A stretch of DNA of 64,000 bases from the NCBI GenBank assembly GCA_964612295.1, contig CAZTDY010000006.1, positions 35,546-99,545 on the forward strand, in the 5' to 3' direction. Each line of letters opens with the position of its first letter. Positions within the stretch are counted from its first letter, which is position 1. The position numbers and the translations under genes were made by a program. Source of the DNA: an uncultured bacterium. GTDB taxonomy: Bacteria > Eisenbacteria > RBG-16-71-46 > CAIMUX01 > WJJG01. The notes below the pieces were generated by a model. The model saw nothing but the letters and a program-made list of their open reading frames with translations, was not told the DNA's origin and made no database searches. Positions 1-64,000 of the stretch are shown here, in pieces.

Positions 1-163
1 TCTTTTTCGTGACCGCGACCACTCCTTTGAGTGTTGAAGAGACCCTCGCCGCCGCGCGGAGCTTAGCTCGCGACCTGGGCGAGGCCCAGACGATGCTCCT
101 CGATCTCCCCGAGTCCTATGAGCAGAGCACCTTTCTGGTCCGCAAGAAGGAGTCCATCCGATG
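1..163 (+). CDS. hypothetical protein, 3' end only (partial at window edge)
   Basis: Open frame from window start ends at TGA 161-163, overlapping the next ATG (ATGA coupling). No recognisable motifs. Confidence 0.3.
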
Positions 164-2569
164 AAGAACTTCGTTGGCGTGGCAGCGGCCCTGCTCGCCC
201 TGCTGATGAGCGTTCCGGCTTTCGCCGATGAAGGGGATGGCGGCTACGGCGTCCGGCGCTTCATGCTGGCGGTGGGCGCCAATGACGGCGGTGAGCGGCG
301 TGTTCTGCTTCGCTACGCGGTGTCCGACGCGGATGCCATGACCAAGGTCTTTCGCGAACTCGGGGGCGTGGCCGCCGAGGATCAGATTCAGCTGCGCGAC
401 CCGGACCCCTACACGTTTCTGCAGGCGATCGCGCAACTCGGAGCCCTGGCCCAGCAGGCCCGCCCGGACTATCGGCGGCTCGAGATCATCCTCTACTACT
501 CGGGACACTCCGATGATCAGGGTCTACTGCTCAAAGGACAACACCTCGGGTACTCGGTCCTTCGCGATGCGGTCAACCGGCTGCCGGCCGAAGTGCGGAT
601 CGTCATTCTCGACAGCTGTGCGTCCGGCGCGCTGACCCGGCTCAAGGGTGGGCAGCGCCGGCCCTCGTTCCTGCTCGATACGTCGTCTAACATGCAGGGC
701 CACGCCTATCTCACCTCCGCCTCGGATGACGAGTCGGCTCAGGAATCGGACCTGATCGGAGCCTCCTTCTTCACCCACGCCCTGATCTCCGGACTGCGGG
801 GAGGAGCCGACGCCACCCAGGACGAACGCATCACCCTCAACGAGGCCTACCAGTTTGCCTTCTACGAGACTCTGGCCCGTACCGAGGGAACGCAAACCGG
901 CGCCCAGCACCCGGCCTACGACATCCAGATGGCCGGCTCGGGCGATCTGGTCATGACGGATCTTCGGGGACGCTCCGCCGGGTTGGTTCTCGGCGACGAC
1001 CTCACCGGCCGCCTGCGCATTCGCGACGCGCAGAATCAGCTGGTCGTCGAGCTGATGAAGCCACAAGGCCGGTCCGTTGAACTGGGACTCGAGCCGGGGG
1101 ACTACCGGGTCATCATCGATCGGGGAGGCGTATACTTCAGCAAGGACGTGACCCTGATCGACGGTGATCTGGCGCTGGTGAGCGGCGAGGATCTGGAGCT
1201 GATCGCCACGGAGCTGACCGTGGCGCGAGGTGACGCGGGCCTCAGCGACGAGGAGCGGCTGCGGGAATCCTACGAAAAGAAGGTCCGCCACTGGCGCGAG
1301 CCGGAAGGTGGATTCATCTTCCCCCGTTTCTCCGGGAGCCTCTGGCCCGGTCTGTCCACAAATGGTGCGGATGAGAAACGCGCGATCAGCGAGGTCTCAC
1401 TCAACCTGACCCTCGGACGAACCGGAGGGGTCAAGGGACTCGAGCTGGGCCTTCTCGGCAACAGTGATCTGTACGATGTGACCGGATGCCAGATCGCCGG
1501 CGCCATGAACATGGTTGAGGGGAGCGTGGCGGCGTGCCAGGTGGCCGGTCTGCTCAACTCGGTCATGGGCGACGTGAAGCATCTGCAGCTTGCGGGGCTC
1601 GTCAACACGGTGAATGGAAAGGTGAGCGGGGTCCAGGGTTCAAGCGTCTTGAACTTCACCAAGGGCGGGCTACGGGGCGTGCAGTTGGGGCTCATTGACA
1701 TCGTCGTCGGCGACCTTGCGGGGGTCCAGCTCAGCGGTTGGATCGGCCTGGCTCGAGGCAATGCCGACGGGTGCCTTCAGATGTCGGGCTGGGCGAACTA
1801 TGTGGGCGGGGACTTCAAGGGGCTGCAATGGTCGGGCGCGGTCAACGCGGTCCTCGGTGAAGGATCGTTGGGCCAATTCGCCAGTGCAGCAAACTACGTG
1901 CGCGGGCGACTGGTTGGATTTCAGGCCACCGGAGGAGTCAATCTGGCACGTGAGATCGACGGTTGTCAGCTTGGAACGCTCAATCTCGCCGAACGGGCGC
2001 ACGGGGCGCAGCTCGGCGTCGTCAATATCGCGAGAAACGTCAAGGGACTGCAATTCGGATTGGTCAACGTGGCCGAGACCATGGACGGCGCTCCCGTCGG
2101 CGTGATCAACTACGCGCGCGACGGACAGCAGCGTCTCCAGCTCTGGACCAGCGACACCGCCGAGGGTACCGTCGCCCTCAAGCTCGGCAATCGAAACGCC
2201 TACTCGCTCCTGGCCTTCGGCAGCCAGGAACTCGGCCGCGATGATCGCATGTTCATTGGCTTCGGGTTGGGTGGTGAGTTCAACCACACCGAGCGCGTCT
2301 TCACGACCGCCGACCTGATGGCCTACCATATCCTCGAGGACGGTGAGTGGGGCGAGGGTGTCCATCTGCTGGCGAAGGCCCGGATCGGCCTCGGATTTCG
2401 CGTCGCCGATCGGCTGGCTGTGGTGGGGGGCGCGACCCTCAACAACTACCTGTCGAAGCGGCACGACGGCGAGGGGCTGGCCCACGGCACCTGGGGCGAC
2501 GAGTACGACGAGAAGGAAAACCTCTGGGCAAAGGCTTGGCCAGGGTTCTTCGTGGGCTTGCAGTTCTAG
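161..2569 (+). CDS. secreted caspase-like (peptidase C14) protein with C-terminal Gly/Asn-rich ~17-aa repeats and OMP-like C-terminal Phe
   Basis: N-terminal signal peptide MKNFVGVAAALLALLMSVPAFA. Caspase His (YYSGHS) and Cys (LDSCASGA) dyad motifs. About 13 tandem repeats of the form QxxGxxNxxxGxxxG(V/L). Ends ...FFVGLQF (terminal Phe as in outer-membrane beta-barrels). Confidence 0.7.
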   Translation: MKNFVGVAAALLALLMSVPAFADEGDGGYGVRRFMLAVGANDGGERRVLLRYAVSDADAMTKVFRELGGVAAEDQIQLRDPDPYTFLQAIAQLGALAQQARPDYRRLEIILYYSGHSDDQGLLLKGQHLGYSVLRDAVNRLPAEVRIVILDSCASGALTRLKGGQRRPSFLLDTSSNMQGHAYLTSASDDESAQESDLIGASFFTHALISGLRGGADATQDERITLNEAYQFAFYETLARTEGTQTGAQHPAYDIQMAGSGDLVMTDLRGRSAGLVLGDDLTGRLRIRDAQNQLVVELMKPQGRSVELGLEPGDYRVIIDRGGVYFSKDVTLIDGDLALVSGEDLELIATELTVARGDAGLSDEERLRESYEKKVRHWREPEGGFIFPRFSGSLWPGLSTNGADEKRAISEVSLNLTLGRTGGVKGLELGLLGNSDLYDVTGCQIAGAMNMVEGSVAACQVAGLLNSVMGDVKHLQLAGLVNTVNGKVSGVQGSSVLNFTKGGLRGVQLGLIDIVVGDLAGVQLSGWIGLARGNADGCLQMSGWANYVGGDFKGLQWSGAVNAVLGEGSLGQFASAANYVRGRLVGFQATGGVNLAREIDGCQLGTLNLAERAHGAQLGVVNIARNVKGLQFGLVNVAETMDGAPVGVINYARDGQQRLQLWTSDTAEGTVALKLGNRNAYSLLAFGSQELGRDDRMFIGFGLGGEFNHTERVFTTADLMAYHILEDGEWGEGVHLLAKARIGLGFRVADRLAVVGGATLNNYLSKRHDGEGLAHGTWGDEYDEKENLWAKAWPGFFVGLQF

Positions 2570-2580
2570 AGATCCGTTTC

Positions 2581-3165
2581 TTACGGACCCAGACGGAAAT
2601 CCTTCGGCATGATACGTGCCGGAATCCCCAACGCCACCCGGTCGCTCTCGACGTCCCGGAGGACCACCGAATTTGGCCCCACGGAGACGTGATCACCCAA
2701 CAGGATGGGCCCCATGACCTTGCTGCCCGATCCCGCCCACAGGTAGTCGCCGATCACCGGTTCCCCCTCACCGATCTCTCCATTGCTCACGACGGCCGAG
2801 CACTCGCAGAAGTGGGCATTGCTGCCGATGCGCACATGGGGGCCGATGTGGACGGCGGTCGGATGGAGAATCATCAGCCCGGGGCCGATGATCGCGTTGT
2901 GCGAAATCTCGGCGCCGGTCACCAGGTGGCACCAGAACTGGAAGAACTTCCCAAAAAAACCGCAGTGATGTCGGCACAGATGGCGGGATAGCCGATACAT
3001 GAACGTGGCGTGGAACCCAAGGCAGGTCAGGGCGAGCAGGGTGGTCTTCCACCGTCTCATGTCGGAGCGAATAAGCGCCCGAAGTCCCAGCCGGTCGTAG
3101 GCGTCGTACTTCCCGAGCAGGTCATCGCTCAGTTCGCGCGCACCTGTGCCGTTGTGATCGTCCAT
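2581..3165 (-). CDS. serine O-acetyltransferase-like hexapeptide-repeat acyltransferase (CysE/EpsC family)
   Basis: Left-handed beta-helix hexapeptide repeats (HPTAVHIGPHVRIGSNAHF...). N-terminal region typical of SAT-family enzymes found in polysaccharide loci. Start overlaps stop of upstream gene. Confidence 0.7.
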   Translation of the reverse strand: MDDHNGTGARELSDDLLGKYDAYDRLGLRALIRSDMRRWKTTLLALTCLGFHATFMYRLSRHLCRHHCGFFGKFFQFWCHLVTGAEISHNAIIGPGLMILHPTAVHIGPHVRIGSNAHFCECSAVVSNGEIGEGEPVIGDYLWAGSGSKVMGPILLGDHVSVGPNSVVLRDVESDRVALGIPARIMPKDFRLGP

Positions 3166-4080
3166 TACCGGTCCATCCCCCGGGATTCGTCCGGGGATTC
3201 ATCCCAGAGCTGCGCCAGGAAGACCAGAAAGTGAGCCGCGATGATCCGTTGGCCCAATTCGTTCAGGTGGTACCCATCGCGCGAGTATTCTGGGATTAGA
3301 GCATGGCCTGTCCGGCCCTCTTCTTCGTACGTGCAGCGTGATCCATCCGGATAGGTCGACTGAAGCCGGCCGAGGTCAAAGAACGGCTCCTGTTCACCGT
3401 AACGGGCCAGGAGCGCCGAGCTGTAATCGTCGCGCGCGAGATTGTCGCGCCGCGGATCGTGGCCCTTGATGAGTCGCTTCACCACCCGTCTCAAGGTCTG
3501 CTTCGTGGTGGTGAGCGGCTCGGAGACGTGGACAATCAGAAGATCTGGGTGGGCCTGCCGAATGCGGTCCACCGTGCTCTCGTACCGGCCGAGCAGCTCG
3601 GCGGTATTCGTCTTGGCAGTGACATCCAGAAAGCACAGTTTCAGTGCGGCAGCATCGAGCGCCTCCCCTGCAGGGGAGATCAGGTATTGCTCGAACGCAT
3701 CGCACTTGCCCAGCGGGTCGTAGTTCTCCCCGATCCAGGAGTGCGACAGGTAGCCACGGGTCGGGTCGGCGACATCGGGGCGTCTCACGACCTGGATTTG
3801 AATCTCGGGATAATCGCGGGTGATGTCGGCGATGCCGTTCAGCATGTCCAGGCCGACCGACTGATGGGCGAAGTAGATTCTCTTCTGGGCCAGCGTCTTC
3901 CACTGGTCGGCCGTCACCTGCTCCAGGATGGCGCCGGTTGGATCCGAGAGCGTGGGGGTGTCCATTGAAGTGCAGCCGAATCCGCCCAGCGCGAGGAGGC
4001 TAATCAGCAACCGGCAGACGCGCGCTCCCGCCGGCAGCCCGCAAAGGCTGAGCGCAGACTCGGTCCCGACAAGCGAGGTG
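3165..4080 (-). CDS. SGNH/GDSL-like hydrolase lipoprotein (start uncertain)
   Basis: Lipobox LLALGGFGC. C-terminal DGYHLN resembles the SGNH catalytic D-x-x-H. Six-frame ORF extends to 4184 but that would overlap the ACP gene by ~100 nt, so an internal start (e.g. TTG near 4010) is likely. Confidence 0.45.
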
Positions 4081-4326
4081 CTACGCCACCTTACGTTCAA
4101 TGAACGCCACCAGCCGGTCGACGGAGTCGAGGTTGTCGGGAACCAACTCGTTGTCAGCAATGGCAACGCCATAGGTCTCTTCAATGTACGCGACGAGTTC
4201 TAGGACACCGATCGAATCGAGAACGCCCATCTCGAGAAGCGACCCCGAGTCCGGCAGCAAATCGGTTTCTTGGCCCATCATGAAATTGTCGGTGATGAAC
4301 TCTCTGATCTGGGCACGAATATCCAT
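4081..4326 (-). CDS. acyl carrier protein (phosphopantetheine-binding)
   Basis: LLEMGVLDSIGVLELV with conserved DS(I/L) phosphopantetheine attachment serine. About 80 aa from MDIRAQIREF... GGAGAGG RBS 6 nt upstream of that ATG. Confidence 0.75.
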   Translation of the reverse strand: MDIRAQIREFITDNFMMGQETDLLPDSGSLLEMGVLDSIGVLELVAYIEETYGVAIADNELVPDNLDSVDRLVAFIERKVA

Positions 4327-4425
4327 CCACACCTCTCCTGCACTGACCGCCAATGCTGCCATTTAGGGAGCGAGGATCGCTCACTCCTGTTATCGGCCGG
4401 TCAGCCACCAAGTTGAGTATGCGTT

Positions 4426-6456
4426 TCAGAGAGGATCCGACGCCCCTCGGGGGCTCTGGGAGCCCACTCGCCCCGAGCGGGTGTCGTGCCAGACGGCCAG
4501 CTCATGCTCGGCCGGCGGCTCCGGCGGGCGGAAATCCTGAACGAATTGCTGCGCAAGCAGCTGCGTCGACAGGATCCCCACGAAGGACATGTTGTCGCGG
4601 AAGGACAGATGGGCCTTGGAGCGGCGGCAGCACTTCTCTCGCAGCTTACTCACCGCCCCGGCCGCGAATAGACCGGTGCGGGTGAGCGCCACCTCTGACA
4701 GCATTTCAGCGACATAGGCCGGGGGATTCTCGCAGAAGAAGGCGTTCGAATCGGGGGCCATGTAAGGTTGTTTCACGCGGTTGCGAATCTCCGGGGGCAC
4801 TTCTTCGACCATCGCCCGCTTCAGGACGGCCTTCTCGTTCAGGCCGCGCAGCTTGAGCCAGGGCGGGATCCGGGCGCCCAGCTCGACGACCCGGTAGTCG
4901 AGGAATGGGTAGCGCCCCTCCACGGAGTTGGCCATCGATACGCGGTCCCCCTGGGACGACAACAGGTAGCCGGAAAGAAGCGATTTCGCCTCGAGGTACT
5001 GCGCCCGCGAGAGGTGATGCCAACGATCGAAGTCCGGCGGAAGATGGCGCCCGAACACCTCGACCGAGGGATGACCGAGCACCGCCGCCTTGGTGTCTTC
5101 GCTGAAGAACTGCTTCAGTTTGGTGGCGGTGCTGATTCTCGGCATGTGCGAGAAGTGGTAGGCGTCTGTCTCAGACAGCCCCACCCGGTAGAACTCCTCC
5201 AGGTAGAATTGCGCCCGGGCGGGCGAGAGGGGCAGGGTTGGGTAGAGCTTCTTGAGCAGGAGCGGTCTCCAACTCGACTCCGGCTGCCGGGACCAGAACT
5301 TGCGGATGAGCGTTTCCTTGAAGATGTCGTAGCCGCCCAGAATCTCGTCCGCACCCTCGCCGGTCAGCACGACCTTGAAGTCGCTTTGGCGCACGAGACC
5401 GGAGAGCACCAAGAGTGGCGTGGGGGCTGTTCGGATGATCGGCTTTTCCGTGTGCCACACGACCCGCGGGAAGCTCTCGGCGATGTCCCGGTGGGCGCAC
5501 CGAACCTCATGGTGTCTCGTGCCCAATCGCTCGACCATCTGCCTTTGATAGGCCGATTCATCGAAGGCCCGGTCATCGAACGAGATGGAGAAGGTCTCCA
5601 GAGGCGTGTCGGTGAAGTGGCGAATCATCGCCGTGGTGGCGGCCGAGTCCAATCCCCCCGATAGGTAGGCTCCCACAGGAACATCCGCCCTCAGGCGCAG
5701 ACGCACCGCATCCACGAGCAGGGCGTGGAGTTCTTCAGCCCAGGAGTCCATCGAGCGGGAAGTGTCGTATTCGACGGGAAACTCCATCTCCCACCAGCGA
5801 TGGTGGGTGAGGTTGCCGTCCTTGATTTCGAGATAGGTGCCGGCCTCGAGTTCGCAAATCCCCTCGAAAGCGGTCCGGGGGGGCGCTGTCGTCCACCAGG
5901 TGAAGATCTCGTCGAGCCCCTTGGGATCCAGACGGCGCACAACGTCCGGATCGCAGAAGATCGCCTTGATCTCTGACGCGAAGACAAACCTCCCGCCGTG
6001 GAGGCTGTAGAACAGAGGCCTGATCCCCAGACGATCCCGGGCCAGGAAGAGGCGTTTGTCTCTTCGATGGTAGACGGCGAAGGCGAACTGGCCGTTGAAG
6101 CGCCTCAGACAGTCGGCGCCCCACTCTTCATACGCGTGGAGAACCACTTCGGTATCGGACTTCGTGCGAAAACGGTGGCCGAGGTTCTGTAGCTCCTGCC
6201 GCAGTTCGACGTAGTTGAAGAGCTCACCGTTGTAGGTGATCCACAGCGTGGCGTCTTCATTGCATAGAGGCTGAGAGCCGGAAGAGAGGTCGATGATCGA
6301 CAGACGCGCGAGCCCGAGCGCACAGGTGTCATCGAGATAGGCGCCCGATTCGTCGGGCCCCCGGTGACGCATGATGCGCACCATGCGGCGGATGAGCTCA
6401 TCCCCCGGCAGCGTGGCCGAGGGATTCATGCGATAGTATCCGGCAATGGCACACAT
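4426..6456 (-). CDS. asnB: asparagine synthetase family (glutamine-hydrolysing) amidotransferase
   Basis: N-terminal MCAIAGYY (Cys2 glutaminase nucleophile). PP-loop SGGLDS. 676 aa, typical AsnB-like length. Confidence 0.8.
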   Translation of the reverse strand: MCAIAGYYRMNPSATLPGDELIRRMVRIMRHRGPDESGAYLDDTCALGLARLSIIDLSSGSQPLCNEDATLWITYNGELFNYVELRQELQNLGHRFRTKSDTEVVLHAYEEWGADCLRRFNGQFAFAVYHRRDKRLFLARDRLGIRPLFYSLHGGRFVFASEIKAIFCDPDVVRRLDPKGLDEIFTWWTTAPPRTAFEGICELEAGTYLEIKDGNLTHHRWWEMEFPVEYDTSRSMDSWAEELHALLVDAVRLRLRADVPVGAYLSGGLDSAATTAMIRHFTDTPLETFSISFDDRAFDESAYQRQMVERLGTRHHEVRCAHRDIAESFPRVVWHTEKPIIRTAPTPLLVLSGLVRQSDFKVVLTGEGADEILGGYDIFKETLIRKFWSRQPESSWRPLLLKKLYPTLPLSPARAQFYLEEFYRVGLSETDAYHFSHMPRISTATKLKQFFSEDTKAAVLGHPSVEVFGRHLPPDFDRWHHLSRAQYLEAKSLLSGYLLSSQGDRVSMANSVEGRYPFLDYRVVELGARIPPWLKLRGLNEKAVLKRAMVEEVPPEIRNRVKQPYMAPDSNAFFCENPPAYVAEMLSEVALTRTGLFAAGAVSKLREKCCRRSKAHLSFRDNMSFVGILSTQLLAQQFVQDFRPPEPPAEHELAVWHDTRSGRVGSQSPRGASDPL

Positions 6457-6467
6457 GGATCATCACC

Positions 6468-8000
6468 TCAAGCGGGTCGCTCGATTTTCCCCGATGCGGA
6501 CGTGGGCAGGGAGGAGACGATCTCGACCTGCTGCGGCACGAAGATCTCCTCCAGATGCGCCCGGCAATGGCAGAGGATGTCGTCGGCGGTCAAACTGACC
6601 CCCGTCCGCAAGACGACCTCCGCGCGGATCGCGTTTCCAAGAATGTCATCGGGCACGGGGGTCACCCGGGCCGCGACGACCTCCTCCAATTCATGGAGGA
6701 CGGCCTCGATCTCCTTGGGTGCCACGAGTTCTCCCCTGGATTTGAACAGGTCGTCCAGACGACCCTGGAAATAGAGGAAGCCGGCTTCATCGATGCGAAA
6801 GATGTCCCCGGTGTGAAGGACCCGTTCCCATGGATAGAGGCCGGCCCTGAGCACATTGGCCGTGGCCTCGGGGTCGTTGTAGTAGCCCTGCATGACGCAC
6901 GCGCCCCGCACGACGAGCTCGCCGGTGGCGTCCCGGTCGCGCAGGTGCCCGTCGCCATCGACCACGTAGACCTCGGTGTTGGGCATCGGAATGCCGACCG
7001 AATCGGGTCGCTCATCGATGAGATGAGGGGGAAGGAAGGCCACGCGCTTACATTCGGTGAGGCCGTACATCGAATAGATCGAAGCCTTGGGAAACATCGC
7101 CCGCAACCGGGGGATAAAGGCCGGAGGCAGGGCGGCGCCCGTATTCGTGATGTATCGAACCGAGGAGAGGTCAATGTCCTCGGGTATGTCGAGGTTGAGC
7201 AAGAGCGACATCATCGTCGGCACGCAGGGCAGGCCGGTCACACCCCGCGAGGCGATGTCCTGCACCAGCTGGAATGGGTACCCGAATCCTGCTTTCAGGA
7301 TCAACGTGCCCCCGAAGGCGATGGTCATCAACAGCTGGTAGAGGCCGTAGTCGAAGGAAAGCGGAAGAACGTTCAACACGATGTCACCTGGGTGGTTCCC
7401 CAGATAGGTCGTGATCGAGTTGGCCGCGGTGACCATGTTCCGGTGGGTGAGCATGACACCCTTGGGATGACCTGTGCTCCCGGAGGTGTAGATGATCGCC
7501 GCCAGGTCCAGATCGACTTGGCGCAATGCCGAAAGGGGTTGTTCTTGGGAAAGAATCGCCTCGAAATAGGAGTGCTCGGCCGCTCTGGGGCCCTGGGGAG
7601 CCGGTCCGGTCACGATCGTCCGCTGCCTGAGCGCCCGGTCGCACAGAGGGGCGATCGTCTTCAGATGCAAAGGGTCAGTGATCACAAAGCTCGGTTTGCA
7701 CTGCTCGATGATGTAGCGGAGCTTGTTCGACTTGATGGCAGGGTTGATGATCGAGAAGACGCCTCCCGCCATCAGCGTTGCGTACAGCGAGACGACCGCC
7801 TCCGAAGAATTCGGCAGGTAGATAACGACACGCCCTCCGCGCATCAGGTGGTTGCGGCGCAGATAGGCGGCCAGGGTCCCGGCGTGCCCTTTGAGTTGAC
7901 GATAGGTGAGCGTCGTATTCCCGCAGTGCAGGGCGGTTTTGTCCGGGTGACGTTGGACCGATCGAGTCAGGAACTCATGCAGCAGGTTTACGACGCGCAT
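6468..8000 (-). CDS. AMP-dependent acyl-CoA/acyl-ACP ligase (adenylate-forming enzyme)
   Basis: AMP-binding signature IYTSGSTGHPKGVMLTHRNM. 510 aa. Adjacent to ACP. Confidence 0.8.
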   Translation of the reverse strand: MRVVNLLHEFLTRSVQRHPDKTALHCGNTTLTYRQLKGHAGTLAAYLRRNHLMRGGRVVIYLPNSSEAVVSLYATLMAGGVFSIINPAIKSNKLRYIIEQCKPSFVITDPLHLKTIAPLCDRALRQRTIVTGPAPQGPRAAEHSYFEAILSQEQPLSALRQVDLDLAAIIYTSGSTGHPKGVMLTHRNMVTAANSITTYLGNHPGDIVLNVLPLSFDYGLYQLLMTIAFGGTLILKAGFGYPFQLVQDIASRGVTGLPCVPTMMSLLLNLDIPEDIDLSSVRYITNTGAALPPAFIPRLRAMFPKASIYSMYGLTECKRVAFLPPHLIDERPDSVGIPMPNTEVYVVDGDGHLRDRDATGELVVRGACVMQGYYNDPEATANVLRAGLYPWERVLHTGDIFRIDEAGFLYFQGRLDDLFKSRGELVAPKEIEAVLHELEEVVAARVTPVPDDILGNAIRAEVVLRTGVSLTADDILCHCRAHLEEIFVPQQVEIVSSLPTSASGKIERPA

Positions 8001-8028
8001 CGACTTCGATTCCCTCAGTTCGTTTGGG

Positions 8029-9027
8029 CTAGGCGACCTTGACCGGGCCCATCCGCAGATGTTCGGTGGCTACGATCTTCCGGTGAATGTTTGCGTAGGC
8101 CCGTTCGACCTGTTCTTCGCTGAGGTCGAGAACCGCGGCCGCCTCCCCCGGCGGCACATCGTTGTCCATGGCCAGCCAGAGCATGTCCATGAGATAGAAA
8201 TCCAGACCGAAGAAGAACTCCTCCTGCGACACCTCCGCCGAGTAGGTGTCCGTGGTCGGCACCCGGCTCAGGATCTCCTGGGGCACATCGAGGTATTCGG
8301 CCAACTGGAAGACCTGGGTCTTGAACAGGTGAGCGATCGGCTGAAGGTCGACTCCGCCGTCGCCGTGTTTGACGAAGAAGCCCTGGAGGTGCTCGTCCTT
8401 GTTGCCCGTGCCGATGACGGCCCAGTTACGCAATTCGGCATGGTAGTAGAGCATGGTCATACGCAGCCGCTGCTTGAGATTCGAGGCGGCCACCACGCCA
8501 AGGTAGGGCCTCGGTGGCAGCCGCTTGCATTGCACATTGCCGGCCGGATCCTCGATGGTGATGTTGAAGAAGTTGAAGGTCTGCTTGTCCAGGATCTTGC
8601 CGGGATTGGTGATCTTGACCTTGTAGCTGTCGTCGAACTCGGGAAAGACGAGGCGGATCGCGTCATTGCGACGCTGGTAGCAACCCAGGGCCGCAAGCGC
8701 CCCTGAGATATCTTCCGTGAATGTCTTGAAACCATAGTGATCGGCGAGCACTTGGGCCAGATCGATACTCTCGGGGGCCGAGTCGGTTTCCGGCATCATG
8801 ATGCCCACGACTCGTTCGGGACCGAAGGCGCGCACACACAAGGCGGCCACAACGGAAGAGTCGATACCGCCTGAGATTCCCAGCACGGTTCCCTGCTTCC
8901 TCAATGGACCCCGGAGCTGCTCACGCAACAGGTTGCAGATCTCCTCGGTGGTCGCTTCGACATCGATCTTGAGGCTGTCTTTCTGAAACAACATCACAAC
9001 TCCTACCCGGGTATGTCCGGTACCCAC
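8029..9027 (-). CDS. nadE: NAD+ synthetase-like PP-loop ATP pyrophosphatase/amidotransferase
   Basis: LGISGGIDSSVVAAL PP-loop. TGNKDEHLQGFFVKHGDGGVDLQPIAHLFKTQV matches NadE core. True start may be the internal Met near 8994. Confidence 0.6.
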   Translation of the reverse strand: MGTGHTRVGVVMLFQKDSLKIDVEATTEEICNLLREQLRGPLRKQGTVLGISGGIDSSVVAALCVRAFGPERVVGIMMPETDSAPESIDLAQVLADHYGFKTFTEDISGALAALGCYQRRNDAIRLVFPEFDDSYKVKITNPGKILDKQTFNFFNITIEDPAGNVQCKRLPPRPYLGVVAASNLKQRLRMTMLYYHAELRNWAVIGTGNKDEHLQGFFVKHGDGGVDLQPIAHLFKTQVFQLAEYLDVPQEILSRVPTTDTYSAEVSQEEFFFGLDFYLMDMLWLAMDNDVPPGEAAAVLDLSEEQVERAYANIHRKIVATEHLRMGPVKVA

Positions 9028-9209
9028 AGCAATGCCTCCATCACGCTAAGTTTCGGCAGCGGCGCGGGATACCTTGACGGGCAACCGGGGGCGGGCTCGC
9101 GGCTGCAGTAGGGTCCGCCGCGGGTTCGCCAGGGAGGGGAAAGCGCCCAACCAATTGAAATAGAATAGGTTGGCAGGCCGACGGTCATGCGGAGCGACTC
9201 GCTGGATCT

Positions 9210-10151
9210 CTATTCGATGATCTTCTTGACCCGGTAGTCGAGGACCTCGCGCGAGTGACAGTAGATGATCAGCTCCCCGATGAGCCCGACCGAGAAGAGG
9301 TGGAATCCGAAGACCAGAAGCAGGATTCCCATGAGCAGGAAGGGCCGATCAGCCAGTCCGACCCCATAGAAGAGACGCAGGACTCCCAGGTAGGCGATGA
9401 TCAGCACGCCCGGCAAGCCGAGGCCGACCCCGATCAGACCGAAGAACCGGAGCGGTTTCTTGGTGAACTTGACCAGGAAGAACAGCGTCAGGATGTCCAG
9501 GAGCCGCCTGACATAGGCTCCGGCGTTGACGACGCGAACCTGCGTGTCCTCTTTCCGCTGCCCGACCTTGATCTCGCGAACATTCACCCCGCGCTGAAAG
9601 GCGAAGATAGGAAGAAACCGATGGAGATCACCGTAGAGCACAAACTCGGAGAGGACCTTGCGGCTGATGAGACGCATGCCTGAAGTAATGTCGCGGAACG
9701 ACGTGTTGGTCAGCTTGCGGATGACGTAGTGGTAGATGCTCGCCTGAATCCGGTTGATGAGCGGGTCCTTGCGCGGGTATCGACGCGTGATGACCATGTC
9801 GTGCCCGGCGTTGTAGGCGTCGAACACCTTGTGCAGGTCCTTGGGCTCGATCTGAATATAGGAGGCCAGCGTGAGGATCAACTCGCCCTTGGCTTGACGG
9901 AAGCCTTCCATCAGAGCCATCGACTCTCCGAAGCTCCTCGCGAACTGGATGATTCGGATCGGCTCGCCCTCGCTCTGCAGCTTCTTGAGCGCATCCACCG
10001 CGAGCGGGAAAGCACCGTCAACGACGAAGATGAATTCGAAACTCTGTTTCATCTCGCGCAGTTCAGCGGCGTAGATGCTGTAGAGCTTGTCCATCCGATC
10101 GTGTCGTTCGCTGATCGGAACAACCACGCTGACTTGCGGCGTATCGCTCAC
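9210..10151 (-). CDS. GT2 family polyprenyl-phosphate glycosyltransferase (DPM1/ArnC/GtrB-like) with C-terminal TM helices
   Basis: VSVVVPI...FVVDG GT-A motif region. Two C-terminal hydrophobic helices typical of ArnC/GtrB-like enzymes. Confidence 0.7.
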   Translation of the reverse strand: MSDTPQVSVVVPISERHDRMDKLYSIYAAELREMKQSFEFIFVVDGAFPLAVDALKKLQSEGEPIRIIQFARSFGESMALMEGFRQAKGELILTLASYIQIEPKDLHKVFDAYNAGHDMVITRRYPRKDPLINRIQASIYHYVIRKLTNTSFRDITSGMRLISRKVLSEFVLYGDLHRFLPIFAFQRGVNVREIKVGQRKEDTQVRVVNAGAYVRRLLDILTLFFLVKFTKKPLRFFGLIGVGLGLPGVLIIAYLGVLRLFYGVGLADRPFLLMGILLLVFGFHLFSVGLIGELIIYCHSREVLDYRVKKIIE

Positions 10152-10202
10152 GAGCTCAGGTCCCTCTTCTTTCGTTGTCCCCAGACCGCGCCCTTCTGCG
10201 GG

Positions 10203-11162
10203 CTAGATCATCGTAACCGTTCTCTTCTTCTTCAGACGCACAAAGAACTCACCCAGCAAACCCCAGGAGACGAGGGTCATCGTCAGTGAAAACAGGAGAA
10301 GACTCGAGGTCAAGAACATGAGCCCCACCTCTCCCTGCATGTATAGAACCACCGAGGCCAGCGCGAAGGCCAGCCCTCCGACGAAGGACGCGAAGCCCAG
10401 ACCGGCAAACCAGAACAGGGGCCGGTAGTAGAAGTGAATGAGCATCCGGATGGTGATCAGGTCGAGGAGCACCTTCCAGATCCGGGTGAGGCCGTACTTG
10501 GATTGCCCGTGTTCGCGTGGGCGATGGTTGACGACGATTTCACCCACGCGTGCCCCAACCGAAGTCGCCAGGGCCGGAATGAAACGGTGCATATCCGAAT
10601 AGAGACTCACGGTTTTCACGACCGAGCTCCGATAGGCCTTCAGGGAACACCCGTTGTCGTGGATGGCGACGCTGGCGATCTGCGAGATCATCCAGTTTGC
10701 GATCCGCGAGGGGAAGGTGCGCGTGACCGCATTATCCTGGCGATCCTTGCGCCAGCCACTCACCACATCGTAGCCCTCGTTCAGCTTCTCCAAGAGCCGG
10801 GGGATGTCGTGCGGGTCGTTCTGCAGATCCCCGTCCATCGAGATGACGATTTCCCCGCGGGCCAGATCAAAGCCCGCCTGCATGGCCGGAGTCTGACCGA
10901 AGTTGCGCGAGAAACAGACGACACGGATCGTGCCCTGCCCGGCAGGCTGGGCCTTCCTCTCGTCCACGATCGCCTGCAGTCGCGCGAGGGTCTCGTCGCG
11001 GCTGCCGTCATTGACGACGATGACCTCGAAAGGCCGATCGACCGACTCCAGGACCTCGCAGAGTTCATCACAGAGCGGTCCCACGTTCTCTTCTTCGTCA
11101 AACACGGGTATGACGATGGAAAGATAGGGCTCCATGACGACACTCCTCGTTCCACAGGGCAC
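10203..11162 (-). CDS. GT2 family polyprenyl-phosphate glycosyltransferase (ArnC/DPM1-like)
   Basis: LSIVIPVFDEEENV...EVIVVNDGSRDET (DxD-type GT-A motifs). C-terminal membrane helices. Confidence 0.75.
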   Translation of the reverse strand: MPCGTRSVVMEPYLSIVIPVFDEEENVGPLCDELCEVLESVDRPFEVIVVNDGSRDETLARLQAIVDERKAQPAGQGTIRVVCFSRNFGQTPAMQAGFDLARGEIVISMDGDLQNDPHDIPRLLEKLNEGYDVVSGWRKDRQDNAVTRTFPSRIANWMISQIASVAIHDNGCSLKAYRSSVVKTVSLYSDMHRFIPALATSVGARVGEIVVNHRPREHGQSKYGLTRIWKVLLDLITIRMLIHFYYRPLFWFAGLGFASFVGGLAFALASVVLYMQGEVGLMFLTSSLLLFSLTMTLVSWGLLGEFFVRLKKKRTVTMI

Positions 11163-11232
11163 AGACCTCGCCGTGAGCGTACCCTCTCCATGGATCGGTT
11201 ACACGGGTAAGTTCGGCATTCGAAACAAGATA

Positions 11233-13056
11233 TCAAGGAATCTCTTCTAGCGAATATACCCTGACCTCGGGTCCGGGATGAAGGCCTTCTTTGCCGGTGA
11301 AGGTCTTCACGAGACGTCCGTAGCTGAACAGGTCCCGATAGAAAGCGGCGAAGGAGGGGAATCTCTCGGGGGTGGAGGTATTTCGGTCCATGCAGGACAA
11401 ATACGCGTAGCTGTGGACGATGGCGTAGTCGAAGCCCTGCTGAACGTAGGACTCGTACGAGTTGACCCCCACCGGCTTCAGGGGGTTGGCCATATCCTGA
11501 TCGTAGTCGGTGGTCAGCTCGTGGACACCTGACTGCTCCTCGACCCGTCGCCACCAGGGGAATCGAATCTCCACGATGTCGTAGGTGACGCCCTGTTTGG
11601 AGGCCTCGATCTGATAGTCGAGGTAGCGCTGGTAGTGGGTGGTGAACTGCCCCGAGCCGGTCGACTCCGTCGCCGCCGGGTATACGCGGTGGATCGCCGT
11701 TTCGCTCAGGTTCAACCGGGGGCCGTTTTCGCTCACGAGGAGCCGGTTCCCGGCTGGGATGTTCGCTTCGATCCACACCTTGGCCAGCTGGCGTGTGTTC
11801 GTCCGAGAGACGAAAGTCCCTCGATCGAGGATTGCCCAGGTCGGCCAGGCCAGCAAGAGCCCCAGACCCACCAACACAATGCGGCGACTCAGCTCCGAGC
11901 GCTCCCAGAGGAGTGACAGGAGGTGCCCCCCCGTCAGGGCAAGGAAGGCGTAGAAAGGTAGCTGGTGCCGGGGTTCGGCATAGCCGGGGTAGCTGACCAC
12001 GGAGAGGCCCACAAAGACGATCGGATAGACCAGGAAGATCAGCCGAGTTCGGTCCAGACGCCTGAGAAAGACGAGCAGGCCGACGAGCGAAATGACCGCA
12101 ATCGGGAGTCCCATGCCGTGCGTGGCGAACAGCTCCTGCGCATACTCCGCGAAGCCCCCGCTGATATCGGTCGGTTGCGAGATGAAGTCGCTCGGCTGCG
12201 CTGCAGGCGGTGGGCCGAAGAGCGCCGCAACCTTGTCGATCAGATGGTTGACGTTGTAGAAGGTCGCCGTCCGTCCCAGGGGATCGAGGAAGTTGTAGGG
12301 CGCGCAGACGAAGTAGGTGCCGACGAACATGAGGAACGCCGCCCCCAGCCACCGAAGCTTGCCGACGATTTTGGCCGGGGCACCGGTGCAGGCGTCCTTT
12401 CCCCGCCACACGATTGCGACGAAGATCGGTGCGAGCATTGCCATGGGGTAGTACTTCGTGGCGGCTCCCATGCCGGCTGCCGCCGAGGCCAGCAGCAGCG
12501 GTTTCACTCCGCCTCGTTCCAGGTGGCGGAAGAGGAAGAACAGGGACAGGAAGACGAAGAAGCTCGCAGGAATGTCCGCTTTGACTTCCTGGCAGATCAC
12601 CACATGGGCATAGGTCAGGGAGAGCAGGATTGCCGCAAAGGCCCCAGCCCGCTTTCCCAGGTACCGATTGCCGAACCGATAGACCAGCCAGATCGTGGCG
12701 ATTCCAAATGCCATGGAGGTCAGCCGACCGATCAAATAGAACGGCCCCGGGTTTTGCACGAAGTAGACCGCGAACTCATCGACTGAGGTCCACATTCCAC
12801 CGACGAGCCCGATCAGGAAGAAGACCCCATACTCGGCAAACAGGAGGTACATGAGAAAGGCCGGCTTATGGAACCAGTGGGGGTTCAAGTCGAACGAGCC
12901 AAAGGACAGGGCCCGCATCACGAAGTGGTTTTCGTCCCCGAAGTAGGAGAATGGATAGTCATGCCAGAATCCGAGCAGACGCAAAAGAGTGGCACCCAGA
13001 AGGGTCGCTACCAGGATCAGCGCTGAGCGCCGGAGCGTTTCGTTATCTGCTTTCAT
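11233..13056 (-). CDS. GT-C fold glycosyltransferase (GT39/ArnT/PMT-like) with C-terminal periplasmic domain
   Basis: Polytopic N-terminal half with YFGDEN (DE motif of first periplasmic loop in GT-C enzymes). 607 aa. Confidence 0.7.
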   Translation of the reverse strand: MKADNETLRRSALILVATLLGATLLRLLGFWHDYPFSYFGDENHFVMRALSFGSFDLNPHWFHKPAFLMYLLFAEYGVFFLIGLVGGMWTSVDEFAVYFVQNPGPFYLIGRLTSMAFGIATIWLVYRFGNRYLGKRAGAFAAILLSLTYAHVVICQEVKADIPASFFVFLSLFFLFRHLERGGVKPLLLASAAAGMGAATKYYPMAMLAPIFVAIVWRGKDACTGAPAKIVGKLRWLGAAFLMFVGTYFVCAPYNFLDPLGRTATFYNVNHLIDKVAALFGPPPAAQPSDFISQPTDISGGFAEYAQELFATHGMGLPIAVISLVGLLVFLRRLDRTRLIFLVYPIVFVGLSVVSYPGYAEPRHQLPFYAFLALTGGHLLSLLWERSELSRRIVLVGLGLLLAWPTWAILDRGTFVSRTNTRQLAKVWIEANIPAGNRLLVSENGPRLNLSETAIHRVYPAATESTGSGQFTTHYQRYLDYQIEASKQGVTYDIVEIRFPWWRRVEEQSGVHELTTDYDQDMANPLKPVGVNSYESYVQQGFDYAIVHSYAYLSCMDRNTSTPERFPSFAAFYRDLFSYGRLVKTFTGKEGLHPGPEVRVYSLEEIP

Positions 13057-15007
13057 GGCTTTCAGCCGGTGTGATGGTGATCAAAGAAACCTCAGGGCGA
13101 CAAAACAACCGGATGGGGAGCTTCGACGTGCCTACCCCCCGACTGACACTCACCATCATCGACCCGTGAGCATGCGTTCCCGAGGACCATCCCTCAGGCA
13201 GCTCCCTGTTCACTCGCACGGGCGCCCCGGTCGGCCAGCAGATCTGACCTCCGTGGGTGTCTCCGGCGAGCATCAGGTCGAAACCGGAAATGTCATAGCT
13301 TTGGACGATTTCAGGGGAGTGTACGATCAACAGATCGAAAGCAGACGGGTGGAGCGGACGAACTGTGGTCTCGAACCTTCGCTCGGTGAACCACGTCGCC
13401 GGGTCTACCTGAGCCCCGTCGAACCCTTCTGCCATGAGCCCCTCGCCGCGATTATGTCGAGCGACACGGAGATTGTCAAAATTCTTCGCCTCCGCGGCGC
13501 CGTTGACCCACACGCCAACGGTTCCCCGGCCGAGACGCAGGTCCGAATCATCCCGGCACACGATTTCCCAATCGTTCGGTTCGCCGCTCTCCCGGGGCCA
13601 GAATCGCGCCTGGATCCTCGTGTGGTCCGGGTTTGTCAGGCACTGAATCCGAAACCGGTACCAACGATCGGGTCGAAAGACCGACCGGGTGGTCGTCACT
13701 CCGGTCACCGGCCCGGTTCCGTGAGGGGCGATCGTCATCCGGGACGCATCGTTCAGGCGCAGACGATAGAATCGATCGCAGGTGCGGCTGTACTGCGAGT
13801 AGAAGGTCAGCCCCAACCCCCCGTCCTCATGCCGGAAGTCCCCGGTGAACTCGTAGTCGCGCCAGAGGTACGCGTCGCCGCTCCGATAGTGCAGGAAGCT
13901 GTTGAGGCTGGTTGGTCCGCCTGCCAGGCAGGAGCTGGCCTCGCCTTGCACGGCGAACAGGGCGAGTTCGGGCAGTTTCCCCGTGACCGAGACGCCCGGC
14001 ACCCCATCGGAGAGAATCGACTCGTCCTCCAAGATCCGCACGCCGGCTTTCTGCAGCGCTCTCCCAAGTAGGTGGCGGTTGTTGAGAATCCCCTCTCCCC
14101 ACACGAGAAACTTCTCGCCCGGAAGCCCTGCAATGAATTCGACCAGCGTACCGAGTTCTTCCCCCAATTGTGTCTTGTGGCTCTCGCCGATCGGATCGAA
14201 GACGTCGCCGGTCAGAACGGTCAGCTGCGGCGCGGCGCTCTCCAACCGCTCGGCGAGCTGCCGCTCTCGCAGAGTGATGCGCGACAGGTGTAGATCGCTG
14301 AGGTGAGCGATGGTGAAGGGCCGAGTGACACCGGCGTGGGGGAGGGTCTGGCCCGTCACCTGGATCCACCGTGGTTCGATTTGGATCCCGTAGTAGAGCA
14401 GCAAGCTCATGCCCAACAGCACACCCGCCAGACCCGCCGGCACGAGCCTTTGCCGAACGCGCCGGAGAATCAACGGCAAGAGAAGAATCGCGCCGAAAAG
14501 CACCTCGACACAGAGCGACCAGGCGTTGTTCCTGTTGAACAGGCTCAGCACATAGGCGGGGATGGTCTGCCCCTCCCGCACGACATCGCCGAAGAGTGCG
14601 ACCGGTGAGCTGAAGCGGAGTTCGCTGAAGGGCCAGAGAAGCGGCACCCCGAAGGGGGCTGAATTGTCTTCGGCGAAGAAATCCATCACCGGGTGGGAGA
14701 GCGCAACCAGCACACAGCAGACGAGGACCTTCCAGGCCGCGAATGCCTGGCTCGTCCGAGCGATCAGAGACCCAACGGCAACCCCTGCCACCAGTGCGAT
14801 CGGTAGGCTGTGGGAGAGGCCGAAGTGATATCGATTCGGGTCACCCATCACAGCCCCGAACAGGAGGTCGATGTCGGGAAGCAAGGCCAGGAAGAGGCAG
14901 GCGATGAGGAGGCCGAGCTTCGGCTTCACCGGGGAGACCGGTTGTCCCTTTTGCAGTGCGCAGTAGGCCGCGATCCCAACGGCCGAGTGGGCAAGGGGCA
15001 TGGGCAC
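13043..15007 (-). CDS. membrane-anchored calcineurin-like metallophosphoesterase
   Basis: N-terminal multi-TM YdjM-like region. HLSDLHLS and LTGDVFD metal-binding motifs plus C-terminal GDTHGGQ. About 140-aa inserted domain of unknown function. Confidence 0.6.
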   Translation of the reverse strand: MPMPLAHSAVGIAAYCALQKGQPVSPVKPKLGLLIACLFLALLPDIDLLFGAVMGDPNRYHFGLSHSLPIALVAGVAVGSLIARTSQAFAAWKVLVCCVLVALSHPVMDFFAEDNSAPFGVPLLWPFSELRFSSPVALFGDVVREGQTIPAYVLSLFNRNNAWSLCVEVLFGAILLLPLILRRVRQRLVPAGLAGVLLGMSLLLYYGIQIEPRWIQVTGQTLPHAGVTRPFTIAHLSDLHLSRITLRERQLAERLESAAPQLTVLTGDVFDPIGESHKTQLGEELGTLVEFIAGLPGEKFLVWGEGILNNRHLLGRALQKAGVRILEDESILSDGVPGVSVTGKLPELALFAVQGEASSCLAGGPTSLNSFLHYRSGDAYLWRDYEFTGDFRHEDGGLGLTFYSQYSRTCDRFYRLRLNDASRMTIAPHGTGPVTGVTTTRSVFRPDRWYRFRIQCLTNPDHTRIQARFWPRESGEPNDWEIVCRDDSDLRLGRGTVGVWVNGAAEAKNFDNLRVARHNRGEGLMAEGFDGAQVDPATWFTERRFETTVRPLHPSAFDLLIVHSPEIVQSYDISGFDLMLAGDTHGGQICWPTGAPVRVNRELPEGWSSGTHAHGSMMVSVSRGVGTSKLPIRLFCRPEVSLITITPAESHESR

Positions 15008-15021
15008 GTGTCGATCCTCCC

Positions 15022-15984
15022 TCAGCGTCCTCGTTTCAGGGGAATCGAGTCCATCAGATACCAGAGGCCCGCGGGGATCGCGACCACGATGTCCATGAAG
15101 AAGCAGGTCAGCCCCAACATCATCGCGCTCGTGTAGTCGATCCCCAGGAGCGACAATACCAGAACGTAGCTACCCTCGCGGAAACCGATGCCGAGGAAGG
15201 ACACCGGGAGTCTCTCGGCCAGGACCGTGACCGGCACGAAGGCGACACAGGTCAGGAGGCTCAAAGGGATTCCCAGCGCCTTGGCGGCGAAGTAGGTCGC
15301 CAGAATGGCGAAGAGTTGCTCGAAGCAGGACAACACCGTGAAATTGAGGGTCGTGCTCTTGTAGCGCCGGTAAAGAACAAAGGCCTCGTAGTATTCTCCG
15401 AGCCTGACCTTCTCGGACAGCCGGGGCAGGTTCGCCCATCTGCTGAGACGATTCCAGATCGTGTCGCTCAAGAGCAGCACGAAGAGCAGGCAGGTGAGAA
15501 TCAGGAGGGCGACGACAACTCCCACCAACTGGCCGGTCACCTCCGAGGAGGGCAGGATGCGAAAGAGGATCGCCAGGCCGAGCAGGAGAACGATGAGGGT
15601 GGCCAAGAGCCCCAGGAGGCGCTCGAGAATGATCGAGGCCATGACCTGGGCGCCCTTGAGACCGGACTGGCTGAGCTGAACGAAACGAACGATGTCGGGA
15701 CCAATCCCAAACGGGACGGCGAAGCCCAGGAAGCAGGCTTGGTAGTACACCTTGAAGGCCGCCCACTCGCTGATCGACACCGCGAACACCTTGAGAAGAC
15801 GCTTCCATTTCCAGGCCATGAACACCCGGTCGGCGATGTTGACGGCGAACATCGCCAACAGATAGAGGACCGAGACGCGGCCCAGGAGTTCGGAGACCCG
15901 CTCGGTGTCGATGTAGTAGATCAGGACCGCGAAGACAGAGAGGCTGAGGACGACTTGCAGGGTCCTCTTCTGCCATGTGCTCAT
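15022..15984 (-). CDS. flippase-like / lysylphosphatidylglycerol-synthase TM-region family membrane protein
   Basis: About 8 predicted TM helices. Start taken at ATG 15984 (MSTWQKRTLQ...) rather than the upstream alternative start of the six-frame ORF. Confidence 0.55.
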   Translation of the reverse strand: MSTWQKRTLQVVLSLSVFAVLIYYIDTERVSELLGRVSVLYLLAMFAVNIADRVFMAWKWKRLLKVFAVSISEWAAFKVYYQACFLGFAVPFGIGPDIVRFVQLSQSGLKGAQVMASIILERLLGLLATLIVLLLGLAILFRILPSSEVTGQLVGVVVALLILTCLLFVLLLSDTIWNRLSRWANLPRLSEKVRLGEYYEAFVLYRRYKSTTLNFTVLSCFEQLFAILATYFAAKALGIPLSLLTCVAFVPVTVLAERLPVSFLGIGFREGSYVLVLSLLGIDYTSAMMLGLTCFFMDIVVAIPAGLWYLMDSIPLKRGR

Positions 15985-16015
15985 CTTCGCCACAGTTTGT
16001 CTCCCGCCGTTCCGT

Positions 16016-17215
16016 TTAGTAGACGGATTCCCCTTCAAGACGTCTTCGGATCTTCGAGCCATAGACCGCCGCAAGGCTCCTCCGACCGCGTCCCGGAAGC
16101 CGCTCGATGAAATCGGATTTGATGCGAACCCGATAATAAGGATCGTCACCCGGCCTGTTGATCCGTTTCCCGAAGCGTACTCCCCAGAAACAGCTTCTGA
16201 CCCCGGCCTCCCGCGCGGCCCGCACCGCCAGGTCGCTGCCGGTCGCGTAGGGAAGGCAGAGAGTCTGCCCGGCCTCGGGACCGAGGCGCTCTTCGATCAT
16301 CGTCTTGGCCTCGAGAAGGTCATCTCGCGCCGCCCCGAAGGCCTCCTCCGGTGATTGCAGCTCGGGCGGCGTTCGGAACCGACGATCCGATGCCAGCTGC
16401 CGCCGGAGCTGGGCTTTCCAGTCGGTTCCGGGACCCGCCGGGCGGCCGACGTTCTGCTCGTAGAATCCCCGGCAGGTCTGGAGCAGCTCGGGTGGCAGCT
16501 TCAGGGCCGGCTTTCCGGCCAGAAGGGGTGCAGAGGGCATAAGCGGCAACCCGAGATACGTGCTCCTCTCAAATGGCCGGCCGACGTCCTCGCGGTTCAG
16601 ATAGGCGGTCATCGGGGAGTTGTAGGAGGTGTGGGGCGTGTGATCATCCACGAAGTCGAGGATGCGGGGGGCAGTGAACACCTCCCGGTGAAAAAGCGTG
16701 TGCGATTCGACCGCGACCAATCCCGACCGGTACATCTGCTCCAGCTCCGCCCAGCTGCACAGGGTTTGATCCTCCGGGTCGAGAGCGCGCACCGAATCGG
16801 CGTCACGATGGCCATCCCAGACATCCTGCAGCGTGGGACGCGCCCCCTCACCGCCCGGTACGCGACCCGGGATGACGAAGACGGTGGCCCTGCAGTCGTA
16901 CTTCTTGAGTAAGGGGTACCCGTAGCGCCAGAAGCTGGAGCGCCCGTCATCCACCGTGAGCAGCACGGCGGGGCGCGTCGGCAAGGCATCCCCATCCAGC
17001 GCCGCGGCGAAGCCCGATGGCGACAATGTCTCGATTTGGTTCCGGCAGAGAAACTCGAGCTGGGCTTCGAAGCGGACCGGATCGATGGTGTGATGGACGA
17101 AGACGGGAACGCCGCCCAGATCCGGCGCCGGATTCGGCTGGAACACGAAACCGGGATAGCCGGAGAGCAGCGATCTCAATTCAAACAGCAGCTGGCTGGC
17201 GCGCGAAAACTGCAT
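16016..17215 (-). CDS. polysaccharide deacetylase (NodB/CE4 family)
   Basis: AVLLTVDDGRSSFWRYGYPLLKKYDCRATVFVIPG and HTLFH motifs of CE4 deacetylases. Confidence 0.65.
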   Translation of the reverse strand: MQFSRASQLLFELRSLLSGYPGFVFQPNPAPDLGGVPVFVHHTIDPVRFEAQLEFLCRNQIETLSPSGFAAALDGDALPTRPAVLLTVDDGRSSFWRYGYPLLKKYDCRATVFVIPGRVPGGEGARPTLQDVWDGHRDADSVRALDPEDQTLCSWAELEQMYRSGLVAVESHTLFHREVFTAPRILDFVDDHTPHTSYNSPMTAYLNREDVGRPFERSTYLGLPLMPSAPLLAGKPALKLPPELLQTCRGFYEQNVGRPAGPGTDWKAQLRRQLASDRRFRTPPELQSPEEAFGAARDDLLEAKTMIEERLGPEAGQTLCLPYATGSDLAVRAAREAGVRSCFWGVRFGKRINRPGDDPYYRVRIKSDFIERLPGRGRRSLAAVYGSKIRRRLEGESVY

Positions 17216-17245
17216 CCGTTCGATCTCTCACCAGGGCAAACAAGG

Positions 17246-18328
17246 CTACTTCGGAAGACAAGGTTTGATGAGCTTCCAATAGATGTCAAACAGATAGTTC
17301 GTCAGACGATAGCCGAAGCGTGTGATCGGATTGTGGGTGACGACGGCTCCGGAAACATAGATCGGGCCGGAGAAGAGAATGTCCCGGTCTGAAACGACGC
17401 GCGAGGACTGGATCCGTTTGCGTTTCGCCAAGAAGAAACGCAGATGTTTGATCGATCTCCAGGTGCCCGCGAGATGCAGGCCGAGCATTCCCTTGAGCGT
17501 CATGAACACGAGTTGGACGATTTCGTAGAGAACCAGCGCTGGACCGATCAGGAACAGGGTTCTGGCGGCATAGTGGGTGAGGATGTACTGCCATCGGTTG
17601 TAGATCTGCCCCACCGTGCGAGCGCGCCGCGTGCCGGTGAACGGCTTGGCCTCGTGGTGGGCGACCGCATCGGGAACGTAGAGGCACTGCGAGCCGTGGA
17701 GCATCAGACGCTGGTAGAACTCGCCGTCGTCTCCCCAACCGAACATGTAGTCTTCATCGAAGCCGCCGGCCTTGCGGGCGGCCTCCCGATCCAACAGCAG
17801 GATCCCCCCTCCAGCATTCAGCACAGGCTCTCCGGTGGCGGACCCCGCGCCCTCCGTGCTTCGCCTACCCAGAACGGCTGGAAGGAGTTCGTCCCGATCG
17901 GGACAGACAGCGGCGCCGATGTAGTGTGTCTTGCCGCCGGCCCGGTAGATCCGCTCGGGCTCCTCCCAATGCATGAGTCTTGGAGTGCAGGTGGCAACCG
18001 AGCCGTCCTTTCCCATCCAGCGCATGAGTTCCAGGAGGCAGGTTGGCTCGAACAGGATGTCGTTGTCGGTCAGCAGAAGGAGACGCGTTTGGGCCTTCTC
18101 GAGTGCGATGTTCCGCAGGATGTTTATCATCTTGGTGTTGTGCGGCTGCACATGAATGGGAAGGTCGGGGTAGGCCTCCCGGATCATCTGCACGCTGTCG
18201 TCGGTCGAGCAGTCGTCGATGACCTGCACATGGACGTCGACGCCTTCGAGTTCAAAGATCGTGCGCAAGGTCTCCAGGACCGTCTTACGGCCGTTGAAGT
18301 TGATGACTGTGACCGAAACCGATTCCAT
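17246..18328 (-). CDS. GT2 family glycosyltransferase
   Basis: VSVTVINFNGRK...VIDDCSTDDS GT-A signature. No C-terminal TM. Confidence 0.7.
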   Translation of the reverse strand: MESVSVTVINFNGRKTVLETLRTIFELEGVDVHVQVIDDCSTDDSVQMIREAYPDLPIHVQPHNTKMINILRNIALEKAQTRLLLLTDNDILFEPTCLLELMRWMGKDGSVATCTPRLMHWEEPERIYRAGGKTHYIGAAVCPDRDELLPAVLGRRSTEGAGSATGEPVLNAGGGILLLDREAARKAGGFDEDYMFGWGDDGEFYQRLMLHGSQCLYVPDAVAHHEAKPFTGTRRARTVGQIYNRWQYILTHYAARTLFLIGPALVLYEIVQLVFMTLKGMLGLHLAGTWRSIKHLRFFLAKRKRIQSSRVVSDRDILFSGPIYVSGAVVTHNPITRFGYRLTNYLFDIYWKLIKPCLPK

Positions 18329-18330
18329 GT

Positions 18331-19854
18331 TTACGTTCCGATCTCGGGGACATTCAGGAGATGGTTCTCGAGTCGATCCAGCTCCTCGGCCGCTCTCTCC
18401 GCGCTCCAGTCGAACAACTGGGCGAGTTTCGGTGCCAAGCTCAGGGCACGCTGCGGATGGTCGCCGATGTTCGTTCTCCGGACAACCAGGTCGTCGAGAT
18501 GGACGACCGCCTCATCCACGATCAGCGTGCGCAGGGCCTCTTCGGTCGCTGCCGGCAGCGCCGGCGGATTCCAGTCGAAGTCGAAGAGGATACGGTCACG
18601 ATCTGCGGCCGGCTGCCCCTCGGCATCCCGTTCGGCAGCGCGCGGCGCCGGGAACCCCAATCGTTCGAGCAGATCGCTGGCGACGCGACGGGCGGTCGTG
18701 TACTTCACCCCAATCACGCTGATCAGCCCCCTCGGGCCGCCCTGTTTGCCGTGGTCGACAATGAGAGGGCGATTGGCCAGGACGACCGCCTCCCCGCTGG
18801 TCCCCGGCTTGCGCGGCAACCGCCCGGCGAAGACGTGTTTGACATCATCGTGTCGGGCCTGGAGCCCCGGAATCGATCGATTCAGGTCTTCGAGAAACGC
18901 GTCCACCATTCGAGCGGTCGGCCGCGGGGGCGACTCAGGGTCGGGCCACACTTCATAGCAGGTGCCGGCCATCACGCGCCCTTTCCAGGGAACCAGGATG
19001 TAGGTTTGGGCTCCCGGCTTCTTCGGGGTGACCGCCAGGGCGTGGTCGGATGGCGATGGCCGATCCAGCAACAGGTTCCAAGCCAATGCGGCGCGAAACC
19101 GCGGTGCGTCGTGGGTACCGAAGCGGCCGGCCACCTCCTGGGCCCAGGGCCCGGCTGCGTTCACCACGAGCGGTGCGCGAAACTCATATGTGCCGCCGTC
19201 ACCCCGGTCCCGGGCGCGCACGCCGCACGCCTGCCCATCGCGCGTGAGGAGGCCTTCGGCTTCGACGTAGTTGAGCGCCTGCGAGCCCCGCGCACAGAGC
19301 CGGTGGAGGATCTCCATCAGAAGCCGCTGCTCGTCCGGGGCGAACGCGTCGTACCAGATCGCCCCGCCCTGCAGTCCCGCGGTATCGACGTCTGGGAACA
19401 TCCGGGCGACCGTCTCCGGATCCACCAGGCGGCCATCGGGCAGAGACTGCTCGGGTGAAAGACCCCGGTTCCGGGTCGAGGAGAGCAGATCATTGACCTT
19501 GAGTGCCGGTCCGAGAATCGCGCGCCGGCGCAGACCTTTGCCGTAGAGCGGCATCAGGCAAGGGAGCGGATGGACCTGGTCCGGGAAGCGGCTCAGAAAC
19601 CAGCGTCGTTCGGCGACGGACTGCTGATGGCGCTTGAGATCCGCCGACTGCAGGTAGCGGAACCCGCCGTGAATGATGCGCAGGCTGTTGAAGCTCGTAT
19701 GGGCACCAAAATCGTCTCGCTCGAGAAGAAGGGTGCGCAGTCCCCGCCGGGCTGCTTCATAGGTCAGCAGCACTCCGTAGATGCCACCGCCCACCACAAT
19801 CAAGTCATACTCTCCAGCAGCGGCGGCCGGGATCGCGCGGTCAATCCGGCCCAT
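18331..19854 (-). CDS. FAD-dependent oxidoreductase, glycerol-3-phosphate dehydrogenase (GlpA/GlpD)-like
   Basis: YDLIVVGGGIYG Rossmann FAD motif followed by LRIIHGGFRYL characteristic of GlpD/GlpA family. 507 aa. Confidence 0.65.
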   Translation of the reverse strand: MGRIDRAIPAAAAGEYDLIVVGGGIYGVLLTYEAARRGLRTLLLERDDFGAHTSFNSLRIIHGGFRYLQSADLKRHQQSVAERRWFLSRFPDQVHPLPCLMPLYGKGLRRRAILGPALKVNDLLSSTRNRGLSPEQSLPDGRLVDPETVARMFPDVDTAGLQGGAIWYDAFAPDEQRLLMEILHRLCARGSQALNYVEAEGLLTRDGQACGVRARDRGDGGTYEFRAPLVVNAAGPWAQEVAGRFGTHDAPRFRAALAWNLLLDRPSPSDHALAVTPKKPGAQTYILVPWKGRVMAGTCYEVWPDPESPPRPTARMVDAFLEDLNRSIPGLQARHDDVKHVFAGRLPRKPGTSGEAVVLANRPLIVDHGKQGGPRGLISVIGVKYTTARRVASDLLERLGFPAPRAAERDAEGQPAADRDRILFDFDWNPPALPAATEEALRTLIVDEAVVHLDDLVVRRTNIGDHPQRALSLAPKLAQLFDWSAERAAEELDRLENHLLNVPEIGT

Positions 19855-20835
19855 TCAAATCAGTCCCTGTTTCTGGTACCAGGCCGCGGTCCGGGAGATC
19901 CCCTCGCGGAGATTGACCTTTGGATCGTAGCCCAGCACGCGTTTCGCCTTGTCGATCTTGAATGCACGATTCAGTTTGAAGAACTCGACCCGCCGGGGAT
20001 AGAGCGGGGGGGAGACCTTCACCGCCCGGCAGAACTTTTCACACAGCACCGAGGCCACGTGAACGGGGCCATAGGGGATTCGGAGCCTCGGCGGTTTGGC
20101 GCCCAACACATCGGCGATGGTCTCGACCAGCTCCTGCAGCGTCACGTGCCGAGCGCCCGCGATCACAAAGACCTCTCCCAGAGCTTCCGGTTTCTCGTCG
20201 CACAGGAGAAAACCGTCGATGAGATCGTCGATGTAGGTCATATGATAGAAGACCTGTCCTGATCCGATCATGACGAAGCGGCCCTTGGCGATCGGGCGAA
20301 AGAGTTTGAGGAAGCGGGTATCGCCCGGGCCGTAAATGGCACCCGGCCTGACGACCGCGCCGGGCAGGCCGGCTTCGAAGGCCTTTCTGGCCAGCAGTTC
20401 GCCTTCGAGTTTCGATTCCTGATAGTGGTCACCCGGCGCGAAGCGATAGGTCTCATCGACCGGCGGGTCCTGAATGCCCCCATGCACCCCCACGGTCGAG
20501 CAGTGCACGAACCGGTTCACCTGCGCGCTCATGGACACCTCGAGAAGATGGCGGGTGGCGTCGACATTGACGCGCGTAAACTCCTCCAGATCTGAGTGTT
20601 CTGTACGGTAGGCGGCGGCGATGTGAAAGACACGGTCGATGTCGTCGAACGAATCGCGAACCTGTGCCCGGCTGCGGATGTCGAGAACGCGGCACTCGAC
20701 GCCCAGCTCCCGAAGGGGAGCCACGCGGGGACTCTCTCGGACGAAGGCGACGACGCGGTGTCCCTCCCCGATGAGTCGCCTGCAGAGATTCGAACCGGTG
20801 AACCCCGTGGCACCGGTGACCAGGGTTGCGCTCAA
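19855..20835 (-). CDS. NAD-dependent epimerase/dehydratase (SDR family)
   Basis: MSATLVTGATGFTGSNLCRRL (TGxxGxxG Rossmann). 326 aa. Stop overlaps the downstream gene start. Confidence 0.75.
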   Translation of the reverse strand: MSATLVTGATGFTGSNLCRRLIGEGHRVVAFVRESPRVAPLRELGVECRVLDIRSRAQVRDSFDDIDRVFHIAAAYRTEHSDLEEFTRVNVDATRHLLEVSMSAQVNRFVHCSTVGVHGGIQDPPVDETYRFAPGDHYQESKLEGELLARKAFEAGLPGAVVRPGAIYGPGDTRFLKLFRPIAKGRFVMIGSGQVFYHMTYIDDLIDGFLLCDEKPEALGEVFVIAGARHVTLQELVETIADVLGAKPPRLRIPYGPVHVASVLCEKFCRAVKVSPPLYPRRVEFFKLNRAFKIDKAKRVLGYDPKVNLREGISRTAAWYQKQGLI

Positions 20836-21008
20836 GAATCAACTCCGTGGCGGTGAAAACCAACGGGCCGGCCAAGGGTCTCAAGAATTGTTCCCGAGCC
20901 ACCTTATGGGGATTCCCAGACCCGTTCAATCACTCATGAGAATCTTCGACCGGCGAGGCGTCCATCTTGCCGTGAAACCACGGGTGGAGCCGGCGCAGAC
21001 CAGCGATT

Positions 21009-21836
21009 ATGGTAGGCGACGTGCAAATCAACGGACATCAGCCTGAAAGCGGGCAGGGTCGGGGAAATGATCGCCACCCGGCGGGCCGGTCGGATGGTCG
21101 AGAGACGCCCGACGTCGAATCGTCATCCCCTCAATATGCGGAACGGTTCGCCGGTGAGATCGGTCGCTACTTCCTTGAAACGCAGACGCGGATCTTCCTG
21201 AAGCTGCTCGAGCCGTTGCCGGGAAGATGTGTGCTGGATGTCGGGGGCGGACATGCCCAACTGGCCGGGCCACTGGTCGATCGCGGGTATCAGTACACCG
21301 CGCTCGGATCTCCGGGGGCGTCTCGCGAGCGGTTGGATCGGGTGCTCGGCCCCCAGCGCTACGAATACGTATCCGGAAGCCTGCTCGATCTTCCCTTTCC
21401 GGACGAGAGCTTCGATCATGTCCTGGCCTTTCGTATGCTTCCTCATCTGCGCGCCTGGCCCAGACTCATTCAGGAGATGTGCCGCGTGGCTCGCTGCGGC
21501 GTACTCCTGGACTATCCCGATCGCCGCAGCCTGAACGCTCTGACGGGCGCGCTCTTCTGGGCGAAGAAGGCCGCGGAGCAAACGACGCGATCCTATCGGC
21601 TGTTCAAGCGGTCCGACCTCAAGGGGGCGTTTCGCGATCAGGGCTTCGGCAAGACGCGATTCACACCTCAGTTCTTCCTGCCGATGGTGGTGTATCGGAT
21701 GCTGGGTTCAGCGAAGCTCGCGCGCGGGGCCGAGGCGCCCTGCCGATGGATCGCTCTGACGAAGAACTACGGCTCACCCGTCATCGTGCGGGCCACACGC
21801 TTGGAGAGGCGAGCGCAGGGAGACGGGCCTTCATGA
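21009..21836 (+). CDS. class I SAM-dependent methyltransferase
   Basis: Motif I VLDVGGGHAQ, motif post-I DESFDHVLAF. Stop overlaps the GT4 start (ATGA). Confidence 0.65.
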   Translation: MVGDVQINGHQPESGQGRGNDRHPAGRSDGRETPDVESSSPQYAERFAGEIGRYFLETQTRIFLKLLEPLPGRCVLDVGGGHAQLAGPLVDRGYQYTALGSPGASRERLDRVLGPQRYEYVSGSLLDLPFPDESFDHVLAFRMLPHLRAWPRLIQEMCRVARCGVLLDYPDRRSLNALTGALFWAKKAAEQTTRSYRLFKRSDLKGAFRDQGFGKTRFTPQFFLPMVVYRMLGSAKLARGAEAPCRWIALTKNYGSPVIVRATRLERRAQGDGPS

Positions 21837-22990
21837 GAATCCTCCTGCTTGCGCCCCAGCCGTTCTATCAGGTGAGAGGGACCCCGATCGCGGTCCGGCT
21901 TCTCGCCGAGACCCTCGCCGGCCACGGTCACCAACTTGTGCTCCTGACCTTCCCCGAGGGTGAGGACATCTCGATCGAGGGCTGTCGGCTGGTTCGGCTG
22001 TCACCCTGGCCGGGCCTGGCGAATGTGAAACCAGGCTTTTCCTGGAAGAAGGTTCTCTACGACCTCCAGATGTTCTGGCGCACCTGGGCGATCGTCAGGC
22101 GAGAGAAGATCGATCTCATCCACGCGGTCGAGGAGTCGGCTTTCATCGCTTGGATGATGAAGAAGCTGCGAGGGATTCCCTACGTCTACGATATGGACTC
22201 ATCGCTCGCCCAGCAGCTTGTCGAAAAGCACCCCTTTCTGCGAGTTCTTGGGGGGCTCTTCGACCGGGCCGAGGGGAGGGCGATCCGCGGGAGCAGCGGG
22301 GTCATCGTCGTCTGTCAGGCCTTGGCCGACGTTGCGTCTCGTCACGCTCCCGGGGTTCCTCTCCAGCGTCTCGAAGACATCAGCCTGTTTCCCCCCGGTG
22401 AGGTCGATGCCCCTGTAGCGGAACAACACAGGATTGCGGCCGGCGGCCCGGTTGTCATGTACGTGGGGAATCTCGAATCGTACCAGGGCGTGGATCTGCT
22501 GATCACAGCATTCCGCGCCGTCCATGAGCAGGCCCCCGACGCCCACCTGGTCATTGTCGGCGGCGCCGAGAAGGACCTGCAAACCTACGGGGACCGGGTG
22601 AGCGCGATCGGGTTGACCGAGCGCATCCAGCTGATCGGTCCCCGGCCACTCGAAGATCTTCCCGTCTATCTGAGCCAGGCCGACATCCTCGTATCGCCGC
22701 GCACGAAGGGCAACAACACGCCCATGAAGATCTACTCCTACCTGGCTTCGGGCAAACCACTCGTGGCCACCCGCGCCTACACGCACACGCAGGTGTTGGA
22801 TGACGAGGTGGCTCTGCTCGTTGATCCGACGGCCGCTGATATGGCCGACGGGCTCCTGAGGTTACTGGCGGATGAGGCCCTGCGGACCCGCCTCGGCGAG
22901 GCGGCTCGTCGGCGGGCGGAAGCGGAACATTCGCGGCCGGCTTTCGAACGAAAACTGATTGGATTCTACGACCGGCTGCTCAAGTCTTAA
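21833..22990 (+). CDS. GT4 family (GT-B) glycosyltransferase
   Basis: MRILLLAPQPFYQVRGTPIAV N-terminus. C-terminal E-x7-E like region (VSPRTKGNNTPMKIYSYLASGKPLVAT). Internal start of the six-frame ORF chosen at ATG 21833. Confidence 0.75.
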   Translation: MRILLLAPQPFYQVRGTPIAVRLLAETLAGHGHQLVLLTFPEGEDISIEGCRLVRLSPWPGLANVKPGFSWKKVLYDLQMFWRTWAIVRREKIDLIHAVEESAFIAWMMKKLRGIPYVYDMDSSLAQQLVEKHPFLRVLGGLFDRAEGRAIRGSSGVIVVCQALADVASRHAPGVPLQRLEDISLFPPGEVDAPVAEQHRIAAGGPVVMYVGNLESYQGVDLLITAFRAVHEQAPDAHLVIVGGAEKDLQTYGDRVSAIGLTERIQLIGPRPLEDLPVYLSQADILVSPRTKGNNTPMKIYSYLASGKPLVATRAYTHTQVLDDEVALLVDPTAADMADGLLRLLADEALRTRLGEAARRRAEAEHSRPAFERKLIGFYDRLLKS

Positions 22991-24711
22991 ACGGCCCGCT
23001 GGTGAACCAGGAACGGCCCGATCGCCAGGGCATCGAGATTCCCGCGCGCGAAACTCCTGATCGCATCACCGGGCGTGTGAACGATCGGCTCCTCGTGCAT
23101 GTTGAAGCTCGTGTTGATCACGCAGGGAATGCCGGTGATCTTCTTGTATTCCTCGACGATTCGGTAGTAGCCCTCGTTGTCCTCGGCCCGGATGAGCTGG
23201 GGCCGTGCGGTCTTGTCCACGTGGGAGACCGCAGGACAGGTTTCGTCGAGATACTTCGTACAATCGAAGGTGATTGTCATGAAACGCGCGGTCTCCTCGG
23301 CGCCCTCCATGTTCAGGTAGCAGCGGTCGCGGTCCTCCCAGAGCGTCACGGGAGCGAACGGCATGAACTCGGTCCTGCTCAGGCGTTTGTTGAGCCAGTC
23401 GTTCACCGATGGATCAGTGGGTTGGTAGAGGATGGACCGGTTGCCCAGCGCGCGCGGTCCGTACTCCATGCGCCCGTCGAATCGCGCGACCACCTTCCCT
23501 TCGGACAGCAGTTTCGCCACCGCCGGGGCGAGGTCCGCCCCTAGCCGCTGCGGTTCGTAGGCCGTCTCCTGCAGAGCGCTTGCCATTTCGTCTTCGGTGA
23601 ACTCCGCGCCCAGGTAGACATCCTGAATGACCGGTTGGGGGCGATACCCGGCGAGCCGGTTTTCCTCATGGAGAGCGGCTCCGACCGCCAGCCCGTCGTC
23701 CCCCATTCCCGGGTGGACAAACACCTCGCGGGTCGAAGGAAGCTCGTGGATGCGCTGGTTGAGCTTCACGTTGGCGAACACGCCCCCCGCCAGGGCCAGG
23801 TTCGCGATGCCCGACTTTCCAATCCAGTAGTCGCAGAACTGCGAGGTGGTCTCCTCGAGCAGCGATTGCGCGGACGCGCTGAGATCCGCGTAGGAGAATC
23901 CGGTGGGCAGGGCCTTCAGCAGCTTCTTGATCGCGGTTTGATCGAAGCACTTGCCCGCGTTTTGGATGATCCCGTCTTCGTAGGTCAGAAACTCTCGCAG
24001 GGTCTCTAAGTGAATCGGTTTCCCATGAGCGGCGAGGCCGGTGATCTTGCCCTCGTGGTTGTGGGCCTTGAAGCCGCAGATGTGCGTGACGTAGGCGTAA
24101 TAGTTGCCGAGCGAGTGATAGCTGTCGGTGACGTGGAGTTTCTCGAACTCCCCGCTCTTGACGCGATAGACGGCGCTGCACTTGCCGTCGCCCGCGCCAT
24201 CGTGGGTGATCACCGTGGCATCCTGGCGTCCGCAGGTGAAGTAGGCGGAGGCCGCGTGGCAGAGATGATGGTCGATGAAGACCACCGGCTTGTCGATTCC
24301 GAAGTCTTCCCGCAGGGCCTTCTTCATCTTGTCCTGGCGGGGAGAGGTGAGGACCTTCTTCACGTTGTGGTAGGTCTGCCGGGCGGCGGCCGAGTCGCCT
24401 ACCAGCGTCGAGAAGGTGGCTCCCAATGACAAGAGCAGGTCACGGGTTCCGCCCTTCGATTCCCGGAAGTAGTCGGAATAGGGAACGGCCTCCGAACGCC
24501 AGAAGAGGTTCTCCGTGGCGACGGCCACCGCGTCCACTTGATCCGGCCCGAAATTCGAGAGGCGGAGCACCTCGCGGATGCTCAAACGCGGGAACCCCAT
24601 ACTCAGCTTGTGTCTGTTCAGGCGTTCTTCATTGACGGCCGCGGCGATCTTTCCATCGATAACGACCGCTGCGCCGCTATTGAAGCTATCCGTAATGCCC
24701 AGAACGATCAT
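22987..24711 (-). CDS. carbamoyltransferase (NodU/CmcH family)
   Basis: MIVLGITDSFNSGAAVVIDGKIAAAVNEERLNRHK N-terminus typical of NodU/CmcH O-carbamoyltransferases. 574 aa. Confidence 0.8.
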   Translation of the reverse strand: MIVLGITDSFNSGAAVVIDGKIAAAVNEERLNRHKLSMGFPRLSIREVLRLSNFGPDQVDAVAVATENLFWRSEAVPYSDYFRESKGGTRDLLLSLGATFSTLVGDSAAARQTYHNVKKVLTSPRQDKMKKALREDFGIDKPVVFIDHHLCHAASAYFTCGRQDATVITHDGAGDGKCSAVYRVKSGEFEKLHVTDSYHSLGNYYAYVTHICGFKAHNHEGKITGLAAHGKPIHLETLREFLTYEDGIIQNAGKCFDQTAIKKLLKALPTGFSYADLSASAQSLLEETTSQFCDYWIGKSGIANLALAGGVFANVKLNQRIHELPSTREVFVHPGMGDDGLAVGAALHEENRLAGYRPQPVIQDVYLGAEFTEDEMASALQETAYEPQRLGADLAPAVAKLLSEGKVVARFDGRMEYGPRALGNRSILYQPTDPSVNDWLNKRLSRTEFMPFAPVTLWEDRDRCYLNMEGAEETARFMTITFDCTKYLDETCPAVSHVDKTARPQLIRAEDNEGYYRIVEEYKKITGIPCVINTSFNMHEEPIVHTPGDAIRSFARGNLDALAIGPFLVHQRAV

Positions 24712-24809
24712 GCGACCTCATCTGCTCATCGCGATTTCGAAAACGTCTGCTCCATCATCAAAAAACGGCCGGAATCGTCAGATCCTTATCGCCAAGATGG
24801 TGGCTCGCG

Positions 24810-25619
24810 TCAACGTCTGAGCCGCAGGCGGGCTTGGTTCCTGAGGAAGCGGCCCAGCGATTCCCGCCGGCCGAAGGGTGTGATTTGGCCCCCCGGCTCC
24901 AGCAGCAGCCGTTTCAGGCCGGCAGCTGGGCGGTGACCATCCAGCTGTCCCTCGAGCGAGAAGCCCTGGGCCCCGACTCCTCGTTCCTCCTTTTCGAGGG
25001 GGAGGGGATCGCTTCCCGGAAGCACGGCGATGCCTTGCGCGGCGGCCAGACCGAACTCCTTGGGCGTGGGGAAGAGGCCGGGACGCCCTGCGTTGTCTCC
25101 GAGGAAGACGCGAGGTGGTCCCGGCTGGGACAGAAACTCCCGCAGACAGGCGCCCCGCTTCCCGGCCCATTTGCCGAAGCCCCACGGGATCACGGCCACC
25201 CCGCCGGTCTTGTTGACCTGCGCGACCAAGTTGCGGAGTCCGATCCCGTCCGCGAACGGCTCCCTCGTGCCCAGGGCGAGGAGTTCGAGTCTCTCGGCCG
25301 TCACGATCTGGCGTCCTGCGATGAGGATGAGCTGCTCTTCCCCCGGACCAAGGGCGATGAGCGATTCGTCTTCCTCCGTCTTGTGAAACGACCAGGTTCC
25401 GTCGCTCACCACCGGGGCGGACGTGACTGCTTCCGCCTGCCGGTGAGCGGCGGCGAACCAGTCGACCCCCTGCTGCTCAGCGAGTGCGAGGACGAGGACC
25501 GGCTGCTCGTCCGGCGCGAACTCCAGGGCGGCAACCCCCAGATTTCGGTGGGCGGCTGAGAGCAGTCGCGGTACCTGAAATCGGGCATGGAGGTGGACAT
25601 GTGCGTCGACCAGAATCAT
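24810..25619 (-). CDS. hypothetical protein (possible metal-dependent hydrolase, N-terminal VDAHVHLH motif)
   Basis: Intact 269-aa ORF. Only the N-terminal D-x-H-x-H motif hints at a TatD/amidohydrolase-like fold. Confidence 0.3.
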   Translation of the reverse strand: MILVDAHVHLHARFQVPRLLSAAHRNLGVAALEFAPDEQPVLVLALAEQQGVDWFAAAHRQAEAVTSAPVVSDGTWSFHKTEEDESLIALGPGEEQLILIAGRQIVTAERLELLALGTREPFADGIGLRNLVAQVNKTGGVAVIPWGFGKWAGKRGACLREFLSQPGPPRVFLGDNAGRPGLFPTPKEFGLAAAQGIAVLPGSDPLPLEKEERGVGAQGFSLEGQLDGHRPAAGLKRLLLEPGGQITPFGRRESLGRFLRNQARLRLRR

Positions 25620-26008
25620 GGGTCGGATCTTACCCCACCCTGAGATCGGAGTCTTCGCGGACGCTCGTTGGCGGCCTCCGCAGCGGGCAGCGGGGCGTTC
25701 TCTCCGCTGAATCGGGGGCAGTTTCCAAGGGACGCCGGCTTGACGTGCACCTTATTTGCAACTGCGGTCGTGGGTTGGCTTTGCCCGGAAAACGAGGGCC
25801 GGTCGTTTCCTTTTCGCCTAGATTTGTACCGGCTGTGTTACAGTTAACCAGAATCTCATCACGGTCTCGCAGGATGGGTTGTGCCACGTGCAATCCAGGC
25901 GACACCCTCGGGAGGGTGACAGAGGTTCGATCGATGCGTTTTGAGGGCCAAGCGCACCGTTGGCGTGTGTTTGGGCGGGGAAGAGTACTTATCAATTAGG
26001 AGGCAGAC

Positions 26009-28021
26009 ATGCGGCAATGGAGGCGTCTTTGTCGCGCGGCGATGCTAGTTCTGGCAGCTGCCGCGATTCTGACGGGATTGGCGGCAGCGTCAGTTCCGCG
26101 GGCCGTGCTGGCCGAGTTGTTCACGGCGGACTGGTGACCGTACTGTCCTGACGCCGAGTGCGGACTCGTGGCGATGCTCGTGGAGTTTCCACAGCAGTTA
26201 GTACCCTGCGCACATCACACGTCCGGAGCCTATGGCTATGGTTGGAGCGGAACCCGGGCGAATCTCTACGGAGTGGGCGGCATTCCGCACGTCCAGTTTG
26301 ATGGGATTACATCGTCGGTCGGGGCAAGCAGTTGTGCCCAGACGACCAGTACCTACCGCGGCATCATCAATGGTCGCTTGGGCTCCTCCCCTGAGAGCCC
26401 TGTGTCGATCGAGGGTGTCCACAGCATTGACGGCAATACGGTCACCGTGGACGTGACCTTCACGTTGGTGGACCCCGTGACCCTGGTCAACCCCGCTTGT
26501 CATGTCGTCGTGCAAGAGAGCAACCTCGGCGGCGAGTATCATTGGGTGACCCGAGACTACCATACGGTCAACGGTGGATTGGTGAACCAGGGCGATGAGG
26601 TCACGATCAGCCAGTCGTTCACCGGCTCCTGGAATATGGAAGAGATCACCATCGCGGCCTTCTGTCAGAAGATGACGCACCCCGAAGAGGTGTATAACGC
26701 CTTTAGGGTTCCGATGGTGCAGGACTTCCAGATCGCCTACCTGCCGCCGGTGCAATCGGTTCCGGGCGGCAACGGTACGGCTGAATTCACCGGTACCCTG
26801 ACGAATGTCGGTACCGATGCGGATGTCTTCACGGTTGATCTCAACGACGGGTTCGGCTGGCCGAGCGAGTTCATGCTCGAGGGCGAGGGTGGCTTCCACA
26901 CCACGCAGTCGGTCGTTTCGCTGGGCGTCGGCGAGTCCATCGGGGTCTACCTGAATGTCACGACTGACAGCGACGTGCGTATCGGCGTCGGTGGTCTGCA
27001 GTGCCATTCGGCGAATACGGACCACACCGGCGACGTGAATGCCCGGGTCTTCAACGGCAGCCCGGCCATCATGTTCGTCGATGACGACCGCAACCGCGCG
27101 GACGAGGTCGAGCTTGAGACGGCTCTCAACAGCAGCGGTCTGCTCTATGACAGCTGGGACGTGTTCTTCGAGCACGCTGAACACAATCCCGCCTTGGTAG
27201 ACCTGGACGGCTTCGATGTCGTTCTCTGGCACCAGGGTTGGAACTGGGGTCCGCGTTTCGATGAAGACGCGATGAACACCATCGCTGCGTACATGGATGC
27301 TGGCGGCGGCTTCATCATGTCCGCGCAGCAGTTCCTGACCTACGTGACGGCGCCGAACGACTTCGTGACCGACTACCTGGGCATCTCGTCCTGGATCGAC
27401 AACGTGGGCGCCGAGTGGGCCTACGGCCAGGCAGGCGATCCGATCTCGGACGGTCTCGACTTCGAACTCGGGTACCCGTCCGGCAGTCTGAACAAGGCCG
27501 ACCATCTCGAACCCACGGCGACCGCATCGGTGGTCTTCGAGAGCGAGAATGGGGACAATGTCGGGATCCGCAACGAGACGCGCGGCATGCGCAGCGTGAC
27601 CTTCGCCTTCGGCACCAACGCCATCGTCGGTGGTGGTTCTCCCGAAGGTTTGGCCACGACGCTCTCGAACGCCGTTGGCTGGCTCGCCCAGACGAGCCAG
27701 GATGTTGACGACGTGGTTCCGGTGAACGGCCTCTCGGCCATCACCGGCATCGAGCCGAACCCGTTCAGCCTGGGCGCGGCCACGACCATCCGCCTGAACT
27801 TGTCGGAGACGGCTGCCAACGGACAGCCCACCCTGCAGCTGATGGATGTGACCGGTCGTCTGGTGCGCGATATGTCGAACCAGAACTTCCAGGTTGGCCT
27901 GCAGACGGTCACTTGGGACGGACTGGATTCGCAGGGTCGTCCGGTTGAGGCTGGGGTCTACTACCTCAACTTCAGCACGGCCGACAATTCCGGCAATGCG
28001 CGCGTGGTCGTGATCCGGTAA
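26009..28021 (+). CDS. secreted thioredoxin-fold protein, candidate selenoprotein (in-frame TGA 26135-26137 at first Cys of W-C-P-Y-C motif), with T9SS-type C-terminal sorting domain
   Basis: AGGAGG RBS 6 nt upstream of ATG 26009. Signal peptide MRQWRRLCRAAMLVLAAAAILTGLAAA. ...VLAELFTADW-TGA-PYCPDAE... in frame with the 617-aa ORF 26168-28021. Downstream cis-Pro loop GVGGIPHVQFDG. C-terminus matches T9SS CTD (VYYLNF...ARVVVIR). Confidence 0.55.
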
Positions 28022-28047
28022 CGGAGAGCGATACGCTGAGTCATAGA

Positions 28048-28080
28048 GATGGGCAGGCCGGTTGGCCTGCCCATCTTTTT
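28048..28080 (+). terminator. rho-independent terminator
   Basis: Perfect 12-bp stem GATGGGCAGGCC/GGCCTGCCCATC with GGTT loop followed by TTTTT. Confidence 0.6.
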
Positions 28081-28110
28081 CGTGGTGCGCCCTCGCAGCC
28101 CGGCGCGAAC

Positions 28111-28806
28111 ATGATTGAAGGCTGTTCTCCCGGTTTCGGGCGGGTGATAATCACGTCCATGGCACCGCTTCCCTCCCCAGACACCGGCAGGCTACGTCTG
28201 ATCGGCATCGCCGATCCATCCGCCGCCGGCTGGGAGCAACTCGAACCCGCCGCCGCCCAAGCCCTCCAGGCCGGTCTCCCGGCCCTGATGCTGCGGGACC
28301 GCGGGTTGCCGGATACAGCGTTTGAGCCGATCGCGACCCGGATGCGGGCGGCGACTCGTGCGCACGGTGCTCTTCTGCTTCTCAATCGCCGTTTTGACAT
28401 CGCCCGCCGGGTCGACGCTGATGGAATCCACGTGGGGAGCGGCGGCCCGCCGATTGCCAGCCTGCGCCGTGAATGCCGTCCGGACGTCCTGATCGGCTAT
28501 TCGGCCCACGCCGGCTCGGAGGCCAGGCAGGCGTTCGAGAACGGTGCGGACTACGTCTTCTTCAGCCCGATCTTCGAAACGCCCAGCAAGCAGGGCATAC
28601 TCGAGCCGGTGGGGCTGGAGGTTCTTGGAGTGGTCGCGGAGGAGACGCCCGGGCCGGTGATTGCCCTGGGGGGGATCGATGCCGGCAATGTCGGCGCGGT
28701 GATGTCATCGGGCGCTTCGGGGGTGGCAATGATCCGGGGGATCTTCTCGCCCGAACGGGACGCCGCGCAACAGACCCGCAAGATCCTCGCCCTCGTCAGG
28801 GAATGA
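28111..28806 (+). CDS. thiE: thiamine-phosphate synthase
   Basis: LLLNRRFDIARRVDADGIHVG and FSPIFETPSK...ALGGI motifs of ThiE. Alternative start ATG 28159. Confidence 0.8.
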   Translation: MIEGCSPGFGRVIITSMAPLPSPDTGRLRLIGIADPSAAGWEQLEPAAAQALQAGLPALMLRDRGLPDTAFEPIATRMRAATRAHGALLLLNRRFDIARRVDADGIHVGSGGPPIASLRRECRPDVLIGYSAHAGSEARQAFENGADYVFFSPIFETPSKQGILEPVGLEVLGVVAEETPGPVIALGGIDAGNVGAVMSSGASGVAMIRGIFSPERDAAQQTRKILALVRE

Positions 28807-29914
28807 AGCTGCGGTCGAAGTCCTTCCAGACGGCCTCGTATCCCTTCTCGGCAATGACGCGTGCAATGATTGCCGGAGGACGCTGATCGCCGATGTCGAA
28901 CTGCTCGCCCTCGTGCCACTCAGGAAGGCCGTAGCCTCCCGGGTTCGTGCGGCTCCCCGCGCTCATGCGCGTCACCCCCAGACCGATCAGGTTGTCGCGA
29001 AGGCTTGCGGGTTCGCGGGTCGAGACCACCAGCTCGGCGTCGGGGAGAAGCAGACGCATCGCGCACAGCATCTGAACGAACTCGGGGTCAGTGACCTGCG
29101 CCTCGGGCTGGAAATCCTCGTGGGCGCATCCCTGCAATCTCGGGAAGCTGACGCTGATGCGGCTCTGCCAGAATCGCTGGGTCAAATACCGGCCGTGAAG
29201 GGCGACCAGGTAGGCTTCCAATCTCCAATCCGAGAGACCCAGCAGAGAGCCGATCCCCAGGCTGCGAAAACCCGCCTCGCCGCCCGCCTCGATGGCATCG
29301 AGGCGGCTCCCGTAGCGTCTCTTGGGACCCGCCAGGTGATAACGCGCATACCCGGCCGGTTCGTAGACCTCTTGATAGAGCGCCAGGCCGTCGACCCCGC
29401 ACTCGGCGAGTCGGCGATAGTCCGCGACCTTGAGCGGCTGGATCTCGATGGCGATCGAGGCGAACTTCGCGCGCAAGCCGGCCACCACCTCCAGAAGATA
29501 GGGCATCGTGACCGCCCGCGGGTCCTCGCCGCTGACCAGCAGAATGTGCCGGAAACCCTCCTCGTGAAGCAGGTCGGCCTCCCGCAGCACGTCCTCGGGG
29601 GTGAGCGTGACGCGAGGGATGTCGAGATTGGCCGCGAAACCGCAATAGGTGCAGTGATTGACGCACGCGTTGGATAGGTAGAGCGGGGCGTACAGCTGGA
29701 TCACCTTTCCGAAGCGGCGTTCGGTGACGGCCTTGCTCAGCTGGGCGAGTCGCTCGACGTGCGCGGCCGCCGCGGGAGAGAAGAGCGCTGCCAGATCGTC
29801 CTCGGTTGGCCGCCCGGCGGCCAGCGCCCGCAGGACGTCCGCCTCTGAGCTGGATGCGATCCGTTTCCGGATCACCCCCAGATCCAGGGCCGATACTAGG
29901 TCAGCGAATCGCAC
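28796..29914 (-). CDS. thiH: 2-iminoacetate synthase (radical SAM tyrosine lyase)
   Basis: Radical-SAM CVNHCTYC (CxxxCxxC). 372 aa. Located between thiG and thiE. Confidence 0.75.
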
Positions 29915-30708
29915 GATTGCTTCTCTCCATCATCGCGCAAGAAGCCGGTCAGCGGACTCGAGGCTCGGGCCACCTGGCTTTCGCCTCCGGGGCCGGCCTG
30001 CCGGGCATCGACCGCTGCGTTGACCGCCTGCATGAATGCGCGCGCCATCATCACCGGGTCCCCGGCGATTGCGATGGCGGTGTTGACCAACACCGCATCG
30101 GCCCCCATCTCGATCGCTGCCGCGGCGTGAGAGGGGAGCCCCAGACCCGCGTCGACCACCACCGGCACCGTAGCCTGCTCGATGATGATCCCGATCTGAT
30201 CTGCGGTTTGCAGCCCGCGGTTCGATCCGATCGGGGAGGCCAGCGGCATGACCGTGGCGCATCCCACCTCCGCGAGGCGTTTTGCGAGAATCGGGTCGGC
30301 ATTGATGTAAGGCAACACGACGAAGCCATCCTTCACGAGTTCTTCGGCGGCCAGAAGGGTCTCGGTGGGATCGGGAAGCAGGTAGTTGGGATCGGGCGTC
30401 ACTTCCAGCTTCACCCAGTTGGTCCGGGCCGCACGCCGGGCAAACTGGGCCAGGCGGACGGCCTCCGCGGCCGTTCGGGCGCCCGACGTGTTGGGAAGCA
30501 GGCGATACTTGGAGAAGTCGAGCGCCGCAAGCGTGGGATCTTCCGGGCTGTTCAAATCCACGCGGCGCAGGGCAACCGTGACCAATTCCGACTTCGACGC
30601 GGCCACCGCCTCCGCCATGACTTCAGGGGAGGGGAACTTCCCGGTTCCGATGAACAGGCGTGAGGTGAGCGTGACGCCATCGATGATCAGGGGTTTGAGC
30701 GTTTTCAT
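29896..30708 (-). CDS. thiG: thiazole synthase
   Basis: [28 protein letters not shown]-terminus and TIM-barrel ThiG core (IGSNRGLQ...). 270 aa. Confidence 0.85.
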
Positions 30709-30911
30709 CAGCCGCCTCCGACAAATCGGACGATTTCCAGGACGTCACCTTCAGCGATGGGGAGTTCCTTCCAGTCGGTATCTTCCTCAATGAACTTCCC
30801 GTTGTGTTCGATGGCCAGCCCTTCTCCTGCGATCTTCAATTCGCAAATCACCTGGTGCAGGGAGATTCCTCCCGCCACCTGGCGGGTCTCACCGTTGATC
30901 TTGATTTCCAT
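30708..30911 (-). CDS. thiS: sulfur-carrier protein ThiS
   Basis: 67 aa, MEIKINGE... ending in GGG (C-terminal Gly-Gly). Confidence 0.8.
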
Positions 30912-30920
30912 TGGCCCCCC

Positions 30921-31787
30921 TCAGGCTTCGCCGAGTAGCACGCGCAAGATCACGTTGGCCTGGTGTCCAGCGGCCACCGCCACCCGCGGCGCCAGCAGGC
31001 CCCGGCCGGGCTTGGCCTCCGATTCCGCATCACCGATCATATAGATGTGCTCGAACACCCGGCGAATCCGGATCTCATCCGATGGCCCATAGCCCGCGAT
31101 GCCGGAAACCGTGACCAGGGGAGTCCCCGGCATTCGGCTCCGCACGGCCATCGTCATGTCACGTTTCATTGCGGGCCCATCGAAACATTCCGCCAGCGCA
31201 TCGCAACCGGAGAACACCTCTGGGATCGTCTCGCGCGTGAGTTCGGTCCTGTGCGTTTCCACGACCACGTATGGATTGATGCGCGTGAGGTTTTCAGCCA
31301 GAGCATCCACCTTGGGCCGTCCGATCTGGTCGACGAAGAACTGCTGGCGATTGAGATTGCTCGGCTCGACGACATCGAAATCGGCGAGGCGCAATCGACC
31401 CACCCCTGTTCGCGCCAGAGCGACCGCCACCAGGCTTCCCAGCCCGCCGCAGCCGGCAACGCCCACGCAGGTGTTCTTCACGCGATGATGCACACCGGGG
31501 CCGTGGCGGGCCACCATAAGACCCTCGAGCTCGGCCTCGCTGGGGATCTCACCCCGCTGGATGAAGACGATCTCATCCCCGCCGTTCAGTTCGCGATCCG
31601 TATCGACGGGAAAGCCATTGTGAATGACCACATCCGCGTCGGGCTTCATCTCATCACGGAGAGTGAGAACCCCGACACCCCGGGGTACGGTGTGCGCAAC
31701 CTCGTTGACTTTGATGTGGATGATCGCCGCAGACAAAGACGGCCTCCCCTGGTTCTGGGAAGCCGGCGAGAATGTTCGGTTTGCCAC
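30921..31787 (-). CDS. thiF: ThiF/MoeB-family adenylyltransferase with N-terminal ThiS-like beta-grasp domain
   Basis: GCGGLGSLVAVALARTGVG Rossmann motif of E1-like enzymes. N-terminal ~90 aa (IIHIKVNEVAHTVPRGV...GDEIVFIQRGEIP) resembles ThiS. The GTG at 31787 lies inside the riboswitch P1 region. TTG 31736 with GGGGAGG RBS is a more plausible start. Confidence 0.7.
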   Translation of the reverse strand: MANRTFSPASQNQGRPSLSAAIIHIKVNEVAHTVPRGVGVLTLRDEMKPDADVVIHNGFPVDTDRELNGGDEIVFIQRGEIPSEAELEGLMVARHGPGVHHRVKNTCVGVAGCGGLGSLVAVALARTGVGRLRLADFDVVEPSNLNRQQFFVDQIGRPKVDALAENLTRINPYVVVETHRTELTRETIPEVFSGCDALAECFDGPAMKRDMTMAVRSRMPGTPLVTVSGIAGYGPSDEIRIRRVFEHIYMIGDAESEAKPGRGLLAPRVAVAAGHQANVILRVLLGEA

Positions 31788-31875
31788 TCCCTACGCCGGC
31801 ATTATCCGGATCAGGTTATGGGTCAGCGGCCTACCGCTATCTCAGCCCCTTCACGGAGCTCCCCGTGGATCGACT
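31780..31875 (-). ncRNA. TPP (thiamine pyrophosphate) riboswitch
   Basis: Minus-strand RNA reads CCACGGGGAGCUCCGUGAAGGGGCUGAGAUAGCGGUAGGCCGCUGACCCAUAACCUGAUCCGGAUAAUGCCGGCGUAGGGAGUG. Contains the invariant CUGAGA and ACCUGAUCCGGAUAAUGCCGGCGUAGGGA THI-box elements. Immediately 5' of thiF. Confidence 0.8.
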
Positions 31876-31929
31876 CGAACTGTACGGATGTCGTTAGGCA
31901 GGGTCAAGGTCCTTGCGTCAGCGGAAAGA

Positions 31930-31958
31930 GAACGGGCAGGTGTGAGTTCTGCCCGTTC
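31930..31958 (-). terminator. putative intrinsic terminator downstream of S8 protease gene
   Basis: 10-bp perfect stem GAACGGGCAG/CTGCCCGTTC with 9-nt loop. On the minus strand followed by UCUUUCC. Confidence 0.4.
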
Positions 31959-32000
31959 CCTTGTTCAATCTGTACTGAGTCCGAACTCTTGAGCTGCAAC

Positions 32001-35000
32001 CTACTGGATCACCATGACCTTCCGGGCCTCATTCACCTCGCCGGCCTTGAACCGGTAGAAGTAGATTCCCGTCCCCAGCTCGGTTGCGTTCAATGTTGCC
32101 GAGTGCGTCCCGGCGGCATACTGCCCCCGGGCCAGGATCGCGACGCGCTTGCCCGCCACGTTGAAGACATCCAGGCGCACATCTGCCGCCTCTGGCAGGT
32201 TGAAGAAGATCGTGCGCGTGCTGGGCGACCAGCTCGAGCGCACCTCCGACCCGCTGAACGCCAGGCGGCCGAGCGGGCCGTCTCGACCTTCGACGGGGCC
32301 GCTCTCGCAGGCGATCGTGACCACGTTCGCTCCCGGATCGTAGGTGTGCGTTGCGTGCGTGACGTCGGTGACCTCGAAGCACCATTCGCCCACCGGGTTG
32401 CGCACCTTGTCAGTTGTTACGGAGATCGACCCGTCCGTGCCAGTGATCCCGCTCGCGGTGCCTGCAGAGGGACCCGTGAAACTCAACGAGACGGTCGCAC
32501 CCGACAGCGGCGCGCTCGCCTGATCCACGATCCAGACCGTGCAGGTCCCCTTGTAGCCGTTGCCGACCCGCCGGCGGCCGGCCGTCATGTCATCGACATG
32601 CATCGTGTTGTTGCCGGCCTCCAGCACGGTGATGTATCCCGTCTTGGTCTCATCATCCGATCCGTAGGCGTTGGTGGCCGTCAAGGTTACCGTGTAGGTG
32701 CCGGGCGCGTCATACTGGTGGCTGGGACTCTGCGCAGAGGAGGTGCCCCCATCGCCAAACGTCCAGCTCCAGGCAGTCGGCGCGCCGCTCGAGAGATCGC
32801 TGAACTGCACGACGAGCGGCGCGTAGCCGGACGTCGGCACACCCTCGAAGTTCGCCACCGGCGGCACCGGTCCGCTGATCGACTCGATCGCCAGGTAGTC
32901 GATGTAGATGCTGTCGAGTGACTGCAGCTTTCTTGTGTGATCGCTGTCAACCACCCGGATGTACACCGTGCCGCTCACCGAAGCAGGCATGCTGACCGTA
33001 TAGAGCTGCTCGGTTGCGCTGGCAACGGTCACCAGGTCGGTGAAGCTGCTCCCATCGGTCGAGTAGGCGAAGGTGAAATCATCGCCGTCGGAGTTCGACG
33101 GACGGTAGGCCTCGACATAGAAGGTGACCGAACTTCCGCCGCCCACCGTGAAGCTCCACTGATGCTCGAGCATGCTGTACCACTTGCGCGGGTGGGTCTG
33201 TGAGGAGACCTCGGTGATCACCTCATAGCCATTGTTGCTGGTGTGGGTGTCAAGGTAGGACCCGCTGACCGTTCCAGCCACCGGGATATCCGCCTCGGCC
33301 ACCGCGACTGGCGGTGCGGGATCCACCTGAATGTAGCCGGTTCTGGTCATCGCGTCGGAGCCGCAGGCGTTCGCCACGGCCAGGGTGACCGTGTAGTCGC
33401 CTTCGCCCGTGTAGGTGTGACTCGGGTTCTGGGCCGAAGAGGTGCCGCCGTCCCCGAAGGTCCAGCTCCAACTGTCGGCGCCGGTCGAGAGGTCGGTGAA
33501 ATCAACTATGAGGGGAGCCGTTCCCGTGGTCGGCGAACCGGAGAAGTCCGCCACCGGTGCCACGCACGGATCCACCGTGATGTAGTCCGTCTTTGTTTCG
33601 GTATCCGATCCTCCGGGGCCGGTCACCGTCAGGCTGACCGTATAGGTTCCCGCCGCAGTGTATTGGTGGGATGGATTCTGCGCACTCGAAGTGCCGCCAT
33701 CCCCGAACGTCCAGCTCCACGTGTCGATGCTGCCGGTGGACAGATCCGTGAAATCGACGGTCAGCGGCTCGGTCCCCGAGGTGGGTGTGCCGGAGAAATC
33801 CGCGACCGGTGGTGGGGGAGGCCCCGTATTGACCGCGTTGTAGGAGTTGATGCGGCCCGCGCCCATCTTCCCGAGGTAGGTCGATGGGAGATAGGCGTCG
33901 ATGTCGTCGGCGCTCGTGTAGAGCTGGTCTTCGACCTGTGAGGCGCTCCAACCGGGGTTCTGCGACCAGATCAGCGCGCCCACGCCGGCCGCCATCGGGG
34001 TGGCCATGGAGGTGCCGTCCATCGAGGCCCAATAGGTCGTGTTCGGGTCGGTGTGATCGTGATAGGTCGAGTAGATGCCCACGCCGGGTGCGCTGATATC
34101 GACCCAGGTGCCGTAGGTGGTGAAGCTGGCCGGGCTGTCGTCCACATCGACCGCCGCGACCGAGATGCAGTCCCCGCGGCCGTTCAAGTAGTCGGCCGTC
34201 TGGCTGCCGTCGTTGCCCGCGGCCACGAAGATCAGGCCACCGGAGTTGAGGAAATAGGTCGCAGCTGTGCCGATCCCGCCCGAGTTGGACGAGCCCCAGC
34301 TGCAGGAGGCGATCTTGGCGCCGTTGTTCGCAGCGTAGTAGAAGGCCTCGGCGGCGGCGTCCATCATGACGACGCCGTATTCTTGACCGAGGTAGTTGTA
34401 GGAATACCCCATCCGCAGCGCCATGATCTCGACGCCGTTTCCGTATTCGGCCTGGGGTCCGTTGTTCCAACCGCCCGCGACACCGGCCATGCCGTAGCCG
34501 TCGTTGGTGATCATGCCGAAGATACCGGCGGTGTGCGTGCCGTGGCCGTTGAAGTCACGGGGGTCGTTGTCCATGTCGTTACAGTCTTCGCCGCTCCAGC
34601 AGTTGCTGACGCCGTCGATGAAGTCGTAGCCGACCCAATCGTCGGTGTATCCGTTGCCGTCGTCATCTACGCCGGAGGAGCCATTCAGCTCCGCCGTGTT
34701 GATCCACATGTTTCCGCGGGATGCACCGGGATTCGAGACCGAGGCGTTCGAGCCGCCGAAGTCGGGGTGGTAGTACCGCGTTCCCGAGTCGAGAATCGCC
34801 ACGATGACCGACGAACTCCCGGTTTGGATGTCCCACGCCTCCGGAGAGTCGATATCGTGGTCGTCCGCCTGATGGTGATAGGTCTGGTAGGGGCTGAAGT
34901 AGGTGTCATTGGGGGTCGCGCGCATCGCGTGAATGCCGATCGGTTCCACGCTCTCCACGAAGGGATGGCGCGCATAGGCCGCCATGACGTCCTCGAGGAT

Positions 35001-35353
35001 ACCCGATTCGAATCGGACCTTGTGGAATCTCGCCAGGTTGGCCTCGGCCGGGTTCAGGCTGTTCTCGGAGCCGAGGAACTGCTGGCGAATGCGGGTGACG
35101 CGATACTGGTCCGACAACGCATCGAACGCGTCGTCGCCTATCTGAGCGATCGCATCCGCGGAGTAGAACACGCCCAGCTGCCCGACGTCCGGTTGACGTC
35201 CGGTTTCAACACCAGAACGAACTCATCCGGAACGTTCCCAAGGAACGATGGGATTCCCTCCGGGCGTTCGATCTGGATGATTTGATCTGCTGCTGAGGCT
35301 GCCGTGGAGACGGCGATCAGACCACACATGATTCCGATGACGAGCTTCTTCAT
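32001..35353 (-). CDS. subtilisin-like serine protease (S8) with PKD repeats and T9SS C-terminal sorting domain, reading frame interrupted by 11-bp tandem duplication
   Basis: Catalytic triad motifs VAILDSGT, NGHGTHTAGI, GTSMATPMAAGV. Three WSWTFGDGGTSSAQ PKD repeats. CTD ...GIYFYRFKAGEVNEARKVMVIQ. Signal peptide MKKLVIGIMCGLIAVSTAASA is encoded in another frame (35138-35353). Removing one copy of GACGTCCGGTT restores a single ORF. Confidence 0.75.
35184..35205. repeat. exact 11-bp tandem duplication (GACGTCCGGTT x2) inside S8 protease gene
   Basis: Direct reading of sequence. 11 nt is not a multiple of 3, so the duplication shifts the frame between signal peptide and propeptide. Confidence 0.85.
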
Positions 35354-35489
35354 GTCTACTCCTCTCGGTTGGGGGGATGCGCGGATGCCCCCTGCGGAAA
35401 GAGCATGGTGTAAACCATGCTCCTTTTGCGCCATTATAACGCGGCTCCCGGATGGCCTTCAAGAGACGATCTGATTGCCGTATATGCCT

Positions 35490-36389
35490 TTACGACGGTG
35501 GGTTCCCACGCGAGGCCATTTGGGGCAGCCGGGCCACGTCCTCCAGCACGCCGGATTCGATTCCATCGACGAAGAGCTGCCGATGCGGGAAGGGGATTTG
35601 GATACCGGCTTGATCGAGAGCGAGTTTGCCCGCCTCGAGCGCATCGACGAAGACGCCCGTCTCGACCGCGGCATCGCCGATCCACACTCGCAGCTCCAGA
35701 TTGACGCTGGAGTCGTCGAGCTTGACCACCACGACCGTCGTGGCGGGATCGTCAATGACGTCGGGCACCGTCTTGGCTGCTGCCAGAAGAACCTCGCGGG
35801 CCCGCCCGATGTCCTCCTTGTAGGCGATGCCGACCGGCACGTTGACGCGGGTCTCGCCGTTCTTCGTGTGATTGACCAGGACATCATCAACGATCTGCCG
35901 GTTGGGAATCACAACCCACGTGTTGCTGGGTGTCATAATGCGGGTGGAACGGAGCGTAATCTCCGTTACTTTGCCGTATTTGCCGCAGGCGGTGACCCAG
36001 TCCCCGACCTTGAACGGTTCGTCCCAGAAGATCGTCAGGCCGGCGATCGTATTGGCGAGCGAATCCTGCGCGGCGATTCCCAGGGCCAGACCGGCCACCC
36101 CGATGCCGGCCAGGGCCGCGCCGACGTTGATCCCGAGCTGGCTGGCGGCCATCACGATCCCGAATACGAAGACGACGGCCCGGTAGATGTTCTCGACGAG
36201 GAGTCTCACGAGGTGCGATTCAAGCCCCGAGCGAACGAGCAGGGAGGTGAGCGGTTTGCGCGTAAGCCGATATCCCAGCCAGAAGGCGAAGCCGATCAGC
36301 AGCGCGGTCAGCAGCCGGGGGATGAAAGCGACGATCAGCGTGGTGATCTGACCCAGATCAATGAGGTCCAGGATAGCATCCATGGGCAT
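35490..36389 (-). CDS. mscS: small-conductance mechanosensitive channel (MscS family)
   Basis: Three N-terminal TM helices followed by conserved MscS beta-domain (FKVGDWVTACGKYGKVTEITLRSTRIMTPSNTWVVIPN). Confidence 0.8.
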   Translation of the reverse strand: MPMDAILDLIDLGQITTLIVAFIPRLLTALLIGFAFWLGYRLTRKPLTSLLVRSGLESHLVRLLVENIYRAVVFVFGIVMAASQLGINVGAALAGIGVAGLALGIAAQDSLANTIAGLTIFWDEPFKVGDWVTACGKYGKVTEITLRSTRIMTPSNTWVVIPNRQIVDDVLVNHTKNGETRVNVPVGIAYKEDIGRAREVLLAAAKTVPDVIDDPATTVVVVKLDDSSVNLELRVWIGDAAVETGVFVDALEAGKLALDQAGIQIPFPHRQLFVDGIESGVLEDVARLPQMASRGNPPS

Positions 36390-36526
36390 CTCCTCCCGGA
36401 TCGAAGGTGAATGGGATTCTTGTCACCAACGTTGACACAGTCAGGAACGCCGTCAAGGTGCGCTTTATCCCGGGGCGATCAGGGCCCATAATGGAATCGT
36501 GTCGGCGGCAATCCTGGGAGGGGGCG

Positions 36527-37594
36527 ATGACATCACGCGAACGCCTTCTCGTGGCTCTTGGCGGAGGCGAGCCCGATCGGGTTCCTCGGGCCCTGGGGTT
36601 CTATCACCTCGACTTGCGCCGGATGGCCCCCCGCGATCTGTACCGGGATGATCTGGTCGACATCCACTTCGTCCGCCTCAAACCATCGCGCGAGGAGGTC
36701 GAACTCGGGCGCCGCGCCATGCCCCACGACGGGGACACCCGCCTCGGCAATCCGGCCCAGCTCGCGACCTACTCTCAGTGGAGCTACTTCCCGAATGACG
36801 ATGCTCGTCGCAACCCGTTGGCGGAGGCAAAGTCGATCGAGGATCTCAAGCGGTTCCGTTTTCCCGACGTGAGCATGCCCTACCAGGTCAAAGGGCTCGC
36901 GAAGCAGGTGAGATCCCTCCACGAGCGGTGCCTTGCCGCGGGTGGGAATCTGCCTCACCTGGGCGGTGAGCTGTTCGAAGCGGCCTGGCGGTTGCGCGGC
37001 CTGGAGAACTTCCTGATCGATCTCGTTCGGCGGCCGGACTGGGCGCATTTCATCCTGGACCGTCTGGCCGACCTGGCGCTCCGCAACGCCCAGGCTCTGG
37101 CAAGCGCCGGAGTCGATCTGCTGGCCTTGGACGACGATGTGGGCATGCCGGGGACCATGATGATCAGTCCCGAGACCTGGAGGGAATTTTTCAAGCCGCG
37201 GCTGGCGGCCATCATCGAGGGGGCCCGTTCAATCCAACCTGATCTGCGGGTTCTGTACCACAGCGATGGGACCTTCACGCCGATCGTGGGGGATCTGATC
37301 GAGATCGGCGTCGATGCGATCAACCCGCTTCAACCCGAGCACATGCCGGCCGAGCCGATTCGCGCATCCTTCGGGTCGCGCGTCGCACTCTGGGGAGCGG
37401 TCGGTCGCCAGACGACCTTCAGCTTCGACGGGCCGGAGGAGATTCGCGAAGAGGTTCGCGAGCGGATTCGAACCCTGGGGCGCTCCGGTCTCATCCTGTG
37501 TCCGGCCTATGACATCGACGAACCGGACATCCCCTGGGCCAACGTGCAGGCGTTCTTGGAGTCTGTAGAGACGTACGGGAGGAACGAAGAATGA
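36527..37594 (+). CDS. uroporphyrinogen-decarboxylase (URO-D) family protein, MtaA/CmuA-like methyltransferase candidate
   Basis: MTSRERLLVALGGGEPDRVP N-terminus typical of URO-D family. GGGAGGGGG RBS before ATG 36527. Paralog at 48194. Confidence 0.55.
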   Translation: MTSRERLLVALGGGEPDRVPRALGFYHLDLRRMAPRDLYRDDLVDIHFVRLKPSREEVELGRRAMPHDGDTRLGNPAQLATYSQWSYFPNDDARRNPLAEAKSIEDLKRFRFPDVSMPYQVKGLAKQVRSLHERCLAAGGNLPHLGGELFEAAWRLRGLENFLIDLVRRPDWAHFILDRLADLALRNAQALASAGVDLLALDDDVGMPGTMMISPETWREFFKPRLAAIIEGARSIQPDLRVLYHSDGTFTPIVGDLIEIGVDAINPLQPEHMPAEPIRASFGSRVALWGAVGRQTTFSFDGPEEIREEVRERIRTLGRSGLILCPAYDIDEPDIPWANVQAFLESVETYGRNEE

Positions 37595-38031
37595 GGTGTT
37601 TGGGTCCCTGTCTCCTGTCCGCGCTGATCCTGATCTGCGCGATGGTCCCGGGGTGTGCCGATTCGACCGATGGGACCGATCAAGGTCCCTGGTTCCAACG
37701 CCCACCCGAACAATGGCCCCAGATCACGATGATCAATGAGATCGAGTACGATGACCAACATCATCCCGTAGCGGGGTGTGGTTTCCTGCTGGACACCGGA
37801 ACCGATACCCTGGCCGTGACCGCCAAACATGTCCTGACCTACTTCAAGTCGGGGGCGATGAGCAGCGTGTCCTTCCGAGGAACGCTGAAAGAGTGGAAGA
37901 TGTACCCGAAGGACAACCCGGCCGACGTCGTGATCGTCGACTCCCGCGTGATCGGCCTCATGTCCCAGAAGGCGGGGCCCTTGCAGAGGGTATCGTCCCT
38001 GGACTATCCGCTGGAGTTTCTGGGGCGCTGA
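37591..38031 (+). CDS. hypothetical lipoprotein
   Basis: Lipobox LILICAMVPGC. 146 aa. Start overlaps upstream stop. Confidence 0.4.
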   Translation: MRCLGPCLLSALILICAMVPGCADSTDGTDQGPWFQRPPEQWPQITMINEIEYDDQHHPVAGCGFLLDTGTDTLAVTAKHVLTYFKSGAMSSVSFRGTLKEWKMYPKDNPADVVIVDSRVIGLMSQKAGPLQRVSSLDYPLEFLGR

Positions 38032-38063
38032 GGAGCGGGTCAACAGCGCCCCTTAGTTTCCAG

Positions 38064-40511
38064 CTACTTGACCAGCAAGAACTTCTCGGTGGCGATCCTT
38101 TTCGCCGACAGGAGCCGCACGAAATAGACTCCCGGGGCAACTTGCACACCGTTTTCGCCCTGCGCATCCCAGGCGACCTGATGGGTCCCCGCCGCTTTCA
38201 CGCCCTCGAACAACGTGGCCACGCGGCGTCCCTGTGCATCGTGGACGGTCAAGCGGATGTCCCGCGGGACCGACAGCGCAAAGGTGAAGTGAGCGGTGCG
38301 GGAGCTCGGGTTGGGACCATCCAAGGCCAGGCTGAGCACCGAACGCCCCGCGGTCGTCTCCCGATCGATGTCCGAGTAGTCGACCGATTGCACGCCGCTG
38401 GCGACCAGGGCATACGGCGCATCGAGCATGATCGTTTCCGGCTCGGCATCCTGAACCAGCTCGTCCGCCCGAACCTCGATCGTCCACTCCCCGGGCTCGG
38501 GATTCTGCACGAAGACACATTCGACGGTGTTCTTCGTGTCGGCCGCGCCGTCCGGCGTGGACCAGACGCCCACTGAGAGGCCTTCGTTCCCGTAGTAGAC
38601 CGTCTCCGACGGAGAGATGACCCGCAGGGTAAGATCGTTGATCCGGTGCTGGCTTTGAACCGCCGGGTTTCCTGGCAGATCGGGATAGGTCATCGTCACC
38701 TTGAGCGCGGGCTCATTCTCCTCGACCAACACCGTGTGCTCTCGAACATCGAAGGGCTGCAGCAGATCCTCCTGATCGACCACATAGAACTTCTCGCGCA
38801 GGTCGTACATGTTCTGCAGATCCGGGAGCCCCCAACCCTGATGCATACGGGTCTTGTCATGGGTCGTCCCGGTGAAGTCGTACTGGAGCGCCGTATTGAC
38901 CATCATGGCCTTCGCGGTCGCACTGTGGGGCCGGTTGTCGAAGACGGTGCCCTCGGGATCGACCTCGTTCCCGAAGATGCCTTCGGCCCACATCTGATGG
39001 AAGAGCCCCACATGCCCGGCGATGATGGGCGTGGCGCCACTCGTCCCGCCGAAGTAGGGGGTATAGGACTCGTAGCCGCAGCAATCGACCGTGTAGGTCT
39101 GATCGTAGGCGTGACACAGCGTCGGCTTGATGCGTCCGTCCGACGCCGGTCCGATGCTGGCGCCGTAGCACCAGCAATCATCGGCGAGGTCCGCGGTGCC
39201 GTAGTGGTAGATGCCGCCTCCGGAGATGATGTTCTTGGCCCAGGCTTGAGGGCGCGAGTCCTGGTCTCCCGCGTTGCTCTGCGATTGGCAGTGAACGAGG
39301 TCGGAGTCGAACAGCATCGCATCGGTGTCGGCGGAGACGGTCGTGTAGTTGTACGTGCGCGGGCTCCCCACGCTCGATGTCTGGAAGACAGCGTTGTAGG
39401 GCTCCTGCAAGAGCTCCATCGAGTTCAGGTAGCGGTTGTGCCCTTCGATACTGATGTAGTGGTAATCGGCCACAATGCCCTGTCCGTCCGGGAGCAACCC
39501 TCGGGCGATCGCCAGACCGGCGCCATCCCCGAAGCAGATGCCCGAGGTCGCCGCGCCATGGTCGTCAGCGGTCGTGTAGCTGTGTTGGATCAGCGGCCGG
39601 GACTCGAAGTCGTGATGACCGATATTGAAGCCCGCATCGAACGACTCGCCCCTCACGCCGGCGCCCGTGTATCCTGCCACGGTTTCGATGTAGTCCGCCC
39701 CACTCATCGTTCGGATGATATTCATGTCGTGCTCGTAGGGTCCCCAGCGGTCGGCGAAGAGCACTTCGTCCCAGTGTGCTACGTCGAAGAGCTGGTCGGG
39801 GGTGAGCGTGGCCCGCACGAGGAACTTGCCGGCATCGGCGCTCTCGACCTGATAGCCGCGAAGCGCGAGGCGATCGGCGACCTCAAGTTTCTGCGCCTCG
39901 GTCAGGACCTGGACGTTGTAGGTGTCGCGCGGATAGATCTGCTCCGCCTGCTCCAGATTCTCGATCAGAAACGCTTCCAACCGGTAGGCCGGGTGATAGG
40001 GGCCGACCCACCGCACGTAGGGCAGTTCATCGACGGCCCCTCTCGTCTCCGCGTCCATCTCGACGAGATAGGCGTACTGCGCGATGTAGTGACGGACCTC
40101 GCCCCCGAGGGCCGCGATCTGATCCGCGTATTGGACGAGGGGAGGGGTCACGAATTGGACAATGAAGAGCTGGCCGGATTCGTCCGCCGCGAGCCGGGGG
40201 TGCATTGGGAGTTCGCCATCCAGTGGATCAAAGGCCCCGTAGCCGAGGCCGAGTTCGTAGGTCGCCTGGGATTGACGATCCACCCGGTCATCGCCGAAGG
40301 ACAGGCGATAGAAGTGCGCCTGGGCTCCGTTCGCGTCCGCTTCCTGCCACAAGGTGACGAGGGTGGAAGAACCCGGAATCTGAATCGTCTCCGCGCGCGG
40401 ATTGGTACCTATCTCGGGTGCCGCAGATGCCGAATGCGCTCCCGTGCAGATCAGGGCGGTTACGATTGCGATCACCGTGAAAGTCAGCTTGCAGAAGTGC
40501 TTGTGTCCCAT
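38064..40511 (-). CDS. subtilisin-like serine protease (S8) with T9SS C-terminal sorting domain
   Basis: Signal peptide. HGAATSGI and GTSGATPIIAGHVGL S8 motifs. CTD ...APGVYFVRLLSAKRIATEKFLLVK. Confidence 0.8.
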   Translation of the reverse strand: MGHKHFCKLTFTVIAIVTALICTGAHSASAAPEIGTNPRAETIQIPGSSTLVTLWQEADANGAQAHFYRLSFGDDRVDRQSQATYELGLGYGAFDPLDGELPMHPRLAADESGQLFIVQFVTPPLVQYADQIAALGGEVRHYIAQYAYLVEMDAETRGAVDELPYVRWVGPYHPAYRLEAFLIENLEQAEQIYPRDTYNVQVLTEAQKLEVADRLALRGYQVESADAGKFLVRATLTPDQLFDVAHWDEVLFADRWGPYEHDMNIIRTMSGADYIETVAGYTGAGVRGESFDAGFNIGHHDFESRPLIQHSYTTADDHGAATSGICFGDGAGLAIARGLLPDGQGIVADYHYISIEGHNRYLNSMELLQEPYNAVFQTSSVGSPRTYNYTTVSADTDAMLFDSDLVHCQSQSNAGDQDSRPQAWAKNIISGGGIYHYGTADLADDCWCYGASIGPASDGRIKPTLCHAYDQTYTVDCCGYESYTPYFGGTSGATPIIAGHVGLFHQMWAEGIFGNEVDPEGTVFDNRPHSATAKAMMVNTALQYDFTGTTHDKTRMHQGWGLPDLQNMYDLREKFYVVDQEDLLQPFDVREHTVLVEENEPALKVTMTYPDLPGNPAVQSQHRINDLTLRVISPSETVYYGNEGLSVGVWSTPDGAADTKNTVECVFVQNPEPGEWTIEVRADELVQDAEPETIMLDAPYALVASGVQSVDYSDIDRETTAGRSVLSLALDGPNPSSRTAHFTFALSVPRDIRLTVHDAQGRRVATLFEGVKAAGTHQVAWDAQGENGVQVAPGVYFVRLLSAKRIATEKFLLVK

Positions 40512-40719
40512 GTGCCCCCCATCGTTGTGCCATCCTGGCTGGGCCGGACGCCTTCCGACCCGGGTGTCGAAGCGAATCTACAATAGTCTACCATAAAAAG
40601 GGACTTTAGGGGGGTCTAGATGCTGCTATAAAGTGTCGCGAAATGGGATCGCGGCCCAGCGTGCGTGGGCGCGGGTGCCGTTGCTCCTGAGTCTGCTCGC
40701 AACCAATTGGGGTGAATCC

Positions 40720-43017
40720 ATGCAGAGCTCGAGATTCCGTGGCCGCCTCTTGCCCGACCGATGGGCCGCGTTCCTGTCTCTCATGGTCTTCGCCGTGATC
40801 GGGTGCGGGCCGGCCGAGGTCGGGCTCATCGAAGAGGGCGAGAGCGCCTACACGATCGTGATTCCTCACCAGTCCGGCCCCGACGTGCGGCGCGCCGCCG
40901 AAGAACTGCACGATCTCCTGCAGGAGGCCACCGGTGCCGACCTGCCCATCGTTACCGACTTCGATCCGGCTCCTGAGCGAGAACTGCTCGTCGGCCGGGG
41001 CGAGCGGTCGGCCGCGTTCATGTCCGACCTGGATCTCGAAGCCCTCGGCCCCGACGGATATGCATGGAAAGCCAACGGTGGCCGCATCGCCATCGTGGGC
41101 GGGTCGGAGAGAGGAACGCTCTACGGGGTCCATGCCTGGCTCGAGGAGGTCCTCGGCGTTCGGTATTACACACCTGAATTGACCCGCGTCCCACAGACCA
41201 CAGCGCTCACCATTCCAAGCGGGCGCGAAACGCGTACGCCGGCATTTCCCATCCGCTGGGTTCACCTCCCCGGAGGGGAAGATCAAATCTGGTGCACGCG
41301 TCACGGGGTGCATGGCCGCAGCCACCGGGAGGCCTTCTGGGGTATGTTCGTGCATACTTTCGAAACGCTGGTTCCGCCTGCCGAATACGGGGAGGAGCAC
41401 CCAGAGTACTACTCCCTCATCCAGGGGAAACGCCTCCCGGGGCAACAGCTCTGTCTGACGAATCCCGATGTTCTGGCGATCGTGATCGAAGCCTTGAAGA
41501 TTCGGATGGCCGAAAAACCGGCTGCGCGCTACTGGTCCGTGTCTCAGAACGACCGCTACGGTCCCTGCGAATGCGAGTCCTGCCAGGCGCTCGTGGATCG
41601 TCAGGGGGGTCAGGCCGGTCCGCTGGTGGCGTTCGTCAACGCGGTTGCCGAGGCCTTTCCGGACAAGGTGATCTCAACGCTGGCCTATCAGTACACGAGG
41701 CGGGCCCCGGTCGATCTCGAGCCGGCGGCGAACGTGAACATCTGTCTCTGCAGTATCGAGTGCGATCGAGCGGGCCCCCTGGCGGAGGATGCCGACAACG
41801 CGGACTTCGCGCGCGATGTACGTGAGTGGTCCAAGCTGACCAGCAATCTGATGATCTGGGACTACGTGGTGCAGTTCACCAACTACGTGGCCCCGTTTCC
41901 CAACCTGCACGTGCTGCAACCGAACATCCGTTTCTTCGCGGACCACAAGGCCCAGCTGATGTTCCAGCAAGGTAGCGGGTCCTCCTTGAGTCACCTGAGC
42001 GAACTCAAGCAGTACTTGATCGCGAAGCTTCTCTGGAATCCCAATCTGGATGTTGAGGCGGTCACGACCGACTTCCTGGAAGGCTACTATGGCGATGCGG
42101 CCGGAGGGATTGCGGCGTATGTCGATCTGATGGAGGGAGCGCTGACCGGCTCCGGCGAGCGCCTCGATATCTTCAGCAGCCCGGTGATGGAGGGCCGCGT
42201 CTGGCTGACGCCGGAGATCCTCCTTCAGGCGGAAGAGATCCTCGCCGCCGCGGAGGCGAGCGTTCAGAGGCACGCTGAACTCCGCCGGCGGGTGCGAGCG
42301 GTCAGGCTCGCGGTCTGGTACGCCTCGCTCGAACAGGCCAAGCTGTACGGGCCTGAAGCGCACGGCCTGTTCGTTCAGGATCCGGCGGGCGCCTGGAAGG
42401 TTCGCCCCGAGATGATGTCCCGGCTCATGACCCTCACCGCGGACTGCCGTCAGCTGGGATATCACTCGATGCACGAGCGATCCTATCCTCCTGAGCAGTA
42501 CAGGGAGGACATGCAGACCTTCTTCCGCGAGGGGATGGTGGATCATCTGGCGGTCGGCCGGTCCATCGCATTCGAGGAGCCGTTCAACCCGAAGTACCCG
42601 GCCCGTGGGGATCGCACTCTGGTTGATGGTCTCAAGGGGATCAACGACTACTTCTACAGCTGGCTGGGCTGGGAGGCGGCCGACATGGTCGCGACGGTGG
42701 ATCTGCAGATCGTGACCGACATTCAGTCGGTGCGGGCAGACTTCCTGCAGGTGGTCGGTTCCTGGGTCTGGTTACCTCAAGAGGTGCGTATTCAGGCGTC
42801 AACGGACGGCAAGAGGTTCGACACCCTGGCGGTCTTGCGCCCGCAGAACCCGGACACCCGTCCCGATCCGTTCATCGAGACGTTCGACTTCGAGTTTCCC
42901 GGGCGCGCAGCGCGCTACGTGCGGGTGGAGGCCATCGCGGCCAAGACCTGTCCTTCGTGGCATCACGGTGCGGGACAACCGAGCTGGATCTTCTGTGATG
43001 AGCTGATCGTGAGGTAG
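40720..43017 (+). CDS. lipoprotein with DUF4838-like glycoside-hydrolase-like N-terminal domain and C-terminal discoidin (F5/8 type C) domain
   Basis: Lipobox VIGCG. GTLYGVHAWLEEVLGVRYYTPE resembles DUF4838. C-terminal ...RYVRVEAIAAK discoidin-like. Confidence 0.4.
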   Translation: MQSSRFRGRLLPDRWAAFLSLMVFAVIGCGPAEVGLIEEGESAYTIVIPHQSGPDVRRAAEELHDLLQEATGADLPIVTDFDPAPERELLVGRGERSAAFMSDLDLEALGPDGYAWKANGGRIAIVGGSERGTLYGVHAWLEEVLGVRYYTPELTRVPQTTALTIPSGRETRTPAFPIRWVHLPGGEDQIWCTRHGVHGRSHREAFWGMFVHTFETLVPPAEYGEEHPEYYSLIQGKRLPGQQLCLTNPDVLAIVIEALKIRMAEKPAARYWSVSQNDRYGPCECESCQALVDRQGGQAGPLVAFVNAVAEAFPDKVISTLAYQYTRRAPVDLEPAANVNICLCSIECDRAGPLAEDADNADFARDVREWSKLTSNLMIWDYVVQFTNYVAPFPNLHVLQPNIRFFADHKAQLMFQQGSGSSLSHLSELKQYLIAKLLWNPNLDVEAVTTDFLEGYYGDAAGGIAAYVDLMEGALTGSGERLDIFSSPVMEGRVWLTPEILLQAEEILAAAEASVQRHAELRRRVRAVRLAVWYASLEQAKLYGPEAHGLFVQDPAGAWKVRPEMMSRLMTLTADCRQLGYHSMHERSYPPEQYREDMQTFFREGMVDHLAVGRSIAFEEPFNPKYPARGDRTLVDGLKGINDYFYSWLGWEAADMVATVDLQIVTDIQSVRADFLQVVGSWVWLPQEVRIQASTDGKRFDTLAVLRPQNPDTRPDPFIETFDFEFPGRAARYVRVEAIAAKTCPSWHHGAGQPSWIFCDELIVR

Positions 43018-43164
43018 GCACCGCGCGACGTTCACTTCTTGCGTTTCATCTTCCGAGGTGAATGCACCGCCTTGACCTGGCGGACGAACTCCTCGGCCCT
43101 GTGCAGGGCGATGGCTTCGCTGCGGTTGCAGCACGTTCAACGCGGGGGTACTATTCGCCAAGCC

Positions 43165-44229
43165 ATGAGTTCCTCGCGCAAAACGAAGAGGCAAGTCGTC
43201 CGCCAGCGGCGCGCGACCTATCCATGGGCCACGTGGTCGAAAGAGAAGCTGCTGGATGTCCGATTGTGCGATCTTGGCCTCGCCATCGAAGGCACCGTGC
43301 TCGAACGACGCATCGAGCAGCTCTGGGGCGAGCTCGAGCGGCGTAATCTCAAGTTCCGACCATACTTCTGGCTGTCGGACGACTGGTTCACGCCGGATGG
43401 ATTGACCGGTCTTGCCGTCCCCTTTTACCTGGCTCACCCGCGCCTCATCCGGCTCGAGCGGGGTCAGATGGGCGAAGCCGAAGGCGCCACCCAGCGTTGG
43501 TGCATGAAACTCCTGCGGCACGAGACCGGGCACGCCATCGATCATGCGTTCCGGCTCACCAGACGTCGAAGACGCCAACATCTCTTTGGACGTTCCTCCC
43601 TGAGCTACCCGCGCTACTACCGCCCGAATCCTTACAGCCGCAAGCACGTCCAGCACCTGGAGTACTGGTACGCGCAGAGCCACCCGGATGAGGACTTCGC
43701 GGAGACCTTCGCCGTGTGGCTGCAGCCGCGCTCCGGATGGCGCAAACGATACAAGGACTGGCCGCGGGCGTTGCGCAAGATGGAGTACATGGATGAGCTC
43801 ATGCAGGAGATGGCCGGACGGAAACCTCCGGTGAGGACGCGGTCGAAGGTGGACACGCTCCGTGAGCTGCGCAAGACTCTGGCTGAACACTACCGTCGCA
43901 AACGAAGCGCCTACGCGACCGGGCATCCGAATACCCATGACCACGATCTCTGCGATCTCTTTTCCGAGTCGCGCGGTCGAGGAGGACGGGAGCCGGCGGC
44001 GACCTTCATCAGGCGCGTGAAGCCGGAGGTGGTGCGGGCCGCCTCCCGCTGGACGGGAGAACACCGCTACGCGCTCGATCACGTGCTCAAGGACATGATC
44101 GGCCGCTGCCGGGAGCTGAAGCTCTTCGTGGTTGGCTCCGATCGCCAGGTGCAGGCCGACTTCACGATTCTGTTGGTGAAACACACCGTGGAGTCGCTCT
44201 ATCGAAACCGTAGATGGGTGGAGATGTGA
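43165..44229 (+). CDS. putative zinc metallopeptidase (HExxH, Peptidase_Mx-like)
   Basis: LLRHETGHAIDH (HExxH) plus downstream EDFAETFA. Translationally overlapped by ATP-grasp gene. Confidence 0.5.
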   Translation: MSSSRKTKRQVVRQRRATYPWATWSKEKLLDVRLCDLGLAIEGTVLERRIEQLWGELERRNLKFRPYFWLSDDWFTPDGLTGLAVPFYLAHPRLIRLERGQMGEAEGATQRWCMKLLRHETGHAIDHAFRLTRRRRRQHLFGRSSLSYPRYYRPNPYSRKHVQHLEYWYAQSHPDEDFAETFAVWLQPRSGWRKRYKDWPRALRKMEYMDELMQEMAGRKPPVRTRSKVDTLRELRKTLAEHYRRKRSAYATGHPNTHDHDLCDLFSESRGRGGREPAATFIRRVKPEVVRAASRWTGEHRYALDHVLKDMIGRCRELKLFVVGSDRQVQADFTILLVKHTVESLYRNRRWVEM

Positions 44230-45251
44230 GAAAACTCCGGGTTCTCACCTTGGTGGGGCAGGGCCTCGAGCCTCCCAAATCAGTCGCCGATCTGAGCGAC
44301 GATGACATCGAGACCGCTCCCTGGAAGATGGAGTACGATGTCATCTCCTCTCTTCGCGAGCTGGGTCATGAGGTCCATGTGCGGGGGGTCCACAGCGACC
44401 TGACCGTCATTCGGACTGCGATCGACGAACTCGAGCCGCACATCGCATTCAACCTGCTCGAGGAATTCGGGGGGTTGGCCTTTCTCGATCAAAACGTCGT
44501 CATCTACCTGGAACTCAAGCAGCTGCGCTACACGGGCTGCAACCCGCGCGGGCTGATGATTGCCCGGGACAAGGCGATCTCGAAGAAGCTGTTGGCCTAT
44601 CACCGAATCCGCGTGCCCGAGTTCGCTGTTTTCCGTATCGGCCGCCGGGTTCGCTGCCCCAAACGTCTCCGCTTTCCGCTGTTCGTGAAATCGGTGATCG
44701 AGGATGCCTCCTTTGGTATCTCGCGTGCATCGTTGGTGCAAGACGAAGAGAGCCTGATCAAGAGGGTGGCCTTCGTCCATGAACATGTGGGCTCGGATGC
44801 CATCGCCGAGCAGTTCATCGACGGCCGGGAGCTGTACGTGGGCGTGTTGGGCAATCAGCGCCTGGAGGTGTTTCCCACCTGGGAGCTGCTGTTCACCCGC
44901 AAGGACGACGAGACTCCGTTGATCGCCACGGCGCAGGCGAAGTGGAACCTGAAGTACCAGAAGAAGTGGGGGGTGACAAGCCGGGCGGCCCAGGATCTGG
45001 CGCCTGATCTCGTCCGCCGCATCCAACAGCATAGCCGCCGAATCTATCGCATTCTCGGTCTCTCCGGGTACGCGCGCATCGATTTCAGGTTGACCAAGGA
45101 TGATTCCCTCTACTTCCTCGAGGCGAATCCAAACCCCGCTCTGACCTACGGGGAGGATCTCGCCGAGTCCGCGGAACTGAAGGGTATCCCGTACGAGCGA
45201 CTCATTCAGCGTATCCTGAACCTCGGGATGCGCGGCAGCCATGGGTCCTAG
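44214..45251 (+). CDS. ATP-grasp family ligase (D-Ala-D-Ala ligase/RimK-like)
   Basis: ATP-grasp fold signatures (FPLFVKSVIEDASFGISRA, ELYVGVLGN, ARIDFRL...LYFLEANPNP). 345 aa. Confidence 0.7.
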   Translation: MGGDVRKLRVLTLVGQGLEPPKSVADLSDDDIETAPWKMEYDVISSLRELGHEVHVRGVHSDLTVIRTAIDELEPHIAFNLLEEFGGLAFLDQNVVIYLELKQLRYTGCNPRGLMIARDKAISKKLLAYHRIRVPEFAVFRIGRRVRCPKRLRFPLFVKSVIEDASFGISRASLVQDEESLIKRVAFVHEHVGSDAIAEQFIDGRELYVGVLGNQRLEVFPTWELLFTRKDDETPLIATAQAKWNLKYQKKWGVTSRAAQDLAPDLVRRIQQHSRRIYRILGLSGYARIDFRLTKDDSLYFLEANPNPALTYGEDLAESAELKGIPYERLIQRILNLGMRGSHGS

Positions 45252-45418
45252 TCCGAAATACAATCCCGCGACCTCCACTTTTCAGACTCCCCGGGAAACG
45301 TTTGCCTTTCGCCGAACGACTCACCCTGTGAGACGTGTTTCGGCATCCCCCTGCCATACGTAAAGAGCGCACGACAGACGAACCGCCCGTTTTCGACCGG
45401 GGAGAGCGAGGTGATCCC

Positions 45419-48106
45419 ATGATCCGCAAACGCACCCTTGGCCACCTGTGGTTGCTGTGCATCTCCGTCTGTCTCCCGGGGATCGCCGCCGGGCAGGAGG
45501 CGGAACCGATCACCGCGGGCCGCATCGTCGGCAGGGTGATGGATCTGGAGTACGGCCAACCGATCGCACTCGCCCACATTCTCGTTCGAGACCAGAACTG
45601 GGGTACGATGTCGCTCGATGACGGCACCTTCAAGATCGGGGGCCTTCCCCCCGGGCGATACGCCCTGATCGTCGAGATGATGGGCTACCGGCGTCACCTC
45701 GAACCGGGTGTCGACGTCGTCGCCTCCGGGGACACCCGGCTGGAAATCGGGCTCGTGAGTGAGATCGTCGGCGTGACCGAGGTCATCGTCGTCCGTCCGG
45801 AGGCAGGGAAACTGGATGGCACCAAAGCCGAGGTCGTCCAGGAAATCGGAGAGCCTGAGCTCGAGGACATGCTCCCCGATGATCCCACCGAGTTGATCGC
45901 ACAGCAGACCGGGATCATCCTCCACCGCGGAGAGCTGATCGCTCATGGCGCCCGGCCGGGGGACGTGATGCGTATGATCGACGGTGTTCCGGTTCGAAAC
46001 CCGACGGGGGGCGTGGCGCTCTCGCTGGCTTCGCAATCGTTGTCCTCGGCCCGCACGATCCTGGGCGCAATGGGGGCCAACATCGGAAACGCCCAGGCCG
46101 GTGTGATCATGTATGACACCAAGGAGGGATCGGACGTCTTTCAGGGAGAGCTTCGCTACACGACCGATGACTACGGGTCACCGAGCAACACCTACGACAA
46201 TTACGATCGCATCTTCGCGTCCGTGGGCGGGCCGACGTCCGTGACGAACCTGACCTACTACCTGTCCGCGGAACTCACGTTTGCCGATGATCACCCCAAG
46301 ACCGCCGAGAGGCGGACGCGTAACAGGATCCTCAACTTCATCAGTCTGCACGATCGGAAGACCAATAGCTCGCGTCTGCAGGGCAAACTGGCCTTTCGTC
46401 CATCGGTCAACACGAAGATGACCTACGAGGTCGTCCATCAGGACAGCCGCCGGGATGAGTACCACCATGCCTGGAGCCGCGAAGGCTATGTCCAGACCTT
46501 TCTGGATACCACCCGCACGGGCCAGGTTGTGTTACGCAACGGCCGGTGGTCGCAAACGGCGCTCGACTCGACCTATCGCTACTACAATGCGGCCGAGCAC
46601 ACCCCGAACACGCGAGACCAGTTCGACATTCACAAGCTGGTGATCCGCAATACGCTGGGGGACGACTCCTTCTGGAGCGCTCGCTTCAGCCGCCAACACT
46701 TCCTCGACGACCGCCGGGTGCGGGGGAAGCAGGCCTGGGAGTACGAGGGCGATCGAGAGCAGGACTATTGGTTCAACTACTCCGACGGATCGTCCTACGA
46801 CTACTTCGTGATCTCCGGCGACTACCCCTACCTCGGCACGCGGGAATCGGTGGTCTATACGGGGGCCTTTGACCTGACCTATCTGCGCGGGGCCCATCAG
46901 CTCGAGACGGGAGCCTCCCTGCAGTACAACGACATGCGCGTGAGGGAGATCTGGCGGCCGTATCTGACGGACACCGAGGGGGCGATCGGACAACCCAACA
47001 CCAACTATCACTACTACAATCCGGAAGGGTCCCTCTATCTTCAGGACCACTGGAAGTTTGAAGACATGACCGTGCAGGCCGGCCTGCGTTACGACTTCTT
47101 CAGCGTTGGGGAGCAGGTGTCGAACTCCGACGTGCGGTCGAGGATCAAACACCAGATCAGTCCTCGGGTGGGGATGGTCTACCCGATCTCGGATCGCGAC
47201 GTCTTCAGCTTCTTCTACGGGCGCTACTATCAGGTTCCCAGTCGGCAGTATCTGTATGACAATCTGGATTCCTACGATGATGCGCGGGGGAATCCCAATC
47301 TCACCAACGAAACCACGATCAGTTATCAGGCCGCGATTCTGCATAGCTTCTCGAAGATCCTCACGAGCCAGTTCAGCATCTACTACCGAGACATCTATGG
47401 ACTCATCGCCGCGGAGGCAACGCCCGACTGGACCTCCACGGGGGACATCTGGACTTTCGAGAACAAGGACTACGCCTCCGCGAAGGGGTTCGAGGTCAGC
47501 CTGGCGCGTTCGTACCATCAGAGCCACTGGTGGCGGCTGGCCTACACCTGCGGTGTGGCGACCGGCGTCGCATCGGACCCCAGCGCGGCCCTCTCGCAGG
47601 ATCTCATCTACCTTCCCACCGGCGAGATCCCGCTCAACTGGGATATCCGGCACAGCATCGGCGCGAGCGTCTACGTGGGAGATCGCACGACGTGGGGGAT
47701 GAGCTTGAGCTGGAGTTACTCCAGCGGAGCGCCCTATACGCCATTGGAGCGCGATACCCGCGAGACCGAACCCGAGAAGGAGAATTCCCGGCGCCTGCCG
47801 TCGACCAGCGCGCTCGACCTCCGCGCAGACAAGCACTATGAACTGTGGGGCCGGCGATTCTCGCTCTTCGTGCAGGGTAGAAATATCCTCGACGCTCGGA
47901 ACATCACCTATCTGACCCCCAGCAACCGGCCCGATCCTCCTTCGCATGTCGACTATCGGGTCTACTACACTGAGACCGGCCGGGCGGGGGGCGCCTACCT
48001 GAGAGACCTCGACGGTGATGGCCTGGAGGAGTTCGTGCCCCTGGCCGACCCCCGGGTGTTCGGTGCGCCGCGCACCGTCCGCATCGGGGTAAGCTATCGG
48101 ATCTAA
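45419..48106 (+). CDS. TonB-dependent outer-membrane receptor (carboxypeptidase-regulatory-like N-domain + plug + beta-barrel)
   Basis: Signal peptide. GRIVGRVMDLEYGQPIALAHILV CarbopepD_reg-like domain. Plug-like region. About 900 aa with C-terminal aromatic-rich terminus. Confidence 0.6.
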   Translation: MIRKRTLGHLWLLCISVCLPGIAAGQEAEPITAGRIVGRVMDLEYGQPIALAHILVRDQNWGTMSLDDGTFKIGGLPPGRYALIVEMMGYRRHLEPGVDVVASGDTRLEIGLVSEIVGVTEVIVVRPEAGKLDGTKAEVVQEIGEPELEDMLPDDPTELIAQQTGIILHRGELIAHGARPGDVMRMIDGVPVRNPTGGVALSLASQSLSSARTILGAMGANIGNAQAGVIMYDTKEGSDVFQGELRYTTDDYGSPSNTYDNYDRIFASVGGPTSVTNLTYYLSAELTFADDHPKTAERRTRNRILNFISLHDRKTNSSRLQGKLAFRPSVNTKMTYEVVHQDSRRDEYHHAWSREGYVQTFLDTTRTGQVVLRNGRWSQTALDSTYRYYNAAEHTPNTRDQFDIHKLVIRNTLGDDSFWSARFSRQHFLDDRRVRGKQAWEYEGDREQDYWFNYSDGSSYDYFVISGDYPYLGTRESVVYTGAFDLTYLRGAHQLETGASLQYNDMRVREIWRPYLTDTEGAIGQPNTNYHYYNPEGSLYLQDHWKFEDMTVQAGLRYDFFSVGEQVSNSDVRSRIKHQISPRVGMVYPISDRDVFSFFYGRYYQVPSRQYLYDNLDSYDDARGNPNLTNETTISYQAAILHSFSKILTSQFSIYYRDIYGLIAAEATPDWTSTGDIWTFENKDYASAKGFEVSLARSYHQSHWWRLAYTCGVATGVASDPSAALSQDLIYLPTGEIPLNWDIRHSIGASVYVGDRTTWGMSLSWSYSSGAPYTPLERDTRETEPEKENSRRLPSTSALDLRADKHYELWGRRFSLFVQGRNILDARNITYLTPSNRPDPPSHVDYRVYYTETGRAGGAYLRDLDGDGLEEFVPLADPRVFGAPRTVRIGVSYRI

Positions 48107-48193
48107 TTCCAGCTTGCGCGTTCCTGGAGGCATCCCTCAGACTTGTAGCTTCATGATCCACCTGCCTGGAGCCGACACACTGGGGGACGCCGT

Positions 48194-49324
48194 ATGGCCG
48201 AGGACGCGCACAGACCGGATTGGGCCGCCTTGCATCACGCGGTTCTTTTTGGCGACTCGGGGGACCGGATCATCTGGCAACCTCGCATCCTGTGCTGGTT
48301 TGAGGATCGTCAATTCTCGGGTCAGGGGCTTCCCGAACCATATGCCGGCCTCTCGCTCCCGGACCTCTTCCGCAAACTGGGAGTTTCGGCACGCCTCTAC
48401 GAGTACAACATGTGCTTCGAACGAGCTGAGCATCCGGCCGTTCAGGTGCGCACCCGCTCCTTGAACGAGACCGACACCGAACACACGATCGACACTCCGG
48501 CCGGCCAGCAGGTCGCCATCACGCGGCGGACCTCCACCAGCCCTCATCCGATCACCTTGAAGTGGGAGGTGGTGACCAAGGATGAACTGCACGTTGCGAC
48601 CTGGCGCGAGGAGCACGCCAGCTGGTCGTGGAACCAGGACAGGTTCGATCAGCTACAGCAGGAACTCGGTGACCTGGGCGCTCCGACGATGTTCATGCCC
48701 CGCATGAACGTGCAGAGTCTCTACATCGAGAAGATGGGGGTCGAAGGAGGGATCACCGCGATCTACGAGTGGCCCACGGAGGTTGACACCTACTTCCGAG
48801 CGCTGGAGGAAAGCCACGACCGTCTGATCGATGTGATCAACCCCTGTCCGATCCGGGCCATCAACTTCGGTGAGAATGTACACGCCGGCACGCTCTCACC
48901 CGATCTCTTCAAGCTCTACCATCTGCCGGCCTGCCGGCGGCGGTGCGAACGTCTGCATCAGGCCGGGAAGTTCTGCTCATCTCATTGGGACGGTGATACC
49001 CGGTCCTTGCTGGCCTACATCAGGGAGAGCGGCCTCGACGGCGTGGAAGCGATCACGCCCGAACCGCAGGGCGATGTCACCCTCGAGGAGGTTCGCGAAG
49101 CCTTCGGGGATGACCAGGTTCTCTTGGATGGGATTCCGGCCGTCTACTTCGACGATGTCTATCCAGTGGACACCCTGATAGACTGCGCGCAACGGGTGAT
49201 CGACCTGTTCGCGCCGCGGCTCGTGCTTGGTATCTCCGATGAGATTTCATCGAGCGGCGACATCGAACGCATCCGGCGGGTGGGTGAGATCGTGGATCGC
49301 TTCAACGCCCAGGCGCACGCTTGA
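48194..49324 (+). CDS. URO-D family protein, candidate corrinoid:acceptor methyltransferase
   Basis: URO-D-like C-terminal half (LLDGIPAVYFDD...LVLGISDEI). Immediately followed by a B12-binding corrinoid protein gene. Confidence 0.5.
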   Translation: MAEDAHRPDWAALHHAVLFGDSGDRIIWQPRILCWFEDRQFSGQGLPEPYAGLSLPDLFRKLGVSARLYEYNMCFERAEHPAVQVRTRSLNETDTEHTIDTPAGQQVAITRRTSTSPHPITLKWEVVTKDELHVATWREEHASWSWNQDRFDQLQQELGDLGAPTMFMPRMNVQSLYIEKMGVEGGITAIYEWPTEVDTYFRALEESHDRLIDVINPCPIRAINFGENVHAGTLSPDLFKLYHLPACRRRCERLHQAGKFCSSHWDGDTRSLLAYIRESGLDGVEAITPEPQGDVTLEEVREAFGDDQVLLDGIPAVYFDDVYPVDTLIDCAQRVIDLFAPRLVLGISDEISSSGDIERIRRVGEIVDRFNAQAHA

Positions 49325-49337
49325 GGGTGAGGAACCC

Positions 49338-50021
49338 ATGGAAGAACTGCTGAAGAGGCTGGCCGACTGCATCGAATCCGGGAAGGTGGATCGCGAGTCC
49401 CGCTATCCGCCGGCGATGGCGGGGGAGGATGGCGCACGGGAGCTGACCGCCCGGGCCCTGGAGGAGGGTGTTCGGGCGGAGGACCTGCTCAATCGTTCCC
49501 TCCTCGTTGGCATGCACCGCATTGGGGAACGCTTCGGCCGGGGGGAAGTGTACGTTCCGGAAATCCTCTTCTCGGCCAAGGCGATGACTGCGGCCATGGA
49601 ATTCCTCAAGCCCTACTTCGACAGCGGGGAAGCGCAGTATCGCGGGACCGCCATCCTGGGTACTGTGGCCGGTGATCTGCATGACATCGGCAAGAATATC
49701 GTGCGGATGGTGCTAGAAGGCGGAGGATGGCGGGTCATCGATCTGGGAGTGGATGCGTCCGCGGACGCGTTTCTGGAGGCCCTGGAGGAGCACCCCGATG
49801 GCATCGTGGGGATGAGCGCCTTGCTCACGACCACGATGGTCAACATGGCGGATGCGGTTTCGAAGATCAAGGAACGGAATGCCGCGACGCGGGTCTACGT
49901 GGGAGGCGCACCGGTGACTGAACCGTTTTGCGTCAAGATCGGAGCGGATGGGTACTTCCCGGACCCGCACGGTCTGGTTCAGCACCTCTCGAGTGTCGGG
50001 GAGGGGCCGCCTTCCGGCTAG
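49338..50021 (+). CDS. cobalamin-binding corrinoid protein (MtaC/MtbC-like, B12-binding cap + Rossmann domain)
   Basis: DxHxxG B12 lower-ligand motif GDLHDIGKNIV. GxGxxG-like VIDLGVD. RBS GAGGGTGAGG. Confidence 0.75.
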   Translation: MEELLKRLADCIESGKVDRESRYPPAMAGEDGARELTARALEEGVRAEDLLNRSLLVGMHRIGERFGRGEVYVPEILFSAKAMTAAMEFLKPYFDSGEAQYRGTAILGTVAGDLHDIGKNIVRMVLEGGGWRVIDLGVDASADAFLEALEEHPDGIVGMSALLTTTMVNMADAVSKIKERNAATRVYVGGAPVTEPFCVKIGADGYFPDPHGLVQHLSSVGEGPPSG

Positions 50022-50395
50022 GCGGCCTTCTCGTCGAGCAGGCCGCGAACCGTTCCCAGGAGTTCGCCCCGGTCGACCGGCTTCTGGAAGGTCTTCTTGG
50101 CGCCCAGCAGGCGCGCATCGTTGAGACAATCCCTGGCAGCCACGCGGCCGCCTCCCGAGATCGCGATGATGGGAACCGCGGGACACTCCTTGCGGAGTTT
50201 CATGATCGTCTCCAGCCCTTCCTGGTCCGGCATGATGATGTCGGTCACGATGAGGTCGGCGGGGGTTTCGCGTTGAACACGCATCCCGACCTTGCCATTG
50301 GAGGCCTCGACCGTGTCATACCCAGCCTGCCCAAGCGTCATGCACAGCATCGTCCGGACCTGATCGTCATCTTCGATCACTAAGATTCTTGGCAA
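50018..50395 (-). CDS. response regulator receiver (CheY-like, stand-alone)
   Basis: MPRILVIEDDDQVR...DLIVTDIIMPDQEGLE...PIIAISG receiver motifs. 125 aa. Confidence 0.8.
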   Translation of the reverse strand: MPRILVIEDDDQVRTMLCMTLGQAGYDTVEASNGKVGMRVQRETPADLIVTDIIMPDQEGLETIMKLRKECPAVPIIAISGGGRVAARDCLNDARLLGAKKTFQKPVDRGELLGTVRGLLDEKAA

Positions 50396-50398
50396 AGC

Positions 50399-51897
50399 CT
50401 ACGCTCCTTTTGCGATCCTCGTGTCCAGAATTCGACGCACGACGCGGGCGAGAGTCCGCATCTCAATGGGTTTCTCCAGATAGTCCGCCACCCCGATCTC
50501 CAAGGCCTTCTCCCGCGGGAGAGTGCCGCTGTAGCCCGTGCAGAGAACGATTGGCGTTTCCGCCCGCACGGCCAGGAGGTGTTGGGCCAACTCATCGCCT
50601 GACATGTTCGGCATGGTCAGGTCGGCGATCACGATGTCGTAGGTCTCCGGATTGGCCTCGAACGCGGCCAGTGCTTCGCGGCTGTTGGTGTAGGTCGTGA
50701 CCTGATAGCCGAGACGAGCCAGACTCATGCTCCCAACACGGGTGATGGCCTCCTCGTCATCGATCAATAGAATGTGTTCATTACCTTGGATGTGTGCCTG
50801 GGCGCCGATTTCCGGTTCGGACTTCTCACTTTCCTCCGTCGCAAGCGGGAGATAGATGTTGAATCGGGTGCCCTCACCGATCGCGGTCTCCACGAAGACC
50901 ATCCCCCCCATCGAGGCGATGATGCTGTGGACCGTCGCCAGTCCCATCCCGGTTCCCTCACCGACCTTCTTGGTCGTGAAATAGGGTTCGAAGGCCCGGC
51001 TCTTGACGTCGTCGTTCATTCCCACGCCGGTGTCCTGGATGCTGAGCTGGACGTATTCCCCGGCGTCCAGACCGAGGAATTGCTCTGCTTCCACATCCGT
51101 GAGATGGGCGTTCCTCAGGGAGACGGTCAGTGCCCCGTATGAGTTACGCATGGCGTGGAAGGCATTCGCGCAGAGGTTCATGACAACCTGATGGATCTGG
51201 GTGGGATCGGCTTTCACCAGACCCGTGTCCTCGTCGATGTCCCGTCGCAGGTCGATCGTCGCGGGAAGGGAGTTGCGCATGAAGTCGAGTGCTTCGTTGA
51301 CGACTGTCCCCAATCCCATCGGAGCACGTTCGACCTTCCCCGGGTGGCTGAAGGCGAGGATCTGACTGACGAGACTGGTTGCTCGCTGGCCGGCGGCCTT
51401 GATCCCGTTCAGGCACTCGTGAACCGGGCTGTCGGGAGCGATGGCGTCGGCCGCCAGTTCGGTGTAGCCCAAGATGGCATACAGCATGTTGTTGAAGTCA
51501 TGGGCGATGCCCCCGGCCAACGTGCCGATGGCTTCCATCTTCTGCGACTGACGCAGCTGGGTTTCCATCTGCACCAGATCAGATACGTCGCGCATCAGGA
51601 TGACGACGTTGGTGAAGCGACCCTGCTCGTCACGCACCGGCGAAACGGTTGTGTCGGACTTGTAGTCGGAGCCATCCTTGCGTTGACCGGTCAGACGGCC
51701 TTTCCAGGTTTCGCTCCGGCCGATCGCGTTCTCGATCTCGGGCCGGCCTGTCCCTCACCCTCCTGCAGGAGATCCTTGAAATGCTTCCCCTGCACCTCCT
51801 CATGCCCGAAGCCGGTGATCCTCTCCAAGGCGGGATTGGCGTACTGAATCACCAGCTCGGCATCGGTCATGACCAAGCCTTCGTCCGACTGCCGCAT
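50399..51897 (-). CDS. hybrid sensor histidine kinase (PAS + HisKA + HATPase + receiver), frameshifted within PAS domain
   Basis: H-box GGIAHDFNNML, HATPase G-boxes, C-terminal receiver. PAS N-half (VIQYANPALERITGFGHEEVQGKHF) lies in the 51691-51897 frame and PAS C-half (ETWKGRLTGQRKDGSDY...) in the 50399 frame. Junction is in GGCCGGCC run about 51741-51750. Confidence 0.6.
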
Positions 51898-51966
51898 GGC
51901 CGTGACCAGGCGATTCGATTCCTCTTCCGTTCGAGTGGCCCAGATCACCTGCGAGGTTGTCGCCTG

Positions 51967-54603
51967 ATGCTGGTGGCGCTCGGCCTGCTCGTCGCGCTCC
52001 TCTTGCCACCGGACGCTCACGGCCGCAACCCGATCCGCCGCGAGTTCTTCGACATCTATCCGGCGGCCGAGGGCACTCAGCTCGACGACCTGCCGAGCAA
52101 CGCGGGCCACTGCGGCGTGTGTCACTTCGACTTCGACGGAGGGGGGCCCCGCAACCCGTACGGACTGGCGATCGAGGTGGGTCTCAGCGGGGGGCTGACG
52201 GATACCGAAGCGATCCTGGCGATCGAGAACGAGGATACCGACAACGACGGCTTCAGCAACTACACGGAAGCCACCGACGTGAGTACCTTCAGAAACACGC
52301 CAACCTTCCCCGGGCTGTCCGCCACGAATTACGGTGGGATCGTGAACATTCCGGGGATTGAGGTCGAACCCTATCTGACCCCCTCGGACAGTTCGGACAC
52401 CACACCGCCCGTAGTCACGGTTCACAGTCCCGACGGTGGGGAGGTCGCAGCGGCCGAGAGCTACTTCCCGATCAGCTTCACCGCGACCGACGAGAGCGGC
52501 ATTGCCTACCTGGACATCTATCTGTCCGAGGACGGCGGCAACGAGTCCCATCCCGTTGCTTCGAGCGTACCCCCCGGAGGCGGCTACTCCTGGTTCGTGC
52601 CCAACCGACCGGGAACCGAGAACCGCATTCTGGTGGAGGCCCACGACAACGCCGGCAACGAAGGCGAGGACGCCAGCAACGCGGATTTCGAGATCACGCC
52701 CACGCCGGCCGGTTATGTCCCCAGCACGCTGCGGGACATGGAACTCTCCGGGACTCAGCCGCACGAGGGAGCCATCTTGGAGGATCCCGATGTCCACTGT
52801 GCGAGTTGCCACGGGAACTACTCCGAGGAGCACGAGGCGTGGTTCAATTGGCGCGGAAGTATGATGGGGCAGGCGGCGCGGGATCCGTTCTTCTTTGCCT
52901 GCATGGCGATCGCCGAGCAGGATGCGCCCTCCGTGGGCGATCTGTGCATCCGTTGTCACACCCAGGGCGCCTGGCAGGAGGGGCGTTCCGTTGATACCAG
53001 CGGAGGTCTCCTGAATGTCATCGATCGTCACGGTGTGCAGTGCGACTTCTGCCACCGCGTCGTCGACCATAATTACGTGCCGGGCGTGAGCCCGATCCAG
53101 GACGAGGACGTTCTCGATGATGTTTCACCACTGCCGCTTCAGTACGGAAACGGGCAGTTCATCAATGATCCTACGCCCCTACGTCGCGGACCCTACGACG
53201 ACGCAGAGGCGAGCCATGCCACCGTCGGCTCGCCCGTCCACCGTTCCGCCAACATCTGCGGCATCTGCCACGACGTGAGCAACCCGGTATTCATCCAGGT
53301 GAGCCCGGGAGACTACGTGCCCAACGCATTTGATGAAGAACACCCTGACATGGATGTTCGCAACATGTTCCCCGTCGAGCGGACGTTCAGCGAATGGAGC
53401 CAGAGCGAGTATGCGACCACCGGCGTGTATGCACCTCAGTTTGCGGGCGCCAAGGTCGACGGAATCGTCTCAACATGTCAGGACTGCCACATGCGCGATG
53501 TGGTTGGACGAGGGTGCAGCGAAGCGGGCACGCCCCTGCGAGACGATCTTGCCCTGCACGATTTTGCCGGCGGCAACACCTTCGTACCGGACATCATTGA
53601 AGATTTCTTCCCGGATGAGGTAGATGCCGCCCAACTGGCTGCCGCCAAGGCCCGCGCCCTCGGGATGCTGGAACTGGCCGCCACGGTGGAGGTTACGCCG
53701 GAGGACTTCGGGCTGACGGTTCGGGTCACCAATGAGACTGGACACAAGCTCCCTTCGGGTTATCCGGAGGGCAGGCGGGTTTGGATCAATGTGGCTGCCT
53801 ACGATGAAGCCCAGCAGCTCGTGTTCGAATCCGGGGCCTATGATCTCGATACCGGCGTGCTGACCCGCGACGATCAGGCCAAGATCTATGAGATTCACCC
53901 GGGTCTCAGTCCGGGACTCGCCGCCGCCCTGGGGCTCGAGCCGGGGTGGTCCTTCCACTTTGTGCTCAGCGACACAGTGTACTCGGACAATCGGATTCCG
54001 CCCCGCGGGTCAACCCTTGCGGGTCTCAGCGATGTTCAGTCCCCGGTCGTGGATCATGACTACGTCGATGGCCAGCACTGGGACGACACGGCCTATACGC
54101 TTCCGATCGAGGCGGTGAGCGCCACCGTGACCCTCTATTACCAGAGCACGAGCAAGGAATACATCGAGTTCCTCCGCGATGAGAACACGACAAACTCCTG
54201 GGGGCAGGATCTCTACGATGCCTGGGTCACCCAGGGCAAGTCCCCTCCCGTGGTGATTGCCCAGGTCGTCACCGACGTCACCGTCGAGCCCGGCGCAGTT
54301 GACGAAGGACCGCAGACCCGGACGCTCTCCTTTGGGCTCGAACCCGGCAAGCCGAGCCCCTTCACGAGCCGCACATCGATCGAGTATGCGGTGCCGGAGG
54401 CCCAGACGGTGGAGCTCGGGATCTACGATCTCAGCGGCCGCCTGGTGCGCACGCTCACCTCGGGCCACCAGCCGGCGGGGCAGCACACGGCCTACTGGGA
54501 TGGCTCGGATCGGAACGGTGATCGGGTCGCATCAGGAATCTACTTCGTGCGCTACGCAGCCGGTGATCTCGTGGCGGAGCGAAAGCTGATCCTGCTGGAA
54601 TAG
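51967..54603 (+). CDS. multiheme (6 x CxxCH) c-type cytochrome with T9SS C-terminal sorting domain
   Basis: Signal peptide MLVALGLLVALLLPPDAHG. Heme motifs CGVCH, CASCH, CIRCH, CDFCH, CGICH, CQDCH. DTDNDGFSNY Ca-binding-like motif. CTD ...GIYFVRYAAGDLVAERKLILLE. Confidence 0.75.
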   Translation: MLVALGLLVALLLPPDAHGRNPIRREFFDIYPAAEGTQLDDLPSNAGHCGVCHFDFDGGGPRNPYGLAIEVGLSGGLTDTEAILAIENEDTDNDGFSNYTEATDVSTFRNTPTFPGLSATNYGGIVNIPGIEVEPYLTPSDSSDTTPPVVTVHSPDGGEVAAAESYFPISFTATDESGIAYLDIYLSEDGGNESHPVASSVPPGGGYSWFVPNRPGTENRILVEAHDNAGNEGEDASNADFEITPTPAGYVPSTLRDMELSGTQPHEGAILEDPDVHCASCHGNYSEEHEAWFNWRGSMMGQAARDPFFFACMAIAEQDAPSVGDLCIRCHTQGAWQEGRSVDTSGGLLNVIDRHGVQCDFCHRVVDHNYVPGVSPIQDEDVLDDVSPLPLQYGNGQFINDPTPLRRGPYDDAEASHATVGSPVHRSANICGICHDVSNPVFIQVSPGDYVPNAFDEEHPDMDVRNMFPVERTFSEWSQSEYATTGVYAPQFAGAKVDGIVSTCQDCHMRDVVGRGCSEAGTPLRDDLALHDFAGGNTFVPDIIEDFFPDEVDAAQLAAAKARALGMLELAATVEVTPEDFGLTVRVTNETGHKLPSGYPEGRRVWINVAAYDEAQQLVFESGAYDLDTGVLTRDDQAKIYEIHPGLSPGLAAALGLEPGWSFHFVLSDTVYSDNRIPPRGSTLAGLSDVQSPVVDHDYVDGQHWDDTAYTLPIEAVSATVTLYYQSTSKEYIEFLRDENTTNSWGQDLYDAWVTQGKSPPVVIAQVVTDVTVEPGAVDEGPQTRTLSFGLEPGKPSPFTSRTSIEYAVPEAQTVELGIYDLSGRLVRTLTSGHQPAGQHTAYWDGSDRNGDRVASGIYFVRYAAGDLVAERKLILLE

Positions 54604-54704
54604 GATCGAGCCTCGCGACCTCGTTTTCCTGAGGGGGCGGTCACATCTTCGATGGGCCGCCCTTTCGTGTGCCTGCGGTTTCTGTTCCGCCTCCAAATCG
54701 GTGG

Positions 54705-54733
54705 TTGCCCGGACGGGTATTACTTCGTAATAT
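54705..54733 (+). promoter_or_regulatory. putative promoter (TTGCCC-N17-TAATAT) with overlapping perfect palindrome TATTAC-TTC-GTAATA
   Basis: Palindrome 54718-54732 overlaps the predicted -10. 24 nt upstream of the RHH gene start. Confidence 0.4.
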
Positions 54734-54756
54734 CACCGATCGGGAGGACGCATCAC

Positions 54757-55032
54757 ATGACACCAAGAAAGCAGGAGGTCATCACCTTCAAGGCGGATGC
54801 CGAGCTGGCGGCGGCCCTTGAGATGGTGCCCAATCGGTCGGCCTTCATCCGTTCATCGATCCTCGCCGCCCTCGAGAACACGTGCCCGCTCTGCAATGGG
54901 TCCGGAACCCTGACGGTCGAGCAGCGCCAGCATTGGCACCGCTTTTCCGAGGATCACCGGACCGAGCGATGCGGCAAGTGTCAGGCGGTCCATCTGGTCT
55001 GTAGTGCCCATCCAAGCAGGTGCGGAGGTTAG
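54757..55032 (+). CDS. ribbon-helix-helix (CopG/MetJ-like) protein with C-terminal Cys/His-rich zinc-ribbon tail
   Basis: KQEVITFKADAELAAALEMVPNRSAFIRSSILAAL fits beta-alpha-alpha RHH. Tail CPLCNGSG...HWHRFSEDHRTERCGKCQAVHLVCSAH (C-x2-C ... C-x2-C plus His). GGGAGG RBS. Confidence 0.5.
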   Translation: MTPRKQEVITFKADAELAAALEMVPNRSAFIRSSILAALENTCPLCNGSGTLTVEQRQHWHRFSEDHRTERCGKCQAVHLVCSAHPSRCGG

Positions 55033-55039
55033 GATAGAT

Positions 55040-56011
55040 ATGTTCACACGTATTTCGATTGCGCTCGGGTTTCTGTTGTTTGCCGCCGCCCTGGGGCTCG
55101 GCTGTTCGTCGGAGCAGAGCTCTTCCCGCCCGCTGGTGATCGTCAGCATTCCGCCGCTGGCCGGTCTGGCGGAGCAGATCGCGCAGGATTCGGTCGAGTT
55201 CGACGTCTTGGTGGGGGGAGGACAGAGTCCTCACAGTTTCGAGCCCACGCCGACCCAGGTCCTCGCGTTCGGTCGGGCCCGGTTGTACGTATGCGCCGGT
55301 CTGCCCTTCGAGGAACAGCTCGTGGGGAAGATCGAGGAATCGGCTGCCGGGGTGAAGATCGTGGACGTGACCGATGGAATCGTTCGGCGGGTCATGGAAG
55401 CCCACGATCATGGTGACCACCATGATCACCATCACCACGACGGCGAAGCGCACGAGCATGGGGCCGAGTCGGCGGAGGTCCTTCTGCCCGACCCGCACGT
55501 GTGGATGTCCCCGGTCAACCTGATCGAGATTGCCGGACAGATCGCCGCAGCGCTGATCGATCTCGACCCGGCGAACGAGGAAACCTACCAGGCCAATCTC
55601 GAGGCGTTGGTCTCCAGAATCTCCGCGACCGACGCAGAGACCAAGGAGACGTTGGCGCCGTATCAGGGAAAGAAGCTCTACGTTTTCCATCCGGCCTTCG
55701 GCTACTTCACCGATGTGTACGGCCTTCAGCAACAGGCGGTGGAAATCGAAGGCAAACAGCCGACCCCCAAACAGCTGGCGGATCTCATCGAGCAGGCCAA
55801 GGCGGATGGGGTGCGTCTGCTCATCGTGCAACCCCAGTTCGATCAGCGGAACGCGCAGGCGGTGGCTTCGGCGATTGGAGGGGTGGTCATGCCCATCGAT
55901 CCTCTGGCCCGCGACGTGCTCGGTGAGCTCACCCGCCTGGCCACGGCGATCGAGGCCGGCCTGCTTCCTGGGGAAGAGCATCCATCCGAGTCGCCCGCGG
56001 CGGGGAACTAG
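55040..56011 (+). CDS. znuA: zinc ABC transporter periplasmic substrate-binding lipoprotein with His-rich loop
   Basis: Lipobox LGLGCSS. His-rich acidic loop HDHGDHHDHHHHDGEAHEHG typical of ZnuA. Cluster-9 SBP fold motifs. Confidence 0.8.
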   Translation: MFTRISIALGFLLFAAALGLGCSSEQSSSRPLVIVSIPPLAGLAEQIAQDSVEFDVLVGGGQSPHSFEPTPTQVLAFGRARLYVCAGLPFEEQLVGKIEESAAGVKIVDVTDGIVRRVMEAHDHGDHHDHHHHDGEAHEHGAESAEVLLPDPHVWMSPVNLIEIAGQIAAALIDLDPANEETYQANLEALVSRISATDAETKETLAPYQGKKLYVFHPAFGYFTDVYGLQQQAVEIEGKQPTPKQLADLIEQAKADGVRLLIVQPQFDQRNAQAVASAIGGVVMPIDPLARDVLGELTRLATAIEAGLLPGEEHPSESPAAGN

Positions 56012-56013
56012 CC

Positions 56014-56781
56014 ATGGCAGAGTCCGTCTCATCGGGGGTGCCCGCGGTTGAGGTCAAGGACGTCTGGTTCGCGTATGATCGGGAGCCGGTGATCGAGGCC
56101 GCCGACTTCACGATCGAGCAAGGCGATTTCGTCAGCGTCGTGGGGCCGAATGGGGGCGGAAAGACCACCATCCTGAAGCTCATTCTTGGGCTGCTGCGAG
56201 CGGATCGGGGCCGGATCCGGGTCTTGGGGCAGTCCCCCGATCGCGTGCGACGGTTGGTGGGCTACACCCCGCAGAATGCACTTCACGATCTGCAGTTTCC
56301 GATCACCGTGATGGAGGTCGTTCTCCTGGGGCGTCTGGGGGAGCGACTGGGCGGACCCTATACCCGCGAGGACCGTCGGGAAGCGGAGACCGCGCTCGCG
56401 GAGGTGGGCGTGCTGGATCTTGCGCGTCGCGGATACGCGGAGCTGTCCGGCGGCCAGCGTCAACGGGTGCTCATCGCGCGGACCCTCTGCAGTCAGCCGA
56501 AGCTGCTGCTCATGGATGAACCCACCGCGAATGTGGACACTCAGGCGGAGGAGTCATTGATTCACCTCCTGGGCGACCTCAATCAGCGGATGACCATCGT
56601 GCTCGTCTCCCACGATCTGGCCTTTGTCGCCAAAGCGGTCAAGAGTGCGATCTGCGTCAACCGGCAGGTTGCCGTCCATGCCACGGCAGAGCTGACCAGC
56701 GAGGCGGTTCGAGGGATCTATGGTGATCAGGTCCGCGTGGTCCGTCACGATCACTGCCTCGACGAGGAGGACAAACACTGA
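56014..56781 (+). CDS. znuC: zinc ABC transporter ATP-binding protein
   Basis: Walker A GPNGGGKTT, signature LSGGQRQRV, Walker B LLLMDEP. Confidence 0.85.
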   Translation: MAESVSSGVPAVEVKDVWFAYDREPVIEAADFTIEQGDFVSVVGPNGGGKTTILKLILGLLRADRGRIRVLGQSPDRVRRLVGYTPQNALHDLQFPITVMEVVLLGRLGERLGGPYTREDRREAETALAEVGVLDLARRGYAELSGGQRQRVLIARTLCSQPKLLLMDEPTANVDTQAEESLIHLLGDLNQRMTIVLVSHDLAFVAKAVKSAICVNRQVAVHATAELTSEAVRGIYGDQVRVVRHDHCLDEEDKH

Positions 56782-57638
56782 TGGGATTCTGGGAGGCGCT
56801 CGGCAATCCGGACATCGCATTCCTGCGTTACGCGTTCATCGCCAGTCTGCTGGGGAGCGTGGCATTCGGGGTGGTGGGGACCTACGTTGTCGTTCGCCGC
56901 ATCAGCTACATCGCCGGAGCAATCTCGCACTGCGTGCTGGGCGGGATCGGCGTCGCGCTCTACCTCCAGACCACGCAGGGCTGGACTTGGTTTGATCCGC
57001 TATACGGCGCCATCCTGGCGGCCCTCATTGCCTCGGTCTTGATCGGCCTGATCAGCCTTCGTGCGCGTGAGCGCGAAGACACGGTGATCGGCGCGCTCTG
57101 GGCCCTGGGAATGGCGATCGGCCTCCTTTTCCTCGCAAAGACACCCGGCTACGTAGACCCCATGAGCTATCTGTTCGGCAATGTGCTTCTCCTCACCCGC
57201 CAGGATCTGCACACGATTCTGATTCTCGATATCGTGGTCATCGGGTTGGCGACGTTCTTCTATCACAAGTTCATGGCCGTCTGCTTCGACGAGGAATTCG
57301 CCCGCCTGCGGGGACTGCGCGTCGAGTGGCTATTCCTGTTACTTTTGTGCATCACAGCATTGACCGTGGTTCTCATGGTGCGCGTTGTTGGGATCGTCAT
57401 GGTGATTGCTCTGCTGACCCTGCCGGCCGCCGCCGCCAGTCTGCTGTCGAAGCGACTGTGGCATATGATGGGCCTGGCGATCCTCATCTGCGCGGTGGTG
57501 AACGGTGTAGGCATCGGGGTCAGCTACAGCCTGGACCTGCCGACCGGTCCCTCGATCATCGTCCTGGCCGGGATTTTCTACCTGGTGATCACCCTTGTGG
57601 CCCTGTGGCGCAAGAGAAAGCCAGCGAGACCGTCCTGA
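56781..57638 (+). CDS. znuB: zinc ABC transporter permease
   Basis: Eight TM helices, ZnuB/MntB-like. ATGA overlap with znuC stop. Confidence 0.8.
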   Translation: MGFWEALGNPDIAFLRYAFIASLLGSVAFGVVGTYVVVRRISYIAGAISHCVLGGIGVALYLQTTQGWTWFDPLYGAILAALIASVLIGLISLRAREREDTVIGALWALGMAIGLLFLAKTPGYVDPMSYLFGNVLLLTRQDLHTILILDIVVIGLATFFYHKFMAVCFDEEFARLRGLRVEWLFLLLLCITALTVVLMVRVVGIVMVIALLTLPAAAASLLSKRLWHMMGLAILICAVVNGVGIGVSYSLDLPTGPSIIVLAGIFYLVITLVALWRKRKPARPS

Positions 57639-57795
57639 TATCTCCTTGTTTTGTAATCTGTTAGAAGTACAATCTTAGCGGATGGTCACCAACCCCCACT
57701 CTTCAGGCAGCAACCTTTGGAACCTCCCCGGCCCGGATCGGTAGAGGCAAGCAGGCTGCAAGTCGAGCAATAGTCTATTGAAATGACAGACTTAC

Positions 57796-57824
57796 TTGAT
57801 TTGCATCTGCAAATGTAATATAGT
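57796..57824 (+). promoter_or_regulatory. putative sigma70-type promoter TTGATT-N17-TATAGT with perfect palindrome ATTTGCA-TC-TGCAAAT in spacer (candidate Zur/Fur box)
   Basis: Palindrome 57799-57814. Embedded in an unusually AT-rich ~120-bp stretch of a 65% GC genome. 50 nt upstream of the Fur-family gene. Confidence 0.5.
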
Positions 57825-57874
57825 AGCTTGATGCATCTAAGATGAGTTCTTGTCCTCCAACCGAGAGGCTGGGT

Positions 57875-58345
57875 ATGCAGATCGAATCGAAAACACGTCT
57901 GAACCATGAAGACCTTCTCCGGAAGGTCGGGCTCAAGGTGACCCGCTGCCGTGTGGCTATGCTCGAGTACATCGATGAGCACCGGCAGCACGCCACCGCC
58001 GATGAGATCACCAACGGCCTGAAGACCAAGGGATTCGCCGTGGACCGCGTGACCATCTACCGCAATGTGGACCGGATGCTCCAGGCCGGGCTGCTGGCGA
58101 CCATCTATGTTCCCGGTCGCGCGATGCGGGTGGGGCTCTGCCGGTATCCCGATTCTGCCCACCATCACCATGTGGTCTGCCAGGAATGCGGGAAGGTCGA
58201 GGAAGTCGAATCCTGCTTCCTGATCGACTCCTGGGATGAAGTTTGCGCCGAAGTCCACCGCGCGAGCGGTTACGAGCTGACCGGACACGTTATGCAGTAC
58301 TTGGGGCGTTGCTCCTCCTGCTCGAATGGATCCAGTCCCTCGTAG
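57875..58345 (+). CDS. zur: Fur-family transcriptional regulator, likely zinc uptake regulator
   Basis: Winged-helix N-domain and metal-site motifs HHHHVVCQECGKVEEV...CSSCS (CxxC pairs). Adjacent to znuABC. Confidence 0.75.
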   Translation: MQIESKTRLNHEDLLRKVGLKVTRCRVAMLEYIDEHRQHATADEITNGLKTKGFAVDRVTIYRNVDRMLQAGLLATIYVPGRAMRVGLCRYPDSAHHHHVVCQECGKVEEVESCFLIDSWDEVCAEVHRASGYELTGHVMQYLGRCSSCSNGSSPS

Positions 58346-58504
58346 ATAGGTGGCCTCTTGACGTCTCGACGGCGCGCCGATTCGGCCGCCGCGGGCGTGC
58401 CGGTGCGTCCGTCCCCTGACCTTCCGATCACAACACCAGACCGATCATACAATCTGACGAGAAAAGCCCCTCCGCGACCGACCCTTAGAGCGGAGGGCGT
58501 TCTT

Positions 58505-59513
58505 ATGCCGGGACTTCACATATCCGACCGCCTCCGCCAGGCCGTCAGAGCCAGTCTCGCGGGCAGCGGGTCCACGAGCTGGATGTCGCCTCGAAGGCGC
58601 TGGCTGGCCCGTGGCGCGATGCTGCTCTCGGCAATCTGTCTCGGGGTCGGGGTGGGGTTCACCCTGCGCAACGGGGCGGCCGATCCTGCTCTCCTCCCGC
58701 TTCTTCTCGGCGTCGGCTGCGCCTCCCTGGGATTCCTGGTCTACGATGTCATCGTGGGCCTCGAGATCCTCGAGAAGCGCGGCTACGAGAGCGAGATGGC
58801 CGTCGCCACCGAGATCCAGATGCGGCTCTTCCCCCGCGAGCTTCCGAATGATGAAGGCCTGTCGGTCGCGGCCTTTCACAAGCCCGCCCAGGCGGTGGGG
58901 GGGGGACTACTACGATGTGATACCTCTCGGCGACGGCCGTTACGGAATCGTGGTGGCAGACGTTTCCGGGAAAGGTGTCCCTGCTGCGATCCTCATGTCC
59001 AGTATCCGCACGCAGGTCAGGGTCCTGACGCCCCGCGGCCTGTCCCCCGACAACGTGGTGGCCTACATGAACGAGACGCTGTTCAAGGATACCGAACCCG
59101 CGCAATACGCGACGCTCTTCTACGGGTGTATCGATCTGAATGCAGGCTCGTTGACCTACGTGAATGCGGGGCATATCGCTCCGGTGATCGTGAGCCGGAT
59201 GGGGGCCAAACGACGGCTCGAGACCGGAGGGGTGCCGGTGGGGATGTTCTCCGGGTCGCCCTACGAGCAGGGAACAGAGTTCTTCGGGGCCGGGGACCGG
59301 ATGGTGCTCTACACCGACGGGGTCTCCGATGTCGGTCTGGCTTCGGGGGAGCTTTTCACCGATGACGATCTCGAAGACGTGGTGTTCAGCCATCGGACGG
59401 CGCCGGTCGACGAACTCATGCGCGGGATCCTGGATCAGGTCTATCGGGTGCATGGTGATCAGGAACAACCCGATGACATCACCCTCCTGGTCGTGGGGTC
59501 CGACGCGGCCTAG
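58505..59513 (+). CDS. membrane-anchored PP2C-family (SpoIIE/RsbU-like) serine phosphatase, interrupted by G9 homopolymer
   Basis: Two TM helices, then ...AQAVGG | DYYDVIPLGDGRYGIVVADVSGKG...DGVSD PP2C motifs. The two halves are in different frames (58358-frame and 58611-frame). They join perfectly if the G run 58897-58905 were 8 G instead of 9. Confidence 0.65.
58897..58905. repeat. poly-G homopolymer (9 nt) inside coding sequence
   Basis: Direct reading: GTGGGGGGGGGAC. Confidence 0.9.
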
Positions 59514-59688
59514 GGTGGGGGGATTCCCAGAAGGCCTCGTCGCTCAGGGCCTCGCAGGGCTCGGATTCGCTTCTCGACCTCTGGCCCCCCCTGCTGTCCT
59601 CCAAATTCGCTTCTGCGATATCCCCACCTTGACATCCGAGCCTTTCATCACCAATCATCTGTCAGTCCACAACGAGCAGGAGAGGTGA

Positions 59689-60111
59689 ATGAAGTACTTG
59701 AAGACAGATGCAGCCAAATGCGAGGGCGTTCGCGCGTGCGAACGGCGTTGCGCGCAGGTGTACCACAAGACCGAGGATGCGGCCTACTCGGCCATTCGAA
59801 TCGAAGAGCGTGAGGGGGGAGGCATCCGGATTCACGCCTGCACACAGTGCGGCGTCTGCATCGACGTCTGTCCCACACGTGCGCTCAGGCGTAACAAGCT
59901 GGGCGTCGTCATGCTCTACAAGAAGGACTGCATCGGTTGCTTCCAGTGCGTCGGGTACTGCCCCGAGGAGGCGATCTTCGATCATCCCGACCTGGACTAC
60001 CCGATCAAGTGCATTGCGTGCGGCCAATGCGTAAAAGAGTGTCCGCACGGAGCCCTGGCGATTGACGAAGTTCACCTTTCCAGCGTGGCGACCGAGGCCT
60101 CCGCTGGTTAG
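59689..60111 (+). CDS. 4Fe-4S ferredoxin-type protein (multiple CxxCxxCxxxCP clusters)
   Basis: CTQCGVCIDVCP, CIGCFQCVGYCP, CIACGQCVKECP motifs. RBS AGGAGAGG. Confidence 0.7.
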   Translation: MKYLKTDAAKCEGVRACERRCAQVYHKTEDAAYSAIRIEEREGGGIRIHACTQCGVCIDVCPTRALRRNKLGVVMLYKKDCIGCFQCVGYCPEEAIFDHPDLDYPIKCIACGQCVKECPHGALAIDEVHLSSVATEASAG

Positions 60112-60117
60112 GCGGAT

Positions 60118-60147
60118 TTGACAAACTGCCCTCCGGTGGGCTACCAT
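60118..60147 (+). promoter_or_regulatory. putative sigma70-type promoter for trp leader (TTGACA-N17-TACCAT)
   Basis: Consensus -35 hexamer TTGACA at 60118-60123. Plausible -10 17 nt downstream. About 70 nt upstream of leader ATG. Confidence 0.35.
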
Positions 60148-60216
60148 CTTCAGTCACAGAAGCGTCTCGCCACGGGCGGGCCGGGATTGGGACTCGCGGC
60201 GAGCGAAAGGTCGATC

Positions 60217-60333
60217 ATGAATCTGTCGGGAAACCACCAACCAGTTGGCACCCTAAGTGCCCTCTATTGTTGGCGATGGTGGCGTGGCCCCCAGTCGATG
60301 GCGGCGCGTGCCCGTTCCCGTGATTTGACCTGA
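60217..60333 (+). CDS. trpL: trp operon leader peptide with three Trp codons (C-W-R-W-W)
   Basis: ATG 60217 with AAAGG RBS. 38 codons MNLSGNHQPVGTLSALYCWRWWRGPQSMAARARSRDLT. UGG codons at 60271, 60277, 60280. Stop 23 nt before terminator hairpin. Confidence 0.6.
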   Translation: MNLSGNHQPVGTLSALYCWRWWRGPQSMAARARSRDLT

Positions 60334-60356
60334 TCTCAACCTGAATCAATCACTAG

Positions 60357-60396
60357 GCGGCCCGCCATCGGATAGGTGGCGGGCCGCTTCTATTTT
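60357..60396 (+). terminator. trp attenuator terminator hairpin (with upstream antiterminator complement)
   Basis: 11-bp stem GCGGCCCGCCA/TGGCGGGCCGC, 9-nt loop, then TTCTATTTT. Upstream CGATGGCGG (60295-60303) is complementary to the 5' arm CCGCCATCG, allowing an alternative antiterminator. Confidence 0.65.
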
Positions 60397-60415
60397 GCCG
60401 AAAGGGAAGGTAGAC

Positions 60416-61924
60416 ATGGGAGATGGGACGCAAACAAGAGGAGGGCGCCCGATGGTGAGCCCAACGCTGGATGAGTATTGCCAGATTTCGAGCCAGGGTG
60501 GACGCGTCCCATTGCGAAGACGAATCCCCGCTGACCTCGAGACGCCGGTCTCAGCCTTTCTGAAGCTCAAGCCGGAAGGAGCTGCGTTTCTGCTCGAGAG
60601 TGTCGAGCAAGGCATCCAGGTCGGCCGGTACTCCTTCATCGGCATCTCTCCGCGGGTGTCGATCCAATTGGCGGGCGGAACCGTGACCACGCGTCACGGG
60701 GAGCAGGTGCACGAGGAGCCAGTCGATCCACAGGACCCGTTCACCGCCGTCAGATCTGAACTCGACAAGATGAGCCAGCTGGTGGGCGATGATCTCCCCG
60801 CCCCCTTCGGGGGGGCTGTTGGGTACCTGGGCTATGATCTGGTGAGGTACTTCGAGTCGATCCCGCTGCCGGATGGCACCGGCCTGGGTCTGCCCGACTA
60901 CAGTTTCGTCTTCCCGAACACGCTGGCGGTCTTTGATCACGTCAAGAGCGAGATCGAGATCATCACGTTGCCGCCTGAGGGAGAGGCCGAATCGGCTTAC
61001 GCAAGCGGTCTGGCCCTGATCGATCAGTTGCTGGACGCCCTGCAATCCCCTCTGCCTCTCGGCCTGGAAGGCCCCGAAGCATCCGAACGCAAACCGCTGC
61101 AGTCGAACATGACCGAGGAGGTGTTCAAGAAGAAGGTCGAGCGCGCAAAGGAACACATCCTGGCCGGGGATGCGTTTCAGATCGTGTTGTCGCAGCGGCT
61201 TCAGGGTGAGACGCACGTGTCGCCCTTCCAGATCTACCGCGCGCTGCGCATTCTCAATCCGTCACCCTACATGTTCTTCGTCGACTTCAACGACTTTCAG
61301 ATCGTGGGCTCCTCACCCGAGGTGCTCGTCAAACTCGACGATCGTCACGCGCTCGTCTGCCCTATCGCGGGGACCCGGCCCCGGGGCGAGACTCCCCAGG
61401 CCGACCAAGAACTCGAAGAAGAACTGCTGGCCAACGAGAAGGAGTGCGCCGAGCACGTCATGCTCGTCGATCTGGGGCGAAATGACCTCGGCCGCGTCTG
61501 CGAGGTCGGCTCGGTGGAGACCGACTCCCTGATGCACATCGAGAAGTACTCCCACGTCATGCACATCGTCTCCCGGGTGACGGGAACCCTCCGCAAGGAG
61601 TTCGACATGTTCGGCCTCCTGCGGGCGACCTATCCGGCCGGCACGGTGACCGGTGCCCCCAAGATCCGCGCGATGGAGATCATCAGCGACCTTGAAGGCG
61701 AGGCCCGCGGCCCCTACGCCGGGGCGGTGGGTTACTTCGGGCGGCAAGGCGACATGGACATGTGTATCACGATCCGCACCCTGGTCATGAAGGGGACGCG
61801 GTACTACGCGCAGGCCGGAGCCGGCATCGTCGCCGACTCGGATCCCGCTGCGGAGTATCAGGAGACGCTGAGTAAGATCCGCGCGCTCACCAAGGCGATT
61901 TCGATCGCAGAGGAGGGGTTTTAG
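60416..61924 (+). CDS. trpE: anthranilate synthase component I
   Basis: GAVGYLGYDLVRYFE, LSQRL, GTRPRG, DLGRNDLGRV, GAPKIRAME chorismate-binding motifs. RBS GGGAAGG. Confidence 0.85.
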   Translation: MGDGTQTRGGRPMVSPTLDEYCQISSQGGRVPLRRRIPADLETPVSAFLKLKPEGAAFLLESVEQGIQVGRYSFIGISPRVSIQLAGGTVTTRHGEQVHEEPVDPQDPFTAVRSELDKMSQLVGDDLPAPFGGAVGYLGYDLVRYFESIPLPDGTGLGLPDYSFVFPNTLAVFDHVKSEIEIITLPPEGEAESAYASGLALIDQLLDALQSPLPLGLEGPEASERKPLQSNMTEEVFKKKVERAKEHILAGDAFQIVLSQRLQGETHVSPFQIYRALRILNPSPYMFFVDFNDFQIVGSSPEVLVKLDDRHALVCPIAGTRPRGETPQADQELEEELLANEKECAEHVMLVDLGRNDLGRVCEVGSVETDSLMHIEKYSHVMHIVSRVTGTLRKEFDMFGLLRATYPAGTVTGAPKIRAMEIISDLEGEARGPYAGAVGYFGRQGDMDMCITIRTLVMKGTRYYAQAGAGIVADSDPAAEYQETLSKIRALTKAISIAEEGF

Positions 61925-61926
61925 CC

Positions 61927-62499
61927 ATGCATCTGCTGATCGATAACTACGACTCGTTCACCTTCAACATCGTGCAAGCCCTGGGAGAGCTGGGCGCCCA
62001 GATCGAGGTGGTCCGCAACGACAAGATCACCGTGGACGAGGCGGTGGCGAAGAAACCCGCCTCACTTATCATCTCTCCCGGTCCGGGCACGCCGGACGAT
62101 GCGGGGATCTCGGTGGACCTGATCAAGGCTCTCGCGGGCAGCACGCCGATCCTGGGGGTCTGTCTCGGCCACCAGTGTATCGTGGCCGCCTTCGGCGGCG
62201 TGATCGAGCGCGCCCCGCGGGTCATGCATGGGAAGGTGTCGAACGTCTATCACGATGGCGTCACGATCTATGACGGCATCTCGAACCCATTCACCGCCAC
62301 GCGGTATCACTCTCTGATCGTACGCGAGGAGAAGTTGCCCGCCGATCTGCACGTGTCCGCCTATACATCCGACGGCGAGATCATGGGTGTGCGGGCGAAG
62401 GGGAAGACGATCGAAGGGGTCCAGTTCCATCCCGAGTCGATTCTCACCCCCGAAGGCAAGCAACTCTTCACCAACTTCCTGCAACTGGCCGGCGATTGA
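61927..62499 (+). CDS. trpG: anthranilate synthase component II (glutamine amidotransferase)
   Basis: MHLLIDNYDSFTFN, catalytic GVCLGHQ, HPES triad motifs. Confidence 0.85.
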   Translation: MHLLIDNYDSFTFNIVQALGELGAQIEVVRNDKITVDEAVAKKPASLIISPGPGTPDDAGISVDLIKALAGSTPILGVCLGHQCIVAAFGGVIERAPRVMHGKVSNVYHDGVTIYDGISNPFTATRYHSLIVREEKLPADLHVSAYTSDGEIMGVRAKGKTIEGVQFHPESILTPEGKQLFTNFLQLAGD

Positions 62500-62519
62500 G
62501 GCGTGAGAGGGGAGAGGCC

Positions 62520-63542
62520 ATGAGCAAGGCTGTGCTGACCAAGTTGATCGACGGGGCGGATCTCACGCGCGAGGAAGCCCGTGAGACCATGCAGAGCATC
62601 ATGACCGGTGAGCTTGCCGAGGTCGAGATTGCGGCCCTCCTCACCGCGCTTAGGGCCAAGGGGGAGTCTGTCGATGAGATTGCCGGGTTTGCCGGGGTCA
62701 TGCGAGAGCACGCCGTGTCGATTGCTCCTGCACGGGAACGGATCGTCGATACCTGCGGGACCGGCGGCGACGGCCAAGGGACCTTCAACATCTCGACCGC
62801 GACGGCCCTCGTGGCCGCGGCGATGGAGATTCCGGTGGCCAAGCACGGCAACCGTGCCGTCTCCTCGAAGAGCGGGAGCGCGGATGTTCTGGAAGCCTTG
62901 GGTGTCCGCATCGATCTGCTACCTGGGGCCGTCACGCGCCTGATCGAGGAAGTGGGCGTTGGATTCCTCTTCGCCCCCCATCATCATCCGGCGATGAGAT
63001 ATGCGGCGCCGGTGCGCAAACAGCTGGGTATTCGCACGATCTTCAACGTGCTGGGGCCACTGACCAATCCGGCCGGGGTCAAACGCCAGCTTCTCGGCGT
63101 GTTCTCCCCCGATCTCACGGAAACTCTGGCACACGTACTCGGCGAACTGGGATCCGAGAAGGCCTTCGTGGTCCACGGAGTGGACGGGGGAGACGAAGTG
63201 TCGATCACCGCCGAGACGGCGATCAGTGTTCTGCAGAACGGCGCGGTAAACAGCTTCCGGTTCCATCCCCGAGAGGTGGGGTTGGATCTGGTGGCGCCCT
63301 CCCAGGTGGCCGGTGGGTCGGCGGCCGAGAATGCGGCGCACATCGAGCGGGTCCTCAAGGGGGAAAGCGGGGGCCGCACCGATGCCGTGCTCCTCAATGC
63401 CGGGTTCGTCGCACTTGTTGCCGATCGTGTGACGTCTGCAGCTGACGGCGTGGCGCTCGCACGGGAGACGGTCGCGGCCGGGAAAGCAAGCGCCCTGCTG
63501 ACGCGATTGAGAGAAGCGTCCCAGGATCTCGCTGGGAACTAG
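62520..63542 (+). CDS. trpD: anthranilate phosphoribosyltransferase
   Basis: CGTGGDGQGTFNISTATALVAAA and NPAG motifs. 340 aa. Confidence 0.85.
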   Translation: MSKAVLTKLIDGADLTREEARETMQSIMTGELAEVEIAALLTALRAKGESVDEIAGFAGVMREHAVSIAPARERIVDTCGTGGDGQGTFNISTATALVAAAMEIPVAKHGNRAVSSKSGSADVLEALGVRIDLLPGAVTRLIEEVGVGFLFAPHHHPAMRYAAPVRKQLGIRTIFNVLGPLTNPAGVKRQLLGVFSPDLTETLAHVLGELGSEKAFVVHGVDGGDEVSITAETAISVLQNGAVNSFRFHPREVGLDLVAPSQVAGGSAAENAAHIERVLKGESGGRTDAVLLNAGFVALVADRVTSAADGVALARETVAAGKASALLTRLREASQDLAGN

Positions 63543-63578
63543 GGGGACAGGTGGGGATGCCACGGGTTGAGGTGTGTT

Positions 63579-64000
63579 GTGGGTGACTTCTTGGATCAGG
63601 TGGTGAAAGAGAAAGAGATCGAGCTCGTCCAGAAACGGGCGTCGGTCAGCCTGCAGGATCTGGAGAAGAAGATCACGGATCATCCGGTTCGCGGCTTTGC
63701 GGCTGCGCTGGGGGCATCCGGGACCCGGATCATCGCTGAGATCAAGAGGCGCTCACCCAGTGTGACGAAGTTTCGCCAGCAGAAGCCGGTTGAAGAGATG
63801 GCCCGGATCTACGAGCAGAATGGCGCCTCGGCGATCTCGGTCGTGACTGATACACCGAATTTCGGGATGAGCCTGGCCGATGTCGCCTGTATTCGATCCG
63901 CGGTGGCCCTGCCGGTCTTGGTGAAGGAGTTCGTGATCGATCGGTATCAGGCGCTCGAAGCGCGGGCGGCGGGAGCGGACGCCCTCCTTCTGATCGTGCG
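63579..64000 (+). CDS. trpC: indole-3-glycerol-phosphate synthase (5' part, runs off window)
   Basis: IAEIKRRSPS and ISVVTD...LVKEFVID motifs. Start GTG 63579 or TTG 63567. No stop before window end. Confidence 0.7.
   Translation, partial: MGDFLDQVVKEKEIELVQKRASVSLQDLEKKITDHPVRGFAAALGASGTRIIAEIKRRSPSVTKFRQQKPVEEMARIYEQNGASAISVVTDTPNFGMSLADVACIRSAVALPVLVKEFVIDRYQALEARAAGADALLLIV

What the first reader, a model, noticed from the sequence alone, without database searches (positions are those of the whole stretch)
60118..60416. Unannotated trp attenuator: promoter, Trp-rich leader peptide, antiterminator and terminator in front of trpE
Between the ferredoxin gene and trpE lies a 38-codon ORF (60217-60333, RBS AAAGG) containing three Trp codons within four positions (C-W-R-W-W), a hallmark of trp leader peptides. 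23 nt after its stop is a strong intrinsic terminator (11-bp GC stem + U tract, 60357-60396), immediately before the trpE RBS. The segment CGATGGCGG (60295-60303) is perfectly complementary to the 5' arm of the terminator (CCGCCATCG), giving the alternative antiterminator expected for ribosome-mediated attenuation. A consensus -35 TTGACA sits at 60118.
Basis: partly seen in the sequence, partly recalled or inferred. Interest (0 to 1): 0.6.

Follow-up and report, generated by a model that had tools for sequence, protein, structure and literature searches.

The report
Tryptophan attenuator upstream of trpE operon
A 38-codon, tryptophan-rich mini-gene and two mutually exclusive RNA hairpins sit in front of the tryptophan-synthesis operon; together they look like a classic ribosome-sensing on/off switch (attenuator), conserved in about 40 related uncultured bacteria but mechanistically familiar.

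Summary
Only small corrections are needed. The antiterminator segment lies at 60296-60304, not 60295-60303. The terminator stem has 14-15 bp, not 11. trpE most likely starts at 60452, not 60416.

I compared 38 non-identical loci from related metagenome-assembled genomes (MAGs) and metagenome contigs. These carry labels such as Krumholzibacteriia, Eisenbacteria and Latescibacteria, and their TrpE is 58-71% identical to the window's. All carry:
- a small ORF upstream of trpE with 2-4 clustered Trp codons;
- a terminator hairpin.

A TTGACx/TAnnnT promoter precedes the ORF in 35 of 38, and in 34 of 38 the best complement to the terminator's 5' arm starts 11-21 nt after the last Trp codon.

Both the terminator and the antiterminator show compensatory base changes on a structure-blind alignment. 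A covariance model built only from relatives hits the window once (60262-60395, 62.7 bits, E about 1e-16). A sister lineage conserves the Trp codons (100%), antiterminator (95%) and terminator (97%), while the 5'UTR has drifted (58%).

Rfam and Pfam have no matching family, and no public assembly calls the ORF.

A conserved anti-antiterminator (1:2) hairpin is not supported. The window's stop codon lies beyond the antiterminator, a small architectural variant.

Verdict: a new lineage-specific member of the classical trp leader-peptide attenuator kind. Moderate interest.

The parts
59689..60111 (+). Upstream gene: 4Fe-4S dicluster ferredoxin (context, not part of the switch). It has no terminator of its own before the attenuator.
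   Evidence: ORF; Pfam Fer4_9 and related families, E 2e-17.
60118..60147 (+). Sigma-70-type promoter of the leader transcript: -35 TTGACA (60118-60123), 18 nt spacer, -10 TACCAT (60142-60147).
   Evidence: 10 of 12 matches. An equivalent TTGACx-16..19-TAnnnT lies upstream of the leader ORF in 35 of 38 related loci. Both hexamers are unchanged in sister lineage L170.
60148..60216 (+). 5' UTR of the leader transcript, with the Shine-Dalgarno GAAAGG at 60205-60210. It includes GGGCGGGCCGG (60174-60184), which is complementary to the terminator 5' arm; this is probably incidental.
   Evidence: Sequence. Only 58% identical in the sister lineage, with a 23-nt indel. The complement to the terminator arm is not conserved.
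60217..60333 (+). Leader peptide ORF (38 codons plus TGA): MNLSGNHQPVGTLSALYCWRWWRGPQSMAARARSRDLT.
   Evidence: Homologous W-rich leader ORFs in relatives. Sister lineage peptide is MESTGNHQPVGTLSVSYCWRWWRGLQAMAARAPFRDLT. Not called as a gene in public assemblies.
60271..60282 (+). Regulatory codons UGG-CGA-UGG-UGG (W19, R20, W21, W22), the proposed ribosome stall site under Trp-tRNA limitation.
   Evidence: 2-4 clustered Trp codons in all 38 related leaders. 100% identical in the sister lineage.
60281..60294 (+). Candidate segment 1 (GGCGUGGCCCCCAG). It is predicted to pair locally with segment 2 when no ribosome is present. Weakly supported.
   Evidence: MFE hairpin 60281-60312. At family level this pairing is no better than shuffled controls (0.50 vs 0.48).
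60295..60313 (+). Segment 2, the antiterminator strand (core CGAUGGCGG 60296-60304). It pairs with the terminator 5' arm.
   Evidence: Duplex dG -27.9, 2 of 300 shuffles as good. On alignment A2, 82% of cells pair vs 26-51% in slid registers, with 7 pairs showing compensatory change. Position conserved at +11..21 nt after the last Trp codon in 34 of 38 loci. 95% identical in the sister lineage.
60314..60355 (+). Spacer between antiterminator strand and terminator. It contains the leader stop codon (60331-60333), 22 nt before segment 3.
   Evidence: In type-I relatives the stop-to-terminator distance is 18-32 nt. Spacer folding is not more stable than shuffles. 81% identical in the sister lineage.
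60356..60371 (+). Segment 3, the terminator 5' arm (GGCGGCCCGCCAUCGG). It is shared by the antiterminator and the terminator.
   Evidence: Three-way covariation links segments 2, 3 and 4 (alignment A2 columns 49/125/139, 50/124/140 and 52/122/142).
60375..60396 (+). Segment 4, the terminator 3' arm (60375-60388), plus the U-rich tail UUCUAUUUU (60388-60396). Predicted site of premature termination.
   Evidence: Terminator scan found 15 pairs; dG -32.1. 97% of cells paired with 6 pairs showing compensatory change. RNAalifold consensus. 97% identical in the sister lineage.
60452..61924 (+). trpE (anthranilate synthase component I), the first regulated gene. Shine-Dalgarno GGAGG at 60440-60444. 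The protein contains no Trp residue.
   Evidence: Pfam Chorismate_bind 5e-96 and Anth_synt_I_N 8e-34. The 490-aa form is the one in public collections. Trp count is 0.
61927..64000 (+). Rest of the operon: trpG (61927-62499), trpD (62496/62520-63542), and trpC (from about 63591, running off the window).
   Evidence: Pfam GATase 3e-58; Glycos_transf_3 7e-92 plus Glycos_trans_3N; IGPS 3e-34.

Best explanation
This is a ribosome-mediated (leader-peptide) transcription attenuator of the trpEGDC operon.

Proposed mechanism:
1. Transcription starts about 60154 from the TTGACA/TACCAT promoter.
2. A ribosome translates the 38-codon leader.
3. If charged tRNA-Trp is scarce, the ribosome stalls at UGG-CGA-UGG-UGG (60271-60282). 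Its footprint ends just before segment 2 (60295-60313).
4. Segment 2 is then free to pair with segment 3 (60356-71) as soon as segment 3 leaves the polymerase. The terminator (3:4) cannot form, and RNA polymerase reads on into trpE.
5. If Trp is plentiful, the ribosome runs over segment 2 and on to the stop codon (60331-33). It occupies the 2-3 spacer at the moment segments 3 and 4 emerge. The 14-15 bp terminator then forms and transcription ends at about 60390-60396.

Shown here: all sequence elements, their mutual exclusivity, their conservation and covariation, and their conserved geometry relative to the Trp codons.

Inferred: stalling, kinetic competition, transcription-translation coupling, and the steric role of the terminating ribosome.
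For: Anatomy.

Folding with the stalled-ribosome footprint masked: RNA downstream of the ribosome, folded up to segment 3, forms the 2:3 antiterminator (dG -30.2). Once segment 4 is added, the terminator dominates.

Comparative evidence:
- 38 non-identical relatives all have a W-cluster ORF and a terminator; 35 of 38 have the promoter, and in 34 of 38 the best complement to the terminator 5' arm starts 11-21 nt after the last Trp codon. The search space included 60 nt upstream of the Trp codons.
- Negative control: the region further upstream shows no conserved complement to the terminator arm.
- Covariation on the structure-blind MAFFT alignment A2. Antiterminator: 82.3% paired vs 26-51% in slid registers, 18 double-change cells, 0 of 500 shuffles reach this. 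Terminator: 97% paired, 22 double-change cells.
- A covariance model built from 14 relatives without the window hits 60262-60395 full length, 62.7 bits, E 1.7e-16. It is the only strong hit in the window.
- Sister lineage L170: Trp codons 100%, segment 2 95%, terminator 97% identical, against 5'UTR 58% and spacer 81%.

Downstream genes are trpE, trpG, trpD and trpC.

Outgroups with TrpE at or below 51% identity lack the element. One of them uses a T-box instead.
Against: - No transcript or genetic data exist for this organism.
- The classical 1:2 anti-antiterminator is not supported above shuffled controls.
- In the window the stop codon lies 27 nt past the antiterminator core. Unlike in E. 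coli or the type-II relatives, the terminating ribosome does not mask segment 2, so a kinetic or steric argument is needed.
- The terminator (-32) is more stable than the antiterminator (-28 to -30), so read-through must be kinetically controlled.
- The U tract is interrupted.
- The closest genome relative, L001 (TrpE 77% identical), keeps a near-identical hairpin but lacks the promoter, leader ORF and antiterminator. The hairpin can therefore exist without the switch.
- Counts over related sequences are not independent events.
Confidence: 0.85

Rival explanations
1. The hairpin is simply the intrinsic terminator of the upstream ferredoxin gene (or a constitutive insulator). The W-rich ORF and the complementary segment are then coincidences in GC-rich DNA.
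For: TGG clusters are not rare in this window: 6 observed vs 2.1 expected. L001 keeps the hairpin after the same ferredoxin gene without any leader. The ferredoxin gene has no other terminator.
Against: The ORF, the Trp codons, the promoter and the antiterminator are conserved with covariation in 38 relatives. A conserved promoter lies between the ferredoxin stop codon and the hairpin. Sister-lineage conservation peaks exactly on the Trp codons and segment 2.
Confidence: 0.03
2. Trp-dependent attenuation is mediated by a factor other than the translating ribosome: a TRAP-like RNA-binding protein, uncharged tRNA-Trp (T-box), or a small-molecule riboswitch that stabilises one of the two hairpins. 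The ORF would then be irrelevant.
For: Alternative terminator/antiterminator hairpins are common to all these mechanisms. A T-box does occupy the same position in a more distant lineage (L101).
Against: No Rfam family, T-box included, matches at E up to 10 in the window, nor at gathering score in 8 relatives. There is no T-box core and no run of (G/U)AG triplets. What is conserved is an ORF with clustered Trp codons at a fixed distance from the antiterminator strand, which is the signature of ribosome sensing.
Confidence: 0.04
3. The leader ORF regulates trpE in a non-classical way. One option is that stalling exposes the transcript to Rho or affects mRNA stability. Another is that the released attenuator RNA or peptide acts in trans, like rnTrpL/peTrpL of Sinorhizobium. 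The 2:3 pairing would then play little role.
For: Trans-acting roles of a trp attenuator RNA and peptide are documented in Sinorhizobium meliloti (PMC6614838, PMC7298713). Some actinobacterial leader-plus-hairpin elements did not behave as classical attenuators when mutated (PMC1262725). No supported 1:2 hairpin was found here. L084/L085 lack a U tract.
Against: Covariation and positional conservation of the 2:3 pairing argue that it is under selection. Rho-dependent polarity after stalling would give the wrong sign for a biosynthetic operon (inference from established knowledge). The peptide tail varies in step with the RNA pairing rather than as a conserved peptide.
Confidence: 0.08

Closest known systems
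Escherichia coli trpL attenuator (Rfam RF00513 Trp_leader; classical Yanofsky model)
   Same: A short leader ORF with adjacent Trp codons, an intrinsic terminator before trpE, and an antiterminator that shares the terminator's 5' arm. The logic is that a stalled ribosome gives read-through.
   Different: No sequence or structure homology: there is no Rfam hit at E up to 10. The leader is 38 codons, against 14 in E. coli (from established knowledge). The stop codon lies 27 nt beyond the antiterminator core instead of just before or within segment 2. A conserved 1:2 pause/anti-antiterminator hairpin is not demonstrable.
Type-II relatives in the same clade (e.g. L012, L013, L015-L020, L025, L090-L093, L155; MAGs labelled Krumholzibacteriia or Latescibacteria)
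   Same: Homologous promoter, WWW/WW codons, antiterminator strand GGGUAGCGGG, and terminator ACCCGCUAUCC..GGAUGGCGGGUUUUUU. The antiterminator starts at the same distance (14-16 nt) after the last Trp codon.
   Different: Leaders are 16-24 codons long. Their UAG stop lies inside the antiterminator strand (E. coli-like masking). A post-Trp segment UGC.ACC pairs with it in 96% of cells, though without compensatory changes. The window belongs to the long-tailed type I.
Actinobacterial trp attenuators (Corynebacterium glutamicum, Streptomyces venezuelae; predicted across genera in PMC1262725)
   Same: Classical leader-peptide attenuators outside Proteobacteria, in GC-rich genomes, found mostly by comparative genomics.
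   Different: Unrelated lineage and sequence. Here the family is restricted to a clade of uncultured bacteria whose TrpE is at least about 58% identical to the window's.
Sinorhizobium meliloti trpL / rnTrpL / peTrpL (PMC6614838, PMC7298713)
   Same: A Trp leader ORF and attenuator upstream of trpE(G).
   Different: In Sinorhizobium the released RNA and peptide have documented trans functions. Nothing here tests that.
Betaproteobacterial trpE leader ORFs seen in loci L039-L056 (…MFLSVRSWWQSSGGWWR*)
   Same: A W-rich leader ORF about 110-190 nt upstream of trpE.
   Different: Different peptide and different lineage. It was not examined further.
T-box leader (RF00230), as found upstream of trpE in L101
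   Same: Same genomic position and the same purpose: Trp-responsive control through a terminator/antiterminator choice.
   Different: It senses uncharged tRNA directly and has no leader ORF. The window has no T-box features.

Membership tests
Classical ribosome-mediated trp attenuator (mechanistic class) | Short translatable leader ORF with clustered codons for the regulating amino acid (Trp) | tested here: met
   38-codon ORF with a Shine-Dalgarno and W19, W21, W22. Clustered Trp codons in all 38 related leaders.
Classical ribosome-mediated trp attenuator (mechanistic class) | Intrinsic terminator between the leader ORF and the first biosynthetic gene | tested here: met
   14-15 bp stem with dG -32 and a U-rich tail at 60356-60396. 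Conserved with compensatory changes. The U tract is interrupted.
Classical ribosome-mediated trp attenuator (mechanistic class) | Antiterminator pairing that is mutually exclusive with the terminator (segment 2 pairs with segment 3) | tested here: met
   60295-60313 pairs with 60356-60371, dG -27.9. 82% paired vs 26-51% in slid registers, with 7 pairs showing compensatory change.
Classical ribosome-mediated trp attenuator (mechanistic class) | Geometry: a ribosome stalled on the regulatory codons leaves segment 2 free | tested here: met
   Segment 2 starts 13 nt after the last Trp codon in the window, and 11-21 nt after it in 34 of 38 loci. The footprint size is taken from established knowledge.
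Classical ribosome-mediated trp attenuator (mechanistic class) | Segment 1:2 anti-antiterminator / pause hairpin overlapping the regulatory codons | tested here: inconclusive
   A local hairpin 60281-60312 is predicted. Across the family, pairing of segment 2 with the footprint region equals shuffled controls (0.50 vs 0.48). A hairpin between the Trp codons and a C-rich motif gets weak support (85% vs 44-68%).
Classical ribosome-mediated trp attenuator (mechanistic class) | A ribosome reaching the stop codon prevents 2:3 formation by masking segment 2 | tested here: not met
   In the window the stop codon (60331) is 27 nt past the core of segment 2, so masking at the stop codon is not possible. 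This feature is met only in the type-II relatives. The mechanism proposed instead is occupancy of segment 2 during transit plus a steric block in the spacer, which is inference.
Classical ribosome-mediated trp attenuator (mechanistic class) | Trp-dependent premature termination in vivo or in vitro | not testable with these tools
   No transcript data are available.
Rfam RF00513 Trp_leader (enterobacterial family) | Match to the family covariance model | tested here: not met
   No hit at E up to 10 in 59500-61000, and none at gathering score in 8 relatives.
Clade-specific trpE leader RNA family defined here (model R1) | Full-length match to a covariance model built from relatives only | tested here: met
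   Window 60262-60395, 62.7 bits, E 1.7e-16, model positions 1-134 of 134. The next + strand hit scores 12.5 bits.
T-box leader (RF00230) | Match to the covariance model; conserved T-box core sequence | tested here: not met
   No Rfam hit and no GGTGGNACCRCG core. Positive control: L101 scores 101 bits.
TRAP-regulated trp leader (Bacillus type) | Run of 9-11 (G/U)AG triplets spaced by 2-3 nt, overlapping the antiterminator | tested here: not met
   No run of 5 or more such triplets in 60148-60452, where only 7 GAG/UAG triplets occur, scattered.

The most novel reading that the evidence does not exclude
The window's 'type I' architecture may be a distinct mechanistic variant of leader-peptide attenuation. 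It would be a three-segment switch with no anti-antiterminator, whose untranslated default is read-through. Termination under Trp sufficiency would depend on the ribosome travelling over segment 2 and then parking at a stop codon held 18-32 nt upstream of the terminator. There it would act as a steric wedge between segments 2 and 3 rather than masking segment 2. The coexistence of type I and type II (stop codon inside segment 2) within one clade would then record an evolutionary shift between the two modes.
Probability: 0.3. Interest if true: 0.5.

Novelty: new member of a known kind. Interest (0 to 1): 0.35.

Why it matters
It extends classical leader-peptide attenuation to a clade of uncultured bacteria, with MAGs labelled Krumholzibacteriia, Eisenbacteria and Latescibacteria. 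I found no report of a trp attenuator for these groups, though I did not search the literature for them by name. The element is absent from Rfam, Pfam and the gene calls of public assemblies.

The practical products are:
- a well-populated RNA family of about 40 sequences, with covariation for both alternative helices, that could be added to Rfam and annotation pipelines;
- a natural comparison of two stop-codon placements within one homologous attenuator, useful for testing how ribosome position sets the termination decision;
- evidence that transcription-translation coupling operates in these lineages.

It does not change the understanding of the mechanism.

Tried and rejected
1. Rfam search of the window leader at E up to 10, and of 15 loci at gathering score. 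Nothing relevant was found; the only hit is a T-box in outgroup L101.
2. Pfam scan of the leader peptide: no family.
3. Whole-leader MFE folding including the 5'UTR. It suggested a long-range pairing of 60174-60184 with the terminator 5' arm. That pairing is significant in the window (1% of shuffles). It is absent in relatives and altered in the sister lineage, so I rejected it as a conserved feature.
4. A conserved 1:2 anti-antiterminator: not better than shuffles.
5. A conserved, unusually stable spacer hairpin enclosing the stop codon: mean z about -0.4, not supported.
6. The MAFFT alignment of all 22 sequences mis-registers type-II antiterminators by 1 nt, so covariation was counted on type I only.
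7. Search for closer relatives. The metagenome scan gave nothing above 70% TrpE identity. Two members of the >=90% TrpE cluster sit on contigs that start at trpE. The ferredoxin cluster finally yielded sister lineage L170-L172.
8. TRAP-site and T-box-core pattern scans: negative.
9. L001, the closest GTDB genome: no leader is present, so it is uninformative for conservation and remains unexplained.
Full report
**Observation**

- Promoter: a TTGACA (60118-23) / 18 nt / TACCAT (60142-47) promoter-like site.
- Leader ORF: a GAAAGG Shine-Dalgarno (60205-10) 6 nt before an ATG at 60217. The ORF is 38 codons, MNLSGNHQPVGTLSALYCWRWWRGPQSMAARARSRDLT, ending with TGA at 60331-33.
- Trp codons: 60271-73, 60277-79 and 60280-82.
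- Terminator: a strong hairpin with 5' arm 60356-69, loop GGAUA and 3' arm 60375-88. It has 14-15 bp and dG -32 kcal/mol. The tail is UUCUAUUUU.
It is the exact complement of CCGCCATCG (60362-70). RNAduplex extends the pairing to 60295-60313 with 60356-60371, dG -27.9, matched by 2 of 300 dinucleotide shuffles.

One correction concerns the trpE start. It is most likely ATG 60452, behind a GGAGG at 60440-44. Most homolog matches start at or near residue 13 of the longer ORF (12 of the 22 closest loci at residues 12-14). The exact 490-aa product is what public collections hold; the 502-aa version is absent.

Downstream lie trpG, trpD and the start of trpC.

A cluster of three TGG in four codons is not remarkable by itself: six occur in the window over both strands, against 2.1 expected. 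The case therefore rests on the arrangement and its conservation.

**Relatives**

A TrpE-guided scan of GTDB species genomes and of JGI metagenome contigs returned a clade with TrpE 58-77% identical to the window's. Its MAGs are labelled Candidatus Eisenbacteria, Krumholzibacteriia and Latescibacteria, plus some automated 'Phycisphaerales' or 'uncultured bacterium' bins.

In 38 non-identical loci of this clade, the region upstream of trpE carries:

- a TTGACx-16..19-TAnnnT promoter-like site (35 of 38);
- a small ORF with 2-4 clustered Trp codons (WRWW, WWW or WW);
- a GC-rich hairpin, followed by a U tract in all but L084/L085.

I then asked, without any alignment, where the best complement to the terminator's 5' arm lies. 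The search space ran from 60 nt upstream of the first Trp codon to the terminator. In 34 of 38 loci the answer starts 11-21 nt after the last Trp codon; in the window it starts at 13 nt. That is just beyond the roughly 12-13 nt of mRNA a ribosome protects downstream of its A site (established knowledge).

As a negative control, the 130 nt further upstream shows no conserved complement.

Outgroups with TrpE at or below 51% identity lack such a leader. These include Vicinamibacterales, Chloroflexota, Hydrogenedens and other Eisenbacteria. One outgroup, L101, has a bona fide T-box instead (RF00230, 101 bits). Betaproteobacterial loci have a different W-rich leader.

**Covariation**

The test used a MAFFT alignment of 12 type-I sequences made without reference to structure (A2).

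| Helix | Cells paired | Slid registers | Pairs with compensatory change | Double-change cells | Shuffles reaching it |
|---|---|---|---|---|---|
| Terminator | 97% | 36-51% | 6 | 22 | 0 of 500 |
| Antiterminator | 82% | 26-51% | 7 | 18 | 0 of 500 |

The same columns of the shared strand covary with both partners (for example A2 columns 49/125/139, 50/124/140 and 52/122/142). That is what mutually exclusive helices predict.

RNAalifold recovers the terminator in both subgroups. These counts come from related sequences and are not independent events.

A covariance model built from 14 relatives, excluding the window, hits the window once. The hit spans 60262-60395 full length at 62.7 bits, E about 2e-16. 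The next + strand hit scores 12.5 bits.

**Close-range conservation**

The identical TrpE occurs on 18 contigs read from public assemblies; in the five that span the whole intergenic region the leader is identical or differs by 1 SNP. No gene is called between the ferredoxin gene and trpE in any of them. The 38-aa peptide is absent from the 15-billion-protein collection.

A sister lineage was found through the ferredoxin cluster (L170-L172). It retains the whole element, with identity tracking function:

| Region | Identity to window |
|---|---|
| Trp codons | 100% |
| Segment 2 (antiterminator strand) | 95% |
| Terminator | 97% |
| Leader codons 1-18 | 80% |
| Spacer | 81% |
| 5'UTR (with a 23-nt indel) | 58% |

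**Mechanism**

Folding only the RNA 3' of a ribosome stalled on W21/W22, up to the end of segment 3, gives the 2:3 antiterminator (dG -30.2). It encloses a weak spacer hairpin. Adding segment 4 makes the terminator the minimum-free-energy structure. Read-through must therefore be a kinetic outcome, as in the classical model.

The inferred sequence of events is as follows.

- Under Trp limitation, the ribosome stalls at 60271-82. Segment 2 is free and captures segment 3 before segment 4 is made, so the polymerase reads through.
- Under Trp sufficiency, the ribosome covers segment 2 while segments 3 and 4 are transcribed. It then sits at the stop codon (60331-33) inside the 2-3 spacer. The terminator forms and transcription ends at about 60390-96.

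Two architectures coexist in the clade.

- Type I includes the window. The stop codon is 24-37 nt past the start of segment 2 and 18-32 nt before segment 3.
- Type II has the UAG stop inside segment 2 (GGGUAGCGGG), the E. coli-like arrangement.

**What is not supported**

- A conserved segment 1:2 anti-antiterminator does not exceed shuffled controls. The window's predicted local hairpin is 60281-60312. In type II, a post-Trp UGC.ACC segment pairs with segment 2 in 96% of cells but without compensatory change. A hairpin between the Trp codons and a C-rich motif gets only weak support.
- The spacer is not unusually structured.
- A striking complement to the terminator arm in the window's 5'UTR (60174-84) is not conserved, even in the sister lineage.
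- L001, the closest GTDB genome, keeps a near-identical hairpin but lacks the promoter, leader and antiterminator. This is unexplained.

**Rivals**

- A plain ferredoxin terminator plus a chance ORF is excluded by conservation.
- T-box, TRAP and riboswitch mechanisms are not supported.
- Non-classical or trans-acting roles, as in Sinorhizobium rnTrpL/peTrpL (PMC6614838, PMC7298713), cannot be excluded. They are additions rather than alternatives.

**Comparison and novelty**

The element works like the E. coli, actinobacterial and rhizobial trp leader-peptide attenuators (PMC1262725, PMC1183508). It has no detectable homology to Rfam's Trp_leader.

It is a new, lineage-specific member of a known kind, with a minor architectural twist: the stop codon lies beyond the antiterminator, and no 1:2 helix is demonstrable.

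I rate interest as moderate to low for mechanism. The element is useful for annotation, for an Rfam family, and as a natural type-I versus type-II comparison.

Noticed in passing
L001:2380-2500 (CAYQJL010000028.1), aligned to window 60100-60460: The closest genome relative (TrpE 77% identical, same ferredoxin-trpE synteny) has a near-identical terminator hairpin just upstream of trpE. It has no promoter, no leader ORF and no antiterminator segment; only a W-G-W-stop remnant in a frame with no start codon. How trpE is expressed past that hairpin is unclear. Possibilities are loss of the leader, mis-assembly, or another mechanism.
   Followed up: partly
L101:52-322 (metagenome contig Ga0180433_10023627): A T-box leader (RF00230, 101 bits) sits upstream of a trpE that is 51% identical to the window's. 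A different Trp-sensing RNA occupies the same position in another lineage.
   Followed up: partly
L039-L056 (Burkholderiales / Betaproteobacteria MAGs), about 110-190 nt upstream of trpE: A different conserved Trp-rich leader ORF (…MFLSVRSWWQSSGGWWR*) precedes trpE. It is presumably the betaproteobacterial trp attenuator.
   Followed up: no
L012, L025, L090 (type-II relatives), promoter-to-ATG region: The leader-peptide ATG lies only 8-9 nt after the -10 hexamer. These leader peptides may therefore be translated from leaderless mRNAs with no Shine-Dalgarno.
   Followed up: no
window 60174-60184: GGGCGGGCCGG in the 5'UTR is a near-copy of the terminator 3' arm and complementary to the 5' arm (dG -23.5; 1% of shuffles). 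Whole-leader MFE folding therefore predicts a long-range alternative pairing. It is altered in the sister lineage (GGGCGGGACCGG) and absent in other relatives, so it is probably incidental.
   Followed up: yes
window 60452-61924: The TrpE protein contains no tryptophan residue at all.
   Followed up: no
Type-II loci, spacer between antiterminator strand and terminator (e.g. L015:2410-2425, L016, L019, L025, L090, L155): A small conserved hairpin GGAC-N3-7-GUCC recurs in the spacer of type-II leaders and of L094-L096. Its role is unknown, and it is not present in the window.
   Followed up: partly
L084/L085 (about 1123-1165) and L082 (about 1020-1060): In L084/L085 the conserved hairpin is not followed by a U tract (tail CCGCTTCAT). 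In L082 the leader ORF looks degenerate and would run through the hairpin. These are possible decayed or non-canonical versions of the switch.
   Followed up: no
window 60062-60126: A CCAGCG-N16-CGCTGG stem-loop spans the 3' end of the ferredoxin gene. It gave a spurious weak mir-456 hit (18.6 bits, E 0.87). No U tract follows, so it is probably insignificant.
   Followed up: no
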